A stretch of DNA of 59,911 bases from Candidatus Moranbacteria bacterium UBA2282 (GTDB lineage: Bacteria; Patescibacteriota; Minisyncoccia; Moranbacterales; UBA2206). The notes under the pieces were generated by a model. That model saw nothing but the letters and a program-made list of their open reading frames with translations, did no database searches and was not told where the DNA came from. The stretch is taken from assembly GCA_002345745.1 (NCBI GenBank), contig DDWQ01000021.1, positions 1 through 59,911 on the forward strand, written 5' to 3'. Every line of letters begins with the position of its first letter. Within the stretch, counting starts at the first letter, position 1. Of the stretch, positions 1 to 59,911 are shown one piece after another. A program made the position numbers and the translations under genes.

Positions 1-85
1 CCAACAAATTCCAGAGCAAAACCAACCACAACAACAAATAGAAACCAAAACTTTTCGATGGTGGAATCCATGGAGTTGGTTTTAG
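1..85 (+). CDS. 3' end of a CDS entering from upstream of the window (hypothetical; ...QQIPEQNQPQQQIETKTFRWWNPWSWF*)
   Basis: Frame 2 is open from the window edge to TAG 83-85 and a strong terminator follows. No family recognised, and other frames are also partly open. Confidence 0.3.
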   Translation, partial: QQIPEQNQPQQQIETKTFRWWNPWSWF

Positions 86-108
86 AACATATCCAAAACC
101 AATGCAAT

Positions 109-147
109 AAAAATCCTTCCATACGACCATATATGGAAGGATTTTTT
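109..147 (+). terminator. Rho-independent terminator
   Basis: ATCCTTCCATA (113-123) pairs with TATGGAAGGAT (132-142): 11-bp stem, 8-nt loop, then a T-run at 143-147. An A-run lies on the 5' side. Confidence 0.8.
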
Positions 148-157
148 GTTGTAGAAA

Positions 158-166
158 TTATCCACA
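158..166 (+). promoter_or_regulatory. TTATCCACA 9-mer (exact DnaA-box consensus) 9 nt upstream of a -35 element
   Basis: Exact match read in the sequence. The same TTATCCACAGG-N7-TTGACAG arrangement recurs at 16293. Confidence 0.45.
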
Positions 167-175
167 GGGAAATAA

Positions 176-204
176 TTGACAGCGATATGTTGTAATGATA
201 TTAT
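176..204 (+). promoter_or_regulatory. Sigma70-type promoter of the KilA-N gene
   Basis: TTGACA (176-181), 17-nt spacer, TATTAT (199-204). Confidence 0.6.
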
Positions 205-227
205 ATCACTATAAGCAACTAAAAATA

Positions 228-267
228 CCCCAGTTAAATAGTCGGCCTAAAACCGAATTTAACGGGG
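228..267 (+). promoter_or_regulatory. 5' leader hairpin CCCCAGTTAAAT...ATTTAACGGGG ending 9 nt before the ATG
   Basis: Long imperfect stem (outer CCCC/GGGG and GTTAAAT/ATTTAAC, inner TCGG/CCGA). A compensated homologue lies at 17654-17691. Confidence 0.5.
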
Positions 268-276
268 CAAGAAAAT

Positions 277-1164
277 ATGACAAAAAATAAAAGAGAAATA
301 AACATAAAAGGTACAATTGTAAACTTCTTTTCTGAAAAAGACGAAGATTTCATTTGTTTAACGGACATGGCAAAATTTAAGACCTATGATAGTGGAATTG
401 TTATATCTAACTGGCTCACTACGAAATACACCGTTCAATTCATGGGTGCATGGGAGCAATTGTATAACCCGAATTTTAATCTTATGGAATACCATAAGAT
501 TAAAAACGAAGTTGGTACTAATGGGTACATAATTTCTTCATCAATGTGGATCAGTAAAACTAATGCTATCGGTATCAGATCTAGTGCAGGCAGATATGGT
601 GGCACTTTTGCCCACAAAGATATTGCTTTTGAATTTGCAACCTGGCTTTCTCCAGAATTCAAGTTGTATTTAATTAAAGAATTCCAGCGTTTGAAAAATG
701 AGGAAAATGAGAGGTTGTCGCTTGGTTGGAATGTAAAAAGAATATTGACTAAAATTAACTATCGCATTCATACCGATGCTATTAGGGATTATATAATTCC
801 TGAGCGTATTTCTAAAATCCAAGAAAATAACATATACGCAAATGAGGCTGATGTTTTGAATGTAGCTTTATTTGGCATGACTGCCAAAGAATGGAAGGGT
901 AAGAATAAAAATAAAGATGGAAATGTGCGAGACTATGCAGATGTGGTACAGCTGGTTTGTTTGGCGAATTTGGAAAGCATGAACGCAATGCTTATCAAGA
1001 GAGAGGTGGAGCAAAAAGAAAGGTTACAAATTTTAAATGAAACGGCTATTGATCAGATGAAAAGTCTTTTTGGGAACAAAGGTATAAAAAGATTGGAGGA
1101 GAAAACTGGTGACATTTTGTCACCATTTGGAATTAATCGTTCCACGCGGAAGAGCGCAAAGTGA
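277..1164 (+). CDS. KilA-N domain DNA-binding protein
   Basis: The N-terminal ~130 aa carry the KilA-N signature (...RYGGTFAHKDIAFEFATWLSPEFKLYLIKEF...). The C-terminal half is helical and of unknown function. Confidence 0.8.
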   Translation: MTKNKREINIKGTIVNFFSEKDEDFICLTDMAKFKTYDSGIVISNWLTTKYTVQFMGAWEQLYNPNFNLMEYHKIKNEVGTNGYIISSSMWISKTNAIGIRSSAGRYGGTFAHKDIAFEFATWLSPEFKLYLIKEFQRLKNEENERLSLGWNVKRILTKINYRIHTDAIRDYIIPERISKIQENNIYANEADVLNVALFGMTAKEWKGKNKNKDGNVRDYADVVQLVCLANLESMNAMLIKREVEQKERLQILNETAIDQMKSLFGNKGIKRLEEKTGDILSPFGINRSTRKSAK

Positions 1165-1169
1165 AGATG

Positions 1170-1206
1170 AATTTCAACTGTCTACAATTTGTCGACAGTT
1201 GAAATT
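1170..1206 (+). terminator. 13-bp perfect inverted repeat directly after the KilA-N stop (terminator-like, no U-tract)
   Basis: AATTTCAACTGTC (1170-1182) pairs with GACAGTTGAAATT (1194-1206), 11-nt loop. Confidence 0.35.
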
Positions 1207-1311
1207 AAAGGCATTGGATGGAAAAATGCGCGAAACTGAGTGTACTAACATAAGAAGCATGTTTAATATTTAACATTTTACAATTCATCATTTTCGTGAA
1301 ACAATTCTAAT

Positions 1312-2100
1312 ATGAAAAAGATTTTGAGTATAAAATATTTAATAATTCTCCTAATTGCACTGGTCATTTTGGCCGGAGGTTTTTATGCGTTCAAAAAAAT
1401 GGAAGTTCGGAAGGTGCAGGTGATAATGAATGAAAATCAGGCGACACCAAAAGCAGAAACTGCTACGGAAGAAGTTGCACAAAATGATGCTGTGTCAGAG
1501 AATGGGGCAAACAAAACGGAAACAGGCCAAAATACGTTTGAAGTTGTTGAAAAAGCACCGAGTATCTCAGTTGAAAAAAGTGCAGAACCCATTGCTCCTG
1601 CTACGCAAAAAATAGATTCAGAGATAGTTTCTAAAAAATCAGTTGAAACTATCGTTAAATTGTTCACTTCTGGTTTTCAGGTTGCAGAAAATCGAAAAAT
1701 AGACACAATCATCATTCATTCGTCCTATGATGCACTTGGAGACAATCCATATAGTATAAGTGGCATAATCCAAGAATATAAGGATTATGGCGTCTCAGCA
1801 CATTATTTGATTGGCAGGGATGGTGTGGTCTATCAATTAGTGAGGGAAAAGGACATCGCCTATCATGCGGGCGTGAGTTCCGTGCCGGATGGCCGTACCG
1901 GCGTTAATGCTTTTTCCGTTGGGATTGAACTAGTGAACACCAAAACAAATGAATTCACCACAGTTCAATATAGCACGCTAAAAAACTTGATTAGCGAATT
2001 AAAAAGTCGCTACAGCATTAAATATGTCCTAGGTCACAATCAAATTGCCCCAGAACGAAAAGATGACCCGTGGAATTTTGATTGGAGCAAGCTCAAGTAA
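1312..2100 (+). CDS. N-acetylmuramoyl-L-alanine amidase (Amidase_2/AmpD-PGRP fold) with an N-terminal membrane anchor
   Basis: TM helix at residues 7-27. C-terminal domain motifs: IIIHSSY...AHYLIGRDG...AYHAG...GIELVN...GHNQIAP.RKDDP. Confidence 0.8.
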   Translation: MKKILSIKYLIILLIALVILAGGFYAFKKMEVRKVQVIMNENQATPKAETATEEVAQNDAVSENGANKTETGQNTFEVVEKAPSISVEKSAEPIAPATQKIDSEIVSKKSVETIVKLFTSGFQVAENRKIDTIIIHSSYDALGDNPYSISGIIQEYKDYGVSAHYLIGRDGVVYQLVREKDIAYHAGVSSVPDGRTGVNAFSVGIELVNTKTNEFTTVQYSTLKNLISELKSRYSIKYVLGHNQIAPERKDDPWNFDWSKLK

Positions 2101-2151
2101 GTCTTTATTGTAGCCAAAAAGCATTCTCGATAAAACTATCAATATTTGGCA

Positions 2152-2181
2152 TTGGACGGAATTTGTGGCTATTGGTATAAT
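2152..2181 (+). promoter_or_regulatory. Extended -10 promoter
   Basis: TTGGAC (2152-2157), 18-nt spacer, TGgTATAAT (-10 at 2176-2181). Confidence 0.45.
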
Positions 2182-2213
2182 GGTAGTTGTCTTAAATCGT
2201 AAAAAATAATTTT

Positions 2214-2543
2214 ATGGAAATAAAAAATAAATTCGAGAAGCTTTTAATTGCTATCACGGGTCTATTGGTAATGACACTGATTGTTTTTGGTATAAAAATT
2301 AAGGAAGATGACAAAAAGATTGCCACTATTCAAAATGACCTGAATGATATTAGTAACTCAATTGGAAATTCCTTGAATATGCAAAAACAAGCAATAACTA
2401 ATCGTGAGATTCTTTTAGATAAGATTGCAACTGCACCAGCTCCAGATACAACGAAAGCAGTGACAACCCAAGTCATTGTGCCTGGCAAAGTTGTTCCACA
2501 GCAAGTTCCAGTCACCTCAACAAAGAAAACAAAAACATCATAA
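2214..2543 (+). CDS. Hypothetical membrane-anchored protein
   Basis: ORF with one N-terminal TM helix (LLIAITGLLVMTLIVFGI). No family recognised. Confidence 0.5.
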   Translation: MEIKNKFEKLLIAITGLLVMTLIVFGIKIKEDDKKIATIQNDLNDISNSIGNSLNMQKQAITNREILLDKIATAPAPDTTKAVTTQVIVPGKVVPQQVPVTSTKKTKTS

Positions 2544-2547
2544 AAAT

Positions 2548-2928
2548 ATGAAAATGAAAAAAGGCACATTCATTTTTCTAGGTATGATTGCATTGGTGAT
2601 CGGCTTTGGTTTTGCTAGAATAGTTCTCAAAAATGATTTATCGGCACCAGTTGCCTTGGCCGATGATGAAGATGACGAAAGCGAGGATGATGACGATGAT
2701 GAAGACGGTGGTGAATCAAAAACTGAGACGGTAGTTACGTATAAAACAATATATGTGAAACTGCCAGATACAATGGCTGAAAAAATTATTCAAGTGCCAT
2801 TGCACGATAGTGATAGCGACGGTATTTATGATGGTGAAGATCAATACCCATTTGTTAATAAATTTTTCGTAGTCGAGGATAAAAATCTAAATGGAATTAA
2901 TGATGAATATGAAAAGTTCGGTAGATAA
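2548..2928 (+). CDS. Hypothetical membrane-anchored protein with a poly-acidic stretch and a DSDSDG calcium-binding-like motif
   Basis: ATG at 2548 (MKMKKGTFIFLGMIALVIGFG) directly after the upstream stop. The ORF-track start at 2476 overlaps the previous gene. Confidence 0.5.
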   Translation: MKMKKGTFIFLGMIALVIGFGFARIVLKNDLSAPVALADDEDDESEDDDDDEDGGESKTETVVTYKTIYVKLPDTMAEKIIQVPLHDSDSDGIYDGEDQYPFVNKFFVVEDKNLNGINDEYEKFGR

Positions 2929-3859
2929 TAGTTTGGTGTTAGAAAATTTTCGGGCAATGGGCACGGATGTTTCCATCGAAATCGCGGTGGGGTTTGGGCA
3001 CTTAGAGCCCAAGGGGACGCTAAGTGCTCTTCAAGAAGTCAAAGAAATTTTTACTGAGAATGAAAAAATATTTAGTCGATTCGATAGTGAGAGTGAACTT
3101 TCAAAAATAAATTCCAACTTGAATAAAAAAATTGTTGTTTCAGAAAAAATGTTTGAAGTGCTGGAGTTGTGCCTGAAATTTAATAAGATTTCAAATGGTT
3201 ATTTTGATCCACGTGTAATCGGGGTTTTGGAGAAGATCGGCTATGATAAAGATTTCAAAAACAATGACTTGAATACGAAAGAAACAAAGGAAATTGAGAT
3301 AGAAAAATTCGAGAATGATTTGCAAAAAGATTTAATTTTGGATGCTGAGAAAAAAACTATTCTGGCTCGTAAAAGAATTGATACGACGGGCATCGCTAAG
3401 GGTTATACTGTTGATGAAGCGGCACAATTTTTGAAAAAAGAAGGTTTTCAAAATTTTGTAGTTGATGCCGGTGGCGATATGTTTGCTCAAGGCTTGAATA
3501 TTGATGGTCAATATTGGACAATCGGAGTGGAGGGTGCGCCAGATGACAAAGTTGTGTTGAAATTGCAAAAAGAAGGGATTGCCACCTCTGGGATTTCTCG
3601 CAAGCGTTGGATACTGGGTGATAAAAAGGTTCATCATTTGATCAATCCGAAAGACCCAGAGAATTTTTCCTACGACATCAAGACAGTGACAGTGATTGAT
3701 ACAAAAACAGTTGAAGCTGATGGACGTGCCAAGACGCTAGTGCTGATGGGAAAAGAAAGGGGATTGGAATTTGCCAATAAAAATAATATAAAGGCATTGT
3801 TCCTAGATTATCGAGGCAATGTCTATCTATCAAATGAAATCAAAAAAAATATTTTATAG
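2891..3859 (+). CDS. apbE: FAD:protein FMN transferase (ApbE family)
   Basis: FRAMGTDVSIEI near the N-terminus, TGIAKGYTVDEA and VVDAGGDMFAQG motifs, typical ApbE length. Confidence 0.8.
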   Translation: MELMMNMKSSVDNSLVLENFRAMGTDVSIEIAVGFGHLEPKGTLSALQEVKEIFTENEKIFSRFDSESELSKINSNLNKKIVVSEKMFEVLELCLKFNKISNGYFDPRVIGVLEKIGYDKDFKNNDLNTKETKEIEIEKFENDLQKDLILDAEKKTILARKRIDTTGIAKGYTVDEAAQFLKKEGFQNFVVDAGGDMFAQGLNIDGQYWTIGVEGAPDDKVVLKLQKEGIATSGISRKRWILGDKKVHHLINPKDPENFSYDIKTVTVIDTKTVEADGRAKTLVLMGKERGLEFANKNNIKALFLDYRGNVYLSNEIKKNIL

Positions 3860-4709
3860 TTTCATAGTTGTGATGGCGATTGCTTCGCTGATTTTTTCTT
3901 TTGCAAGAGCTGAGGAAAATGAAAATAAAAAACTTGATTATGGTGATCAGCCAATAGTGGATAGCGATTTGGACGGGTTGACTAATCAGGCGGAGATTCA
4001 GGTTTATGGCACTGATTATAAAAATGCTGATACGGATAGTGATGGACTTATGGATGGAATTGAAGTTGTGAATGGAACAAGTCCGCTTGATGTTGTTGAT
4101 CCAGAATTTTTGCCAGCTTCACTTGTGCAAGAAACACCCTGGGCCTGGTATATTGGCCGCGCTTCAGGTATCATTGGTTTTGTTTTTCTTTGGATAACAA
4201 TTTTCCTAGGATTAGCTATTCGCAATCCATTGCTCAAAAAAATCGTCGAGCCGATCTATAGTTTTGATTTCCATTGTTTCACGGCAGCCATAGCTGTTTT
4301 CTGGTCCTTGGTGCATGGCACAAGTTTTTTGCTTGATCATATAATGGTATTTGGTATCGCGGATATTGCTATCCCATATTTTTATAATTCGACGCTGGTG
4401 AATACTAATTATATGGCCTTGGGTATTATGGCCTTCTATATTATGGTGATTATGACCGGCACTTCCTATTTACGCAGGCATATGAGTCACTGGCTGTGGC
4501 GCGCGTTGCATTTCCTGAATCCACTAGCCTTTATTTTTGTAGTCATTCATGGCTATAACATCGGCACAGATATGAAAAATATTTATATCGGGGGCGTGTT
4601 TCTTTTTTCATCTGCCATATTGGCACTGATATATTTTTCCAGCTTGGTGTTTATGCTTGTTAATAGAATTAAACAAAAACAATTTAAAGGCTCAACCTTT
4701 GAGGAGTAA
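3819..4709 (+). CDS. Membrane protein with N-terminal TSP3-like Asp-rich repeats and a ferric-reductase-like (bis-heme) transmembrane domain
   Basis: Signal/TM segment, then DSDLDGL...DTDSDGLMDGIE. Multi-TM C-terminal part has two His pairs spaced 13-14 residues within helices (FHCF...LVHG; ALHF...VIHG). Confidence 0.55.
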   Translation: MSIYQMKSKKIFYSFIVVMAIASLIFSFARAEENENKKLDYGDQPIVDSDLDGLTNQAEIQVYGTDYKNADTDSDGLMDGIEVVNGTSPLDVVDPEFLPASLVQETPWAWYIGRASGIIGFVFLWITIFLGLAIRNPLLKKIVEPIYSFDFHCFTAAIAVFWSLVHGTSFLLDHIMVFGIADIAIPYFYNSTLVNTNYMALGIMAFYIMVIMTGTSYLRRHMSHWLWRALHFLNPLAFIFVVIHGYNIGTDMKNIYIGGVFLFSSAILALIYFSSLVFMLVNRIKQKQFKGSTFEE

Positions 4710-4729
4710 ATAAGAAGACATAATGCAAT

Positions 4730-5005
4730 ATGAATATTCAAATCACAATCGAAAACAAAATAGTCATCGTCAGTCTTTTAGAAAAAAAGACGCTTATTGA
4801 TAATGTCGTTATCTCAGAAGAGCACCGCCTATCCGAAGACTTGCTGCCAACTATCGACAAACTGCTCAAAAAAAATAACCTCGAGACTCAAGACATCGCT
4901 AAAATGACTTTGCAATCCGATATGGGCGACAATTTCACCACGCACCGCATCGCCGCCGCGGTCACCAACGCTTTTAATTGGGCGAATAAAAAAATCCTAG
5001 ATTAG
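4730..5005 (+). CDS. Short protein resembling the N-terminal half of TsaB/YeaZ
   Basis: The 91-aa ORF follows the layout MxIxI...HRLSEDLLPTIDKLLKKNNL...DIAKMTL...THRIAAAVTNAF, which parallels the TsaB N-domain but lacks the GPGSFTG glycines. Confidence 0.35.
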   Translation: MNIQITIENKIVIVSLLEKKTLIDNVVISEEHRLSEDLLPTIDKLLKKNNLETQDIAKMTLQSDMGDNFTTHRIAAAVTNAFNWANKKILD

Positions 5006-5020
5006 GTAATTAACATAATC

Positions 5021-5029
5021 TGTGGATAA
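5021..5029 (-). promoter_or_regulatory. TTATCCACA 9-mer (DnaA-box consensus) on the minus strand
   Basis: The plus strand reads TGTGGATAA. Intergenic position. Confidence 0.35.
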
Positions 5030-5070
5030 CTAGTGTAATGAATAACTAGGTAAAAATCGAATATTAGACA

Positions 5071-5094
5071 AAATGGCTTACTCGAGCCATTTTT
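5071..5094 (+). terminator. Rho-independent terminator
   Basis: AAATGGCT pairs with AGCCATTT, 6-nt loop, followed by TTTTGTTTT. Confidence 0.7.
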
Positions 5095-5135
5095 GTTTTA
5101 TTGGTGAACTTATTTAAAGAAAAGAGATTTTCTTC

Positions 5136-5163
5136 TTGACAAGATTGAAAAAATCCTTATAAT
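5136..5163 (+). promoter_or_regulatory. Consensus sigma70-type promoter about 385 nt upstream of rpoB
   Basis: TTGACA (5136-5141), 16-nt spacer, TATAAT (5158-5163). Confidence 0.6.
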
Positions 5164-5548
5164 TAGGAATACATTTGTCAAGACTGTCGTTAAAGATAGT
5201 TGCGACTAAAAAAACCTTCTTCATGAACTAGGTCCGGGGGTGAAACAGAGTTCAAATAAAAGCTCTACTGAGCTAAAAATCTTGCAAAACACAACTAAAT
5301 AATTAAATACAAAGGCTCTGTAACGAAACAGTTCGCACATTTCGCACTCATCTTCACGCCATTTTTGTTTGAAAAAATCTTCAAAGTATAATGATACATT
5401 CTCAAATTTTTTCAAAACAAACCTGACGCAAACCTGAGCACGAACTGCACAATCTGCTTCATCACAAAGCCTTAACTGTAAATCTCATTCGTATTACTTG
5501 TCCAAGTTACACCACTTGAAACAAGGAATAAATAATGAGAGTATTTTT

Positions 5549-8500
5549 ATGCTTAATGCTCAAAAAACATTGAAGATAAAGGACACTTTTAGCTCAGGAT
5601 CTTCACTGGCTAAGCGAAAATTCTTCAAGAAGATGTCGTTCGTTTCATTGCCCAACCTTATTGAAGCCCAGTTAAATTCTTATGATTGGTTGCTGGAAAA
5701 AGGTATTAAAGAGCTTTTATCAGAAGTAAATCCAATCACTGATTTTACAGGCAAGGATTTGGAATTATCTTTTGAAGATTATTATTTAGATGAGCCAAAA
5801 TATGACGAAGTAACTGCTAAAAATAAGAATATTTCTTATGAAGCACCAATTCGTTGCAAGGTTCGTTTGGTTATTAAAAAAACTGGAGAAATCAAAGAGC
5901 AAGAAATTTATTTAGGCGATTTCCCAATTATGACTGAACGGGGAACATTTATTATCAATGGTGTAGAAAGAGTCGTTGTGAGCCAGCTAATCAGAAGTCC
6001 TGGCGTTTTCTTCACGATGAATTATCAGAAAGGAAGAAGATTGTTTGGTGCAAAGATTATCCCGAATAGAGGTGCATGGCTTGAAATTGAGACTGATTTC
6101 GAAGGTGTGATCTATGTAAAAATTGACAGAAAAAGAAAAGTTGCCCTAAGTTCACTGCTTAGAGCTTTTGGCTTTGCAACTGATAAACAACTGCACGACA
6201 TTTTTTCTGATGTAGATAAAGGTGAAATCAGCTATATTACGGAAACAATTCGTAAAGATGCAGCCAAAGATCAAGCGGAGGGTTATAAAGAAATTTATAA
6301 GAGAATTCGACCAGGTGATTTAGCTACGGCGGAAAATGCACGACAAATGATTGATTCAATGTTTTTCAATTTTGAAAAATATGACTTCGGTAGCGTTGGG
6401 CGCTATCGTTTGAACCAACGACTAGAAACAGAGCTAGAAAATACCGAAGAAAATCGAGTTCTACTTCGTGATGATTTGATTGCGATTGTTAAAGAGATTA
6501 TGCGACTTAATAATGATCCAACAGCCCAAGCTGATGATATTGATCATCTTGGTAACAGAAGAGTGCGTGGCGTTGGTGAACTTGTGCAAAACAAATTGCG
6601 CGTTGGTTTCGCTAGAATGAGTCGAAATATTAAAGATCGGATGAGTACTTGTGATCTTGAGACTGTTGTCCCAGGACAATTGGTTAATTCTCGACCGATT
6701 GCGGCTGCGATTAAGGAATTTTTTGCGAGCTCTCAATTATCACAGTTTATGGACCAAGTGAATCCATTGGCTGAGTTGGAACATAAGCGTAGACTTTCTG
6801 CGATGGGACCGGGAGGACTCACTCGTGAACGAGCTGGATTTGAAGTTCGAGATGTTCATCATTCTCATTATGGCCGAATTTGCCCAGTAGAAACTCCAGA
6901 AGGTCCAAACATTGGTTTAGTTGGTCATTTAGCTACTTATGCCAAGATCAATGATTATGGTTTTCTTGAAACACCATATTTAAATGTATATAACGAAGTT
7001 GAAAATACGGTTGAAAAACTTACTTCAAGAATTTTGCGCGAAGATGTGGCTGGTTTAACTGCTGGTACGCTACTTACGGAAGAAATGGCGACTAAGATTG
7101 CTGCGGATAAAAAAATTAAGACCGTGAAGATTCAACCGTGGGCTAGTCATGAGATTGAATATATTAATGCTACCAAAGAAGACCGAAAAACTATTGCACA
7201 TGCCAATATTAAAATGGATGAGCATGGAAATATTTTAGAAAACATTGTTGGTGCTCGAGTGAAAGGACACGCTACAGAAATTGAAGCAATAAAACTTGAT
7301 TATATTGATGTTTCAGCTAAACAAATGATCTCCGTGGCAACTTCGCTTATTCCTTTCTTGGAACACGATGATGCCAACCGAGCTTTGATGGGTTCAAATA
7401 TGCAACGACAAGCTGTGTCTTGTGTGAAACCACAAGCGCCACTTGTTGGAACTGGAATTGAAGACAAAGCGGCTGCTGATTCTGGGCAAGTTGTTATTGC
7501 AAAACAGGCGGGAGAAGTGATTGAAGTTGATGCTGATCATGTTATTGTGAAAGAAGAAGCTCCCGTAGGTGCAAAAAAACCTTATATTAAAAGAGAGTAT
7601 CGTTTGCAAAGTTTTGTGAAGTCCAATGCTTTCACTTCAATGAATCAAGTGCCACGCGTTGCGAAAGGTCAAATGATTAAAAAAGGTGAACTCTTGGCTG
7701 ATGGTGCTTCAACTGATCATGGTGAACTAGCATTAGGACAAAATATTTTGATTGCGTTTGTCTCATGGGAAGGTTCAAATTATGAAGATGCGATTATTAT
7801 TTCTGAAAAATTAGTGCAGGATGACAGATACAGCTCTATTCATATTGAAGATTTTTCTATTGATGTGCGTGATACAAAACTAGGAGCAGAAGTCATCACT
7901 CGTGATATTCCAAACATCGGAGAAGAAAGATTAAAGAATTTAGATGAAACGGGTATTATTAGAATCGGAGCTGAAGTTGCTTCTGGGGATATTCTAACTG
8001 GAAAAATTTCACCCAAAGGTGAAGGTGATTTGACGAGCGAAGAACGATTACTGCGAGCTATCTTTGGAGAAAAATCACGTGATGTTAAAGATAGTTCACT
8101 CTATCTTCCGCATGGTGAATACGGAAAAGTAGTGGATATAAAAATATTCTCTCGTGAACAAGGCGACAAATTGCCAACAGGTGTTATTCAACAAATTCAA
8201 GTTTCCGTAGCTCAGTTGAAGAAAATTTCTGTTGGAGACAAACTTGCTGGACGTCATGGAAACAAAGGTGTGATTTCACGAGTAGCCCCAGCTGAAGATA
8301 TGCCATATTTGCCAGATGGAACTCCAGTAGATATGATTCTAAATCCATTAGGTATTGCATCTCGAATGAATATTGGACAGATTTTGGAAACTACTCTTGG
8401 GTGGGCAGCTTTGAAATTAGATTATAAAGTAGCTACACCAGCCTTGGAAGGAATCACTGAAGAACAAATTCGTGGAGAACTGACTAAGGCTGAATTGCCA

Positions 8501-8962
8501 GTAACTGGAAAAATTGTATTAACTAATGGAAGAACTGGTGAAAAATTTGATAACGCTTCAACTGTTGGAGTGCAATATATTATGAAACTGCATCATTTAG
8601 TGGATGACAAGATTCATATGCGCTCAATCGGACCATATTCTTTAATAACTCAGCAACCTCTTGGAGGAAAAGCTCAGTTTGGAGGACAGCGTTTTGGAGA
8701 GATGGAAGTGTGGGCATTGGAAGGTTATGGTGCAGCTTATACTTTGCAAGAAATGTTAACAATCAAATCAGATGATGTAATGGGCAGAAGCAAAGCTTAT
8801 GAAGCCATCATTAAAGGTGAACCAATAAAGAGTCCAAATCTTCCAACTTCTTTCAATGTACTCGTAAATGAATTGAAGGGATTGGCGCTTAATGTTGAAC
8901 TTATTGGAGTCAGAAAAGAAGAAAATGATGAGGAAGACGAAACATACTCATCAAGGGAATAA
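5549..8962 (+). CDS. rpoB: DNA-directed RNA polymerase subunit beta
   Basis: Clear RpoB motifs (LPNLIEAQLNSY, GRYRLN, RLSAMGPGGL, PEGPNIGL, GRHGNKGV, FGEMEVWALE). The first ATG is 5549. The ORF is open from TTG 5498, which is an alternative start. Confidence 0.95.
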   Translation: MLNAQKTLKIKDTFSSGSSLAKRKFFKKMSFVSLPNLIEAQLNSYDWLLEKGIKELLSEVNPITDFTGKDLELSFEDYYLDEPKYDEVTAKNKNISYEAPIRCKVRLVIKKTGEIKEQEIYLGDFPIMTERGTFIINGVERVVVSQLIRSPGVFFTMNYQKGRRLFGAKIIPNRGAWLEIETDFEGVIYVKIDRKRKVALSSLLRAFGFATDKQLHDIFSDVDKGEISYITETIRKDAAKDQAEGYKEIYKRIRPGDLATAENARQMIDSMFFNFEKYDFGSVGRYRLNQRLETELENTEENRVLLRDDLIAIVKEIMRLNNDPTAQADDIDHLGNRRVRGVGELVQNKLRVGFARMSRNIKDRMSTCDLETVVPGQLVNSRPIAAAIKEFFASSQLSQFMDQVNPLAELEHKRRLSAMGPGGLTRERAGFEVRDVHHSHYGRICPVETPEGPNIGLVGHLATYAKINDYGFLETPYLNVYNEVENTVEKLTSRILREDVAGLTAGTLLTEEMATKIAADKKIKTVKIQPWASHEIEYINATKEDRKTIAHANIKMDEHGNILENIVGARVKGHATEIEAIKLDYIDVSAKQMISVATSLIPFLEHDDANRALMGSNMQRQAVSCVKPQAPLVGTGIEDKAAADSGQVVIAKQAGEVIEVDADHVIVKEEAPVGAKKPYIKREYRLQSFVKSNAFTSMNQVPRVAKGQMIKKGELLADGASTDHGELALGQNILIAFVSWEGSNYEDAIIISEKLVQDDRYSSIHIEDFSIDVRDTKLGAEVITRDIPNIGEERLKNLDETGIIRIGAEVASGDILTGKISPKGEGDLTSEERLLRAIFGEKSRDVKDSSLYLPHGEYGKVVDIKIFSREQGDKLPTGVIQQIQVSVAQLKKISVGDKLAGRHGNKGVISRVAPAEDMPYLPDGTPVDMILNPLGIASRMNIGQILETTLGWAALKLDYKVATPALEGITEEQIRGELTKAELPVTGKIVLTNGRTGEKFDNASTVGVQYIMKLHHLVDDKIHMRSIGPYSLITQQPLGGKAQFGGQRFGEMEVWALEGYGAAYTLQEMLTIKSDDVMGRSKAYEAIIKGEPIKSPNLPTSFNVLVNELKGLALNVELIGVRKEENDEEDETYSSRE

Positions 8963-9010
8963 TTTATAATTTTCTATTTTCTAATTTTATAACTAACAAA
9001 TTTAATTTCT

Positions 9011-9028
9011 AATCCGCCACGGCGGATT
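9011..9028 (+). other. GC-rich hairpin in the rpoB-rpoC spacer
   Basis: AATCCGC cacg GCGGATT, with no U-tract. Possible processing or attenuation site. Confidence 0.3.
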
Positions 9029-9050
9029 GAAATTAAAAAATTCACAAATT

Positions 9051-12000
9051 ATGGATCCTATTACTAAAGTAAGTGATTTCAATAGTGTACAACTTAAGCT
9101 GGCCGGTCCAGAGCAAATTTTGGAATGGTCTCACGGTGAAATTACCAAGCCGGAAACAATTAATTATCGGACGCAACGTTATGAGAAAGACGGTCTTTTC
9201 TGTGAAAAAATATTTGGACCATCTCGCGATTGGGAATGTTATTGTGGAAAATATAAACGGATCAGATACAAAGGAATCGTCTGCGATAAGTGCGGTGTGG
9301 AAGTGACTCGTTCCAGCGTGCGTCGAGACAGAATGGGCCACATTCAATTAGCAGTTCCAGTTTCACATATTTGGTTTTTGCGAGGAGTGCCTTCTAAGAT
9401 TGGATTGGCATTGGGAATGAGTCCACAAGAATTAGAAAAAGTTATCTATTTCTCAAATTATATTATTTTGAGTGTTGATGCTAGTGCTCGTGAGAAAGCA
9501 TTGGCTCAATTAGAACAAGAATTCAAAACCAAGCAAAAAGAAATTGCAAAATTAGAAGGCAATGCAAAAGAGAATAAGACAGATGAACTAAAAGGAATCT
9601 ATCGAACTGCCAAAGAAGAGTTGAAAAGTTTGCAAAGATTTCAGATTATAACTGAAGTTGAATATTTTAATTTGTCCACCCGTTATGGGCAAGTTTTTTC
9701 AGCTGGCATTGGTGCAGAGGCTATTCGCAAAATTTTGGAAAATCTAGATGTCAGAGCTGAGATAGATTTGTTGAAAACAGAACTACTTAGTGATGAGACT
9801 ATAGATAAAAAGAAAATTCTGAAAAGAATTAAACTATTTCAAGGTTTTATCAACAACGATTTGCGCTTGGAGTGGATGTTACCGACAGTTATCCCAGTTA
9901 TCCCGCCAGATTTGCGACCAATGGTAGCATTGGACGGTGGCAGATTTGCAACTTCTGATTTAAATGATTTATACCGAAGAATTATTAACCGAAACAATCG
10001 TTTGAGAAAACTGATTGATATTGGAGCACCAGAAGTTATTGCTAGAAATGAAAAAAGAATGTTGCAAGAAGCTGTTGATGCTTTGTTTGATAATAGCGCG
10101 CGTCGTGGTCAAGTAAGTGTTACAGCGTCAACTGGGCAAAGACGGGCTTTGCGATCCTTGGCGGATACTTTGAAAGGAAAGCAAGGTCGTTTTCGACAAA
10201 ATTTGCTTGGAAAACGCGTAGATTATTCTGGACGGTCTGTAATTGTGGTTGGTCCAAAATTGAAATTACATCAATGTGGATTGCCAAAGAAAATGGCATT
10301 GGAACTTTTCAAGCCATTTATCATCAACAAATTGATTGCCAGAGAGCTTGCATATAATGTGCGTAGTGCTGGAAAAATGGTAGAAGGTGAAAGTGAAGAG
10401 GCTTATGAAATTTTGGATGAAATTATTTCCCATCACTATGTGATGCTAAATCGTGCTCCAACTTTGCATAGACTTTCAATTCAAGCTTTTCAACCAGTTT
10501 TAATTGAAGGAAAGGCTATTCAATTACATCCTATGGTTTGTTCCGCTTTTAATGCTGATTTCGATGGAGACCAGATGGCTGTACACGTTCCTTTGACTGA
10601 TAAAGCTCGTTGGGAAAGTGAAAATCTAATGCTTTCAAAGAGAAATTTGTTAAAACCTGCTAGTGGCGAACCGATTATCACACCGACTTTGGATATGGTT
10701 CTTGGTTGCTATTATATTACTCATATTGTAGCTGGGGCTAAGGGTGAGGGTAGAGCATTCTCAAATTTTGATGAAGCTATTATGGCTAATGAATTAGGAC
10801 AAGTTGATGTGCGAGCGGAAGTCAAAGTATTATATGAGGGCAAAGTTCTTGAAACTTCTATTGGCAGAATTAAATTAAATGAAATTATCCCAGAAGGAAT
10901 AAATTATCTTAATCAGGAAATGACCAAAAAAGAATTAAAGCTTTTAGTAGCTAAAGTTCTTGAGGTTAGTGGAGCTGAAGAGACTGCTTTATTTGCAGAT
11001 AAAATTAAAACTCTTGGTTTTGATTCTGTAACTAAATCTGGAATTTCTTGGGGAATGGCTGATTTGAATGTTCCTCCAGAAAAGAAAGAGATTATGGATG
11101 ATTCTGAAAATAAAGTTAACGTTATCAAGCAACAATTCAATATGGGACTCTTAACTGAAGGTGAAAGAAAAAGCCAAGTTATTGAGATTTGGAACAATGC
11201 TAAAAATAAAATCACTGATGCTGTGCGAGCTGGAATGGACAAAGAAGGGTCAGTATATTCAATGGTGTATTCTAAGGCTCGAGGTTCCGAATCAGTTGTA
11301 GTGCAGATGGCTGGTATGAAAGGTTTGATGGCTGGTCCAACAGGAGAAACAATTGAATTGCCGATTAAGAGTTGTTTCAAAGAAGGTTTAAACGTGTTGG
11401 AATATTTTATTTCTACTCATGGAGCAAGAAAGGGAATGGCTGATACTGCTCTTCGAACAGCTACGGCAGGTTACCTTACACGAAGACTAGTGGATGTTTC
11501 ACAAGATATTATTATCCGAGAAGAAGACTGTAAAGACAAACAAGGATCAATTTTGTATAAAGAAGATTCTGATCGAATTGGGCAGAGCTTTGCTAGCCGT
11601 ATCATCGGAAGAGTTGCACTAGAAAACATTGTTGATCCAAAATCAGGAGAAGTTCTTGCTAAAAAGGGCGATCTTCTGAACAAGGAGCAAGGTGAAGCTA
11701 TTGAAACAGCTAATGTCGCACAGATTAAAATCCGATCCCTAGTTTCTTGCAAAACCCCGCGTGGAGTTTGTCAGAAATGTTATGGACTTGATCTTGGACG
11801 TGGTCATTTGGTGCAAATGGGTCAAGCAGTTGGAATTGTGGCAGCTCAAGCTATTGGTGAGCCAGGAACACAGTTGACGATGCGTACCTTCCATGTTGGA
11901 GGTGTTGCGGGAACTGATATTACCCAAGGTTTGCCTCGTGTAGAAGAAATTTTTGAAGCACGACCACCGAAGGGAGAGGCAGTTATTTCTGAAGTAGCTG

Positions 12001-12626
12001 GAAAAGTAGTGGAAGTTTTGAATGGTGATAAAACTACGCTTATCAAAGTTGAGATGCAGGACAAGGATGCCACCATCAAGGAATATGAAATTCCACTTGG
12101 TAGCACAGTCAAAGTTTCTGCCGGGGATTTGATTGGTATGGGTTCAAAATTGTCTGAAGGAAATATTGATTTGAAGAAATTGCACAAGATTATGGGATGG
12201 GAAGCTGTGCATCGCTATATCGTTAGAGAAATTCAGGAAATTTATGCTTCTCAAGGTGAAGGCATCAACGATAAACATATTGAAGTTATCATTAGACAAA
12301 TGTTTAATCGCTTGCAAATCACTGATTCTGGAACAACTGATTTAGTGGTTGGTGATATTGTGGAAAAAGATCAATTCAGAGAAATCAATGAAAAAGCTGT
12401 AGCTGACAAAGGTAGTGTAGCCGTTGGTGAAGAACTTCTAATGGGAATCACGAAAGTTGCTCTCTCAACAGAAAGTTTCCTATCTGCTGCTTCTTTCCAA
12501 GAGACTGCTCGTGTTTTGATTAACGCTGCTGTTGAAGGCAAGGTTGATCATCTACGAGGATTGAAGGAAAATGTTATCATCGGCAAACTGATTCCTGCGG
12601 GAACTGGTTATCGCGACGATAAATAG
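9051..12626 (+). CDS. rpoC: DNA-directed RNA polymerase subunit beta'
   Basis: Zinc-finger CxCGK...C.KCG, the NADFDGDQM catalytic motif, and trigger-loop/bridge-helix regions. ATG at 9051 (the ORF is open from TTG 9027). Confidence 0.95.
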   Translation: MDPITKVSDFNSVQLKLAGPEQILEWSHGEITKPETINYRTQRYEKDGLFCEKIFGPSRDWECYCGKYKRIRYKGIVCDKCGVEVTRSSVRRDRMGHIQLAVPVSHIWFLRGVPSKIGLALGMSPQELEKVIYFSNYIILSVDASAREKALAQLEQEFKTKQKEIAKLEGNAKENKTDELKGIYRTAKEELKSLQRFQIITEVEYFNLSTRYGQVFSAGIGAEAIRKILENLDVRAEIDLLKTELLSDETIDKKKILKRIKLFQGFINNDLRLEWMLPTVIPVIPPDLRPMVALDGGRFATSDLNDLYRRIINRNNRLRKLIDIGAPEVIARNEKRMLQEAVDALFDNSARRGQVSVTASTGQRRALRSLADTLKGKQGRFRQNLLGKRVDYSGRSVIVVGPKLKLHQCGLPKKMALELFKPFIINKLIARELAYNVRSAGKMVEGESEEAYEILDEIISHHYVMLNRAPTLHRLSIQAFQPVLIEGKAIQLHPMVCSAFNADFDGDQMAVHVPLTDKARWESENLMLSKRNLLKPASGEPIITPTLDMVLGCYYITHIVAGAKGEGRAFSNFDEAIMANELGQVDVRAEVKVLYEGKVLETSIGRIKLNEIIPEGINYLNQEMTKKELKLLVAKVLEVSGAEETALFADKIKTLGFDSVTKSGISWGMADLNVPPEKKEIMDDSENKVNVIKQQFNMGLLTEGERKSQVIEIWNNAKNKITDAVRAGMDKEGSVYSMVYSKARGSESVVVQMAGMKGLMAGPTGETIELPIKSCFKEGLNVLEYFISTHGARKGMADTALRTATAGYLTRRLVDVSQDIIIREEDCKDKQGSILYKEDSDRIGQSFASRIIGRVALENIVDPKSGEVLAKKGDLLNKEQGEAIETANVAQIKIRSLVSCKTPRGVCQKCYGLDLGRGHLVQMGQAVGIVAAQAIGEPGTQLTMRTFHVGGVAGTDITQGLPRVEEIFEARPPKGEAVISEVAGKVVEVLNGDKTTLIKVEMQDKDATIKEYEIPLGSTVKVSAGDLIGMGSKLSEGNIDLKKLHKIMGWEAVHRYIVREIQEIYASQGEGINDKHIEVIIRQMFNRLQITDSGTTDLVVGDIVEKDQFREINEKAVADKGSVAVGEELLMGITKVALSTESFLSAASFQETARVLINAAVEGKVDHLRGLKENVIIGKLIPAGTGYRDDK

Positions 12627-12654
12627 AAATGCATTGAGACGTGTTTCTAATAAC

Positions 12655-12683
12655 AAAAACCGCTCCGAAAGGGGCGGTTTTTT
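12655..12683 (+). terminator. Rho-independent terminator after rpoC
   Basis: CCGCTCC gaaa GGGGCGG (one G-U pair) followed by T6, with an A-run upstream. Confidence 0.85.
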
Positions 12684-12765
12684 ATCGTTGAAAAATGTTT
12701 ATAATGTGGAATTTTCTGTTTAACAAAATTTGTGCTAAAATATAAGAGTTAAGGAAAACTTATTT

Positions 12766-15111
12766 ATGGGCAGAAAAAAGGGGTCAAAAAATAAAAATAC
12801 TATAGAAGAAGAAATTGAGGAATCTGAAGGTGGGTTCGAATTTGATATTGCTGGCGACGCGAAAAGAAGCGTAGCAGCTGTTTTTTTGTTTGCTTTGTCG
12901 CTGGTGATTCTGCTGGGATTTTTTGGTAAAGCGGGCGTGGTGGGCGAATCATTGGATAGTGCGGCGGGGTTGGCAATCGGTTGGGCAAAATGGATTTTCC
13001 CAATATTTTTAATTATGGCTGGTATCGTACTGCTACTGCGCAAAGAGACATCTTTTTATGTAGCTAAAATTATCGGACTAGTGATAACTTTTGTTAGTTT
13101 AACCGGAGTATTCCATTGGTTTTTTGATATCGATAAAATGTTGAAGATGGCAGCTGATGGTTCTGGTGGAGGCTATGTTGGCTATGGCGTGGCATATTCA
13201 GCGACGAAACTTTTGGGGTCGGCTGGTGGCTTGGTCACAATCATTAGTTTATTTTTGATTGGAATCATTGTCGCTTTTAATTTTTCGATCGCGCACTTCA
13301 TAGGAAAATTATTTAAAAAATCTGAATCAGTTGAGATTGAAGAAGAATCAATTAGTAATAAAGAAGATGACGATACTGTTGAGGAAGATTTGGTTAGTGA
13401 GGAAGATATGTCGGTAGATTATGAGGAAGAAAAAAAGAATGAAGACGAGAATATTGGAAAAATTGAATTTGTGGAAGGACCAGATCGCTATGTGGATGAA
13501 AATCTTTTTGATAAAATTTCTAGTAGAGCAAAGAGTGTTAAAAAAACATTAACTAAAAGAAAAGACGTTGATGACAGTTGGGAATTGCCACCGCTGAAAT
13601 TGCTGGAAAAAAGTTCCGGTGCAGCGAAAAGTGGTGATATTGAAAAAAATGCGGAAATCATTGAGCGAACTTTGCGCCAGTTTGGTATTGAGGTTGAACG
13701 CGGGGCGACACAAACCGGCTCATCAGTAACGCAGTTTAGTTTTCGTCCGGCGGATGGAGTTAAGATTTCAAAAATTATGGCGTTGCAAGATGATTTGGCT
13801 TTAGCTTTGGCAAAACATCCCATTAGGATTGAGGCACCAATTCCCGGTAAATCTCTGATTGGAATTGAGGTGCCAAATACAGATTCATCAATTGTGCGAA
13901 TGCGTAATATTTTGGAGAGTGAAGAATTTAGGGATCGAAAAAATAATTTGACGCTAGCACTAGGAGAAGATGTTAGTGGTGAATATGTTTTTGGAAATCT
14001 AGACAAGATGCCACATCTTCTTGTGGCCGGCGCAACTGGCAGTGGAAAATCTGTGGGTATAAATTCTATTATTACCGCTTTGCTATATCAGAATTCTCCA
14101 AAAGATTTGAAAATGATTATGGTAGATCCAAAACGCGTAGAATTGACAGCGTATAATGGCATCCCACATTTATTAAGTGATGTTATTGTTGACAACGGGA
14201 AAGTAATCAACGCTTTGAAGTGGGCTGTGGGTGAAATGGAACGCCGATATCGTCAGTTGCAAGAAGCTGGTTCACGCGACATTACTTCATATAATGATAA
14301 AGTTGTTATTGAAAAAACAAGAAAAATAACTGATCCAGAAACTGGTGAAGTCTATGAACAAGAATTAGAAAAACTGCCATACATTGTGATTGTTATTGAT
14401 GAATTGGCTGATCTGATGGGAACGCATGGCAAGGAAGTTGAGGGTGCGATTGTTCGATTGGCACAAATGGCACGTGCAGTCGGAATTCATCTAATTCTCA
14501 GCACGCAAAAACCGATTGTGACAGTTATAACTAGTTTGATTAAATCAAATATTTCCACTCGAATTGCTTTCCGTGTGCCATCTTTAATGGATTCACGCAC
14601 AATTCTAGATGCCAGTGGTGCAGAAAAACTGCTTGGCAATGGTGATATGCTCTACCTTGCTGCTGATTTTCCAAAACCAAAACGTATTCAAGGAATTTTT
14701 ATTAGTGAAGAGGAAGTTAAGAAAGTTGTTAAATTTGTTATAGATCAAAAAAATAATGCCCCTGTTGATGAGGAAGGCATTGGGGAAGATATTACTAAGT
14801 CTGCTTTTCCTAGCGAGGCTCCTTTGGATTTTAAGGATATGAGTGACAATAATGGGGCACAAGAAGATGATTTATACGAAAGTGCCAAAACAGAAGTTGA
14901 ACGAGCTGGCAAAGCCTCGGCCTCGCTTTTGCAAAGACGCTTGCGAGTTGGATATGCTAGAGCGGCTAGAATTCTTGATATTTTGGAAGACAAGGGAATT
15001 GTCGGTCCAGCTGATGGCGCGAAACCAAGAGAGGTTTATACCGCAGAAAATAAACCGAACTATGATGATGATATGTCTGATCAAAGTGGCAGAGATAAAT
15101 GGCAAATCTAG
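12766..15111 (+). CDS. ftsK: DNA translocase FtsK/SpoIIIE
   Basis: N-terminal TM helices, an acidic linker, the motor domain (Walker A GATGSGKS, VIVIDELADL) and a C-terminal winged-helix gamma domain (LLQRRLRVGYARAARILD). Confidence 0.9.
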   Translation: MGRKKGSKNKNTIEEEIEESEGGFEFDIAGDAKRSVAAVFLFALSLVILLGFFGKAGVVGESLDSAAGLAIGWAKWIFPIFLIMAGIVLLLRKETSFYVAKIIGLVITFVSLTGVFHWFFDIDKMLKMAADGSGGGYVGYGVAYSATKLLGSAGGLVTIISLFLIGIIVAFNFSIAHFIGKLFKKSESVEIEEESISNKEDDDTVEEDLVSEEDMSVDYEEEKKNEDENIGKIEFVEGPDRYVDENLFDKISSRAKSVKKTLTKRKDVDDSWELPPLKLLEKSSGAAKSGDIEKNAEIIERTLRQFGIEVERGATQTGSSVTQFSFRPADGVKISKIMALQDDLALALAKHPIRIEAPIPGKSLIGIEVPNTDSSIVRMRNILESEEFRDRKNNLTLALGEDVSGEYVFGNLDKMPHLLVAGATGSGKSVGINSIITALLYQNSPKDLKMIMVDPKRVELTAYNGIPHLLSDVIVDNGKVINALKWAVGEMERRYRQLQEAGSRDITSYNDKVVIEKTRKITDPETGEVYEQELEKLPYIVIVIDELADLMGTHGKEVEGAIVRLAQMARAVGIHLILSTQKPIVTVITSLIKSNISTRIAFRVPSLMDSRTILDASGAEKLLGNGDMLYLAADFPKPKRIQGIFISEEEVKKVVKFVIDQKNNAPVDEEGIGEDITKSAFPSEAPLDFKDMSDNNGAQEDDLYESAKTEVERAGKASASLLQRRLRVGYARAARILDILEDKGIVGPADGAKPREVYTAENKPNYDDDMSDQSGRDKWQI

Positions 15112-15157
15112 TTAGTTTTTAGTTGGTGGTTTTTGGTTTTTAGCTTAAGAGTTATAA

Positions 15158-15189
15158 CTACAAACTACAAACTACAAACTACAAACTAA
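15158..15189 (+). repeat. Tandem heptamer (ACTACAA) x4.5 ending 5 nt before the rodZ-like ATG
   Basis: Read directly in the sequence. It is complementary (allowing G-U pairs) to the GGT/T-rich tract at 15113-15140. Confidence 0.8.
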
Positions 15190-15194
15190 TCGAG

Positions 15195-16187
15195 ATGGTT
15201 GGATTCACCAAGAAAAATGTACGCACATTAACTCTAGGCGAGAAACTTAGAAATCTTCGCAGTGAAAGGCGAATTAGTTTAAATGATGTTTCCAGAAATA
15301 CAAAAATTCAATTAAAATATTTAGAATATCTAGAAGAAGGCAATTATAAAAAATTGCCAGTCGATGTTTATGTCAAAGGATTCCTGCGAAGTTATGCAGA
15401 ATTTCTCGGAGTGGATGAAAAAATTCTCATTAGACTTTACGAAAAAGAAAAAGGGATAAAAATAAATCTAGAAAAAGCTAGTGGGGATAATTTTGAAAAA
15501 AAGGAGTCTATCAATATGGCGCCGTTTCTAATTACACCAAAAATTATTACTGTTGCAATAGGACTTTTAATTACTGCTGGATTATTTTTTTATTTGTATA
15601 GAGAGGTTGGTAATTTTGCTAACACTCCGAAGTTAATAATTCTCAGCCCAAATCAAAATGAAATTGAAGAGAGCAATTCAGTTGTTGTGAATGGAATTTC
15701 AGACAAAGATGCTAATATATTTATTAATGATCAACCAATCCTAGTTTCAGATGAAGGAAAATTCAGTGAAAATATAGCTTTGCAGTCAGGAACAAATCCT
15801 ATTAATATAAAGGCGGTGAATAGATTTGGTAAAGAAACTAACCAAAATATAATTGTTCAATCTAATTATCAAGAAAAAGAGCAGAATACAACCAACGAAG
15901 AAATTAACAATAGTATGGCGACTGCGAAACAGGAAGGAATAAACATAGAAGTGAGTGTAATATCAGGACCAGTTTGGATTAGCGTAGAGGCAGATGGCAA
16001 TTTAGTTTTTAGCGGGACGATGTTGATGGGTGCTATTCAATCTTTCAAGGCTGTTGAAAAAATAAGCATAAGCTCTAATAAGGCAAATGCAACTTTTGTG
16101 AAATTTAATGGTAAAGATGTCGGGGCATTAAGTGAAAAACCAGAAGCTATTAAAAATGTTATTTTCACTAAAGATACAACGTTTTAA
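15195..16187 (+). CDS. rodZ: RodZ-like cytoskeleton protein (HTH + TM + DUF4115-like C-terminus)
   Basis: N-terminal XRE-type HTH (LGEKLRNLRSERRISLNDVSRNTKIQLKYLEYLE), VYVKGFLRSYAEFLG, and a single TM helix. Confidence 0.7.
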   Translation: MVGFTKKNVRTLTLGEKLRNLRSERRISLNDVSRNTKIQLKYLEYLEEGNYKKLPVDVYVKGFLRSYAEFLGVDEKILIRLYEKEKGIKINLEKASGDNFEKKESINMAPFLITPKIITVAIGLLITAGLFFYLYREVGNFANTPKLIILSPNQNEIEESNSVVVNGISDKDANIFINDQPILVSDEGKFSENIALQSGTNPINIKAVNRFGKETNQNIIVQSNYQEKEQNTTNEEINNSMATAKQEGINIEVSVISGPVWISVEADGNLVFSGTMLMGAIQSFKAVEKISISSNKANATFVKFNGKDVGALSEKPEAIKNVIFTKDTTF

Positions 16188-16202
16188 TAGAATTTAGAAT
16201 AG

Positions 16203-16279
16203 TTATCCACCCCGTAAAATTCCTAAACGGAATCACGGGGCAAGCCCCGTAAAGTCTCGCTTACTCGACCACGGGGCAA
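16203..16279 (+). repeat. Alternating CCCCGT / ACGGGG(CAAG) hairpin cluster, beginning with an 8/9 DnaA-box-like TTATCCACC
   Basis: CCCCGT at 16210 and 16245; ACGGGGCAAG at 16235 and 16271. Adjacent arms can pair in mutually exclusive ways. Confidence 0.6.
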
Positions 16280-16292
16280 GCAGATGAGGAAG

Positions 16293-16338
16293 TTATCCAC
16301 AGGAGTGTATTTGACAGTGATAATATAGGTGATATAAT
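16293..16338 (+). promoter_or_regulatory. recA promoter cassette: TTATCCACAGG box + -35 + -10
   Basis: TTATCCACA (16293-16301), TTGACA (16311-16316), 16-nt spacer, TATAAT (16333-16338). Homologous to 158-204. Confidence 0.6.
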
Positions 16339-16361
16339 ATCATTGTACCGATTCGAAACTA

Positions 16362-16397
16362 CCTGCCCGCATTGCTACGCAAAGCGTTGCAGGCAGG
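16362..16397 (+). repeat. GC-rich palindromic element (CCTGCCcGC ... GCAGGCAGG) in the recA 5' leader
   Basis: 9-bp arms with one mismatch and an 18-nt loop, flanked by GATTCGAA/TTCGAATC. Arms of the same family occur at 31988 and 57060. Confidence 0.7.
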
Positions 16398-16448
16398 CGA
16401 ATTAAATTCGAATCTACGAACAAAATATAAAAAAGTAATAAAAAAAAT

Positions 16449-17480
16449 ATGAAAGATGAAACTGCTAAAGCTGGTGAAGTAAATAAAGAAACAACTAAGA
16501 AAGTAGAGATTGTTGTAGATTCAATTAAAGAGCGATTTGGTGAGGGAATTATTATGAAATTGGGTGATGTGAAGCGGGTGGATGTGGAGTCAATTCCTAC
16601 TGGTGCAATTTCATTGGACATTGCTTTGGGAATAGGAGGCATTCCACGTGGGCGAGTAATTGAAGTCTATGGACCAGAATCTTCCGGAAAAACAACTTTA
16701 ACTTTGCATATTATTGCTAATGCGCAAAAAGCTGGAGGTGTCGCTGCATTTATCGACGCAGAGCATGCGTTGGATCCAGAATATGCCAAGAAAATCGGCG
16801 TGAATATCGGCGACCTCTTGATTTCGCAGCCAGACAACGGAGAGCAAGCGTTGGACATTGTTGAGGCATTAGTAAACTCTGGTGCTATCAGCATCATTGT
16901 GGTGGATTCAGTGGCTGCTCTCGTGCCAAAAGCAGAAATTGAAGGTGAAATGGGCGACCATCATATGGGACGACAAGCGAGGTTGATGTCACAAGCGTTG
17001 CGCAAGCTAACTTCTATTGTAGCTAAATCTAATTGCACCGTTATTTTCATCAATCAAATTCGTATGAAGATCGGTGTAGTTTTCGGTAATCCGGAAACAA
17101 CCACAGGTGGCAATGCTTTAAAATTCTATTCTTCCGTGCGTATCGAAGTGCGAAAGGCAGCCCAGATTAAAAAAGGCGAAGACATCGTTGGTAATCGGGT
17201 GAAAGTGAAAATCGTGAAAAACAAAGTATCACCACCTTTCAAGACAACAGAATTTGATATTATGTATAACGAAGGAATTTCTGCTTCCGGTGATGCACTT
17301 GATACAGGAGTTAAATATGAAGTTATTGCTAAGAAAGGAAACTCGTATAATTTTGGAGAAATCAAATTGGGTGTCGGACGCGAAGTGGCAAAAAAAGCCA
17401 TTAAAGACGATCCGAAAATTTTGAAAGAAATTTCCAAAGAAATAAATAAAAAAATTAAAGAGTTGGAGGCGTTGGCGTAA
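16449..17480 (+). CDS. recA: Recombinase RecA
   Basis: Walker [10 protein letters not shown], the IDAEHALD and VVDSVAAL motifs, and the L2 loop region. Confidence 0.95.
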
Positions 17481-17537
17481 GTTTAAATTGTTTATTTTAC
17501 AAAAATAATAAAAAATTTAATTTATGTGTTTATCAAC

Positions 17538-17566
17538 TTGACTTTTCAGATTAAAGGGTATATAAT
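17538..17566 (+). promoter_or_regulatory. Consensus-like promoter in the recA-efp spacer
   Basis: TTGACT (17538-17543), 17-nt spacer, TATAAT (17561-17566). Confidence 0.5.
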
Positions 17567-17585
17567 AAATACATAAGAGTAAAAA

Positions 17586-17616
17586 GACGGGTGACTTCCC
17601 GCCTTTTTCTTTTTTT
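17586..17616. terminator. Terminator-like hairpin with T-runs on both strands
   Basis: GACGGG tgactt CCCGCC, then T5CT7 on the plus strand. The minus-strand version has a G-U pair instead of an A-C mismatch and is followed by T5. Confidence 0.5.
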
Positions 17617-17653
17617 AAAACCTTATTTTTAGGTAAATAATTAATTAAAAACA

Positions 17654-17691
17654 CCCCGATTAAATATTTCGCAAAACGAAATTTAACGGGG
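17654..17691 (+). promoter_or_regulatory. 5' leader hairpin CCCCGATTAAAT...ATTTAACGGGG ending 9 nt before the ATG at 17701
   Basis: Same outer stem and same spacing to the start codon as 228-267. The inner stem differs but still pairs (ATTTCG/CGAAAT). Confidence 0.5.
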
Positions 17692-17700
17692 TAAAAAAAT

Positions 17701-17847
17701 ATGAACGAGGCAAAAAAACACCAGTGTCCCGAGTGTGAAAAAAAAGCACAGGAACATGCAAGAAGTGAAGAGATGGGACTTGCTATTCTCATCATGTTAA
17801 TGCCAGCAATGACATTGACACTTCTATCCAATGCAGGTCTATTCTAA
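17701..17847 (+). CDS. Small (48 aa) putative membrane protein with a CxxC motif
   Basis: MNEAKKHQCPECEKKAQEHARSEEMGLAILIMLMPAMTLTLLSNAGLF. It is below the ORF-track cut-off. Support comes from the conserved leader hairpin and a TM-like tail. Confidence 0.3.
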   Translation: MNEAKKHQCPECEKKAQEHARSEEMGLAILIMLMPAMTLTLLSNAGLF

Positions 17848-17862
17848 AAAATTAAATAAAAT

Positions 17863-17915
17863 AGACTTGTCCCTGAGTAATTTTTTAAGTCAAAAGATTA
17901 TTTATGGACAAGTCT
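17863..17915. repeat. 10-bp inverted repeat AGACTTGTCC / GGACAAGTCT with a 33-nt loop
   Basis: Read directly in the sequence. It lies just after the small ORF stop. Confidence 0.5.
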
Positions 17916-17926
17916 AAAACAAAAAC

Positions 17927-17950
17927 AAAAAACACCGTGAGGTGTTTTTT
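17927..17950. terminator. Bidirectional rho-independent terminator (efp side)
   Basis: AACACC gtga GGTGTT, flanked by an A-run and a T-run. Confidence 0.7.
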
Positions 17951-17985
17951 GTTTTAAATCTACAAGCTACTAGCCGCTAACTAAA

Positions 17986-18543
17986 TTACGCCCGCCCGGT
18001 ATATTTTCCACGTTCAGTGTTAATGATAATGCTATCACCTTCATTTACGAAAAGAGGCGCGGAAATTCGCAAACCTGTTTCAAGCGTGACAATTTTTCCG
18101 CCAGTCGAAACTGTATTACCCTTGACTCCCGGTGGAGCTTCAACAACTTTCAATGTAACTTTGGCAGGAAGTTCAATGTTAATAGGAGAATCGTTGAAGT
18201 TTAACATAATAATTTCTGTGCCCTCAATGAGATAATCAGTAGCTGAACCTAAGACTTCCTTAGAAAGAGAAAACTGCTCATAAGATTCATTATCCATAAA
18301 AGCATAATCTTCGCCTTCTTTGTAAAGAAATTGTGCCTTAGATTTACGAATATCCGCTTCTTCCAATTGGTCGGCTCCTTGAAAAGTTTTTTCTAGAACA
18401 GCACCTGTGATTAAATTTTTGAGTTTAGTGCGCAAAACTGATCCACCGCGACCAGTTTTAGATTGTTCATGAAAAAGAACCGCATAAGGAGCTTTTTCGT
18501 GAACAATATTCTTTCCTGTTTTAATATCACTTATATTTAACAT
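17986..18543 (-). CDS. efp: Elongation factor P
   Basis: Typical three-domain EF-P of 185 aa. The loop reads SKTGRGGS, with Arg at the position of the modified Lys in E. coli. Confidence 0.9.
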   Translation of the reverse strand: MLNISDIKTGKNIVHEKAPYAVLFHEQSKTGRGGSVLRTKLKNLITGAVLEKTFQGADQLEEADIRKSKAQFLYKEGEDYAFMDNESYEQFSLSKEVLGSATDYLIEGTEIIMLNFNDSPINIELPAKVTLKVVEAPPGVKGNTVSTGGKIVTLETGLRISAPLFVNEGDSIIINTERGKYTGRA

Positions 18544-18566
18544 AAATTTTGTCGAATCGATTTTTT

Positions 18567-18812
18567 TTATTTAACTACAAATGGGACAAGTGCCATCACA
18601 CGAGCCTTTTTAATAGCAGCAGCTAGACTTCTCTGATGTTTAGCACATGTGCCGTGTCTTTTTGGTGGGTAGATTTTCCCTTGGGAATTTGTAAATCGTT
18701 TTATAAGATAGACATCTTTGAAATCAATTTTATCCATTTTTATATCACAAAAATGACAAATTTTCTTTTCTACTTTGGCGTTATCATTGTTATTGTTGTT
18801 GTATATTTTCAT
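18567..18812 (-). CDS. rpsR: 30S ribosomal protein S18
   Basis: CHFC...IDFKDV..LKRF....GKI.P.R.TG.CAKHQR.LA.AIK.AR motif pattern. Confidence 0.9.
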   Translation of the reverse strand: MKIYNNNNNDNAKVEKKICHFCDIKMDKIDFKDVYLIKRFTNSQGKIYPPKRHGTCAKHQRSLAAAIKKARVMALVPFVVK

Positions 18813-18825
18813 AATTTTTTATTGT

Positions 18826-19308
18826 TTAAAAGGGTACGTCTTCAAGTCTAACTTCATCTTGTTCCTCATCCAGATTAATGGTTGGAATTTCTTCTTCAAT
18901 CTGGTGGGTATTGTTTTCTTGTGGTCTTTGTGGAGCACTGACTGGCTTATTAAATGATCCAGGAGCACTAGCTGTTCCAGCAGCTCGAGAACCAAGTTGC
19001 ATATTTTCTGCGATGACTTCGGTTACTCTTCTTTCCTGACCGTCTTTAGTTGTGTATTTACGAGTTTCCATGCGTCCTTCAATATAAGCTTCTTGACCTT
19101 TAGCTAGATATTGACCAGCAATCTCAGCAAGTCTTCCCCAAAGAACAATATTATGGAATTCAGTTTTGTCTTGTCTTTGTCCACTTTTATCTTTCCAGAA
19201 ACGATTGGTGGCCATACTTAGTGTGGCTACTGATTGTCCACTTGGAGTGTTGCGAATTTCTGGATCACGAGTTAGTCGTCCGACTAACATCACTTTGTTT
19301 AGATTCAT
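18826..19308 (-). CDS. ssb: Single-stranded DNA-binding protein
   Basis: OB-fold start MNLNKVMLVGRLTRDPE, FHNIVLWGRLAE, and an acidic C-terminal tip ...EDVPF. Confidence 0.9.
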   Translation of the reverse strand: MNLNKVMLVGRLTRDPEIRNTPSGQSVATLSMATNRFWKDKSGQRQDKTEFHNIVLWGRLAEIAGQYLAKGQEAYIEGRMETRKYTTKDGQERRVTEVIAENMQLGSRAAGTASAPGSFNKPVSAPQRPQENNTHQIEEEIPTINLDEEQDEVRLEDVPF

Positions 19309-19334
19309 AATAATTTTGCCGATGCAAATCGGTA

Positions 19335-19841
19335 TTAGATATTTAAAATTTCCTCTAATTTTTTATCAATATCTTCAGTAACTTTTTGTTCTTCAACAGC
19401 AACTTCTTTTTTAACTTCTTCTTTTGCAACTTCTTTTACTGCCTTAACAACTGGTGCTGTTTTGGTGGTTGTAGCTGGAGTCTTTTCTGCTTTTGGTTTG
19501 CGTTCTTGTTTTGCAGAAGCAGAGGCAATTCTTTCTTCCTTGGTTTTCAACTCTGGAAGTTCGGAAGATATACTAATGATTGAGCGCAAGATGCTGGTGC
19601 AGAGATTAAGATTTCTGGTAATCTCTTGATTTTTTTGAGTATCAGCAGATTCAAATCTACGTGCAATATATAATCCATGAGTTTCATGGTTGATAAGGTA
19701 GGCAAGCTTTCTCTTTTCAACGACCTCTTTTTCCTCGAAAACTCCACCTTCTGTGGTGATGATTCCTTCAACTTCTTTTTTGATTGTATCTAGGTCAGCT
19801 TCTCGAGAAGCAGCGATTAGATAGAGCAATTCATATCTCAT
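19335..19841 (-). CDS. rpsF: 30S ribosomal protein S6 with a Lys/Glu-rich C-terminal extension
   Basis: MRYELLYLI... S6 fold in the first ~95 aa, followed by a low-complexity tail. The rpsF-ssb-rpsR gene order is conserved. Confidence 0.85.
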   Translation of the reverse strand: MRYELLYLIAASREADLDTIKKEVEGIITTEGGVFEEKEVVEKRKLAYLINHETHGLYIARRFESADTQKNQEITRNLNLCTSILRSIISISSELPELKTKEERIASASAKQERKPKAEKTPATTTKTAPVVKAVKEVAKEEVKKEVAVEEQKVTEDIDKKLEEILNI

Positions 19842-20085
19842 GTAGTTTTTAATTAAAATTATTTATTAACTTTGTGTGATTATAATGTATCCTCCTTCGC
19901 CAGAGGCTACAGTGGATTGTTTCTTCTAGTAAAATTAAAAATTTTGAGAAGAAACAAAAATCCCCCAAGAAAGCCAAAATCCTGACGGAGTTATCGTTTT
20001 CTTATCCCTAAATAATTAGGGCGAGAAAACTGTCGGACTTTCTAAGTTGTCTTTAGTTTAGCTTGTTGGATGATGAAAGTCAAGT

Positions 20086-21132
20086 CTAAATCTTGAATTC
20101 CACCACATCGCCGTCTTGCATGATATAATCCTTGCCTTCAGTGCGGAGCGTGCCGAGTTCACGGGCTTTAGACCAAGAACCAGCTTCAAGGAGTTTGTCC
20201 CACTGGATGATTTCTGCTTTGATGAATTTGTCTTTGAAATCATTGTGAATAGCGGTGCCAGCCAGTGGTGCAGTCCAGCCTTTGTGGATGGTCCAAGCGC
20301 GCGTTTCTTCCACGCCGGTGGTGAAATAGGTGATGAGGCCAAGCAAATTATAGGCCTTGACAATCAGCTCGTCGATGTTAGACTCCACGCCTAATTCTTG
20401 CGCTTCCTCTTTGGTCATTTCAATTAATTCTTCTTCAATTTTGATATCCAATTTGACATAACTGCGTTGTTCCAGATTGTCCGAAAGTTTCTGGCTAACA
20501 TCAGCAACATTATAAATAAACAAAAAAGGCTTCATTGTTAGCAATGATAACTCACGTACAATAATCTGAGTATCTTCGTCTTCTAGGCTTAATTCAGTCT
20601 CATTGGCTAAGTTGCCAGCCTCTAAGTTGGCATTAATTTTATTAACCACTTCTAGTTGTGCCGGCGCGCCTTTTTTGTTGCCACGCACATCTTTTTCTAG
20701 ACGAAATTTAGCTTTTGCAATGGTTTCAAGATCAGCAAGGATTAATTCCGTGTTGATGATTTCAATGTCGCCTTCCGGATCAATTTTGTTGTTCACGTGA
20801 ATAATCTGGGAATTGTCAAAAACCCGCACCACTTGGGCGATGGCATCCACTTCGCGAATATTGGCGAGAAATTTGTTCCCCAATCCTTCGCCAGTGGAAG
20901 CCCCTTTGACAATGCCGGCGATGTCAACAAATTCCACGATAGCCGGAATAATACGCTTAGTTTGGCTCATAACGGACAATTTATCTAAACGGACATCTGG
21001 CACTTTGACGATGCCAATATTAGGTTCGATAGTGCAAAAGGGATAGTTATTTATATCTACCTGAGTTTTGGTTAGAGCTTTAAAAAGAGTAGATTTTCCG
21101 ACATTTGGCAGTCCGACGATTCCTATTTTCAT
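20086..21132 (-). CDS. ychF: Redox-regulated ATPase YchF
   Basis: G1 motif [16 protein letters not shown], the [10 protein letters not shown] region, and a C-terminal TGS-like domain. Confidence 0.9.
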
Positions 21133-21138
21133 TTTTTC

Positions 21139-21170
21139 TACGAATTACGAATTAGTACGAATGTACGAAT
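21139..21170 (-). repeat. Four copies of the heptamer TACGAAT (ATTCGTA on the coding strand) ending 6 nt upstream of the ychF start
   Basis: Copies at 21139, 21146, 21156 and 21164. Confidence 0.75.
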
Positions 21171-21234
21171 TCTATACTATTATTTTAAAAGAATCAATTG
21201 TTATTTCGAAATGTATTTTTTAAAATTTCAAAAA

Positions 21235-21263
21235 TTGACAAAGAGTTAAAAACATGCTATACT
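21235..21263 (+). promoter_or_regulatory. Promoter of the MerR-HTH / giant-protein / ABC module
   Basis: TTGACA (21235-21240), 17-nt spacer, TATACT (21258-21263). Confidence 0.55.
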
Positions 21264-21385
21264 GTGGTAAGTTGGGTGATTAAGGACTATTTTTAGTCAA
21301 ATCATCTTTTTTTATGCAAAAATGTACATAGGGTACATATAGTGCATAGGGATGCAGAGGCATTTAAAAAATTAAGAATATTAGT

Positions 21386-21586
21386 ATGAGCAAAATATAT
21401 CGTGTAAAAGATGTTTCTCAAATTATAGATCGTGATAAGACGACACTTTTTCGGTGGGAAAGGGAAGGCAAGATAGCGCATCCACAAAGAGATAGTCGTG
21501 GATGGAGAATTTATACAGAGACTGATTTGGCTAGGATGAGGCAAATTATAAGCTGTCAGTCATTTAATCTCACTAGCGGACAATAA
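21386..21586 (+). CDS. Stand-alone MerR/excisionase-type helix-turn-helix protein (66 aa)
   Basis: YRVKDVSQIIDRDKTTLFRWEREGKI..P.RDSRGWRIYTETDLARMRQI matches the MerR N-terminal HTH. There is no effector domain. Confidence 0.7.
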   Translation: MSKIYRVKDVSQIIDRDKTTLFRWEREGKIAHPQRDSRGWRIYTETDLARMRQIISCQSFNLTSGQ

Positions 21587-21592
21587 TCTAGA

Positions 21593-24500
21593 TTGGATAA
21601 AAATAAAAAAGTGATCAAAAATAAAAAAGATGTTAATGCAAAAAAAGAAACAGAAAAGAAAGATTGCAAAAACATCCAAGATAAAAACAAAAAAATAATT
21701 ACAAAATCTTACTTAGCCAGAAATGGAAAGCAGGAAGATTCAAAGCATCTTGTTTTGGGTGATTTTTTTGCTAATTATGAAGTTAAAGATAAAAAAAGTT
21801 TCGGTAAAAACTATTACAGACGCAAGAGATGGATTTGGCTAGGCTTAATTATAGAAAAATCTTTTAATTTTATTTATAATAACAGTTTGCGACTAGCTGG
21901 TGTTATTTTGCTAATCGCTTTGGCTCTAGGATTAATACCTGGTGTTCTAAGCGCTCCAAACTCAGTTTTTATTACTGCCAAAGATGAGTGGGAGGCTGGT
22001 ATGTTGACAAATATTGATACAGAAAGCACTGCTGATGCTATTCAACTAAAATCAGATGGAACTTGGAATGCTCGAACTTGGGCACCAACACCGGACACTA
22101 TTTCATTTGGATCATCTTCAGTAATGGTAGATAACTACCTTTATGTTACTCGAGGTTATGCTGATAAATCTTTTTATCGTTATGATGCGGGTGAAAATAA
22201 ATGGGATATTTTGGCTGATCTGCCACAAGCCACCCATTACGGTTGTGATTTGTCCTATGATGGAATAGGAAATATCTATTTTATCTTTGGAGGATTTTCG
22301 AAAGAGTTTTATAAATACAATATAGAAGATGAGGAATGGACTAAATTACCTGACCTTTTGGATACTGTGTATACTGGTGCTTCAATTGAGTTTGATGGAA
22401 CTGATATGTTTGTAACTCGGGGACAATCTTTCTCTGATTTTTGGAGGTTTGATATCTCTGAAAATATGTGGTATGGAATAAATCCAATTCCCGCTACTTT
22501 AACAAGTGGTGCTGATATGGTATACGGCAATAATGGTTATATGTATATAACTCGAGGATCAGGCACAACGACTTTTTATCGCTATAATATCGCGGCTAAT
22601 AATTGGGTGGCGGCTCCAGCGATAACTGCTTCTTCAGTGGCACTTACGGGTGAACAAAAGGGAGTTTTTTATAATGGTTATATTTATTTCTTGGTTTCCA
22701 ATAACACTACTACTTTTTTGCGCTATAGCATCGCTGGCAATAGTTGGACCACTCTAGCTACAGCGCCGCAAACTAATAATTTATCGTCACTAACCTTTAA
22801 TCCAGCGGATAATCTTATCTACGCAATTCGAGGTGGAGCAACATATAATTTATGGAAATTTGATCCTAATTCTGGTGCAACAGGAGCATGGGTCGGACCA
22901 GCAGACTTGCCTGGTGCAGTGGGTACGGGAGGAGATTTTATTTGGAATAAAGTAACTGGGGCAGGGGCGTATGTTTATGCGCTAAGAGGAGCCTCTAATA
23001 GCTTCTATCGTTATGATATTACGGCTAATACTTGGACAACTATGGGCAATGCACCAACAAGTTTTAGCTATGATACTAAGGGAACATATTACAATGGAAA
23101 TTTTTATATTCCACTGGGAAACAATACTACTGCTTTTTATATTTATAATGTAGCTGGGAATTCTTGGAGCACAGCCAGCACAACAGGATTGGGAACATTG
23201 GGTTATGGTAGTGCGGCAATTTATAATAGTGGGGATGGTTATATTTATGTAACTCGAGGAAATGCGACTAATACACTTTACCGCTACAATATTGCTGGTA
23301 ATAGTTGGACCACTATGACGGGAGCCTCTATTGCTGGCGGAGCTAGTTATCAGGCATATGTAGGAAGTCGCTTAGAATCTGATGGAACTAACCTTTATAT
23401 GATGCCGGGGGACGGTGAGACAGCATTTCTAAAATATAATGTTGGAGCTAATACTTGGACCGAGTTAACTCCTACTTCTTTTGCTCAAAATTATGGAACA
23501 GATATGTCCTATTATGATGGCAAGATTTATGCACTAGCGGGATATTATAAGGATGAGACTTGGGAATATACTATTGCCACTAACTCTTGGAGATTACTTC
23601 CAGCCAATCAAAAATATGTCTATGAAAGAGGACCGTACAATGGAGCATCTCTTGAATATATGGGAAATAATTCTTTTTTGGCTACCCCTGGATTTGGATT
23701 GGTGGATGTGTGGAGCTATACGATTGGAACAAATAACTATATTAATAGTGGAAGCTATATAAGTGAAGAGATTGATTTAGCTTATGTTTCTTCTTGGATT
23801 TCTTTGACGGTTAATCAAAATACACCAGCCAATACTAGCATAATAACTGAAACCAGAACTAGTAGCGATGGAGAAAGTTGGTCAAATTGGGAGACTTTAA
23901 GCGGAGTGGATATTCAATCTAATGAAAATCGCTATATTCAAGTTAAATTTACTTTAGGAACGACTGATGGAATAAACACCCCAACCATTTATGATTATAC
24001 TATTTCTTATAATAGTGAAGATAATGATCCTGATAATGCTACTACAATTAATGCTTCTTCTCAGAGAATAGGCGGAACAGCTATTTCTAGTGGGGTTGCA
24101 TATAAACATGCTCATCCATATTTTACTTGGAATGACGCAATTGATAGTGGCTCAGGTATAAATGGCTATTGGGTTTATTTTGGAACCAACGAAAGTGCTG
24201 ATCCAGAAATAGATGGAAGTTATGTGACAAATCCAGAATATTTAGTTAACACAGCGATGAATAATGGAAATTATTATTTGAGAATTAAAACTAAAGATAA
24301 TGATGGTAATGTTAGTGATAATGCTTGGGAGGCTTTTACTTATAACTATTCGGGAGTCTCACCATATCTAACTGAAGAGAAAACAAGTGAAGCAGATTTT
24401 CAAGCTGGAGTTATGGATAAGATAAGTGCTAAAAGTGATGGATCGTTTAGACTAAATTCAATCAGTGGTTTTTGGAATGAAAAAAGATTGTCTTATGCAC

Positions 24501-25162
24501 CAGCCGGATTTCGTTATGGCTCTAGATTAGCCTATGTGGAATCAAGTAATAAAATCTATGTCCTTAATGGAAATAATAGTACAGTTTTCTATTCTTATGA
24601 TATAGCGACTGATGTTTGGTCTACTCTACAACCAGCACCATTGACAGTTTATTATGGAAGTTTCTTAGTAGCTGGTCCTGCTGGTTATCTTTATGCTACA
24701 CGGGGAGCTAATCAATCAGATTTTTGGCGTTATAATATTGTGGATAATACTTGGGAGTCAGTAAGTAACGCCTCTAAAGTTTTTACTTATGGTGGGTCTT
24801 TGCAATATGATGGCAGTCGTTATATCTATGGTTTGCCTGGAAATGATGATGCCTTTTATCGTTATGATACTCAAAATAATGTTTGGAGTAATTTAGAAAA
24901 TGCAGAATTTGGCAATCCTAATGAAAGTGATGGACAAAGAGTTTACGAGGGTTCTTACACAGCTTACGACAATAGTGATACTATCTTTGCTTTGCAAGGA
25001 AATAATTATCCTTATTTTTCAAAGTATTCTATTAGTACTGGTCACTGGTCAATATTAGAAAAAGCCCCCGTAGGAGTATATGAAGGAGGAACAATTACTT
25101 ATGATCCTAATACTCAGGCAGTGTATATGCTCAGTGGTAAATATCGTCAAAATTTCTTTTAA
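21593..25162 (+). CDS. Giant cell-surface protein, N-terminal segment: TM anchor, Kelch-type beta-propeller blades, beta-sandwich, FN3-like domain, second propeller (truncated by TAA)
   Basis: TTG start 6 nt after the HTH gene. TM helix LAGVILLIALALGLIPGVLSA. About 16 blades with the F[YW][RK][YF][DN]xxxNxW pattern. It ends at an in-frame TAA inside a blade. Confidence 0.8.
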   Translation: MDKNKKVIKNKKDVNAKKETEKKDCKNIQDKNKKIITKSYLARNGKQEDSKHLVLGDFFANYEVKDKKSFGKNYYRRKRWIWLGLIIEKSFNFIYNNSLRLAGVILLIALALGLIPGVLSAPNSVFITAKDEWEAGMLTNIDTESTADAIQLKSDGTWNARTWAPTPDTISFGSSSVMVDNYLYVTRGYADKSFYRYDAGENKWDILADLPQATHYGCDLSYDGIGNIYFIFGGFSKEFYKYNIEDEEWTKLPDLLDTVYTGASIEFDGTDMFVTRGQSFSDFWRFDISENMWYGINPIPATLTSGADMVYGNNGYMYITRGSGTTTFYRYNIAANNWVAAPAITASSVALTGEQKGVFYNGYIYFLVSNNTTTFLRYSIAGNSWTTLATAPQTNNLSSLTFNPADNLIYAIRGGATYNLWKFDPNSGATGAWVGPADLPGAVGTGGDFIWNKVTGAGAYVYALRGASNSFYRYDITANTWTTMGNAPTSFSYDTKGTYYNGNFYIPLGNNTTAFYIYNVAGNSWSTASTTGLGTLGYGSAAIYNSGDGYIYVTRGNATNTLYRYNIAGNSWTTMTGASIAGGASYQAYVGSRLESDGTNLYMMPGDGETAFLKYNVGANTWTELTPTSFAQNYGTDMSYYDGKIYALAGYYKDETWEYTIATNSWRLLPANQKYVYERGPYNGASLEYMGNNSFLATPGFGLVDVWSYTIGTNNYINSGSYISEEIDLAYVSSWISLTVNQNTPANTSIITETRTSSDGESWSNWETLSGVDIQSNENRYIQVKFTLGTTDGINTPTIYDYTISYNSEDNDPDNATTINASSQRIGGTAISSGVAYKHAHPYFTWNDAIDSGSGINGYWVYFGTNESADPEIDGSYVTNPEYLVNTAMNNGNYYLRIKTKDNDGNVSDNAWEAFTYNYSGVSPYLTEEKTSEADFQAGVMDKISAKSDGSFRLNSISGFWNEKRLSYAPAGFRYGSRLAYVESSNKIYVLNGNNSTVFYSYDIATDVWSTLQPAPLTVYYGSFLVAGPAGYLYATRGANQSDFWRYNIVDNTWESVSNASKVFTYGGSLQYDGSRYIYGLPGNDDAFYRYDTQNNVWSNLENAEFGNPNESDGQRVYEGSYTAYDNSDTIFALQGNNYPYFSKYSISTGHWSILEKAPVGVYEGGTITYDPNTQAVYMLSGKYRQNFF
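25160..25162 (+). other. In-frame TAA interrupting the giant surface-protein reading frame
   Basis: The flanking ORFs share one frame. The codon occupies the K/R position of the blade consensus (QNFF-TAA-YDVTSNTW). Confidence 0.9.
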
Positions 25163-25192
25163 TATGACGTTACTTCTAATACTTGGACGGAG

Positions 25193-28100
25193 ATGCCAAT
25201 GATTCCTGCTTATGTTGGTTATGGAGGATCATTAAAGGCAGCAGGAGGATATATTTACGCTATTCGAGGAGAAGCGTCCAATGCTTTTTATAAGTTTAAC
25301 CTAGATGAAAATTCATGGGAAGTTCCGCAAAAAGGTTTTTTTGGTCCAGCTGATACTGGTGGAGGAAGTAGCTTTGGTTTTAGTTACGGAACAAACATAG
25401 TCAAGGACCAAAGTGATAATATTTATATAGTAAGGGGAAACAGCGATAATACTTTCGGAAAATATAATTATCAAACTGGAGAATTTACTAAACTAGCCAA
25501 AACGCCAGTGGGAATTTATAGAGATTCTGCGATAGTATATAACGAAGACGATGGTGCAATTTATCTTACTCCTGGAGGAATTAGGACTACCCGAACAGGC
25601 GGTGTTAATAACTATTTCTTAAAATACACAATCGCTAGCAACAGTTGGGAAATTATTACTACTGATAGAATTCCACTGCAAACTGGGGCAGGATCTAGAA
25701 TGACCTATGATGGCAGTCGCTACATTTATCTAACTCGTGGAACTGCGGGAAGTAATAATTGGTGGAGATATGACACTACTGCAGTTGCTGGATCACGCTG
25801 GTCAGCCTTACTTCCAACAATTTTAAACTGGAATCAGGGAGATGGTTCAAGCATTCTCTATAAGGATGGATATATTTATTCAACTCGAGCTCAAAATCAG
25901 AATACTTTCTGGCGTTATGATGTAGTCGCTGGAACTTGGTTGCAGAGAGCTAATACATTAGCCACAATTGGAATTGGATCGTCTTTGTCTGATGGTGGCG
26001 ATGGATATCTATATTTAACTCGAGGAATTAATACTAATATTTATTATCGCTATAATATAACTGGGAATAGTTGGGAGGCTGTGGCTGACATTCCAGGACA
26101 AGTTAATATTGGAGGTGTTGGAGAATCAGCAGGCAATAGAATCTGGTCAACCGTAGGAAACGGAACTAACTCTTATCCAGATGGTTTGTATAGTTATGTG
26201 GTTGGCTCCGAAGCTAATGGAACAGCTTTCGAAAAAAGAGGAAATTATGTTTCCGAATCAATTGACCTAATCTCAGTTTATAGATGGGCTAATCTAGACA
26301 TTGATTATTCTAAGCCAGCGGGAACAAGTGTTAATATTTATACGCGAACTTCCAATAACCAAACTGATTGGTCAACTTGGGATTTGGTAAATAATGAAAA
26401 ATACTTTGGAGACAACCATTATAATTATGGCATAGTTAGCCCTGCTAATAAATATATTCAAGTTAAAATTGATTTATTTTCGGGTGATCAAATATTCTCG
26501 CCATCAGTAACTGATTATAAGATTAATTATTATCAAGACACATTAGCTCCAAGTAATCCAACTGCTCTGAGTGCTTATAGTGCTTCTGATAAGGTAACCT
26601 TGATTACTTCTGGTTCTTGGTATGCTCATACTACACCTTATTTTGAATGGCCAGCTGATGAGTTAACTGGTGGAGCAAGCGATGGGGTGGGTGGTTCAGG
26701 CGTTGCTGGTTATTGGGTTTATTTTGGAACTGATGTTAATGCTAATGCTTTTATTGACGGCTCTTATCAGACGACTACAAATTATACAGCTAGCGGTCTA
26801 ACTCCTGGAGAAACATATTATCTAAAAATAATTGCTATTGATAATGCAGGAATGTTTGGAGCTACAAGCTATGATGCATTTAGCTATAAGCTTGATAATA
26901 TCGCTCCAACAAATCCAACAGAAACTTCGGTGACACCAGCTGGATTTACAGCGATTGATAGTTATTCTTTTCTTTGGAATTCCAATGCTGTCGACAGCCA
27001 ATCGGGTATTGCAAAATTCCAATATCGTACCGATGGTGATGTGGCAGATGTTTGGTATGATATTTCTGACACACAAACTGTTTCATTATCGCTACCAAAC
27101 GAAAATCACCCTGTTGGAGCATACCAATCAGGGAAAAATAAATTGTATTTGCGAGTTGTGGATAATGCAGGAAATGTTTCAATCCCAATTACACAGGATT
27201 ATTATTTTAGTGCCAGTGCGCCATCACCACCAAATGATTTAGTGGCTTCTCCTGAATATTCTTTGTCCAATTTCTTTTCTTTTTCTTGGAACGCCCCATC
27301 ATCTTTTGTCGGTGAGTCAAGCAAGCTAAAATATTACTATTCTATCAATACTTTACCAACAGCTTATAATACAGTCGAAACTGGATTAACTTTTGCTGGT
27401 CCTGGTCCATTTGCCACCCAAAAAGGTCCAAATCATTTCTATATAGTAGCTAAAGATGAGGCAGAAAATATAGATTATAGTCTTTATGCTTCTGTAGAAT
27501 TTGCAGCAGATACTTCTTCTCCTGGTGCACCGGTAAATGTTCAAATTTTTGATACTTCCGATCGAGGAAATGAAGCCTATAGTGCTGCCTTGAAATGGGT
27601 CACTCCAAGTGGTGTTGATGCAAATAATTTTGCTGGCTATGTTATTTATCGCTCAGTGGATAATATTAATTTCACTCAAGTTGCTATAACCTCCGGAACA
27701 GCCTATGTAGATTCTGATCTGGAAAGCAAGCTGTATTATTATTATGTAAAAGCCAAGGATCTTACTAATAATCTTTCAATTGCATCAACGACAGTTTCTC
27801 TGACTCCAACTGGAAAATATACTTCACCGCCTCTTTTGGTGGGCGAACCAAAATTTACTGTTCAATCATTTGCAGCCAATTTTACCTGGGCAACTAATCG
27901 TATTGCTAGTTCGTTTGTGGAATATGGCAAGACAATCAGCTTGGGAGAGACTAATGGACAAATTGACTCAATGACTGATCATACAGTTGATTTGAAAGGG
28001 CTGAGTGCAGGTACAAAATATTTTTATCGTGTCAAATATATCGATCAAGATGGAAATATTGGAACTTCAGACATCAGTAATTTTACAACATTGCCACCAC

Positions 28101-29017
28101 CTGTCATTTCAGAAGTTATTGTTTCAGAAATTACTTTGACTAGTGCAATTGTTTCTTGGAAAACTAATAGTAGTGCTATTTGCAGTTTGAAATATGGCAA
28201 TAATGTCATCGAAGAAACTTCCAGTGGCGCAAATCATATTGAAAAGATAGAAGGCTTAGTTGCATCTGCTAGCTATAGTTATGAAGTTAATTGTGTGGAT
28301 GGAGAATTGAATTCTTTTTCTTCAGATCAATATAGTTTTTCAACTCCCCAAGAACCATTAGCTTCTAATGTTACAGTTGAAAATAAAGACAATGTTGATT
28401 TGCCAACAGTCGTTGTTAATTATGATACAAACGTAGAGACAACTACATTGGTCTATTTCAAATCTCCAGATGAAAATGAACAACATACTTTTTTGCTGGC
28501 TGAAAAAACAACTACTCACCAAGCTGAACTGCAAGGACTTGACCCGGCTAAAGAATATACGATTTCTGTGACAGGTGTTGATGAAAATGGAATTTATATT
28601 AAAGCGATTGATCAAAAAATAACCACCCGTTCTGATTCAAGGCCGCCTGAAATTATTACTAATCGGGCAATTGGAAAAACAAGTGGTCGTGGAGATAGTG
28701 CACAGGCCAATATGTATATTAAGATTGAAACGGATGAAGCCACGAAAGTTAAAGTTTTTTATGCTGAAGGTATCGTGGTTGCTAATTTCGAACAATCAAC
28801 TTCCGAAGACGCCAGCAATACATATCATTTGGTGACTATTCCAGTAAAAGCCGGACAGGTGTATAGTTATAAGGTAGAGACTTATGATGAAGCTAGAAAT
28901 ATAACTACAACTGAAACAGCTAGTGTGATTGTTGGAAATGCTAAAGCAAGTGCTACAGAAGTGATCACAGGAACATTCGCTGAGCGTTTTGGTTGGTTAA
29001 CAAAAGTATGGAATTAG
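25193..29017 (+). CDS. Giant cell-surface protein, C-terminal segment: remaining propeller blades, beta-sandwich, several FN3 / purple-acid-phosphatase-N-like domains
   Basis: The frame is open from 25163 in the same phase as 21593-25162. There is no signal peptide of its own. FN3-like units include PGAPVNVQIFD...YYYYVKAKD and FTWATN...YFYRVKYID. Confidence 0.75.
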   Translation: MPMIPAYVGYGGSLKAAGGYIYAIRGEASNAFYKFNLDENSWEVPQKGFFGPADTGGGSSFGFSYGTNIVKDQSDNIYIVRGNSDNTFGKYNYQTGEFTKLAKTPVGIYRDSAIVYNEDDGAIYLTPGGIRTTRTGGVNNYFLKYTIASNSWEIITTDRIPLQTGAGSRMTYDGSRYIYLTRGTAGSNNWWRYDTTAVAGSRWSALLPTILNWNQGDGSSILYKDGYIYSTRAQNQNTFWRYDVVAGTWLQRANTLATIGIGSSLSDGGDGYLYLTRGINTNIYYRYNITGNSWEAVADIPGQVNIGGVGESAGNRIWSTVGNGTNSYPDGLYSYVVGSEANGTAFEKRGNYVSESIDLISVYRWANLDIDYSKPAGTSVNIYTRTSNNQTDWSTWDLVNNEKYFGDNHYNYGIVSPANKYIQVKIDLFSGDQIFSPSVTDYKINYYQDTLAPSNPTALSAYSASDKVTLITSGSWYAHTTPYFEWPADELTGGASDGVGGSGVAGYWVYFGTDVNANAFIDGSYQTTTNYTASGLTPGETYYLKIIAIDNAGMFGATSYDAFSYKLDNIAPTNPTETSVTPAGFTAIDSYSFLWNSNAVDSQSGIAKFQYRTDGDVADVWYDISDTQTVSLSLPNENHPVGAYQSGKNKLYLRVVDNAGNVSIPITQDYYFSASAPSPPNDLVASPEYSLSNFFSFSWNAPSSFVGESSKLKYYYSINTLPTAYNTVETGLTFAGPGPFATQKGPNHFYIVAKDEAENIDYSLYASVEFAADTSSPGAPVNVQIFDTSDRGNEAYSAALKWVTPSGVDANNFAGYVIYRSVDNINFTQVAITSGTAYVDSDLESKLYYYYVKAKDLTNNLSIASTTVSLTPTGKYTSPPLLVGEPKFTVQSFAANFTWATNRIASSFVEYGKTISLGETNGQIDSMTDHTVDLKGLSAGTKYFYRVKYIDQDGNIGTSDISNFTTLPPPVISEVIVSEITLTSAIVSWKTNSSAICSLKYGNNVIEETSSGANHIEKIEGLVASASYSYEVNCVDGELNSFSSDQYSFSTPQEPLASNVTVENKDNVDLPTVVVNYDTNVETTTLVYFKSPDENEQHTFLLAEKTTTHQAELQGLDPAKEYTISVTGVDENGIYIKAIDQKITTRSDSRPPEIITNRAIGKTSGRGDSAQANMYIKIETDEATKVKVFYAEGIVVANFEQSTSEDASNTYHLVTIPVKAGQVYSYKVETYDEARNITTTETASVIVGNAKASATEVITGTFAERFGWLTKVWN

Positions 29018-29712
29018 AAAAAAATATAAAAATAAAAGTACAGGGAGTGAAAAAGACTTTTAGTGTTGGTGAAAATGACACGACTATTTTGCATGGTATT
29101 GACTTTGAAATTAAAAAAGGCGAATTCGCTTTGCTTGTTGGTCCATCCGGATGTGGCAAGTCGACATTGTTGCATATAATTTATGGTTTGGAAAATCCAA
29201 CAGAGGGAAATATTATTATTGATGGAGAAGATATTTGGAATAAATCAAAAGATTGGCGAGCTAATTTTAGGAATAAATATATAGGATTTATTCCACAACA
29301 AGCCTTTTGGATAAAATCATTGAGTGTTATTGAAAATATTGCCATTCCAGGAGTTATCGCTGGGATGTCTTTTCATGAAATTATTCCTAAAGCTGCACAA
29401 CTAATAGAATTGGTAGGTATGGAAAAATGGGCAGATCATCGCCCATATGATTTGTCCGGAGGACAGCAACAACGCATTGCCTTGGCGCGTGCATTGCTGT
29501 TGGATCCGAGCTTGATTATTGCAGATGAACCAACGGGTAATTTGGACCAAAAGGCAGGGGATGAATTAATGAGTTTGCTGGCAGATATAAATAAAAAATT
29601 CGCTTTGACAATTGTAATGGTAACTCACAATATGTCGCAGTATGATTTTGGGACTAAAATTATAAATATGGTGGATGGAAAAATTGTTGAAACTGTTAAA
29701 AAACAAAAATAA
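29008..29712 (+). CDS. ABC transporter ATP-binding protein (MacB/LolD/FtsE-like)
   Basis: Walker A GPSGCGKST, signature LSGGQQQRIALARAL, Walker B IIADEPTGNLD. ATG 29008 overlaps the giant gene's stop (ATGGAATTAG). The ORF is open from TTG 28993. Confidence 0.85.
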   Translation: MELEKNIKIKVQGVKKTFSVGENDTTILHGIDFEIKKGEFALLVGPSGCGKSTLLHIIYGLENPTEGNIIIDGEDIWNKSKDWRANFRNKYIGFIPQQAFWIKSLSVIENIAIPGVIAGMSFHEIIPKAAQLIELVGMEKWADHRPYDLSGGQQQRIALARALLLDPSLIIADEPTGNLDQKAGDELMSLLADINKKFALTIVMVTHNMSQYDFGTKIINMVDGKIVETVKKQK

Positions 29713-29724
29713 TTGTGTATTAAA

Positions 29725-31014
29725 ATGCAAATAAAAGAAATAAAAAATAAAATAATACATAGCCTTTTCGGACGTAGAGAGAATATCGGCAAGAGAATGC
29801 GATATTCGGTTATAATACTGATTAGTTATCGCAATATTGCGGCGAATAAATTTAGGTCTGTTTTGACTATTGGTGGAGTGGCTATTGGAATTGCTATTAT
29901 AACCTTTTTGATTTCAATTGGTTTTGGTGTCCAGCTAATGGTAGTTGACGCAATAACCAAAAGTAATCCGATATCAATCATTGATATTAAAAATGACAAT
30001 CTGGAAAATTTTATCGTTATAAGCGATGAAATGATGGACAAGATAAAAAATATTGAAGGTGTTTCAAAAATAGAGCGTCTGGAGGAATTAGGTGGAAAAT
30101 TCTATAATAATGATTCAAAAGTTGACTCTGTGTTGCTGGGTGTCTCTAAGGAATATCTTAAATTGGCACAATTGAAATTGAGTTATGGAAGTCTAGATTA
30201 TTCCGATAATGAAGAATATTTATTGATCACTCCTAAACTAGCAATGCTTTTGGGCTTTGAAAATCCTGCAGACGCAATTGGCAAGGAAGTGGAATATGAG
30301 ACTATTGTGTCTAAAGAAATTATGGATAAAGACTTTAAAGTTGAAAAACTTGATCGAGAAAAAATAAAAATCGTAGGTGTTGTGGATGATGATGCTAATA
30401 ATAACAATTCTATTTATGCCTATACAATGGCGGAGCATCTAAAAAATAAATTTGGTGTAAATGCTGGACAATCTGGAAAAGTTGAAGTAAAAAATGATTC
30501 TAATTTGGAGGATATTCGTTCAAAAATTGAACAATTAGGTCTGACCACAGAGAGTGTCAGTGATACGATTGTTAGCGTAGAAGCTTTTTTTGGAATTATT
30601 AGTATTGTGATGGTTGTGTTTGGAACAATTATTATGTCAATTTCAGCTATGGGAATGCTAAACACATTGAGCGTTTCGTTATTGCAAAGAACTCGAGAAG
30701 TTGGAATTTTGAAGGCACTGGGAGCTAAGCGGGCGGATGTTTTCAAGATGTTTATTCTTGAAGCGGTTATAATCAGCTTTTCCGGAGGTGCAATAGGCAT
30801 TCTTTCTGGATTTGGATTTGCAAAACTTATAAACTGGTCTTTTAATTATTTTGCGTATAAGCGAGGTGCTCAAATTTCTGACTTTATTGATATGCCATAT
30901 TATTTCTTAATTTCTATTGGTGTTTTTATTGTCGTTTTGGGACTGGTTACTGGCATTATGCCAGCCAGACGCGCTTCTGTGACTCATGCACTGGATGCTT
31001 TGCGATATGAGTAG
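29725..31014 (+). CDS. ABC transporter permease, FtsX/MacB type, with a large extracytoplasmic domain
   Basis: N-terminal TM helix (FRSVLTIGGVAIGIAIITFLI), a ~230-aa extracytoplasmic domain and a C-terminal 3-TM FtsX domain (REVGILKALGAKR). Alternative starts at 29713 (TTG) and 29797. Confidence 0.8.
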   Translation: MQIKEIKNKIIHSLFGRRENIGKRMRYSVIILISYRNIAANKFRSVLTIGGVAIGIAIITFLISIGFGVQLMVVDAITKSNPISIIDIKNDNLENFIVISDEMMDKIKNIEGVSKIERLEELGGKFYNNDSKVDSVLLGVSKEYLKLAQLKLSYGSLDYSDNEEYLLITPKLAMLLGFENPADAIGKEVEYETIVSKEIMDKDFKVEKLDREKIKIVGVVDDDANNNNSIYAYTMAEHLKNKFGVNAGQSGKVEVKNDSNLEDIRSKIEQLGLTTESVSDTIVSVEAFFGIISIVMVVFGTIIMSISAMGMLNTLSVSLLQRTREVGILKALGAKRADVFKMFILEAVIISFSGGAIGILSGFGFAKLINWSFNYFAYKRGAQISDFIDMPYYFLISIGVFIVVLGLVTGIMPARRASVTHALDALRYE

Positions 31015-31031
31015 GAATATCGAATTTTTCT

Positions 31032-31059
31032 AAAAAAGAGCGTCTAGGCTCTTTTTTTT
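31032..31059 (+). terminator. Rho-independent terminator after the ABC permease
   Basis: AGAGC gtctag GCTCT followed by T8, with an A-run upstream. Confidence 0.75.
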
Positions 31060-31091
31060 GTTTGTATAAAAAGTAGTTAAAAGTTATCAAC

Positions 31092-31120
31092 TTGAGTTAA
31101 GATTGGTCAGATGGTAAAAT
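31092..31120 (+). promoter_or_regulatory. Extended -10 promoter of the PMM/PGM gene
   Basis: TTGAGT (31092-31097), 17-nt spacer, TGgTAAAAT (-10 at 31115-31120). Confidence 0.5.
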
Positions 31121-31148
31121 AAAAACAGAGTTAATTAAATGAAATATA

Positions 31149-32534
31149 ATGCATATGAAAAAGGAAATTTTTAAAGCCTATGACATTCGGGGAATTTATC
31201 CAAGTGAAATTGACGAACTAGATGTTTATAAAATTGCTACTGCCTTTTGTGAATTTGTGAAACCAAGTGAAGTGGTGATTGGCAGTGATGTGCGTTTGTC
31301 TTCACCGTCTTTGAAAAAGGCAGCCATCAAGGCTGTAACTGATGCAGGCATTCAGGTGATTGACGTCGGTGAAATTTCTACTGATATGCTATATTTCGCA
31401 GTAGCACATTATGGTTATGCGGGTGGTTTTTCTTTAACGGCCTCACATAATCCGAAAGAATATAATGGGATGAAATGTGTGCGTGAAGATTCTCGCCCTA
31501 TTTCTTCTGACTCGGGATTATTTGAAATTCGTGATTTAGCATCAGCACTAGCGATAGGCGAAGAAGTTTTGCAAGGTGAAATCAATGAAAGCTTAGTTAT
31601 AAAAAAAGATATTTTGGAGGATTATACTGCGAAGATACGGTCGTTTGCTGATTTTTCTAAATTCAAAAACTTCAAGATTGTCGCTAATCCAAATTTTGGC
31701 GTCGCAGGACGAGCATTGGATAAAGTTTTGGAAGGCACAAACATATCGATTGAAAAATTAAATTATAATCCGGACGGAAATTTCCCTAAAGGGCGACCCG
31801 ACCCGCTTATTCCGGAGAATCGTGATGAAATTTCCAAATTAGTAGTTACCGCGGGTGCAGATTTTGGTGTGGCGTGGGATGCTGACGCAGACCGCTGTTT
31901 TTTCTTCACAGAGAAAGGGGAATTTATTGAAGGCTATTTTGTGACGGCACTTTTGGCTCAAATATTTTTGCAAAGAAGTGGTGGGGGCCTGCCTGCCGGC
32001 AGGCAGGAAAAAATTATTCACGATACTCGTTTAACTTGGGCGATTGAAGATATTGTAAAAAGCAATTATGGGATTGATATCGCGACGAAAGCCGGACATT
32101 CCTTCATTAAAGAACGAATGCGTAAAGAGAATGCTATATTTGGCGGTGAGATGAGTGCACACTATTATTTCCGTGATTATTTCTTTTGCGATAATGGGAT
32201 GATTCCTCTCGTGATGATGATGGAATTTTTGTCGACCCAAGAAAAAACTTTGTCAGAAATTATGCATGAGATGTTCTGGCAAAAATATTTTGTCAGTGGA
32301 GAAATCAATACACAAGTGGCGGATGTACAGGCTGTCATTGCCAAAGCCAGAGAGATTTATTCCGAAGGGGCAGTGAAAATCGATGAAACTGATGGAATTT
32401 CAATTGATTTCACTGATTGGAGATTTAACTTTCGTGGTTCCAACACGGAGCCGGTTATTCGCTTGAATGTGGAGGCGAAGTCGCAAGTTTTGATGGAAGA
32501 GAAGACGAAGGAGATGCTAATGTTAGCTAAGTAG
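31149..32534 (+). CDS. Phosphomannomutase/phosphoglucomutase family protein
   Basis: Active-site TASHNPKEYNGMK, metal loop WDADADRC, GGEMSAHY sugar-binding loop. Alternative ATG at 31155. Confidence 0.85.
   Translation: MHMKKEIFKAYDIRGIYPSEIDELDVYKIATAFCEFVKPSEVVIGSDVRLSSPSLKKAAIKAVTDAGIQVIDVGEISTDMLYFAVAHYGYAGGFSLTASHNPKEYNGMKCVREDSRPISSDSGLFEIRDLASALAIGEEVLQGEINESLVIKKDILEDYTAKIRSFADFSKFKNFKIVANPNFGVAGRALDKVLEGTNISIEKLNYNPDGNFPKGRPDPLIPENRDEISKLVVTAGADFGVAWDADADRCFFFTEKGEFIEGYFVTALLAQIFLQRSGGGLPAGRQEKIIHDTRLTWAIEDIVKSNYGIDIATKAGHSFIKERMRKENAIFGGEMSAHYYFRDYFFCDNGMIPLVMMMEFLSTQEKTLSEIMHEMFWQKYFVSGEINTQVADVQAVIAKAREIYSEGAVKIDETDGISIDFTDWRFNFRGSNTEPVIRLNVEAKSQVLMEEKTKEMLMLAK
31988..32007. repeat. 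Perfect 20-nt GC-rich palindrome CCTGCCTGCCGGCAGGCAGG inside the PMM/PGM coding sequence
   Basis: Read directly in the sequence. It encodes ...LPAGRQE... in frame. The arms are the same as at 16362 and 57060. Confidence 0.85.
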
Positions 32535-32560
32535 CCGTTCAACTTCTCTATAGTAAAAAA

Positions 32561-32585
32561 ATTCATTCGAGAGAATGAATTTTTT
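32561..32585 (+). terminator. Rho-independent terminator after PMM/PGM
   Basis: ATTCATTC gaga GAATGAAT followed by T5. Confidence 0.75.
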
Positions 32586-32660
32586 GATTGTTAAGTTCTT
32601 TTATTTTTTTGCAAAATAAAAATACTGTTCGCCATTTTCTTTGCCGTCAAAGTACGGTTC

Positions 32661-32691
32661 TAACTTTCTTTTGGCACACAAAAGAAAGTTA
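32661..32691. other. 13-bp perfect stem-loop in an orphan intergenic region
   Basis: TAACTTTCTTTTG gcaca CAAAAGAAAGTTA. Confidence 0.5.
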
Positions 32692-32856
32692 CAAAGAAAA
32701 TGTGCCGCACGGCTACATACCAAGACAAATTTTCAACTTATTCACTAAAATTCCCGAAAATGCTAAAAAAGATTGTTAGTAGGAAATTTCTTAACGTTCA
32801 TAAGTTTCAATTTGTACCTTGGTATTTCGCTAGTGCGGGGAAAGTTTTTAAACGCT

Positions 32857-32881
32857 AAAAAAGCTATCTGGAGCTTTTTTT
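32857..32881. terminator. Weak bidirectional terminator downstream of trpS
   Basis: AAAAAAGCT atctgg AGCTTTTTT. The stem is AT-rich. Confidence 0.4.
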
Positions 32882-32901
32882 GTATTTTGTAAAATAAAAC
32901 T

Positions 32902-34017
32902 TTATACGATAAAACCGAGTTTTTGTTTCACGTCGATCATTTTTTGTTGAGCCAGTGGACGCACTTTTTCAGCACCTGTATGAAGAATTTGCAGGACCTC
33001 CTCGTCGCTGATAGCGTTGATTTTGGCTTGCAAAGGTTTGAGGAAGTTGACAATCACATCAGCTAAATCAGTTTTAAAATCACCATAACCGTGACCTACA
33101 TACATTTTTTCAATTTCTGCAGTAGTTTTGTCGGATAATAATGAATAAATGTTAATCAAATTTTTGAGCGCTGGTTTGTCATCACGATACACTATTTCAC
33201 TGCCAGAATCAGTCACCGCTTTTTTGATTTTCTTGCGGATGATTTCTTCGGAATCAGTGAGAGCAATGTAATTATATTCTGATGCGGCGGATTTGCTCAT
33301 TTTTTTCGTTGGGTCATCCAGTCCCATAATTCTCATACCTTCTTTTTTCACAAAATGTTTGGGGATAATAAATGTTTCACCAAATTTTTTGTTGAAGCGT
33401 TTTGCTAGGTCGCGTGCAAGTTCAATGTGTTGCAGTTGATCTTCGCCAACTGGTACAATCTCAGTATTGTAAAGTAAAATATCAGCTGCCATTAATACTG
33501 GATAATCAAATAAACCCACACCTACAGAGTTAAAATTTAGTTTGAAGTCGTGAATGATTTTTTTAGATTCTGCAAAAGCATCACTTCTTCCTCGGCTTCT
33601 TGCAAAATGTATGTCGTTATTTTTGCTTGCTAATTCTCTCTGTAAAAATGCATTTTCAATCTCACTTAAATCAATAAGAGTTTTGTCTTTAAATTGTGTC
33701 ATCTTTGTTAAGTCACTATTTTTTGTAATAGTGTTTAAAATCCAAGCTAGCTCAGAATGTTCTGATATATGTGATTGAACAAAAATGGAAGATTTTTTTG
33801 GATCGATGCCAGAAGCTAAATAAATTTTAGCAATTTCAATGGTTTTTCTTCGCAATTCCTTGGGATCTTGGGGGACGGTGATAGCGTGCAAATCTACCAC
33901 GCAAAAAACAGATTCAAACTCATCTTGAAGTTTGACCCAGTTTTGAATGGCTCCTAGATAGTTGCCAAGATGTAGATTGCCAGACGGCTGAATGCCGGAG
34001 AAAATTCGTTTTTTCAT
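32902..34017 (-). CDS. trpS: Tryptophan--tRNA ligase
   Basis: Class I motifs: HLGNYLG (HIGH-like) and KMSKS. PVLMAADILLY is present. It carries a ~45-aa insertion relative to the usual ~330-aa enzymes. Confidence 0.9.
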   Translation of the reverse strand: MKKRIFSGIQPSGNLHLGNYLGAIQNWVKLQDEFESVFCVVDLHAITVPQDPKELRRKTIEIAKIYLASGIDPKKSSIFVQSHISEHSELAWILNTITKNSDLTKMTQFKDKTLIDLSEIENAFLQRELASKNNDIHFARSRGRSDAFAESKKIIHDFKLNFNSVGVGLFDYPVLMAADILLYNTEIVPVGEDQLQHIELARDLAKRFNKKFGETFIIPKHFVKKEGMRIMGLDDPTKKMSKSAASEYNYIALTDSEEIIRKKIKKAVTDSGSEIVYRDDKPALKNLINIYSLLSDKTTAEIEKMYVGHGYGDFKTDLADVIVNFLKPLQAKINAISDEEVLQILHTGAEKVRPLAQQKMIDVKQKLGFIV

Positions 34018-34102
34018 ATACTACTAATTTATCTTATTTAGAGCGTTTTGGCAAATTGAATATGCTTCTCTTGTATGCACACTAGAAAGTCAGTATAATT
34101 TT

Positions 34103-34131
34103 TTTACAAAAATTAGTTTGTGTGGTATAAT
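34103..34131 (+). promoter_or_regulatory. Extended -10 promoter
   Basis: TTTACA (34103-34108), 17-nt spacer, TGgTATAAT (-10 at 34126-34131). Confidence 0.5.
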
Positions 34132-34158
34132 TTTTACAAATAATAAAAAAATATAATT

Positions 34159-35079
34159 ATGGATAAAATAAAAATAAAGGCGATAGAAAAAAAATTTGCA
34201 CCAAAAAAAGTTGTAAAAAAAATAGCCCAAAAAACTGCGAAAAAAACAGTACTAGCTAGTGCAGTGAAGGAAAAAATAGCAAAGACAGTTAAAACAGATA
34301 AAGTTAGTGCAACTAGTAAAAAAGTTAGTTGGCAATTTGAAAGAAAATTTTTAGCAGCCATTGGTGGTTTTGTTATTGGTGTGATTATTTTTGTCGGAAT
34401 AGGTTATGAGTTTGAACATAACAAAAAAGAAAGTATGAATAAAAAAGATATTTCGACTGAGGCTAGTTTAGAAAAAAAACAGATTGATTTAATTAACACC
34501 GCTGTAGCAAGAAATTTTGGATTAGCGTATGACGAAGATCCAGTTTTTGCAACAGTAACTGATATTGAAAAAATGAGAGCCCAACAGTTTTTTGTAAAAA
34601 TTGAAAATGACGACAAAGTTTTAATTTATACTCAAAATAAAAAAATTATTCTTTTTCGTCCGTCAACCAATAAAATTCTTAATATTTCACAAGAACTTGG
34701 AATGAATGCTGGTGCAACTAATCAAAACACAACAGTGGCAAATCCAGATGATTTGGCAAATAGTGAGAAAGCTAATGATAGTGGAGAAAAAACAACTTCA
34801 GCAAAAATTGTTGTTGCTAACGGAGCGAGAATCGGTGGCTTAGCACAAAGAATTGGAGAGATGCTTATGAATACTTTTGGAGTAACTATTTCCGAAAAAA
34901 CTAATACAATCGAAAAATATAAAAACACTATTGTAGTCGACTTGTCTGGATCAAATTCTATGTTAGCACAAAAAATAGCGGGAGCTGTTGGTGGGGAAGT
35001 AGCATCGTTGCCAGAGGGAGAAAAAGCACCATCAGCTGATATTTTAGTGATTGGTGGCAGTAACTTTGGAATCAATTAG
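34159..35079 (+). CDS. LytR_C domain-containing membrane protein
   Basis: Lys-rich N-terminus, one TM helix, and a C-terminal LytR_C-like block (IVVANGARIGGLAQRIGEML....VVDLSG...A.KIA...GGEV). Confidence 0.65.
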   Translation: MDKIKIKAIEKKFAPKKVVKKIAQKTAKKTVLASAVKEKIAKTVKTDKVSATSKKVSWQFERKFLAAIGGFVIGVIIFVGIGYEFEHNKKESMNKKDISTEASLEKKQIDLINTAVARNFGLAYDEDPVFATVTDIEKMRAQQFFVKIENDDKVLIYTQNKKIILFRPSTNKILNISQELGMNAGATNQNTTVANPDDLANSEKANDSGEKTTSAKIVVANGARIGGLAQRIGEMLMNTFGVTISEKTNTIEKYKNTIVVDLSGSNSMLAQKIAGAVGGEVASLPEGEKAPSADILVIGGSNFGIN

Positions 35080-35103
35080 TCTACTTTATATTTTCTGAAA
35101 AAC

Positions 35104-35132
35104 AAAAAAAGCTACCTATGGGTAGCTTTTTT
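35104..35132. terminator. Bidirectional rho-independent terminator between convergent genes
   Basis: AGCTACC tatg GGTAGCT, flanked by A7 and T6. Confidence 0.8.
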
Positions 35133-35146
35133 GTCGTTATTTTCTT

Positions 35147-37168
35147 CTAGACCTCTATTACAACTGGCAATATCATTGGTCTACGCTGAGTTTTGGAATA
35201 AAGAAATGAGCCAACTGTTTCTCGGATATTATTTTTTACATAATCCCAATTGACTGCTGTATCAAGAGATGTTTTCTTGGCAACAATTTCCTCAACTTTT
35301 TTCTTGGTTGCATTAACCAGATCAAAATTTTCCTTAACAAAGATAAATCCTCTGGAAGTGACTTGTGGTTTTCCGACAATCTTTTTCGTCTTGCTGTCGA
35401 TAATAACAGTGATAACAAACATACCATCTTCTGCTAGGACTTGGCGGTCTCGCAGAACAACTTGTCCAATGTCTCCAACACCGAGTCCGTCAACCATAAC
35501 ATAGCTGGTGTCGACTTTTGCTGGCAACATTATAGCTTTGTTATTTTCAATTTCAAGCACGTTGCCATTGTCTAGGACAAACACGTGATCTTTTTCGAAA
35601 CCACTTCTGATAGCCAATTTTTCAGCTTCTTTCAACATATAGTGGTTTCCATAAACCGGCAAAAAGAAATCTGGCTTCACTTGACGAAGCATTTCTTGAA
35701 TATCTTGTGCGCTACAATGACCACTGATATGTACATCTAGAATATCGCTGTGGATTACATTATCACATTTGCGATAGAGATTGTCTTTGAGTCTTTGCAC
35801 GGTGCGTTCATTACCAGGAACAATGGATGATGAAAAGATAATGGTGTCCTTCTTCTCGATTTGGATGTGGCGATGTTCACCGTTAACAATTCGAGAAAGA
35901 ACAGCGTTGCCTTCGCCTTGTGCTCCAGTACAAATAACCACAATTTTGTTGGAAGGATATTTATGTATATCTGCGACAGGGATCAAAGTATCCTTATGCA
36001 TTTTAATATAACCCAATTCTTTGGCAATCTCAACATTCATTTTCATACTATAACCGTCTAAAGAAACCTTTTTACCGATTTGTTCAGCGTATTCTAAGAT
36101 GTGACCAATTCTGTTGATTTGTGAGGAAAACATTCCAATAATAATTTTACCAGATGCCTCACTGATTAGTTTTTCTAAGTTAGCATACATTTCTGCCTCA
36201 GTTGTACGGCTAGGATTAGTATTGATTGCACCTAGACTCTCTAACATCAAAATTCGGGGACTAGGAAGTTTGGCTAGTTCTGTATAAGTCACAAGTGATT
36301 TTCCAGCCTCATCTTTTTCCATAGTCCAATCTCCTGGGTGAACAATTGTGCCATGCGGAGTTTTAATAATGACGCCCACTGCATCCATAATAGAATGTTC
36401 TATTTCAAAAAATTCTATTTCAAGTTTGCCTAGACGCACTTTGTCAGCAACCGATTTGACGCGAATGGTTTTGAGATTTTCGGCAGAACCTTTTTCAAAG
36501 TCCTCCATTTTCTTTTTGACGAGAGCGATTGTCATATCACGACCAACAACGGCAGGATAGCCCAATTGCTTAAGTAAAATTGGAGCTGCACCAATATGAT
36601 CAAGGTGTCCATGACTCAAAACAACCCCGCGAATTTGTTTTTCTTTGCCTTTTAAATAATCAGTGTTAGGAATTATATAATCAATTCCGGGCATATCTTC
36701 TTCCGGAAACATCATTCCCATATCTAAAATAACAATGTCGCCATCATATTCAAAAATAGTCATATTTCTACCAACCTCTTCATTTCCTCCGAGGGGAATA
36801 ATGCGTAAGTTATTTTTTGGTAGTAGTGTCGTTGCAGTTTTTGGTGTAACTCGTTTTGCTCCAGCGTACGAATTAGTAGATCGTGTTTTTGTAGCAGGTC
36901 TTCGAGTTGGATCTTGCGTAGATGTTTTTTTCGGCATCGCATGATAGGCATATGGTGTCACAACTTTGTTATGAAACGAAGTTTGTTTTTTGGGCATCGC
37001 ATTCTGGCTTGCCGGCGATTGCGTAGCACGAGGTGTGCTTACAGGTGCAGATTTAACCGAAAGATGTTGAACTGCTGGTTTAACCGGCAGTTGTTTTGCT
37101 GGGATTCGAGTGAATCTTGGCGGAGTGTTAGTTTGCTTGCCACGAGACAAGTCCATGTTTTTTAACAT
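35147..37168 (-). CDS. rnj: Ribonuclease J with a ~118-aa low-complexity N-terminal extension
   Basis: Metallo-beta-lactamase/beta-CASP core (LRIIPLGGNEEVGRNM, HGHLDHIG). The N-terminus is rich in Pro, Thr, Lys and Ala. Confidence 0.9.
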   Translation of the reverse strand: MLKNMDLSRGKQTNTPPRFTRIPAKQLPVKPAVQHLSVKSAPVSTPRATQSPASQNAMPKKQTSFHNKVVTPYAYHAMPKKTSTQDPTRRPATKTRSTNSYAGAKRVTPKTATTLLPKNNLRIIPLGGNEEVGRNMTIFEYDGDIVILDMGMMFPEEDMPGIDYIIPNTDYLKGKEKQIRGVVLSHGHLDHIGAAPILLKQLGYPAVVGRDMTIALVKKKMEDFEKGSAENLKTIRVKSVADKVRLGKLEIEFFEIEHSIMDAVGVIIKTPHGTIVHPGDWTMEKDEAGKSLVTYTELAKLPSPRILMLESLGAINTNPSRTTEAEMYANLEKLISEASGKIIIGMFSSQINRIGHILEYAEQIGKKVSLDGYSMKMNVEIAKELGYIKMHKDTLIPVADIHKYPSNKIVVICTGAQGEGNAVLSRIVNGEHRHIQIEKKDTIIFSSSIVPGNERTVQRLKDNLYRKCDNVIHSDILDVHISGHCSAQDIQEMLRQVKPDFFLPVYGNHYMLKEAEKLAIRSGFEKDHVFVLDNGNVLEIENNKAIMLPAKVDTSYVMVDGLGVGDIGQVVLRDRQVLAEDGMFVITVIIDSKTKKIVGKPQVTSRGFIFVKENFDLVNATKKKVEEIVAKKTSLDTAVNWDYVKNNIRETVGSFLYSKTQRRPMILPVVIEV

Positions 37169-37472
37169 AGTTTTTTTTGATCTGCCTGTAACATTATTAT
37201 TACAAAAAAAAGCAGATTCAGTTTTAAAGCTTTAGATTTTAATATAAAAAAGAGTATAATATCCAGATAAATAAAAAAAACGTTATTTCATATAATGAAA
37301 GACAATGACACTAAATTGGTATTGCTAGTTTCAAGAAGTCTTGCAGGATTAAACTCTAAGAAGTATTATTATATATTAATAATATACCAATTAGTCTATA
37401 AAGTCAACCATAATTTGAGATTTGGTAAATAAGTGCTTGTTCTAGGTAAAATAAAAGGATATTTCGAAGGGT

Positions 37473-38876
37473 CTATTTTTCTAATCGATTATAAACATCA
37501 TCATAGCGAATGATGTCATCTTCTTCAAAATAATCTCCTGTTTGTACCTCAATAATTTCCAAATTGGTTTTCCCAGGATTAGACAAGCGATGCTTGTGGG
37601 TGGCTGGGATATAGGTGCTTTCGTTTTCGTGTAGCTCTATATCTAGCTCACCATTAATTACACGTGCGAGGCCCTTCACCACAACCCAATGTTCACTACG
37701 CCTTTTGTGGGATTGCAGGGAGAGTGTGGCGCCAGGATAAACAATCAGCTTTTTTACTTTGTGATTTTCATCATCCACTAGCACGCGATATTTTCCCCAC
37801 GGGCGATAGCCCATAATGTTATGGTCAACTTCTTTGTAATTATTAGTCTTTAGATACTCCACAATCTTTTTTACATTTTCACTTTTTCCTTTTTTCTGCA
37901 CTAAAATACAATCATCGTTTTCAATAATAATAAGGTCTTCTACATCCGAAGTGGCAATCAGTTTGTTGGTAGCAGAATGAGCAAAAACATTTTTGGAATC
38001 AATGAAAACATGATTTTTTTGGTTGAGGTTTTTTTCTTGCATAATTTCTGCCATAGAATCAAAGGAGCCAATATCACTCCAGCCAAAGTCACCCTCAAAA
38101 ACAATTACTTTGTCAGATTTTTCTGAGATTGCATAGTCGATGGAAACGGCTGGCAGGTTTTTGAAATTCTGGTCTAGTTGCTCAAAGCTTTTTGCATACT
38201 CAGTGTATATTTCTGGTGCATATTTTTGCAGTTCTTCCGCAAAAGTCCGCTCATTAAAAATATACATTCCACTGTTCCAGACGTATTGGCCAGTGGCGAT
38301 ATATTCTTCAGCTGTTTTTTTGTTAGGTTTTTCTTTAAATTGCAAAACTTGGAAACGACCATTATTCATCTTGCCTTTCTTGATGTAACCGTATCCAGTT
38401 TCTGGTGCAGTGGGGGTGATGCCGATAGTGCCGATATTATCAGCGACTTTATGCATCGCTGTTTGTATTAATTTTACAAAAACATCAATTTTGTTAATAT
38501 TATGATCTGCTGGCAAAAAAATTACTGGCTCATTTTTGAGCACACCTTCCTTCTCTGTGAGATATTTCATAGTCAAGGCAATGGCAGGAGCGGTGTTTAA
38601 GGCCATAGGTTCAGTGATAATTTGTTCTTGACGCACTTCTGGAAAGATTTCTTCGATTTGATCAAAAACATTGAAATAATTTTTTTTATTAGTGACAAAA
38701 TAGATTTGCGAATCTGGCATAATCTTCTGCATACGCAAAAAGGTTTCTTGCAACAGAGATTTATCAGAATATAAGCTAAGAAATTGTTTAGGAAAGCTTT
38801 TGCGGGATAGGGGCCAAAGGCGCGTGCCTGATCCACCGCAGAGAATGACGCTGTACATATATTGGATATAATACAA
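37473..38876 (-). CDS. manC: Mannose-1-phosphate guanylyltransferase / mannose-6-phosphate isomerase (type II, bifunctional)
   Basis: N-terminal LCGGSGTRLWPLSR nucleotidyltransferase motif and a C-terminal cupin (RPWG.Y......KVK.L.V.PG..LSLQ.H..R.EHW.VV.G). TTG at 38876 or ATG at 38858. Confidence 0.85.
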   Translation of the reverse strand: MYYIQYMYSVILCGGSGTRLWPLSRKSFPKQFLSLYSDKSLLQETFLRMQKIMPDSQIYFVTNKKNYFNVFDQIEEIFPEVRQEQIITEPMALNTAPAIALTMKYLTEKEGVLKNEPVIFLPADHNINKIDVFVKLIQTAMHKVADNIGTIGITPTAPETGYGYIKKGKMNNGRFQVLQFKEKPNKKTAEEYIATGQYVWNSGMYIFNERTFAEELQKYAPEIYTEYAKSFEQLDQNFKNLPAVSIDYAISEKSDKVIVFEGDFGWSDIGSFDSMAEIMQEKNLNQKNHVFIDSKNVFAHSATNKLIATSDVEDLIIIENDDCILVQKKGKSENVKKIVEYLKTNNYKEVDHNIMGYRPWGKYRVLVDDENHKVKKLIVYPGATLSLQSHKRRSEHWVVVKGLARVINGELDIELHENESTYIPATHKHRLSNPGKTNLEIIEVQTGDYFEEDDIIRYDDVYNRLEK

Positions 38877-38878
38877 AT

Positions 38879-38953
38879 CTACGAATGAATGCTAATCTAC
38901 GAATATGCAAATTCGCGTATTTGTAGATTTGCATAGAATTCGCGTCATTCGTA
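38879..38953. other. Compound hairpin in the PGI-manC spacer
   Basis: Outer stem TACGAATG (38880-38887) / CATTCGTA (38946-38953). Inner stem AATCTACGAATATGC (38894-38908) / GCGTATTTGTAGATT (38915-38929), with two G-T pairs. Confidence 0.5.
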
Positions 38954-38960
38954 TTGTAAA

Positions 38961-39569
38961 TTAAATAATTACTTCTAGTCCTCCCAAATCTTCTTTAAGA
39001 ATATTTTTGTAACGAGGATTTCTTTTAAGTGCAGCTTTTCCATTATGTTCCACGACATAGTAGGCAAAGCCTTGCATTTCTTTTACTAGCGAATAATCCG
39101 CGTGTCCAGGGAAACTGGCAGGATCACGATCTTCAAAATCTACGGGACTGTCATCAATAGTAACAAAATAAGTTGAACCCGTGTTGGCGAGTAGATGTCC
39201 AAACTTAGCTGGCATAAATATTTTGTCTCCAGTCGTAACGGGAATCGCTTTGAATTCAGCGACAACATCGGTAGTCATTTCTCCATCAGAATTTTCAGCT
39301 AATTTCTGCAACAATGCGACTCCTTCACCATAAGCAATCGTGTAATTTTCGCTCAAGTCACCAATATGGTAATGTCCGTATGTTTTAATATATTCCCCTG
39401 AGATTGTTCCGGGTTCCCAAACGGTGGTATTTTTTTGGTCAACTCCGCCACGAATCATATAATAGTGGATAGCAGGTCCAACGCCATTGGGATCCATTAG
39501 AACCTCAGTCATTTTTTCATGAGTTCGTGAAGCATAGTGCTTGGGAACGTTTTTGAAGTCGATTTCCAT
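38961..39569 (-). CDS. Cupin-type (archaeal-like) glucose-6-phosphate isomerase
   Basis: TYGHYH......ENY.I..G.G..LLQ ... P..FGH...NTG pattern, typical of cupin PGI. Length is ~200 aa. Confidence 0.6.
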   Translation of the reverse strand: MEIDFKNVPKHYASRTHEKMTEVLMDPNGVGPAIHYYMIRGGVDQKNTTVWEPGTISGEYIKTYGHYHIGDLSENYTIAYGEGVALLQKLAENSDGEMTTDVVAEFKAIPVTTGDKIFMPAKFGHLLANTGSTYFVTIDDSPVDFEDRDPASFPGHADYSLVKEMQGFAYYVVEHNGKAALKRNPRYKNILKEDLGGLEVII

Positions 39570-39586
39570 AATTTTTTATTTTTAAA

Positions 39587-41200
39587 TTATTTATTCCAAA
39601 TTCTTTTGGTTTTAATATACCATTTGTCGATGTTGGCAAAGCGTTCAGAAGGGAAAACAAGATTTACAATATCAATACCTTGAATTTTTTTGTTGACAGG
39701 ATAGACATAGTCGGGACTGTAGAGAAAGATGGCTGGAATTTCCGTTGTCAATTTCTTTTGAAAATCACGGTATATTGAAGCCCTCTTATCTGTGTCAAAT
39801 TCTATCCTGCCGTCGTCAATCAATTTGTCAGTGTCAGAATCTCCAAAAAGAGAAAGGTTGAGTCCGGGATCTCTTTTTTGTGTAGAATGCCAAAAGGAAA
39901 ATGGGTCAGGATCAGAACCCATAACTTGTCCAAAAAGAAGGGCATCATATTCGCGCGGACGGATATAATTTTGTTGAATATCAGAAACAGAGAGATTATT
40001 TATTTCAACTTTGACGCCAACTTTTCCCCATTGGGATTTGATTAGTTCAGCTGTCTGAAAAAGCTCGGGCCAATCAGTAGTTACTAAATTTATTTGTAGC
40101 TGTGTGCCATCTTTGCTTCTCCAGCCATCATTATCACGCTTCCAATTTTTTCCATCAAGAATCTCGTTAGCTTTGTCTAAATTAAAATCTATTTTATTTG
40201 CATTTTCATCATAACCAATCATACCAGGAAGAAATGGCGAATAGACTGGTTTACCATTTCCATCAAGGACTGAATCAATAATTTCTTGACGATTAGTGGC
40301 ATAGGCTAGTGCTTCACGAACTTCATCCGAAGCCAGAGGAACACTTTTTGTTTGGTTGAAAAAAACTGCAAAATAGCGGGGAATATTAAATTTATGCATT
40401 AGCGTGCTTTGTGGCAGTTTTATGGTAGCTAAATTTTTAGGAGAAACATTGCTAATTCCCATAATTTCTTTTTGATTATAGGCTGTGATGACAGTGTCAT
40501 CAGGGTAGTAGTTGAAAGTTATTTTAGAGATATAGGGCTTGCCTCCGAAATAATTAGGGTTAGCCACTAACTTGTAGGAAAGGATATTGCCAGAAGAATC
40601 TTTTATGAAAGATGGATTATATTTATATGGTCCACTACCAATTGGCTCTAGATTGAAGTTTGTCAGAGCAAATTTTTCAGGATTAATTGATTCCCAAATG
40701 TGCTTAGGCAAAATTCCGAATGTAAGGTTACTTAAAAAACCAACGTAAGGTGTTTGAATTTTAAAATTCAAAGTATAATCATCGGTGCTGCTAGATTCAA
40801 TGCCTTGCCAATTGGAACGCAACGGACTTTTGTAGGCTGGATCAGCAATGAGATTGATAGTGAAAAGCACGTCAGTAGCTGTCAATGGTTGTCCATCATG
40901 CCAAGCGACATTATTTTTAAGATGAATTGTATATTGTGTTTTATCTTCAGATACGTCATAGCTGTCAACCAAATCATTTGCAAGCTTGCCTTGATTGTCG
41001 TACTTAAAAAGACTACTGAAGATAATTTGCACAAGATCATCATCGGCATTATTGGAAGTTGAAAGTACTGGATTAATGTGTTGTGGTTGTCCGACAACAC
41101 CTTCGATATATTCACCGCCATAATTAGCGATAGAGGTTGTTTTTGAATAATAGGTTATTCCGCCCCAACTAAGGAGAGATGCGACTAGAATAAAAATCAA
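39587..41200 (-). CDS. ABC transporter substrate-binding protein, family 5 (peptide/nickel, OppA/DppA-like)
   Basis: Family-5 SBP size and layout. TTG at 41200 lies inside what looks like the TM anchor. The frame stays open upstream to 41305 with no ATG, GTG or TTG. Confidence 0.75.
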   Translation of the reverse strand: MIFILVASLLSWGGITYYSKTTSIANYGGEYIEGVVGQPQHINPVLSTSNNADDDLVQIIFSSLFKYDNQGKLANDLVDSYDVSEDKTQYTIHLKNNVAWHDGQPLTATDVLFTINLIADPAYKSPLRSNWQGIESSSTDDYTLNFKIQTPYVGFLSNLTFGILPKHIWESINPEKFALTNFNLEPIGSGPYKYNPSFIKDSSGNILSYKLVANPNYFGGKPYISKITFNYYPDDTVITAYNQKEIMGISNVSPKNLATIKLPQSTLMHKFNIPRYFAVFFNQTKSVPLASDEVREALAYATNRQEIIDSVLDGNGKPVYSPFLPGMIGYDENANKIDFNLDKANEILDGKNWKRDNDGWRSKDGTQLQINLVTTDWPELFQTAELIKSQWGKVGVKVEINNLSVSDIQQNYIRPREYDALLFGQVMGSDPDPFSFWHSTQKRDPGLNLSLFGDSDTDKLIDDGRIEFDTDKRASIYRDFQKKLTTEIPAIFLYSPDYVYPVNKKIQGIDIVNLVFPSERFANIDKWYIKTKRIWNK

Positions 41201-41312
41201 GGAAAAAAAAGAAATTTGTTCCTTAATGTTAAGTACTCGAACTATTTTTGGCAGTTGGCTTAGAGATAGCCACTTATTTTTCAGATTGTTACTAATATAT
41301 TTATCTTACTGA

Positions 41313-41546
41313 TTATGAAAGTTTATTCACGAGTACTAAATTGGCAATTGCTAGAACTACAAAAACTATAGCTAGTATTGAGGAAAACACAACTAAGAAT
41401 TTTTCGAAACCTCGCTTGCTGTAATAACCCCCGAAGTCGCCTCCAAAAGTTGAAGATAGTCCTGCGCCGCGATTTTGCATTAAAATTGAGATAACAAGCA
41501 GGATAGCGACAATAATTTCAGCAATGTTAATAATTTGTAGCATCAT
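41313..41546 (-). CDS. secG: Preprotein translocase subunit SecG
   Basis: 77 aa, two TM helices, and the LMQ.RGAGL..TFGG motif. Confidence 0.85.
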   Translation of the reverse strand: MMLQIINIAEIIVAILLVISILMQNRGAGLSSTFGGDFGGYYSKRGFEKFLVVFSSILAIVFVVLAIANLVLVNKLS

Positions 41547-41630
41547 TGATATCGGAGGTCCAGTGGTAATTCTTAATTACAATGTGAATCCCCGTGTAAT
41601 TTAATAATTATCTTTTTGAAAAAATTCTAT

Positions 41631-42023
41631 TTAAAATTTATTTGTATCTCCCGTGTTTTTACTTAGATGCGAGACTAGATGGTTGACAACGCTAATTATA
41701 ATTACACCCCAAAAAGCTGGCCAGAAGCCATTGATTGTTAATTGGGTTAGAAATTTATCAGCCAATAATAATAGCCCAACATTTATAATAATGTTAAATA
41801 AACCAAGCGTTAGAAACACAACTGGCAAAGATATTAGTTCGATAATTGGTTTAACAAAAGCATTTATAAAACCAATTACAATACCGGCAATTAGCAAGTC
41901 AAAAGGTGAGCCGGAAAAAATAAATCCTGGGATATAGCGAGTAGCTATGAGGATAGCTATTGCGTTAGCTATGATTCTGATTAGAAGTTTCATATATTTA
42001 GATATTAATGATGGCATAGTCAC
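41631..42023 (-). CDS. Phage holin family protein (Phage_holin_4_2-like, 4 TM)
   Basis: LIRIIANAIAILIA....PG......F.LLIAGIVIGFINAFVKPI....SLPV.FLTLGLF..IINV.LLLLADK pattern. Confidence 0.7.
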   Translation of the reverse strand: MTMPSLISKYMKLLIRIIANAIAILIATRYIPGFIFSGSPFDLLIAGIVIGFINAFVKPIIELISLPVVFLTLGLFNIIINVGLLLLADKFLTQLTINGFWPAFWGVIIISVVNHLVSHLSKNTGDTNKF

Positions 42024-42112
42024 AGGGGCAAAACTTATAATATCGTAGCATATCCAAAATATCTGGTCAATCTGATTTTTGTTAAATAAATGTATATATT
42101 AATTTGCAAAAG

Positions 42113-42235
42113 TTAGGATTTTTTTACAATAATATCTTTCAACTTAAAAACACTTTTCCCCGAAACTTTCATTTTCGGCTTTTTCTTAGTTTCACGCACC
42201 TCAGCTTTAGTTTTCTTGGATTGTTTATTGGGCAT
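42113..42235 (-). CDS. Possible small (40 aa) lysine-rich protein
   Basis: MPNKQSKKTKAEVRETKKKPKMKVSGKSVFKLKDIIVKKS. It is below the ORF-track cut-off and no family was recognised. Confidence 0.25.
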   Translation of the reverse strand: MPNKQSKKTKAEVRETKKKPKMKVSGKSVFKLKDIIVKKS

Positions 42236-42377
42236 TTGTTTGCTTGTAGCTATTATGGTTTAATTATAGCATGTTATATAGTAAGAATGGAAAGGAAAAA
42301 ATTTAAGGATTAGATAAATTGTGATATAGTATTTTTTTAAAATAGTTACTACAAAATGTAGAATATTAAAAACAGGA

Positions 42378-42406
42378 TTGACGGCAAAAAATAATAGTGA
42401 TAGAAT
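42378..42406 (+). promoter_or_regulatory. Promoter of the RhuM-uvrB unit
   Basis: TTGACG (42378-42383), 17-nt spacer, TAGAAT (42401-42406). Confidence 0.5.
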
Positions 42407-42431
42407 ATCAGTATAAATAATGATTAAATAA

Positions 42432-43463
42432 ATGGAAAATAATAAATCACAAATTGTTATATACAAAGATCAAAGTGGTCAAACTAAGATTGATGTTCGG
42501 TTTGACGGCGATACTGTTTGGCTTTCGCAAAAGCAAATGGCGAAATTGTTTGATTGCAGCGTGGATAATATTAGCTTGCATTTAAAAAATATCTTTAAAG
42601 AGGCTGAATTAAGCGAAAAATCAGTTGTCGAGGAATCCTCGATAACTGCGGTGGATGGGAAGAAATATGATGTGAAACATTATAATTTGGATGCAATAAT
42701 TTCTGTTGGTTATAGAATAAATTCTAAGCGTGGCACACAATTTCGTATTTGGGCAACTCAAAAACTGAAAGAATTTATCCTTAAAGGCTTTGTGTTGGAT
42801 GATGAGCGATTGAAAAATCCAGATTTGCCATTTGATTATTTTGAAGAATTGACTCGTCGCATCGCGGACATCCGCACTTCAGAAAAAAGATTTTATCGAA
42901 AAATTACTGACATTTACGCTACTAGTATTGATTATGATCCGACAGATGAAAAGAGTATTCTTTTTTTTAAAACAGTTCAAAATAAAGTTCACTATGCGAT
43001 TACTGGAAATACGGCGGCAGAAATTGTAATTAATAGAATGGATAGTAATAAGAAGAATTTGGGTCTGACAAATTTTAGGGGTGCTAAGCCAACAAAAGAA
43101 GAGATAATAATTGCTAAAAATTATTTAAGCGAGCAGGAGCTTCTTGTCTTGAATAATCTTGTAGAACAATATCTTGTATTTGCCCAAGGGCAGGCAATGC
43201 AGAGAGTCCCAATGACAATGAATGACTGGATAGAAAAATTACACGGATTTTTGGCTATCAATGATAGAAATATTTTGCAAGATGCAGGTAAGATATCACA
43301 TGAATTGATGGTGGAAATTGCAGGAAGAAAATTTGAGGAGTATAAAAAAATCGAGGCAACAGAAGATACTGATTTTGATGCGGTTGTATTAGATACAATT
43401 GAAAACGCAAAAAATAAATTAAAACTAGGTGATAAAAAATTGAAAAATAAAGCTCGGAAGTAA
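42432..43463 (+). CDS. RhuM family (virulence-associated) protein
   Basis: IVIYKDQSGQTKIDVRFDGDTVWLSQKQMAKLFDCSVDNISLHLKNIF ... ISVGYRINSKRGTQFRIWAT is the RhuM signature. Confidence 0.8.
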   Translation: MENNKSQIVIYKDQSGQTKIDVRFDGDTVWLSQKQMAKLFDCSVDNISLHLKNIFKEAELSEKSVVEESSITAVDGKKYDVKHYNLDAIISVGYRINSKRGTQFRIWATQKLKEFILKGFVLDDERLKNPDLPFDYFEELTRRIADIRTSEKRFYRKITDIYATSIDYDPTDEKSILFFKTVQNKVHYAITGNTAAEIVINRMDSNKKNLGLTNFRGAKPTKEEIIIAKNYLSEQELLVLNNLVEQYLVFAQGQAMQRVPMTMNDWIEKLHGFLAINDRNILQDAGKISHELMVEIAGRKFEEYKKIEATEDTDFDAVVLDTIENAKNKLKLGDKKLKNKARK

Positions 43464-43466
43464 ATT

Positions 43467-45470
43467 ATGAAATTTGAAATTAACTCCAAATACAAACCTG
43501 CTGGGGATCAACCCCAAGCGATTGAAAAGCTGGTAGTGGGACTTGAGGCTGGAAAAAAATTCCAGACGTTGTTGGGTGTGACAGGGTCTGGTAAGACTTT
43601 TACCATCGCCAACGTGATTGAAAAAGTGCAGAAACCCACTTTAGTCATTGCCCCAAATAAAACGCTAGCAGCTCAATTGGCGCAAGAATTTCGCACTTTT
43701 TTTCCGAAAAATGCGGTGGAATATTTTGTGTCATACTATGATTACTACCAACCGGAAGCCTATATCGCATCCTCGGACACTTATATTGAAAAAGAATCAC
43801 AAATCAACGAAGAGATTGACCGTTTGCGTCACGCCTCCACAGTGGCTTTGCTTTCTCGTAGCGACGTGATTATCGTGGCTTCCGTTTCCTGCATCTATGG
43901 CTTGGGTTCGCCAGAATATTATCGGGAGATTGCACTTAAAATTGCAGTTGACCAAAAAATTTCGCGTTCGGAGATTGTGCAAAAATTAATCGAGATGCAA
44001 TATTTGCGAACAGATGTGCTTGGTCGGGCAAAATTTCGTATGATTGGAGAAACGATTGAAATTATGTCTCCAGCTCGTGAAATTGTCACACGCATTGAAC
44101 TGCAGAACGAAAAAGTGGAGAAAATTTTTGAATATGATTTTTTAACAGGCAATGAACTGGGGAAACTAGATCAAGCTCTGATCTTCCCAGCCAAACATTT
44201 CGTAGTACCCGAACCAATTATGGTGGCTGCGCAAGATAAAATAAAAATCGATTTAGAGGTGCAATTAAAATTTTTGAAAAGCCAAGGTAAATTATTGGAA
44301 GCAGAAAGACTTACTCGGCGAACGAGGCAAGACATTGAAATGATGCGGGAAATTGGTTATTGTAATGGCATTGAAAACTATTCACGTTATTTGACGGATC
44401 GCAATGTCGGTGAAGCACCATATACGTTGATGGACTACTTCAGTAAAGATTTCTTAGTAGTGATTGATGAATCGCATGTTACCATTCCACAGGTGGGAGG
44501 AATGTTTAATGGTGATTTTTCGCGCAAAAAATCTTTGGTGGATAATGGTTTTCGTTTGCCTAGTGCCTTTGATAATCGGCCGTTGAAGTTTGCTGAATTT
44601 GAAGAAAAATTAAATCAAGTGATTTTTACTTCGGCAACACCAGCGGAATATGAAAAAGTCCATTCGCAACAAGTAGTGGAACAAATCATTCGTCCAACAG
44701 GACTCATTGATCCGGAAATTATAATCAAGCCGGCCCGCCTCGCGTCGACGAGCGGTAGTCTCCGCGAGTCGAGGCGGGCTAAAGGGCAAGTGAAAGATGT
44801 GTTAGAAGAAATTGAAAAAGTGATTATTAAGAAAGAAAGAGTGCTCATCACCACATTGACCAAGAAAATGGCGGAAGATTTGTCGGAATTTTTGAAGGAA
44901 AATAAAATTAAGACAGAATATTTGCACTCAGACGTTGATACTTTGGATCGCATTCGCATTCTGGAAAATTTGCGTCGCGGAGAATTTGATGTTTTAGTGG
45001 GGGTGAATCTTTTGCGTGAAGGGTTGGATTTGCCGGAAGTTTCTTTAGTAGCCATTCTTGATGCAGACAAAGAAGGGTTTTTACGCAGTGAAACTTCGCT
45101 CATTCAAACTATCGGGCGCGCAGCACGCAACGTTTCTGGTCGGGTGATTTTGTATGCGGATAAAATCACGGGTTCAATGCAACGAGCAATTTCTGAAACC
45201 AATCGCCGGCGCGCAGTGCAAACAGCTTACAACAAAAAGCATCACATTACGCCAAAAACAATTAAGAAAAATATTGAGTCAATTGTCGATCATGAAATTA
45301 AGCCGGAATTCACTCGAGATTTTACTGAGTTGGAATCACTGGAAGATATCCAAGGCTACATCAAACAGAAAGAAAAGGAAATGAAAATAGCGTCCAAGGC
45401 TCTACAGTTTGAAAAAGCTGCCATTATTCGTGATGAAATAATGCAATTGCGAAAATTACAGTTGAAGTAA
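43467..45470 (+). CDS. uvrB: Excinuclease ABC subunit B
   Basis: GVTGSGKTF Walker A, the beta-hairpin region, DESHVT, helicase motifs and a C-terminal UVR domain ([11 protein letters not shown]). Confidence 0.95.
44733..44779. repeat. GC-rich palindromic insert inside uvrB
   Basis: GCCCGCCTCG (44733-44742) pairs with CGAGGCGGGC (44770-44779). It encodes the extra peptide ~[16 protein letters not shown]. Confidence 0.75.
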
Positions 45471-45519
45471 AAGTCCTGCTACACGACAGGTCTAATGATG
45501 CAATTAAAAATTTATAAAG

Positions 45520-45546
45520 AAGCAGTTTAATTTACTGCTTTTTTTT
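45520..45546 (+). terminator. Rho-independent terminator after uvrB
   Basis: AAGCAGT ttaattt ACTGCTT followed by T-run. Confidence 0.75.
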
Positions 45547-45573
45547 ATGGCTAGAATAGTGTAAAATGATATT

Positions 45574-46278
45574 ATGGAAACGTCAATTATTATCCGAACT
45601 AAAAACGAAGAAAAATGGATTAGTACGGTTTTGGAAAAGTTATATCGACAGACATATAATGATTTTGAAATCATAGTCGTGGATTCCGGTTCTATAGATA
45701 GGACTTTGGAGATAGTTTCAAAATATCCTGTCAATCTGTTCCAGATAAAGCCGGAAGAATTTTCCTATCCATATGCGTTGAATTTTGGATGTAGGAATGC
45801 TAAGGCGGAAAAATACTTTGTTTTTTTAAGTGCTCATTCACTGCCGATTTCCGAGACATGGCTACAGGATGGTATAGATAATTTTGAAAATGAAACTATT
45901 GCGGGGGTTTATTGTAATGTAACAGCTCTTCCTGATGCGACAATCTGGGAGAAACTGATATTTAATAATTTTTGGCACAAGAAAGAAAAAATAATAGTAG
46001 GTAGTGCAAGGATGGGTGTTTTAGGATTTACCAATGCGATTATCCGGAGAAGTCTATGGGAACAAAGAAGCTTGAATGAAGAATATGGCAAAGGCGGGGA
46101 GGATGGAGAATGGGCTGGATATTGGATGAATAAGGGGTATGGGATTATTTGTGATCCACGCTTTGCTGTCTATCATTCTCATGGTCTGGGATTGATTGGG
46201 TTGGCTAGGCAATGGTATCACTGGTGGGACACGGCCACACCAGGTCCGTATAAGAAACTTAATTATCGAAAAAAATGA
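45574..46278 (+). CDS. Glycosyltransferase family 2
   Basis: SIIIRTKNEEKWI...L..QTY.DFEIIVVDSGS.D.T GT-A fold N-terminus. Confidence 0.8.
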   Translation: METSIIIRTKNEEKWISTVLEKLYRQTYNDFEIIVVDSGSIDRTLEIVSKYPVNLFQIKPEEFSYPYALNFGCRNAKAEKYFVFLSAHSLPISETWLQDGIDNFENETIAGVYCNVTALPDATIWEKLIFNNFWHKKEKIIVGSARMGVLGFTNAIIRRSLWEQRSLNEEYGKGGEDGEWAGYWMNKGYGIICDPRFAVYHSHGLGLIGLARQWYHWWDTATPGPYKKLNYRKK

Positions 46279-47492
46279 ATAATAAATTTCCAACAGGTTT
46301 TTTGTGGGGCGTGGCCGCGTCTTCTTATCAGATTGAAGGTAATAACGCCAACTCTGATTGGTGGGAGTGGGAAAAAGCCGGCAAAGCCGATGATCAATCT
46401 GGCATTGCTTGCGATTATTGGAATCGATATAAAAGCGATCATGATTTAATTCAGGAGCTAGGAGTGAAAGTTTTCAGATCGTCCATTGAATGGTCGCGCA
46501 TTGAACCAGAAGAAGGTGTTTTTTCTCAAGAAGCCATACAACATTACAGGGAGATTTTTCAGGATCTAAAAAATCGTGGTATAAAAACTCAAATAACTTT
46601 GTGGTGGTGGACGAGCCCGATCTGGTTTCAAAAAAACTATGGTTTTCAAAATAAAAAATCAGTTGCAATTTTTTCGCGTTATGCAGAAACTGTTGCCAGA
46701 GAGTTAGGCGATCTAATAGACATTTACACTATTCTGAACGAACCGATGGTACCTCTTGGGCAAGGATTTTTGGCAGGAGCTTTCCCACCAGGATATGTCA
46801 ACCCATTTAAATTTTGGAGGGCTGTTAATAATTTAGCTAAAGCCTATATAGAATCATATAAAAAAATCCACGCGATAAAATCTGATGCTCAAGTTGGTAT
46901 TAGCTATTTATATAATTGGTACGAATCAAACAACTGGCTATTAAAAATTTTAAATAGAATTCTTAAATGGTACAGGATTGATTTATTGGGTAACAAGATA
47001 AAGGATTATCAGGATTACTTCGGCCTTAATTACTATCGTCTGGGTAAAATAGAATTTAATTGGAGGAATATTCGATTGGATTCAAAAAATCAAATCTACT
47101 TTGGGTTTACTGTTGTCACGAATAAACATAATATTATGAACTGGGTTGCTTATCCGGAAGGTATGGAAAAAGCAATAAAACAGGCTTATGAAAAATATAA
47201 GGTTCCGATTTTTATAACTGAGAATGGAGTCCCAACAGACAAGGGACTAGATGACAATGAGAGAATTGATTTTATTAATAATCATCTTAAATTTATAAAA
47301 AAGGTGATAGATGATGGCGTGGAAGTGCAGGGTTATAACTTTTGGTCATTGTTTGATAATTTGGAATGGCTATATGGATATAAGCCCCGCTTCGGTCTAA
47401 TTGAAATTGATTACAAAACTCTTGAGCGAAAGCCAAGAAAAAGTTTCTATATTTATAAAGAGATAATTGAAAATAATGGGATAAAAGGGTGA
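46275..47492 (+). CDS. Beta-glucosidase, glycoside hydrolase family 1
   Basis: FP.GFLWG.A.SSYQIEG, acid/base NEP (ILNEPMV) and nucleophile ITENG. The start shares a 4-nt ATGA overlap with the GT2 gene. Confidence 0.85.
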   Translation: MNNKFPTGFLWGVAASSYQIEGNNANSDWWEWEKAGKADDQSGIACDYWNRYKSDHDLIQELGVKVFRSSIEWSRIEPEEGVFSQEAIQHYREIFQDLKNRGIKTQITLWWWTSPIWFQKNYGFQNKKSVAIFSRYAETVARELGDLIDIYTILNEPMVPLGQGFLAGAFPPGYVNPFKFWRAVNNLAKAYIESYKKIHAIKSDAQVGISYLYNWYESNNWLLKILNRILKWYRIDLLGNKIKDYQDYFGLNYYRLGKIEFNWRNIRLDSKNQIYFGFTVVTNKHNIMNWVAYPEGMEKAIKQAYEKYKVPIFITENGVPTDKGLDDNERIDFINNHLKFIKKVIDDGVEVQGYNFWSLFDNLEWLYGYKPRFGLIEIDYKTLERKPRKSFYIYKEIIENNGIKG

Positions 47493-47675
47493 AAAGGGTA
47501 AAAGGGCTGAACGGGTAGGAAAGGGACAAAAGGAAAGGGGTAGAACGGGAGTAAAAGGCGGAAAGGGAAAAAGGAAAAAATGGGAATAAAGGGTGGAAGG
47601 GGATGAATGGGTTGGAAAAGGGAAATAAAGGGATGAAATGGGGTTAACGGGAGGAGAGGGATGGAATAAAAGGGC
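47478..47675 (+). repeat. Array of 19 G-tracts (G3-4) spaced about 8-10 nt apart in an A-rich background
   Basis: GGG runs begin at 47478, 47487, 47496, 47504, 47513, 47523, 47537, 47547, 47565, 47582, 47591, 47599, 47609, 47620, 47630, 47640, 47649, 47658 and 47672. The array starts in the last codons of the GH1 gene. Confidence 0.85.
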
Positions 47676-47680
47676 AAGTT

Positions 47681-47801
47681 TCCCATTTGATATCCCTTTA
47701 CAATACCCATTTAAATTCCCCTTACATCCAATTATAGTGTCTTTTCAATTTCTAATGCTCTCCCTTTAAATCCCATTACAATGCCCCTTAGACCCATCCC
47801 C
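47681..47801 (+). repeat. Opposing array of 9 C-tracts (C3-4) in a T/A background
   Basis: CCC runs begin at 47682, 47694, 47706, 47718, 47762, 47772, 47784, 47793 and 47798. They are roughly complementary in style to the G-tract array. Confidence 0.8.
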
Positions 47802-47828
47802 TTATCTAATTTAATTTACAAAAAAACT

Positions 47829-48605
47829 ATGTTAAAGCCTCCGCGACAACCCTATGGATTCAAAAATCTGCTGGCTTATAAAAAAGCCGAGGAGTTGCAA
47901 ATGGAATGTTCTCGGGTCACGGCACAGTTTCCAAAATATAAAACTCTGATTGCCTTGGCTGACCAAATGGATCGTTCGGCGCGTTCAACCAAGCAAAATA
48001 TCGTCGAGGGTTGGAAAAGAAATTCAACGAAAGAATATTATGATTTTTTAGGGTTTTCAATTGGAGCTAATACTGAATTGGAAGAAGATTGTAACGACAT
48101 TTGGCGCGGAGCTTATCTGGACTTAATGAGGATAACGGGGGTAATGGGAGTAATGGGTGAAAAGGGAAATGGGGTAGCTCGCTCAACTTCTCCAGTTCCC
48201 TCAGTCTATTCTTCATCTTCAATCCTTTCTTCTTCTCCAGTTCCCTCAGTCTATTCTTCCAACTCAGCATCTTCTGACTTCGAATCACAATCCCATTTAA
48301 CCCCCTTCAACCCTTTAATCCCTTTTGATATTGAAAAAATTCCCTTCTATCCCCTTAATAAAAATCTGCCTTTAGTTATCCAATTGAAACTGCGTTGTAA
48401 GGAGCTTAATTATTTACTGAATCAACTGCAAAAAGCACTGGAAGTCAAAATGCTTCAAGAAAAAACTTTGTCAGGTGGTGACATCGCGAGAAATTATTTG
48501 CAGGCGATAGATAAAAACAAAAAACAAGACGATATTTTTTTAGAACAATATGGATTTGTGCGTCTTGAAAACGGACAAGTCATTGCAAAAAATCAAGATG
48601 GATAA
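47829..48605 (+). CDS. Four-helix-bundle protein (23S rRNA intervening-sequence protein family) with an internal low-complexity insert and a C-terminal suffix domain
   Basis: LLAYKKAEEL....R....FPK.......DQM.RSARS..QNIVEGW.R.S.KEY..FL.FS.G...EL is the family signature. ATG at 47829 is preferred over 47781, which lies within the C-tract array. Confidence 0.7.
   Translation: MLKPPRQPYGFKNLLAYKKAEELQMECSRVTAQFPKYKTLIALADQMDRSARSTKQNIVEGWKRNSTKEYYDFLGFSIGANTELEEDCNDIWRGAYLDLMRITGVMGVMGEKGNGVARSTSPVPSVYSSSSILSSSPVPSVYSSNSASSDFESQSHLTPFNPLIPFDIEKIPFYPLNKNLPLVIQLKLRCKELNYLLNQLQKALEVKMLQEKTLSGGDIARNYLQAIDKNKKQDDIFLEQYGFVRLENGQVIAKNQDG
48187..48259 (+). repeat. 28-nt direct repeat (x2, 45-nt period) inside the four-helix-bundle gene
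   Basis: CTTCTCCAGTTCCCTCAGTCTATTCTTC at 48187-48214 and 48232-48259 (peptide SPVPSVYSS x2). Confidence 0.8.
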
Positions 48606-49161
48606 GAGAAAAATAAACATCAACGGCAAAGACATAGAATATGTTTTTAAACGGACCAAGGGCTCTAAGAGCGTGAAGTTGGCGATTTATGCCGATGGGC
48701 GTTTTGTCGTTTCGGCGCCAAAGTGGTATCCTATATATGTAGTCAGTAAATTTCTTGAAGAAAAAGCGCAATGGATTTTCGAGCAAGTGAAAGATGTTGA
48801 TTTTGATCTTTTGAACAAGAAACAGGAAGCGGAGAGTCTAGATTATAAAAAATCTGTAAAACTAGCTAGAAGCATTATTCATAGTCGATTAGAATTTTTT
48901 AATTGTCACTATAATTTTGTTTATAATCGCGTAGCCATCAAGAATCAGAAGACTTGCTGGGGAAGTTGCAGTCAAAAGGCCAATCTGAATTTTAATTATA
49001 AAATTATTAATTTGTCTTCGGAAATGCGTGACTATGTGATTGTGCATGAATTGTGTCATTTGCAAGAATTAAATCACAGTCAACGATTTTGGAATTTGGT
49101 TTCACAAACTGTACCAAATTATCGGACACTAAGAAGGCAACTGCAAAATATAAAAAATTAA
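48598..49161 (+). CDS. YgjP-like metallopeptidase (DUF45 / M48 superfamily)
   Basis: HELCHL HExxH motif followed by NHS.RFW. ATG at 48598 overlaps the previous stop (ATGGATAA). Confidence 0.75.
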   Translation: MDKRKININGKDIEYVFKRTKGSKSVKLAIYADGRFVVSAPKWYPIYVVSKFLEEKAQWIFEQVKDVDFDLLNKKQEAESLDYKKSVKLARSIIHSRLEFFNCHYNFVYNRVAIKNQKTCWGSCSQKANLNFNYKIINLSSEMRDYVIVHELCHLQELNHSQRFWNLVSQTVPNYRTLRRQLQNIKN

Positions 49162-49193
49162 AAATAATCAGTCTAGAGCTGAAAAACAAAAAC

Positions 49194-50174
49194 ATGAGTT
49201 ATATAGCTATCGCAGTTATTGCATATTTTCTAGTGGCATTGGAGGTTATTCTGGATAAATTTTTGTTAACTTCAAAAAGAGTTTCCCATCCAGCTATCTA
49301 CGCTTTCTACTCTGGGCTACTAACATCCTTTGTGTTTTTCATGGTGCCCTTTAGTTTTCACCAGATGAGTTTGTATTACGCTTTGCTTAGTCTGTTAACC
49401 GGAATGATTTTCACGTATGGTATTTTGTCATTATTTTTTGCAATTAATAAAAGTGAAGCTAGTCGAGTTATGCCTGTTGTGGGTGCTGTGATTCCCATAA
49501 TGACATTTGTTCTTTCCGTGGCTTTTTTGGCAGAAAGATTGCGGAATGTGCAGTTGGTTGGCGTGCTAGCTTTAATTCTCGGTGGCTTGTTAATTTCTTT
49601 TGATTTCCCACTGAAAAATAAAAAAAAGTTTTTTCTGGGCTTCGAGCTTTCAATAGTAGCGGGAATATTACTAGGTATTGAGGTGACCCTTTTTAAATAT
49701 CTGAGCGATTATTATACTTTCGCGAATGTTTTTATTTGGACTCGTTGGGGGGTTACTCTTGGAGCATTGAGTTTGCTGATAATTCCAAGTTGGAGAAAAG
49801 TCATTATGAATTCTTTCGGCAGTTTCAGACACTCTAAAAAAGAACATCATCAGACTGGCGGTTTATTTATTTTAAATAAGATTTTGGGAGGTGCAGGGTC
49901 AATCTTGACCAAAAAAGCTATTACACTAGGAAGTGCCACAATAGTAAGCGCACTAGTTTCAACGGAATATGTCTTTATTCTTTTGATTGGACTTATTATG
50001 TCTTTTCAACTTCCAAAAATATTTCAAGAAAAAGAAACGTTCTTGGATATTACTCAGAAAGTAGTTTCCATTCTGATTATTTCACTTGGAGTTTTTTTGA
50101 TATCAAAAAATGCAGACTTTAATTTATTTTATTTCATAGGACATATTTATAATCAACTCATAAACCAAATTTAA
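49194..50174 (+). CDS. EamA/DMT-like multi-pass membrane protein
   Basis: About 10 predicted TM helices in two halves. ATG at 49194. The ORF-track start at 49053 overlaps the previous gene. Confidence 0.5.
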   Translation: MSYIAIAVIAYFLVALEVILDKFLLTSKRVSHPAIYAFYSGLLTSFVFFMVPFSFHQMSLYYALLSLLTGMIFTYGILSLFFAINKSEASRVMPVVGAVIPIMTFVLSVAFLAERLRNVQLVGVLALILGGLLISFDFPLKNKKKFFLGFELSIVAGILLGIEVTLFKYLSDYYTFANVFIWTRWGVTLGALSLLIIPSWRKVIMNSFGSFRHSKKEHHQTGGLFILNKILGGAGSILTKKAITLGSATIVSALVSTEYVFILLIGLIMSFQLPKIFQEKETFLDITQKVVSILIISLGVFLISKNADFNLFYFIGHIYNQLINQI

Positions 50175-50178
50175 TTTA

Positions 50179-51195
50179 ATGGAAATTTCTAAAAAAATAC
50201 TGAAAGTTATTGGGTTAATAGTAAGCATTTTAATTGGTTTAATAATTGTAATTTTTGGTTATTTTAATTTGCCGATTGAAAATAACAATGATGGGGCAAA
50301 ACTCGGTATGACATTTTCTAATACCTATGCCACAAGCATTGGACTGAATTGGAAAGAGACTTATATCGCGATGCTAGATGATTTGCAAATTAAAAAAATT
50401 AGAATTCCAGTCTATTGGGATTCAGTTGAAGCAACGCAAGGAACTTATGATTTTACTGATGTTGACTGGCAATTGGAGGAAGCTACGAAAAGAAAGGCGG
50501 AAATTATTTTAGCCATTGGTCAGAAAACTCCACGCTGGCCGGAATGCAATGTTCCGAGCTGGGCTAAAAATGATGATGATGTCAGGAAAGAGAACCTTTT
50601 AAAATATGTTGCTGCTACGATGCAAAGATATAAAAATGACCCAGTAGTAAAATATTGGCAAATTGAGAATGAACCATTTTTGCCCTTTGGAATTTGCCCA
50701 ACTCCTGACCCAGCTTTGTTGGATCAGGAATTAGCAGTCGCAAGATCAATTGATAATACTCGACCAATCATTGTGACTGACAGCGGGGAGTTGAGTTTGT
50801 GGGTGCAAGCTGCCAAGCGTGCTGACATTTTTGGCACAACGATGTACCGCACCATTTGGAAAAAAGAAATTGGCTATTTTGAATATCCAATCGGTCCACG
50901 TTTTTTTCAGGTTAAGCATAGTTTGATTAAACTTTTCGCTAATCAGAACAATGCAATCGTCATTGAATTGCAAGCTGAACCATGGATTAATGGTTCAACC
51001 ACAGACAATACTTTGGAAGAACAATTTAAATCTATGAATCCAGCACAGCTGAGGGGAAATGTTGACTATGCGGAAAGAGTTGGCTTTCCTGAAATATATT
51101 TGTGGGGAGTTGAATGGTGGTATTGGTTAAAAGAAAAACAAAATCATCCAGAATTGTGGGATACGGCTCGCGAACTGTTTCGAAACAGGCAATAG
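50179..51195 (+). CDS. Membrane-anchored clan GH-A glycoside hydrolase (GH42/GH5-like TIM barrel)
   Basis: N-terminal TM helix, IRIPVYWDSVEATQGTYDF..VDWQLE and a WQIENEP acid/base-type motif. Confidence 0.55.
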   Translation: MEISKKILKVIGLIVSILIGLIIVIFGYFNLPIENNNDGAKLGMTFSNTYATSIGLNWKETYIAMLDDLQIKKIRIPVYWDSVEATQGTYDFTDVDWQLEEATKRKAEIILAIGQKTPRWPECNVPSWAKNDDDVRKENLLKYVAATMQRYKNDPVVKYWQIENEPFLPFGICPTPDPALLDQELAVARSIDNTRPIIVTDSGELSLWVQAAKRADIFGTTMYRTIWKKEIGYFEYPIGPRFFQVKHSLIKLFANQNNAIVIELQAEPWINGSTTDNTLEEQFKSMNPAQLRGNVDYAERVGFPEIYLWGVEWWYWLKEKQNHPELWDTARELFRNRQ

Positions 51196-51214
51196 TTTTA
51201 AGACTAACTTTTTT

Positions 51215-52354
51215 ATGTCGAAAGTATTTAAAAAATCAATGCAAATGTTGCTCCTGATACTTCTTGTGGTTGGTGGCGTGTTGGGTATTTCTTTTGGTAT
51301 CAACGCATATCCGGATATTTTTAGGGTGGCACTTCGTGTAGAAAAAAATACGGAAATTTTACCGGATGAAGCAATTCAGATAAATTTTTCACAGGCAGTT
51401 TCAGTAGAGAGCTATAAAGACAGGATTAATATTGTGCCAAATGATGATTTTGATGTGCAATGGAAAAATTCAAATAAGACTTTGGTCATTGTTCCGAAAA
51501 AATTTTGGAAAATGGAAACCGAATATAAAGTTAGTCTATTGGCTGGCCGTAGTAAATTTTATACCGAAGTTGGGGAATATGAATTCAACTTTACTACTAT
51601 TAAATATCCAGTAGTAATAGGCGTCACACCAAAAAATGGTAGCACAGATGTTGTATTTGATATTGAAGACCCCCTCGTGATTAATTTTGAACAATCATTT
51701 AAAAATTTCTGGATAAATTTTAATTTTAATCCACCTATTGAAGTTGCGTATGCAGTTGATTCAGAAAAAAATCAATTTAAAATAATACCACAAACAGCAA
51801 TTCAAGCTGGTATTAAATATGATGTTTCAGTGCTGGCTAAATATAAACAAGATTCTGACGATAGTTATCAGAAAATTTTTACTAGCAATTTTGAAATTCT
51901 TCCGCCACCTCCAGAGACTTGGGAGCGTGATTTGATTCTTCGAGTAGCACAAGTCAGAAAACTTACACGTGCTAAAATCAAAGAAGGAAAATATATTGAT
52001 GTTAATTTAGCGGGTCAGGTTATGGCTATCTTTGAAAATGGAAAGGTGCTGGATGCGTTTGTGGTGTCTTCAGGTAAGCGTGGGATGGATACGCCTAAAG
52101 GCTCTTTCAAGATTGAAAACAAGGCCGCCCGCCCTTGGTCAAAGACCTATAGCCTTTTTATGCCAAACTGGATGGCAATAGTACCAAGTGGCAAATTTGG
52201 CATCCACGAGTTGCCAGAGTGGCCGGGTGGCTATAAAGAGGGAGAGAATCACCTTGGTACACCTGTTTCACACGGTTGTATTCGTTTGGGTGTCGGAGCA
52301 GCAAAACGGGTTTTTGATTGGGCGGAAATAGGAACGCCAGTGATTGTATATTAG
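51215..52354 (+). CDS. L,D-transpeptidase (YkuD domain) with N-terminal Ig-like domains
   Basis: The C-terminal catalytic block reads GIHE.......G...SHGCIRL. There is an N-terminal TM anchor. Confidence 0.8.
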   Translation: MSKVFKKSMQMLLLILLVVGGVLGISFGINAYPDIFRVALRVEKNTEILPDEAIQINFSQAVSVESYKDRINIVPNDDFDVQWKNSNKTLVIVPKKFWKMETEYKVSLLAGRSKFYTEVGEYEFNFTTIKYPVVIGVTPKNGSTDVVFDIEDPLVINFEQSFKNFWINFNFNPPIEVAYAVDSEKNQFKIIPQTAIQAGIKYDVSVLAKYKQDSDDSYQKIFTSNFEILPPPPETWERDLILRVAQVRKLTRAKIKEGKYIDVNLAGQVMAIFENGKVLDAFVVSSGKRGMDTPKGSFKIENKAARPWSKTYSLFMPNWMAIVPSGKFGIHELPEWPGGYKEGENHLGTPVSHGCIRLGVGAAKRVFDWAEIGTPVIVY

Positions 52355-52370
52355 AGTTCTAGATTAGTCT

Positions 52371-53138
52371 ATGATTAAATTTTTAAAATATTTTTATGTT
52401 GTTTTCGTGGCAGTAATCAGCATTGCTGTAATTTTTTTGTTGCTAAATAAAAAAGTGCAGGTTCCTGTTGAAGAAAATAATATTGTTGTTATAAAAAATA
52501 AAACAAATATTTCCGAAGAAAACATAGTGCCAGAAGAATCAACAAATAATATAGCAGTTGATAAGAATATTCCCAATAAAATTTTGATTGAAGTGCCATT
52601 TACTACGCAGGCACCTTTTGCAAATTGGGATATTTTTCATGAAGAAGCATGTGAAGAGGCAGCGTTATTGATGATGAAATATTATTTAGACGGCAAAAAG
52701 CTTACACCAGAAATTGCAGAGCGTGAAATTCAGGCAATACTGGCTTATGAAATAAAAGAGTATGGTAAATATGAAGATAGCAGTGCCGAGGAGTTGGTGC
52801 AGTTAGCAGCTGATTTTTATAATATTCAAAATTTAAAAGTAGTATATGATTTTTCACCAAGTGATTTGCAAACACAACTAAGTTTGGGAAAGCCAGTTAT
52901 AGTGCCAGCAGCTGGACGTCTCTTGGGCAATCCAAACTTCAAAGTACCCGGACCACTCTATCACGCATTAGTGCTGGTTGGTTATGACGGAGATAATATT
53001 ATTACTAATGATGCAGGGACAAAAAGAGGCAAAGGTTATCAATATAAAATAACCACATTATATAATGCCATTCATGATTTTTCTGGTGACTTAGCACAAA
53101 TTGAAAAAGGCAGAAAGGCGATGATTGTTTTGGAATAG
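52371..53138 (+). CDS. Peptidase C39-like domain protein, membrane-anchored
   Basis: VPFTTQAPFANWD...EEACEEAALLM.. and ...H.LVLVGYD pattern. Confidence 0.65.
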   Translation: MIKFLKYFYVVFVAVISIAVIFLLLNKKVQVPVEENNIVVIKNKTNISEENIVPEESTNNIAVDKNIPNKILIEVPFTTQAPFANWDIFHEEACEEAALLMMKYYLDGKKLTPEIAEREIQAILAYEIKEYGKYEDSSAEELVQLAADFYNIQNLKVVYDFSPSDLQTQLSLGKPVIVPAAGRLLGNPNFKVPGPLYHALVLVGYDGDNIITNDAGTKRGKGYQYKITTLYNAIHDFSGDLAQIEKGRKAMIVLE

Positions 53139-53231
53139 CTGTTTTTCGTGGTAAAATTAAAGAAGAAAAAGAAAAGTCCGCTAGCAATAAATTTATTGGA
53201 AAGTGGAAAACTAGAAAGAGAGGTGATACTT

Positions 53232-53399
53232 ATGAAATCAAAAGCAAATATTTTAATGGGGTTGTCAGTTTTGGCAGTCATACTTGCAGCAACAGATTTT
53301 ATTTTCAAAATGGATGTTATGACCCTTGCTGGAACACAATGGATCTTGATTGCAATCGTTTTTGGAATTTATGCACTTTTCGCTAAGGAAAATGCCTAA
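53232..53399 (+). CDS. Small (55 aa) two-TM membrane protein
   Basis: ATG at 53232 is preceded by GAGAGGTGA, one of the few SD-like sites in the window. The ORF is open from GTG 53148. Confidence 0.45.
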   Translation: MKSKANILMGLSVLAVILAATDFIFKMDVMTLAGTQWILIAIVFGIYALFAKENA

Positions 53400-53415
53400 T
53401 TAATGTTCTGTCATT

Positions 53416-54084
53416 ATGTCTAGAGTTATTGTGGATATTGAAACAATTGGTCGGGATTTTGAAGCCTACGATGAAAAAAGTCAGGCCTATCTTTTGAAAT
53501 ATGCGCAAACGGAAGAAGATCAGGAAACAGTAAAAAAAAGTTTGGCCTTGCACTCTTTGACGGGCGAGGTGGTGACCATTGGTATGCTCAATCCTGATAC
53601 TGGTAAAGGCGTGATACTTTTCCAAAATAAAGAAATGGAAATTGATGACTTTGAAGAAGGTGGATTATTGTATGAAACAGGAACGGAAAAAGAATTGTTG
53701 GAAAAATTTTGGGATATGGTGAAAACCTACAAGCAGATCATCACATTCAACGGTCGCGGATTTGATATACCATTCTTGATGATGCGTAGTGCAATTAATG
53801 GTGTGCGTGTTTCGCGTAATTTTATGGGTTATCGCTATAACCCCAAAGAGCATTGTGATTTAATGGAACAGCTGACATTCTATGGAGCTACGCGTAAATT
53901 TACATTGGATTTCTATGCTAAATCATTTGGCATAAAAAGCTCTAAAGATGAAGGCGTCGATGGTTCTATGGTGGGAGAATTGTATAAGCAAAAAAAATAT
54001 CTTGATGTTGCGAAATATTGTCATCGTGATTTAATAACTACCAAGGGACTATATGAGTATTGGAATAAATATTTAAGTTTTTAG
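53416..54084 (+). CDS. RNase H-like 3'-5' exonuclease (PolB-exonuclease-like, YprB-type)
   Basis: VDIET (ExoI), TFNGRGFDIPFL (ExoII) and H.DL....L (ExoIII-like) motifs. Confidence 0.65.
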   Translation: MSRVIVDIETIGRDFEAYDEKSQAYLLKYAQTEEDQETVKKSLALHSLTGEVVTIGMLNPDTGKGVILFQNKEMEIDDFEEGGLLYETGTEKELLEKFWDMVKTYKQIITFNGRGFDIPFLMMRSAINGVRVSRNFMGYRYNPKEHCDLMEQLTFYGATRKFTLDFYAKSFGIKSSKDEGVDGSMVGELYKQKKYLDVAKYCHRDLITTKGLYEYWNKYLSF

Positions 54085-54085
54085 A

Positions 54086-54571
54086 ATGAAAGATCGTGAG
54101 TTATATATCATTGCACATAATATTCGCAGTGCTCATAATGTGGGTGCAATTTTTCGCACTTGCGATGGAGCTGGTGTAACTAAAATTTATTTGAGTGGTT
54201 ATTCGCAACAGCCTGCTCTAGAAAATAAAGAAAATAAAACAAAGCCAGAAAAAATGTTAGAAAAAACAGCACTAGGTGCAGAGCTGAGTGTGAACTGGGA
54301 ATGTGCAGAAGACCTTTCCGAGCTAATTGAGAAATTGAAAAAATCTGGCGTAACTATTGTTGCACTAGAAAAAACTGCAACCAGTGTGGATATACGAAAA
54401 TTTAAGCCGTCCTTTCCAATGGCGTTGATTTTGGGGCATGAAGTTGAGGGTGTGAAAAATACTATTTTGGAAATTTGTGATGCGGTGATTGACATTCCTA
54501 TGCGCGGACAAAAAGAATCTCTAAATGTTTCCGTGGCCACTGGAATTGCAATTTATGAATTATTAGGATAA
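54086..54571 (+). CDS. SpoU/TrmH family RNA 2'-O-methyltransferase
   Basis: N.GAI.RT.DGAG, L.LG.E..GV and IPM.G...SLNVSVA.GI..YE motifs. Confidence 0.8.
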   Translation: MKDRELYIIAHNIRSAHNVGAIFRTCDGAGVTKIYLSGYSQQPALENKENKTKPEKMLEKTALGAELSVNWECAEDLSELIEKLKKSGVTIVALEKTATSVDIRKFKPSFPMALILGHEVEGVKNTILEICDAVIDIPMRGQKESLNVSVATGIAIYELLG

Positions 54572-54609
54572 ATGCTATACTGAATTTATTGAGGTATAAA
54601 TCTAGATTT

Positions 54610-55332
54610 ATGATAAAGAAAACAAAACTAGCAGTGTTTGATATTGACGGAACGATTTTTCGTAAAAATCTGGCTTTTGAGTTGATTAATGAGTTGGCTT
54701 GGTTGGGCATATTCAAAAAAGAAGTACGGACGGAATTATTAGCACATTATCGCAATTGGTTAAGTCATAAAGGAACATATGAAGATTATCGCAAAGCCCT
54801 TGTTAATTTGTATGCCGAAAATATCAAAGGCTGTCGGAAAGAAGATGTGGTGAAAGCTGCCAAGATAGTGATGCCATTCTATCAAGAACGGACTTATGTT
54901 TTTGCGGAAAATTTGATTAAGAAATTAAAAAGCGAGAATTATAAAATAATTGCCGTTTCTGGCTCACCGAGTGAAATTGTCGAAGAATATAATAAACATT
55001 TGAAATTTGATGCTGTTTTTGGTTCTGTCTATGAGGTGAATAAGGATGGAATATATACTGGTGGTTCTGTTTTCGAACCGACCAAAGGCAAGAGCCAAGT
55101 GGTCAGGCAGTATATGGCTGAAAATAACCTAAGTCTGGATGGATCATATGGCATAGGAGACACTGAATCTGATGTTTCAGTCTTGGAAATGGTGGAGAAT
55201 CCAATTGCTTTTAATCCAAATTTTAATTTAAAAGAAATTGCACAGAAGAATGGTTGGAAGATAGTTGTTGAAAAAAAGGATGTTATTTATGATTTAAGCA
55301 CCGGACCTGTTATGAGTAATAATTTAAAATAA
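54610..55332 (+). CDS. HAD-IB family hydrolase (SerB-like)
   Basis: DIDGTIF (DxDxT), SGS, K and GDTESD motifs. ATG at 54610 (the ORF is open from TTG 54589). Confidence 0.75.
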   Translation: MIKKTKLAVFDIDGTIFRKNLAFELINELAWLGIFKKEVRTELLAHYRNWLSHKGTYEDYRKALVNLYAENIKGCRKEDVVKAAKIVMPFYQERTYVFAENLIKKLKSENYKIIAVSGSPSEIVEEYNKHLKFDAVFGSVYEVNKDGIYTGGSVFEPTKGKSQVVRQYMAENNLSLDGSYGIGDTESDVSVLEMVENPIAFNPNFNLKEIAQKNGWKIVVEKKDVIYDLSTGPVMSNNLK

Positions 55333-55336
55333 GTTT

Positions 55337-55525
55337 ATGGTGGTATTAATTATTTTTGGCTTTATCCTTTTGGGAATTATTTGGTTGTTAGTGGAACTTG
55401 CTATGAGTTCTAATCTCAACTCTTTCTTGGATAAAAAAATTATGCGCAGAACAATCTGGTTATGGTTGCCAATCTATGCCATTTGGCGTTTGTCGAAAGA
55501 CATTATTTTTGATAAGAGAAAATAA
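55337..55525 (+). CDS. Small hypothetical membrane protein (62 aa)
   Basis: Two hydrophobic helices, tightly packed after the HAD gene. Confidence 0.45.
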   Translation: MVVLIIFGFILLGIIWLLVELAMSSNLNSFLDKKIMRRTIWLWLPIYAIWRLSKDIIFDKRK

Positions 55526-55533
55526 TGAAGCAC

Positions 55534-55570
55534 AAAAAAATCCTGTCAAACGATTGGCAGGATTTTTTTT
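55534..55570. terminator. Bidirectional rho-independent terminator
   Basis: ATCCTGTC aaacgatt GGCAGGAT (one G-U pair), flanked by A7 and T8. Confidence 0.8.
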
Positions 55571-55593
55571 GTGATTATAAATATTTCAAAAAT

Positions 55594-55938
55594 TTATTTC
55601 ACTTTCTCAATAAATTTAGCGAATATTGTCGGATTTTCCATTGCTAGTTGTGATAGGACTTTTCGGTCCAACTCGATTTTTTTGTCGAGCATAGTTTTGA
55701 TTAAGGTGCTGTATTTCATTCCAAGTTCGCGTGATGCAGTATTAAGTCTAATAATCCATAGTGCACGCATTGATCTCTTCTTAGCTCGGCGATCTCGATA
55801 GGCATAGACACCTGCTTTAATAACTGCTTGTTTGGCAGCTCTGTAGAGAGAACTTCTCTTCCAACGGTAACCCTTAGCATCTTCTAGGAGATTTTTTCTT
55901 CTTTTTGAAGCGGATACTCCGCGTTTAACTCTAGTCAT
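55594..55938 (-). CDS. rplT: 50S ribosomal protein L20
   Basis: MTRVKRGV.A.KRRK..L..AKGY start, YAYRDRR.KKR..R.LWI.R.N. Confidence 0.95.
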   Translation of the reverse strand: MTRVKRGVSASKRRKNLLEDAKGYRWKRSSLYRAAKQAVIKAGVYAYRDRRAKKRSMRALWIIRLNTASRELGMKYSTLIKTMLDKKIELDRKVLSQLAMENPTIFAKFIEKVK

Positions 55939-55943
55939 ATTTT

Positions 55944-55971
55944 TAGTTGGTAGTTGGTAGTTTTTAGTTGG
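55944..55971 (-). repeat. Tandem heptamers (CCAACTA on the coding strand) ending 5 nt upstream of the rplT start
   Basis: Plus-strand TAGTTGG at 55944, 55951 and 55965, with variant TAGTTTT at 55958. Confidence 0.7.
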
Positions 55972-56052
55972 TGGTTAGCGTGTTGTAAATCATTCTGAAT
56001 CACTGACTAATAACTGTAACTATATTTATTATTATTTAAATCCAAATGTTTT

Positions 56053-56262
56053 TTATCGTCGGCTACTTTTGCTTGGTAAGGCTCGTAACATATTTTTCTC
56101 ATCAGCTTCAAACAATCTAGCATCACCTTTTTTAGCCATACCTTCTCGACCTGTTTCCTTGCGATTGTAATGATTTTGTCCAGCTTTTCTTTTGGTGATT
56201 TTCCCAGTTCCAGTTACTTTGACTCTTTTAGCAACTGCTTTTTTCGTTTTTAATTTCGGCAT
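56053..56262 (-). CDS. rpmI: 50S ribosomal protein L35
   Basis: [24 protein letters not shown]. Confidence 0.9.
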
Positions 56263-56383
56263 ATATTTCTAAACATCAAGATACAAGATACAATAACCAA
56301 ATAAATTTCAATAATCAAACTTTTGAATCTTGTTTATTGAAGTTTGTGATTTTTTTGTATTTTGTTCCTTGGTTATTGGTTAT

Positions 56384-56899
56384 TTAAACTTCGGGTGCAA
56401 TAATTGTATTAAAACCCCCAGGGTATCTTTTGATTTCTTGTTCAAGCTTGTAGGGGAATGTGATTGTTTTGATAAAATCTTCGAGATTTTTTCTAGCCAG
56501 ATCTTGATGAGCTTTTTCACGCCCGCGCAAGAAAATTTCAATTTTAACTTTTTGACCTTTTTTAAGAAATTTCTCAGCCATATTTTGTTTGACCTCCAAA
56601 TCATGCGTATCTGTTTTGAATCCAATGCGAATTCCCTTAATATCAATTTTCTTTTGTTTAGCTTTGTTCACTCGATCAAGTCGAGATTGTTGATATTGGT
56701 ATTTTCCATAGTCCATAATCTTACAAACTGGTGGTTTTGCCATTGGGGCAATTTCCACCAAATCCAGCTCTTGCTCTTGTGCAAGTCGCAATGCATCAAC
56801 TGGCGTCATAACACCCAATTGGTTTCCCGCATCATCAATCACTCGGATTTGCGGAACCCTAATTTGTTCATTGATTCTTGTAAGCGGACCTTTTTTCAC
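56384..56899 (-). CDS. infC: Translation initiation factor IF-3
   Basis: RINEQIRVPQIRVIDDAGNQLGVM, the C-domain, the infC-rpmI-rplT order, and a GTG start (a non-ATG start is typical for infC). Confidence 0.9.
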   Translation of the reverse strand: MKKGPLTRINEQIRVPQIRVIDDAGNQLGVMTPVDALRLAQEQELDLVEIAPMAKPPVCKIMDYGKYQYQQSRLDRVNKAKQKKIDIKGIRIGFKTDTHDLEVKQNMAEKFLKKGQKVKIEIFLRGREKAHQDLARKNLEDFIKTITFPYKLEQEIKRYPGGFNTIIAPEV

Positions 56900-56980
56900 A
56901 AAAGGCTTTCTATTTGGTACTCTTCTAATGATTTTGATATTAAATAATAAATACGGGGGAGTATTATCTCCTCTTTAGAC

Positions 56981-57009
56981 ACTATAAACGAATGACGTGT
57001 TATAGTCAA
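56981..57009 (-). promoter_or_regulatory. Promoter of the infC-rpmI-rplT operon
   Basis: On the minus strand: TTGACT (57009-57004), 17-nt spacer, TATAGT (56986-56981). Confidence 0.55.
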
Positions 57010-57041
57010 GCGAATATCATCGATAATAATAGATTTTATTA

Positions 57042-57060
57042 TGTGGAGATGATGGGAATC
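57042..57060 (-). repeat. 19-nt duplicate of the tmRNA 3' end (ghost att-like copy)
   Basis: TGTGGAGATGATGGGAATC is identical to 57119-57137. Confidence 0.85.
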
Positions 57061-57101
57061 CCTGCCTGCATGCCTGACGGTATGTAAACCGGCAGGCAGG
57101 G
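57060..57101. repeat. GC-rich palindromic element CCCTGCCTGC ... GCAGGCAGGG
   Basis: 10-bp arms and a 22-nt loop. It lies between the two copies of the tmRNA 3' end. Confidence 0.8.
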
Positions 57102-57120
57102 AACTCGCTAAGCGTTTTTG

Positions 57121-57529
57121 TGGAGATGATGGGAATCGAACCCATGTCCAAAATCGTCCATCTAAAACAATCTACAAGCTTAGTCTATCTATTGGATTTG
57201 AATGAGAGGTGATAGATAAACAAAACCCTCTCAATCTATTCCTAATGTAGTTTTATCAAATCAACTTAGAAAATATTGAAGTGACTATCCTGATTTTATG
57301 ACACCAAGATCCGCCTATCAGGAGTTGACGGTTTGATGACTACGGCTTTCTCGCGAAGCGAGAGTTAGGCTGTAGCAACCGCAAAATTTGAAGTAAATGC
57401 TTGCGCAAATACTGATTTTGCTTTTGTTATGAAGTTTGCACTTATAACTTTGATGAACGATTAATGAGGAGATCATCATTCTCAGCTTGCATATTTTAAA
57501 TGTACAATCTGTCGAAACCAGGCATCCCC
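57121..57529 (-). ncRNA. ssrA: tmRNA (SsrA)
   Basis: 5' GGGGAUGCCUGGUUUCGAC..., 3' ...GGGUUCGAUUCCCAUCAUCUCCA. The acceptor stem has a G3-U pair. The tag ORF GCA AAC ... GCC TAA (57439-57365) encodes ANFITKAKSVFAQAFTSNFAVATA. CCA is not fully encoded. Confidence 0.9.
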
Positions 57530-57535
57530 GGACCG

Positions 57536-57985
57536 CTACGCGGTAATTTTTAATTCACGTTTCATATTTCTTTCAACCTCTCTTTTGCTGATTACTTCGC
57601 GCTTATCATATTTCTTTTTCCCTTTGCCAACGCCAAATTCTAGCTTCAAGAGGCGTCTCTTAGTATACACGCGAATAGGCACAAGTGTCAAACCTTGCAC
57701 TTTCACTTTTCCTAATAAATGCTTGATTTCTGATTTTTTTAGGAGAAGCTTTCGAGCTTGAGTCGGTTCATAGTTTTTTAGCTCACCAGCGTGCTTGTAG
57801 GGGGTGATATGAGCGTTAGTTAGATAGAGTTCTGTTCCCTTGGCTGTAACAAAACTTTCTTTAAGGCTGATATGTCCCATTTTCACTGATTTCACTTCTT
57901 GTCCAGTCAAAACCAAACCAGCCTCATATTTATCTGAGATTTCGTAGTCAAAATTAGCGCGTTTGTTGAAAGCTAGAATAGTCAT
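57536..57985 (-). CDS. smpB: SsrA-binding protein SmpB
   Basis: N.RA.FDYEI....EAGLVLTG.EVKS.......L.ES pattern. The stop lies 6 nt from the tmRNA 5' end. Confidence 0.9.
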   Translation of the reverse strand: MTILAFNKRANFDYEISDKYEAGLVLTGQEVKSVKMGHISLKESFVTAKGTELYLTNAHITPYKHAGELKNYEPTQARKLLLKKSEIKHLLGKVKVQGLTLVPIRVYTKRRLLKLEFGVGKGKKKYDKREVISKREVERNMKRELKITA

Positions 57986-58025
57986 AGTATAAGTATCAGG
58001 TATTTTTGAATTTATATCAAGCTAC

Positions 58026-58034
58026 TGTGGATAA
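58026..58034 (-). promoter_or_regulatory. TTATCCACA 9-mer (DnaA-box consensus) between divergent promoters
   Basis: The plus strand reads TGTGGATAA. It lies 7 nt upstream of the -35 at 58042 and 5 nt from a minus-strand TTGATA. Confidence 0.4.
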
Positions 58035-58041
58035 CTTCAAA

Positions 58042-58070
58042 TTGACTTTATGTTAAAAATAGTGTATTAT
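58042..58070 (+). promoter_or_regulatory. Promoter of the secreted-protein cluster
   Basis: TTGACT (58042-58047), 17-nt spacer, TATTAT (58065-58070). Confidence 0.5.
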
Positions 58071-58109
58071 GAAAGTAGTGTAGTATAAAAATAGTGAAAA
58101 ATAAAAAAA

Positions 58110-58991
58110 ATGGTAAATAAAAATACAAAAAATGTAACAGCGATCACACTGCTTTTTTCAGCCATCTTAGGATTGGCTTTTTTTGTTTCTAAAGTCAACG
58201 CTGGAGTTGCGAATAATGTTACAGGTTGGTTGTGGGGTGGCAGTGATACAAATCTAGGTTGGATTAGTATGAACAATACTAATCAAGCTGGTGCGATTGA
58301 CTATGGCGTCAGTATCCCTGCAACTGATGATGCAGTGACTGGCTTTGCTTGGAGTGAAAATGTTGGTTGGATCGATTTTGCACCAGCGGGACCATATCCA
58401 ACAGTTGTAACAGGAGATGATTATCCTTATGCCACAAAACGTCTAGGTGATAGATTAGTAGGCTGGGCAAGAATAGTGAGCATTCAGCAAGCTGGAGCTA
58501 ATGCTGGCGGTTGGAGTGGATGGATTCGCTTGAGTTCCGATGCTAGTGATCCAATTGTCTATGGAGTAGATATCACAAAAATGGATGGAACTGGTGCAAA
58601 TCCAACGTATGCTTGGTCAAATGAATTTGGTTGGATTGATTTTTCTGGAGCATTGATAGCTGTAGCTACGCCTGGTGCTTGTGGAGATGCTGATACGCTG
58701 GGTGCTTATGCGGCAACAGATTCTGAATGGACTGCTGGAGGTTCTCGTAACGGCTATGCTTGTGTCGGAGATTCTGCAGTATCGACTGTTTCATTTCCAG
58801 CTGAAGGTGCTACTGTCACTTGGCTGTGTGGATCTGTTAATTGTTCAGGCTCTAGAGCTCTTGCAGGTTGTACTCCTAATGGTTGCGAATTGAATACTTG
58901 CGTTGGTGAAACTTGTGATGATACTTGTGAGACAAAGTCTGGAACTAAAAATTGCACAAATAATCACTGGCGTGAAGTTAGTCCGAACTAA
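58110..58991 (+). CDS. Secreted repeat protein (GWIxF repeats) with a Cys-rich C-terminus
   Basis: Signal peptide ...FFVSKVNA. Four repeats of W(S).N.GWI.F type. The C-terminal ~100 aa contain 13 Cys. Confidence 0.6.
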   Translation: MVNKNTKNVTAITLLFSAILGLAFFVSKVNAGVANNVTGWLWGGSDTNLGWISMNNTNQAGAIDYGVSIPATDDAVTGFAWSENVGWIDFAPAGPYPTVVTGDDYPYATKRLGDRLVGWARIVSIQQAGANAGGWSGWIRLSSDASDPIVYGVDITKMDGTGANPTYAWSNEFGWIDFSGALIAVATPGACGDADTLGAYAATDSEWTAGGSRNGYACVGDSAVSTVSFPAEGATVTWLCGSVNCSGSRALAGCTPNGCELNTCVGETCDDTCETKSGTKNCTNNHWREVSPN

Positions 58992-59047
58992 TTGAAATAG
59001 ATTAAACAATACACTTAAAATAAATTTAATTTATAAAAAACAAAGCT

Positions 59048-59344
59048 ATGTCGAGAACACTAAAAATAATAATTGCCGCTATAATTGCGATTGTCCTAAC
59101 AGTTGGACTGTTATATGTAAAACTGAAAAAAGAACAAGAGGCTAGTCCAGTAAATACCAATATTGAAATCCCTGTTGGGCCTGAAGATGCATCTATGGAA
59201 GAGCAAAAAATTCTCGAATCACTATCAGCTCCAGCAACAGAACAAGCAACAACTAATGCACAAGAATCTATAACTCAAGAAACAGCTCAGCCAGTAGTTG
59301 ATGAGCAAAAGATTATTGAATCACTATCAGCTCCAGTTAAATAA
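59048..59344 (+). CDS. Small membrane-anchored protein with a duplicated EQKI(L/I)ESLSAP motif
   Basis: N-terminal TM helix. No family recognised. Confidence 0.5.
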   Translation: MSRTLKIIIAAIIAIVLTVGLLYVKLKKEQEASPVNTNIEIPVGPEDASMEEQKILESLSAPATEQATTNAQESITQETAQPVVDEQKIIESLSAPVK

Positions 59345-59366
59345 TAAATTTTTAAATAATAAACAA

Positions 59367-59911
59367 ATGTTGCAAAAAATTAAAAAACTTACTAAAGAAA
59401 TCGGAGTCTTGTCTATCGGTTTCACTCTCGCACTGCTCATCACTATTGGTCTTTCCGTCTCCAATGCTTGGACCGAACCACCAGCAGCAGCTCCTGCAGG
59501 AAATCTTGGTGCACCAATCAATACTAGTAGCACAGGACAAATCAAAGCTGGAGGACTTTCTTTAAACTCAATTGGTGCGGTTAATGGTTTGATTGTGCAA
59601 AAAGGAAATGTCGGAATTGGGGTGCTTAGCCCAGCGTGGAGACTAGAGGTGGCGGGTGATATTAAATCAGGCGGAGCAAATACTTGGGGTTTTACTACAC
59701 CGGATGATGGAAGGACAAGTTTGTATTTTGGTCAAGGCGCCAATAACTCAATAGCAACTTATCCAATTGAATTTAAAGCTGATGGCGGAGCAAGGTTTAA
59801 TGGAAATGTTGGAATTGGAACAACCGCACCGTCGCAGAAATTGGATGTAGTAGGATATGTAAAGGGACAAACTGGTTTGTGCATCGGAAATGATTGTAGA
59901 ACTTCTTGGCC
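59367..59911 (+). CDS. Membrane-anchored surface protein, 5' partial (runs off the window), with GNVGIG(T/V) ... L.V.G repeats
   Basis: ATG at 59367 and open to the window end. The TM anchor is followed by AWTEPPAAAPAGNLGAPIN and tail-fibre-like GNVGIGTTAPSQKLDVVG motifs. It is absent from the ORF track because it has no stop. Confidence 0.6.
   Translation, partial: MLQKIKKLTKEIGVLSIGFTLALLITIGLSVSNAWTEPPAAAPAGNLGAPINTSSTGQIKAGGLSLNSIGAVNGLIVQKGNVGIGVLSPAWRLEVAGDIKSGGANTWGFTTPDDGRTSLYFGQGANNSIATYPIEFKADGGARFNGNVGIGTTAPSQKLDVVGYVKGQTGLCIGNDCRTSW

Follow-up and report, generated by a model that had tools for sequence, protein, structure and literature searches.

A premature in-frame stop codon in a predicted giant Kelch-propeller gene of a Moranbacteria genome, probably a recent nonsense mutation

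A single in-frame TAA interrupts a gene of 2,474 sense codons on contig DDWQ01000021.1 of Candidatus Moranbacteria bacterium UBA2282, a stretch of 59,911 nucleotides that is referred to below as the window. We consider this stop most probably a recent and real nonsense mutation that has produced a nascent pseudogene or null allele (probability roughly 0.8), an ordinary event rather than a new coding mechanism. The gene is predicted to encode a membrane-anchored giant protein of Kelch propellers and FN3 domains. Under the proposed course of events, the A at position 25160 would have become T, turning lysine codon 1190 from AAA into TAA in an otherwise intact and strongly conserved gene.

One gene and its internal stop

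Translation of positions 21593-29017 on the forward strand yielded 2,474 sense codons and one internal TAA, which at 25160-25162 (codon 1190) is the sole stop between the TTG at 21593 and the terminal TAG at 29017. The first-pass annotation had described two same-frame open reading frames (ORFs) parted only by this codon, and translation confirmed it: the upstream ORF (21593-25162) begins at TTG and encodes 1189 aa, the downstream ORF (25193-29017) begins at ATG and encodes 1274 aa, and both share one frame. Around the stop, positions 25145-25180 read CGT CAA AAT TTC TTT TAA TAT GAC GTT ACT TCT AAT, or RQNFF*YDVTSN, and the junction peptide on read-through would be QNFF[K/Q/Y]YDVTSNTWTEMPMIPAYVGYGGSLK. 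The TTG start agrees with the orthologue N-terminal consensus MxxKNKK. The locus and its neighbors comprise the following features:

21386-21586, forward strand: small MerR-family gene directly upstream (Pfam MerR_1, E = 1.4e-12)
21593-29017, forward strand: whole ancestral gene (single in-frame stop; single-ORF orthologues; TTG start, TAG end)
25160-25162, forward strand: premature TAA, then T (AAA, Lys, to TAA by A-to-T at 25160)
25193-29017, forward strand: downstream ORF as gene callers have it (1274 aa), not an independent gene (ATG in blade 5; no leader; no signal)
29008-31014, forward strand: MacB/FtsEX/LolCDE-type ABC transporter (Pfam ABC_tran, MacB_PCD and FtsX; NCBIfam matches)

The read-through product is matched over 95-100% of its length by more than 100 single-ORF orthologues of 2,370-2,670 aa, which come from Moranbacteria and other Patescibacteria. 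Because homology to them runs unbroken across the stop, the pattern is not a matter of chance, and the earlier reading of one gene of about 2,470 codons stands. An orthologue alignment, which the first-pass annotation had called for, showed that all 120 listed sequences read through and that none terminates at this site: the residue is K in 79, R in 34 and another sense residue in 7, with no stop codon at the position of codon 1190 in any of the 120. That a single AAA-to-TAA change would suffice had also been proposed, and the nearest orthologue bears this out: it has TTC TTT AAA TAT in place of the window's TTC TTT TAA TAT, with identical flanking codons; AAA also occupies the position in 10 of the 18 loci examined. 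Two other same-frame ORF pairs in the window that are split by one stop, the ABC ATPase/permease pair (29710-29712) and RhuM/UvrB (43461-43463), proved to be complete, unrelated genes. A cluster look-up of both halves led to an unrelated cluster represented by a 55-aa Arthrobacter protein and was set aside as a database artefact.

Stop-codon usage in the window is conventional. Among the 46 ORFs that reach 150 aa or more, 25 end in TAA, rpoB among them, and the standard code therefore applies; TAG and TGA also serve as stops, and this usage rules out an alternative genetic code. TAA followed by U is a strong terminator, and TAA-T is the most efficient termination tetranucleotide in E. coli. 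Programmed recoding, in which the TAA would be read through or suppressed at a useful rate to give full-length and truncated proteins by design, is consistent with a downstream frame of 1,284 codons that is fully open and under purifying selection, and with the overlap between the end of the giant ORF and the start of the ABC ATPase, which suggests translational coupling. The intact downstream frame, however, is explained equally well by a recent mutation, and the stop is conserved in 0 of the 120 orthologues, belongs to the commonest genuine terminator class in the window and sits in the context TAA-T. Nor was a stimulatory fold detected, as the 141 nt at 25140-25280 fold like shuffled sequence (z = -0.03); the gene contains no Rfam match, and a search for suppressors found no tRNA gene within the window. 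Established cases of programmed read-through likewise pair an in-frame stop with a long conserved open frame; the window's stop differs from them in being unconserved in relatives, in the strong context of its UAA, in its lack of structure and in its unaltered code. Read-through, one of the causes entertained in the first-pass annotation, finds no support, given the absence of stops in orthologues, the normal use of TAA as a terminator and the lack of a downstream fold, and we judge recoding highly improbable.

Predicted architecture and the place of the stop

The predicted protein includes the following parts along the chain:

21887-21961, forward strand: only transmembrane or signal-anchor helix (aa ~99-123; Kyte-Doolittle 2.69 at aa 101-119)
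22085-23752, forward strand: first block of ~12 Kelch blades (aa ~165-720; Pfam Kelch_6 104.3 bits, Kelch_1 86.2 bits)
23765-24367, forward strand: putative beta-sandwich and FN3-like module between the propeller blocks (aa ~725-925; sequence inspection, conserved alignment columns)
24515-26212, forward strand: second block of 12 Kelch blades, modeled as two six-bladed propellers (aa ~975-1540; AlphaFold2 model of a segment of orthologue P0001)
26693-29014, forward strand: C-terminal FN3-rich stalk with a conserved tail ...FGWxxxLW (aa 1701-2474; Pfam fn3 51.5 bits)

A Lys-rich N-terminal tail (encoded at 21593-21886) precedes the helix, which lies upstream of the stop and is the sole membrane anchor; no further segment, downstream of the stop included, exceeds 1.5 on the Kyte-Doolittle scale. 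The first Kelch block, with 11 motif matches at 44-51 aa spacing, probably forms two six-bladed propellers. Between the blocks, 23765-24367 has no Pfam match, and its beta-sandwich/FN3-like character is suggested by inspection and by conserved alignment columns. In the downstream half, Kelch_6 (34.7 bits) and PF00041 fn3 (51.5 bits) both score above threshold, the Pfam cut-offs being 25.3 bits for Kelch_6, 20.1 for Kelch_1 and 25 for fn3 (PF00041). A motif scan for the blade signature F[YW][RK]Y[DN]..N.W returned 20 clear and 4 degenerate copies, in two sets of ~12 blades at aa ~170-720 and ~960-1540.

The stop falls within one such signature, FF[*]YDVTSNTW. Its structural position was modeled on a segment of P0001, which is 87-89% identical; the alignment behind the model also contained both pieces from the window. 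The AlphaFold2 model (mean pLDDT 83) consists of 12 blades of four strands each, blades 6 and 7 being joined by a linker of low confidence, and K246 of P0001, the equivalent of the stop, lies in the strand at 244-248. The model thus assigns the stop to blade 5 of the third of four six-bladed Kelch propellers, where it interrupts the third strand. A Foldseek search with the model matched tandem propellers (E ~1e-15) and a designed six-bladed Kelch propeller (TM-score 0.75). The earlier claim that the stop splits a repeated blade consensus is therefore backed by both the motif scan and the structure model.

This geometry bears on whether the two ORFs could be a stable functional split, that is, an anchored N-terminal protein cooperating with a separately initiated C-terminal one. 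Two CDSs are indeed called, an ATG stands 31 nt past the stop, and the N-terminal product retains the complete first propeller pair. According to the model, however, the cut falls in a beta-strand inside a blade, so that neither fragment would carry a closed third propeller, and the downstream product has no signal or transmembrane segment, while 0 orthologues are divided at the stop site. The ATG at 25193 is the first one downstream and lies in the same blade as the stop. The A-rich leader that marks 17 of 17 real gene starts is missing from the sequence before it, cgttacttctaatacttggacggag. The GGAG ahead of ATG 25193/25199 was rejected as a Shine-Dalgarno site for re-initiation, as 0 of 17 real starts in this genome use such a motif and GGAG is simply part of codons ACG GAG (Thr-Glu). 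The methionines at the downstream starts fall within the usual orthologue variation (L/M, M/I/K/Q). The first-pass annotation had noted that the downstream half has neither signal peptide nor transmembrane helix and that its first ATG is inside a blade; both observations hold, with hydropathy at or below 1.5 and ATG 25193 in blade 5. A functional split is accordingly an extremely improbable account of the locus.

Origin and age of the stop

Identical DNA (100%), including the TAA, is present in contigs of ENA ERZ27315057, JGI 3300040971 and Logan SRR1313257. The downstream ORF is present in six contigs and the upstream ORF in four, and these contigs may share one site or overlapping read sets. 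Recovery of the same TAA in six contigs from three listed assembly sources makes an assembler error unlikely. An artefact would mean that the organism carries AAA and that the T is a sequencing, consensus or assembly error in a repeat-rich gene; the gene does encode an internally repetitive protein, and error-like lesions do occur in other MAG versions, including a scaffold gap at locus L029 and a frameshift at 2.7x coverage at L120. Against this, the same base emerges from different pipelines (MEGAHIT-style k141 at ENA, JGI and Logan), and the lesion is a substitution, not a homopolymer-length error. No 21-mer of the 127 bases preceding the site recurs elsewhere in the window, which makes misassembly through repeats unlikely, and the other long genes of the window, rpoB, rpoC, ftsK and uvrB, are intact. 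We therefore rate an artefact as very unlikely. The first-pass annotation had offered four candidate causes, among which a recent nonsense mutation, probably still polymorphic, is favored, whereas consensus or assembly error is opposed by the six identical contigs from three listed sources.

The hint of polymorphism comes from the end of the JGI contig, where T25160 is the 128th base and is preceded by a unique 127-mer spanning 25033-25159. The standard JGI workflow, assumed to apply to sample 3300040971, uses metaSPAdes with k up to 127, and a distance of 127 bases is the signature of a graph fork at the mutated base, which hints that the site is still polymorphic. A fork or coverage drop at 25032 would be the alternative source of this coincidence, and the chance of the exact distance is about 1 in several thousand. 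The TAA allele thus probably coexists with an intact allele in at least one sampled population. Searches for an intact allele of the same species found none, whether by scanning metagenome and genome collections for exact 29-mers that left the mutated base open (N), by a protein-pattern scan of metagenomes (best match 86% identity) or by a full-length protein search (best match 75-76% identity).

Coexisting alleles raise the question of an on/off population switch, in which a null allele of a surface adhesin would be reversible or kept in balance, akin to phase variation. In its favor are the JGI contig-end signature, which points to two alleles at the mutated base, and the independent disruption of the same gene in other lineages; yet the site, TTCTTTTAATATG, contains no simple-sequence tract or invertible element (longest run T4), a transversion offers no reversible high-frequency switch, and the alternative allele has never been directly seen. 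Such a switch is very unlikely.

Among genome loci the gene is a single ORF in 75 of 79, among metagenome loci in 34 of 36, and lesions comparable to the window's stop affect about 4% of orthologous loci in other MAGs. Those in other species comprise a CAG-to-TAG change in blade 1 (L013) and frameshifts at L075, L077 and L120, the last on a contig of 2.7x coverage; L029 is interrupted by a scaffold gap. Independent lesions in at least three other species suggest that some conditions make the protein dispensable or select against it.

Several measures place the nonsense mutation in the recent past. Over the 510 codons past the stop, identity to P0001 is 85%, the same as upstream, and dN/dS is 0.069, compared with 0.071-0.113 upstream. 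At columns conserved at 90% or more, the window deviates at 3 of 200 positions upstream of the stop and at 5 of 325 beyond it, rates that also occur among intact orthologues. No second stop or frameshift occurs in the 1,284 downstream codons, where 5% of possible substitutions would make a stop; the absence of any further stop there limits neutral divergence since the mutation to less than ~1.5%. Because the downstream part shows neither relaxed selection nor a second lesion, the mutation is recent: these two signs of an old pseudogene are absent, and the pattern is compatible with a nascent one.

Decay of an old pseudogene was also considered as the source of a ~13% excess divergence of the downstream half, and rejected, as sliding windows confined the excess to aa 1701-2474. 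It starts 500 codons beyond the stop. Within this region the window protein is ~60% identical to its nearest relatives, which share 85-90% among themselves, and its best match is P0021, from another clade, at 69%. Judging from these alignments, the divergent C-terminal part appears to be a mosaic or recombination feature unrelated to the stop, not decay.

Consequences, neighboring genes and known systems

If the nonsense mutation is real, ribosomes would be expected to terminate at the TAA-U. The product would be a membrane-anchored protein of 1,189 aa that keeps the first Kelch propeller pair and the first beta-sandwich/FN3 module and breaks off within blade 5 of the third propeller, at strand 3. 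The truncation would remove the remainder of that propeller and the whole of the fourth, together with a second beta-sandwich, the FN3 stalk and the conserved tail at the C-terminus. Translation begun at ATG 25193 or 25199 would yield a product that lacks a signal peptide and would presumably remain cytoplasmic. The allele would thereby be a null or a severely truncated form.

The gene's surroundings are conserved to differing degrees. The ABC transporter consists of an ATPase (29008-29712), whose first 10 nt coincide with the last 10 of the giant gene, and a permease (29725-31014); in all 62 orthologous loci (62 of 62) whose downstream flank extends 2.5 kb or more, such a pair follows directly on the same strand. 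This synteny suggests a functional link between the giant protein and the transporter. The upstream MerR gene is also found upstream of P0001 and, overall, at 9 of 64 loci. Given the overlap between the end of the giant gene and the start of the transporter, losing translation 3.9 kb upstream might be costly. The overlap leaves some room for selection keeping the downstream ORF translated.

A broader possibility is that the TAA allele is maintained beside an intact one, or is leaky or re-initiated, and so switches off or shortens a giant host-contact protein at the population level in an episymbiotic Patescibacteria lineage, the recurrent disruptions elsewhere reflecting the same selection; we think this quite unlikely. 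The closest known parallels are ordinary nonsense-mutation pseudogenes or null alleles of bacterial genomes, unitary pseudogenes that are annotated as adjacent same-frame CDSs, in which one base change likewise turns a conserved sense codon into a normal stop, orthologues are intact and two 'hypothetical proteins' are annotated. Unlike ordinary pseudogenes, the lesion in the window is young, with no second lesion and no downstream rise in dN/dS, and it affects an unusually long gene of 7.4 kb in an uncultured Patescibacteria lineage, with a hint of coexisting alleles.

The predicted protein shares motifs and four-stranded blades with Kelch propeller proteins (Kelch_1/Kelch_6), and its fold matches six-bladed and tandem propellers, groups that include the designed SAKe proteins and LRP6 respectively. 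It differs from known Kelch proteins in having ~24 blades in four propellers on one bacterial membrane-anchored chain, interleaved with beta-sandwich/FN3 modules. NCBIfam holds no named family for it, all relatives being annotated 'hypothetical', and literature searches on the sample accessions and on Kelch proteins in Patescibacteria found nothing relevant. With extracytoplasmic partners of type VII ABC systems (for example FtsEX with PcsB/EnvC) it has in common its place next to a MacB-type ATPase and to a permease that has a periplasmic core domain, and the start/stop overlap, but no sequence similarity to known FtsEX/MacB partners was found.

Two public 'hypothetical proteins' are thus halves of one gene, and a disrupted-CDS flag is warranted. 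More broadly, a long, conserved surface-protein gene of Patescibacteria can be knocked out in a natural population. The gene family itself is of greater interest than the stop. Its members are uncharacterised chains of ~2,500 aa that combine four propellers with an FN3 stalk, and across Moranbacteria and Microgenomates they are without exception coupled to a MacB-type ABC transporter. If the population could be followed over time, a natural null allele would be a helpful tool.

An in-frame stop reproduced across assemblies

Translated across 21593-29017 on the forward strand, the giant gene comprises 2,474 sense codons and a single internal stop at codon 1190, where 25145-25171 reads CGT CAA AAT TTC TTT TAA TAT GAC GTT. 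The first-pass annotation had described two same-frame ORFs split by one TAA, and every checkable detail of that description proved correct on translation of the window.

Features of the locus
21593-25162, +, upstream ORF, TTG start, 1189 aa
25160-25162, +, in-frame TAA
25193-29017, +, downstream ORF, ATG start, 1274 aa, same frame as the upstream ORF
26693-29014, +, FN3-rich C-terminal third of the giant protein, aa 1701-2474
28913-29014, +, C-terminal end of the giant protein, aa ~2441-2474
29008-31014, +, ABC ATPase and MacB_PCD/FtsX permease
57118-57529, -, tmRNA gene

The window (GC ~36%) is identified as bacterial chromosome by rpoB, rpoC, ftsK, ychF, recA, ribosomal protein genes, uvrB and the tmRNA (Rfam 157 bits; tag peptide ANFITKAKSVFAQAFTSNFAVATA). 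Its 46 ORFs of 150 aa or more end in TAA (25), TAG (16) or TGA (5), indicating that the standard code holds and that TAA is the preferred stop. Same-frame ORF pairs parted by one TAA also occur at 29710-29712 (ABC ATPase/MacB permease) and 43461-43463 (RhuM/UvrB); because these are complete, unrelated genes, same-frame adjacency alone is no proof of a split gene.

Six contigs encode the downstream product (1274 aa) exactly, and four do so for the upstream product (1189 aa).

Contigs carrying the TAA
ENA ERZ27315057, 61.4 kb, 100% identical to the window over 23.8 kb
JGI 3300040971, 34.9 kb, 100% identical over 14.0 kb
Logan SRR1313257, 8.8 kb, 100% identical over 8.8 kb

The same base was thus reproduced by different assemblers, from samples that are possibly not independent, and the 127 bases ahead of T25160 share no 21-mer with the rest of the window, making misassembly driven by repeats unlikely. 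On these grounds we regard an artefactual TAA as very improbable.

The JGI contig (Ga0242423_001355, loci L002/L086) ends at window 25033, and the T of the TAA is its base 128, with exactly 127 bases ahead of it. The standard JGI workflow runs metaSPAdes at k = 33, 55, 77, 99 and 127 (bioRxiv 10.1101/2020.09.30.320929). A contig that starts with a 127-mer and has the mutated base as its first private base looks like the product of a k = 127 graph fork, if this sample was assembled by that workflow. The same contig start would follow from a fork or a break in coverage one base before it, and the 127-base distance would then be a coincidence of about one in several thousand. The pattern is suggestive of another allele, in the simplest case the ancestral AAA, coexisting in sample 3300040971; that the two states form an adaptive on/off polymorphism is unlikely.

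One ancestral gene

The read-through product, used as a protein query, matched 298 sequences at E <= 1e-20. The best 120 of these measure 1,603-2,672 aa (mostly 2,370-2,670 aa), and nearly all align as single polypeptides at 39-76% identity over 95-100% of the query; the closest relatives lie in MAGs named Candidatus Moranbacteria/Moraniibacteriota and Parcubacteria group. Within this best 120, every protein has a sense residue opposite the stop (K 79, R 34, S 4, E 1, Q 1, N 1) and none terminates at codon 1190. At the DNA level, the nearest orthologue, P0001 (contig JBAZSW010000003), reads TTC TTT AAA TAT against TTC TTT TAA TAT in the window, and AAA occupies the stop position in 10 of 18 loci examined, so that one A-to-T transversion at 25160 accounts for the stop. 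The earlier proposals of a single ancestral gene, and of a stop at a K/R position reached by one AAA-to-TAA change, are therefore supported.

Databases name the giant protein 'hypothetical protein', and we found no NCBIfam model for it. The window's own two halves (P0121/P0122) are missing from the homologue list because the protein collection, when clustered at 90%, misfiles them under an unrelated 55-aa Arthrobacter representative, a database artefact. Many of the contigs bearing orthologues (L014, L017, L040, L057 and others) belong to MAGs under names such as Melioribacter, Bdellovibrionales, Gammaproteobacteria and Weeksellaceae, probably through mis-binning or mislabelling of Patescibacteria contigs.

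Programmed read-through is a remote prospect: no stop occurs at this position in the best 120 of the 298 matches, the TAA is followed by T, which is the strongest termination context in E. coli, the 141 nt around the stop have a fold no more stable than that of shuffled sequence (z = -0.03), and no Rfam element was found in the gene. The window contains no tRNA genes. At most a background level of near-cognate read-through is to be expected.

We also rejected the downstream ORF as an independent gene, since it bears no sign of an evolved start and its product would have no export signal. As first described, its ATG at 25193 lies within a blade, the same blade 5 that holds the stop. The 17 real gene starts near the locus (16449-38858) have A/T-rich leaders and all are without a Shine-Dalgarno motif, so that SD-led initiation seems not to operate in this organism; the DNA ahead of ATG 25193 is ordinary coding sequence, and the GGAG before it is formed by codons ACG GAG (ACA GAA in P0001). 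At the ORF's two Met positions, orthologues carry L/M and M/I/K/Q. A functional split into two genes is the remotest of the alternatives.

Age of the mutation

Over the whole downstream half, the window is 70% identical to its three nearest relatives (P0001-P0003), which are 82-85% identical to one another. Pseudogene decay was rejected as the cause, because sliding windows confine the excess to aa 1701-2474, where the window is ~60% identical to the three relatives (mutually 85-90%) and closest, at 69%, to P0021 of another clade. Conserved columns are retained in this segment, giving the appearance of module exchange rather than decay; from sequence comparison, the C-terminal module looks mosaic. 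Its boundary lies ~500 codons past the stop and bears no relation to it.

Identity to P0001 is 85% over the first 510 codons past the stop, the same as in the upstream regions, and the dN/dS of this stretch is 0.069, compared with 0.071 and 0.113 in the two upstream segments (dS is saturated, so these values are meaningful only segment against segment). Of the columns with at least 90% conservation in a set of 35 orthologues, 5/325 downstream and 3/200 upstream differ in the window, and the range shown by intact orthologues includes these values. Although 5% of possible single-base changes in the 1,284 downstream codons create a stop, none is present, which bounds neutral divergence since inactivation at less than ~1.5% and makes the mutation young compared with the divergence from the nearest relative known. 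Together, these results favour a recent nonsense mutation, one of the causes first put forward. We assign a probability of about 80% to a real, recent change of A to T at 25160, converting codon 1190 from AAA to TAA and yielding a truncated or null allele that is possibly still segregating.

Consequences for the protein and its locus

Pfam matches Kelch motifs on either side of the stop and fn3 downstream of it, and blade motif spacing resolves two blocks of ~12 blades, in line with the roughly two dozen first counted. In a hydropathy scan of the read-through product, the sole segment of membrane-helix grade is aa 101-119, behind a Lys-rich tail; none lies past the stop, as had been noted of the downstream half. 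We modelled the equivalent 626-aa segment of P0001, whose alignment took in both window pieces (mean pLDDT 83). The model resolves into 12 blades of four strands each, and the linker joining blades 6 and 7 is of low confidence. Its structural neighbours include the tandem propellers LRP6 and Aip1 and a designed Kelch propeller with six blades (TM-score 0.75 across 300 columns). The stop-equivalent Lys (residue 246) falls in strand 244-248, the third of blade 5, matching the mid-blade position first proposed, and the truncated product is predicted to stop within the third of four propellers. Missing from it would be ~1,285 residues, the FN3 stalk and the C-terminal tail among them. That tail (consensus ...FGWxSxLW) is kept family-wide and could serve in sorting or docking.

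Directly after the giant gene, on the same strand, the MacB/FtsEX/LolCDE-type transporter pair follows in all 62 loci with enough flank, and is conserved over Moranbacteria and Microgenomates (loci L007-L085). The ATPase ATG at 29008 overlaps the TAG that ends the giant gene (29015-29017), and the overlap is 13 nt in P0001; adjacency and overlap together imply a conserved uncharacterised three-gene module. Giant gene and ATPase are probably translationally coupled, and termination 3.9 kb upstream may reduce transporter expression too.

Among GTDB species representatives, 75 of 79 orthologous loci hold a single ORF that spans 95% or more of the match, and 34 of 36 metagenome loci are intact.

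Loci set apart from the intact orthologues
L013, 6667-6669, CAG to TAG in the conserved LPQPAxYG of blade 1
L075, ~8820-8890, frameshift
L077, ~11355-11415, frameshift
L029, scaffold gap
L120, metagenome locus, ~2690-2870, frameshift, 2.7x coverage
L122, metagenome locus, distant relative, 30%

The lesions in L013, L075, L077 and L120, which arose independently in other species' copies, may be real or assembly errors. Point disruption of this 7.4-kb gene is seen in about 4% of assemblies, to which the stop in the window adds one more case. The original observation and its single-gene reading thus stand, but the event itself is ordinary; it befell a gene family that is uncharacterised yet widely conserved.
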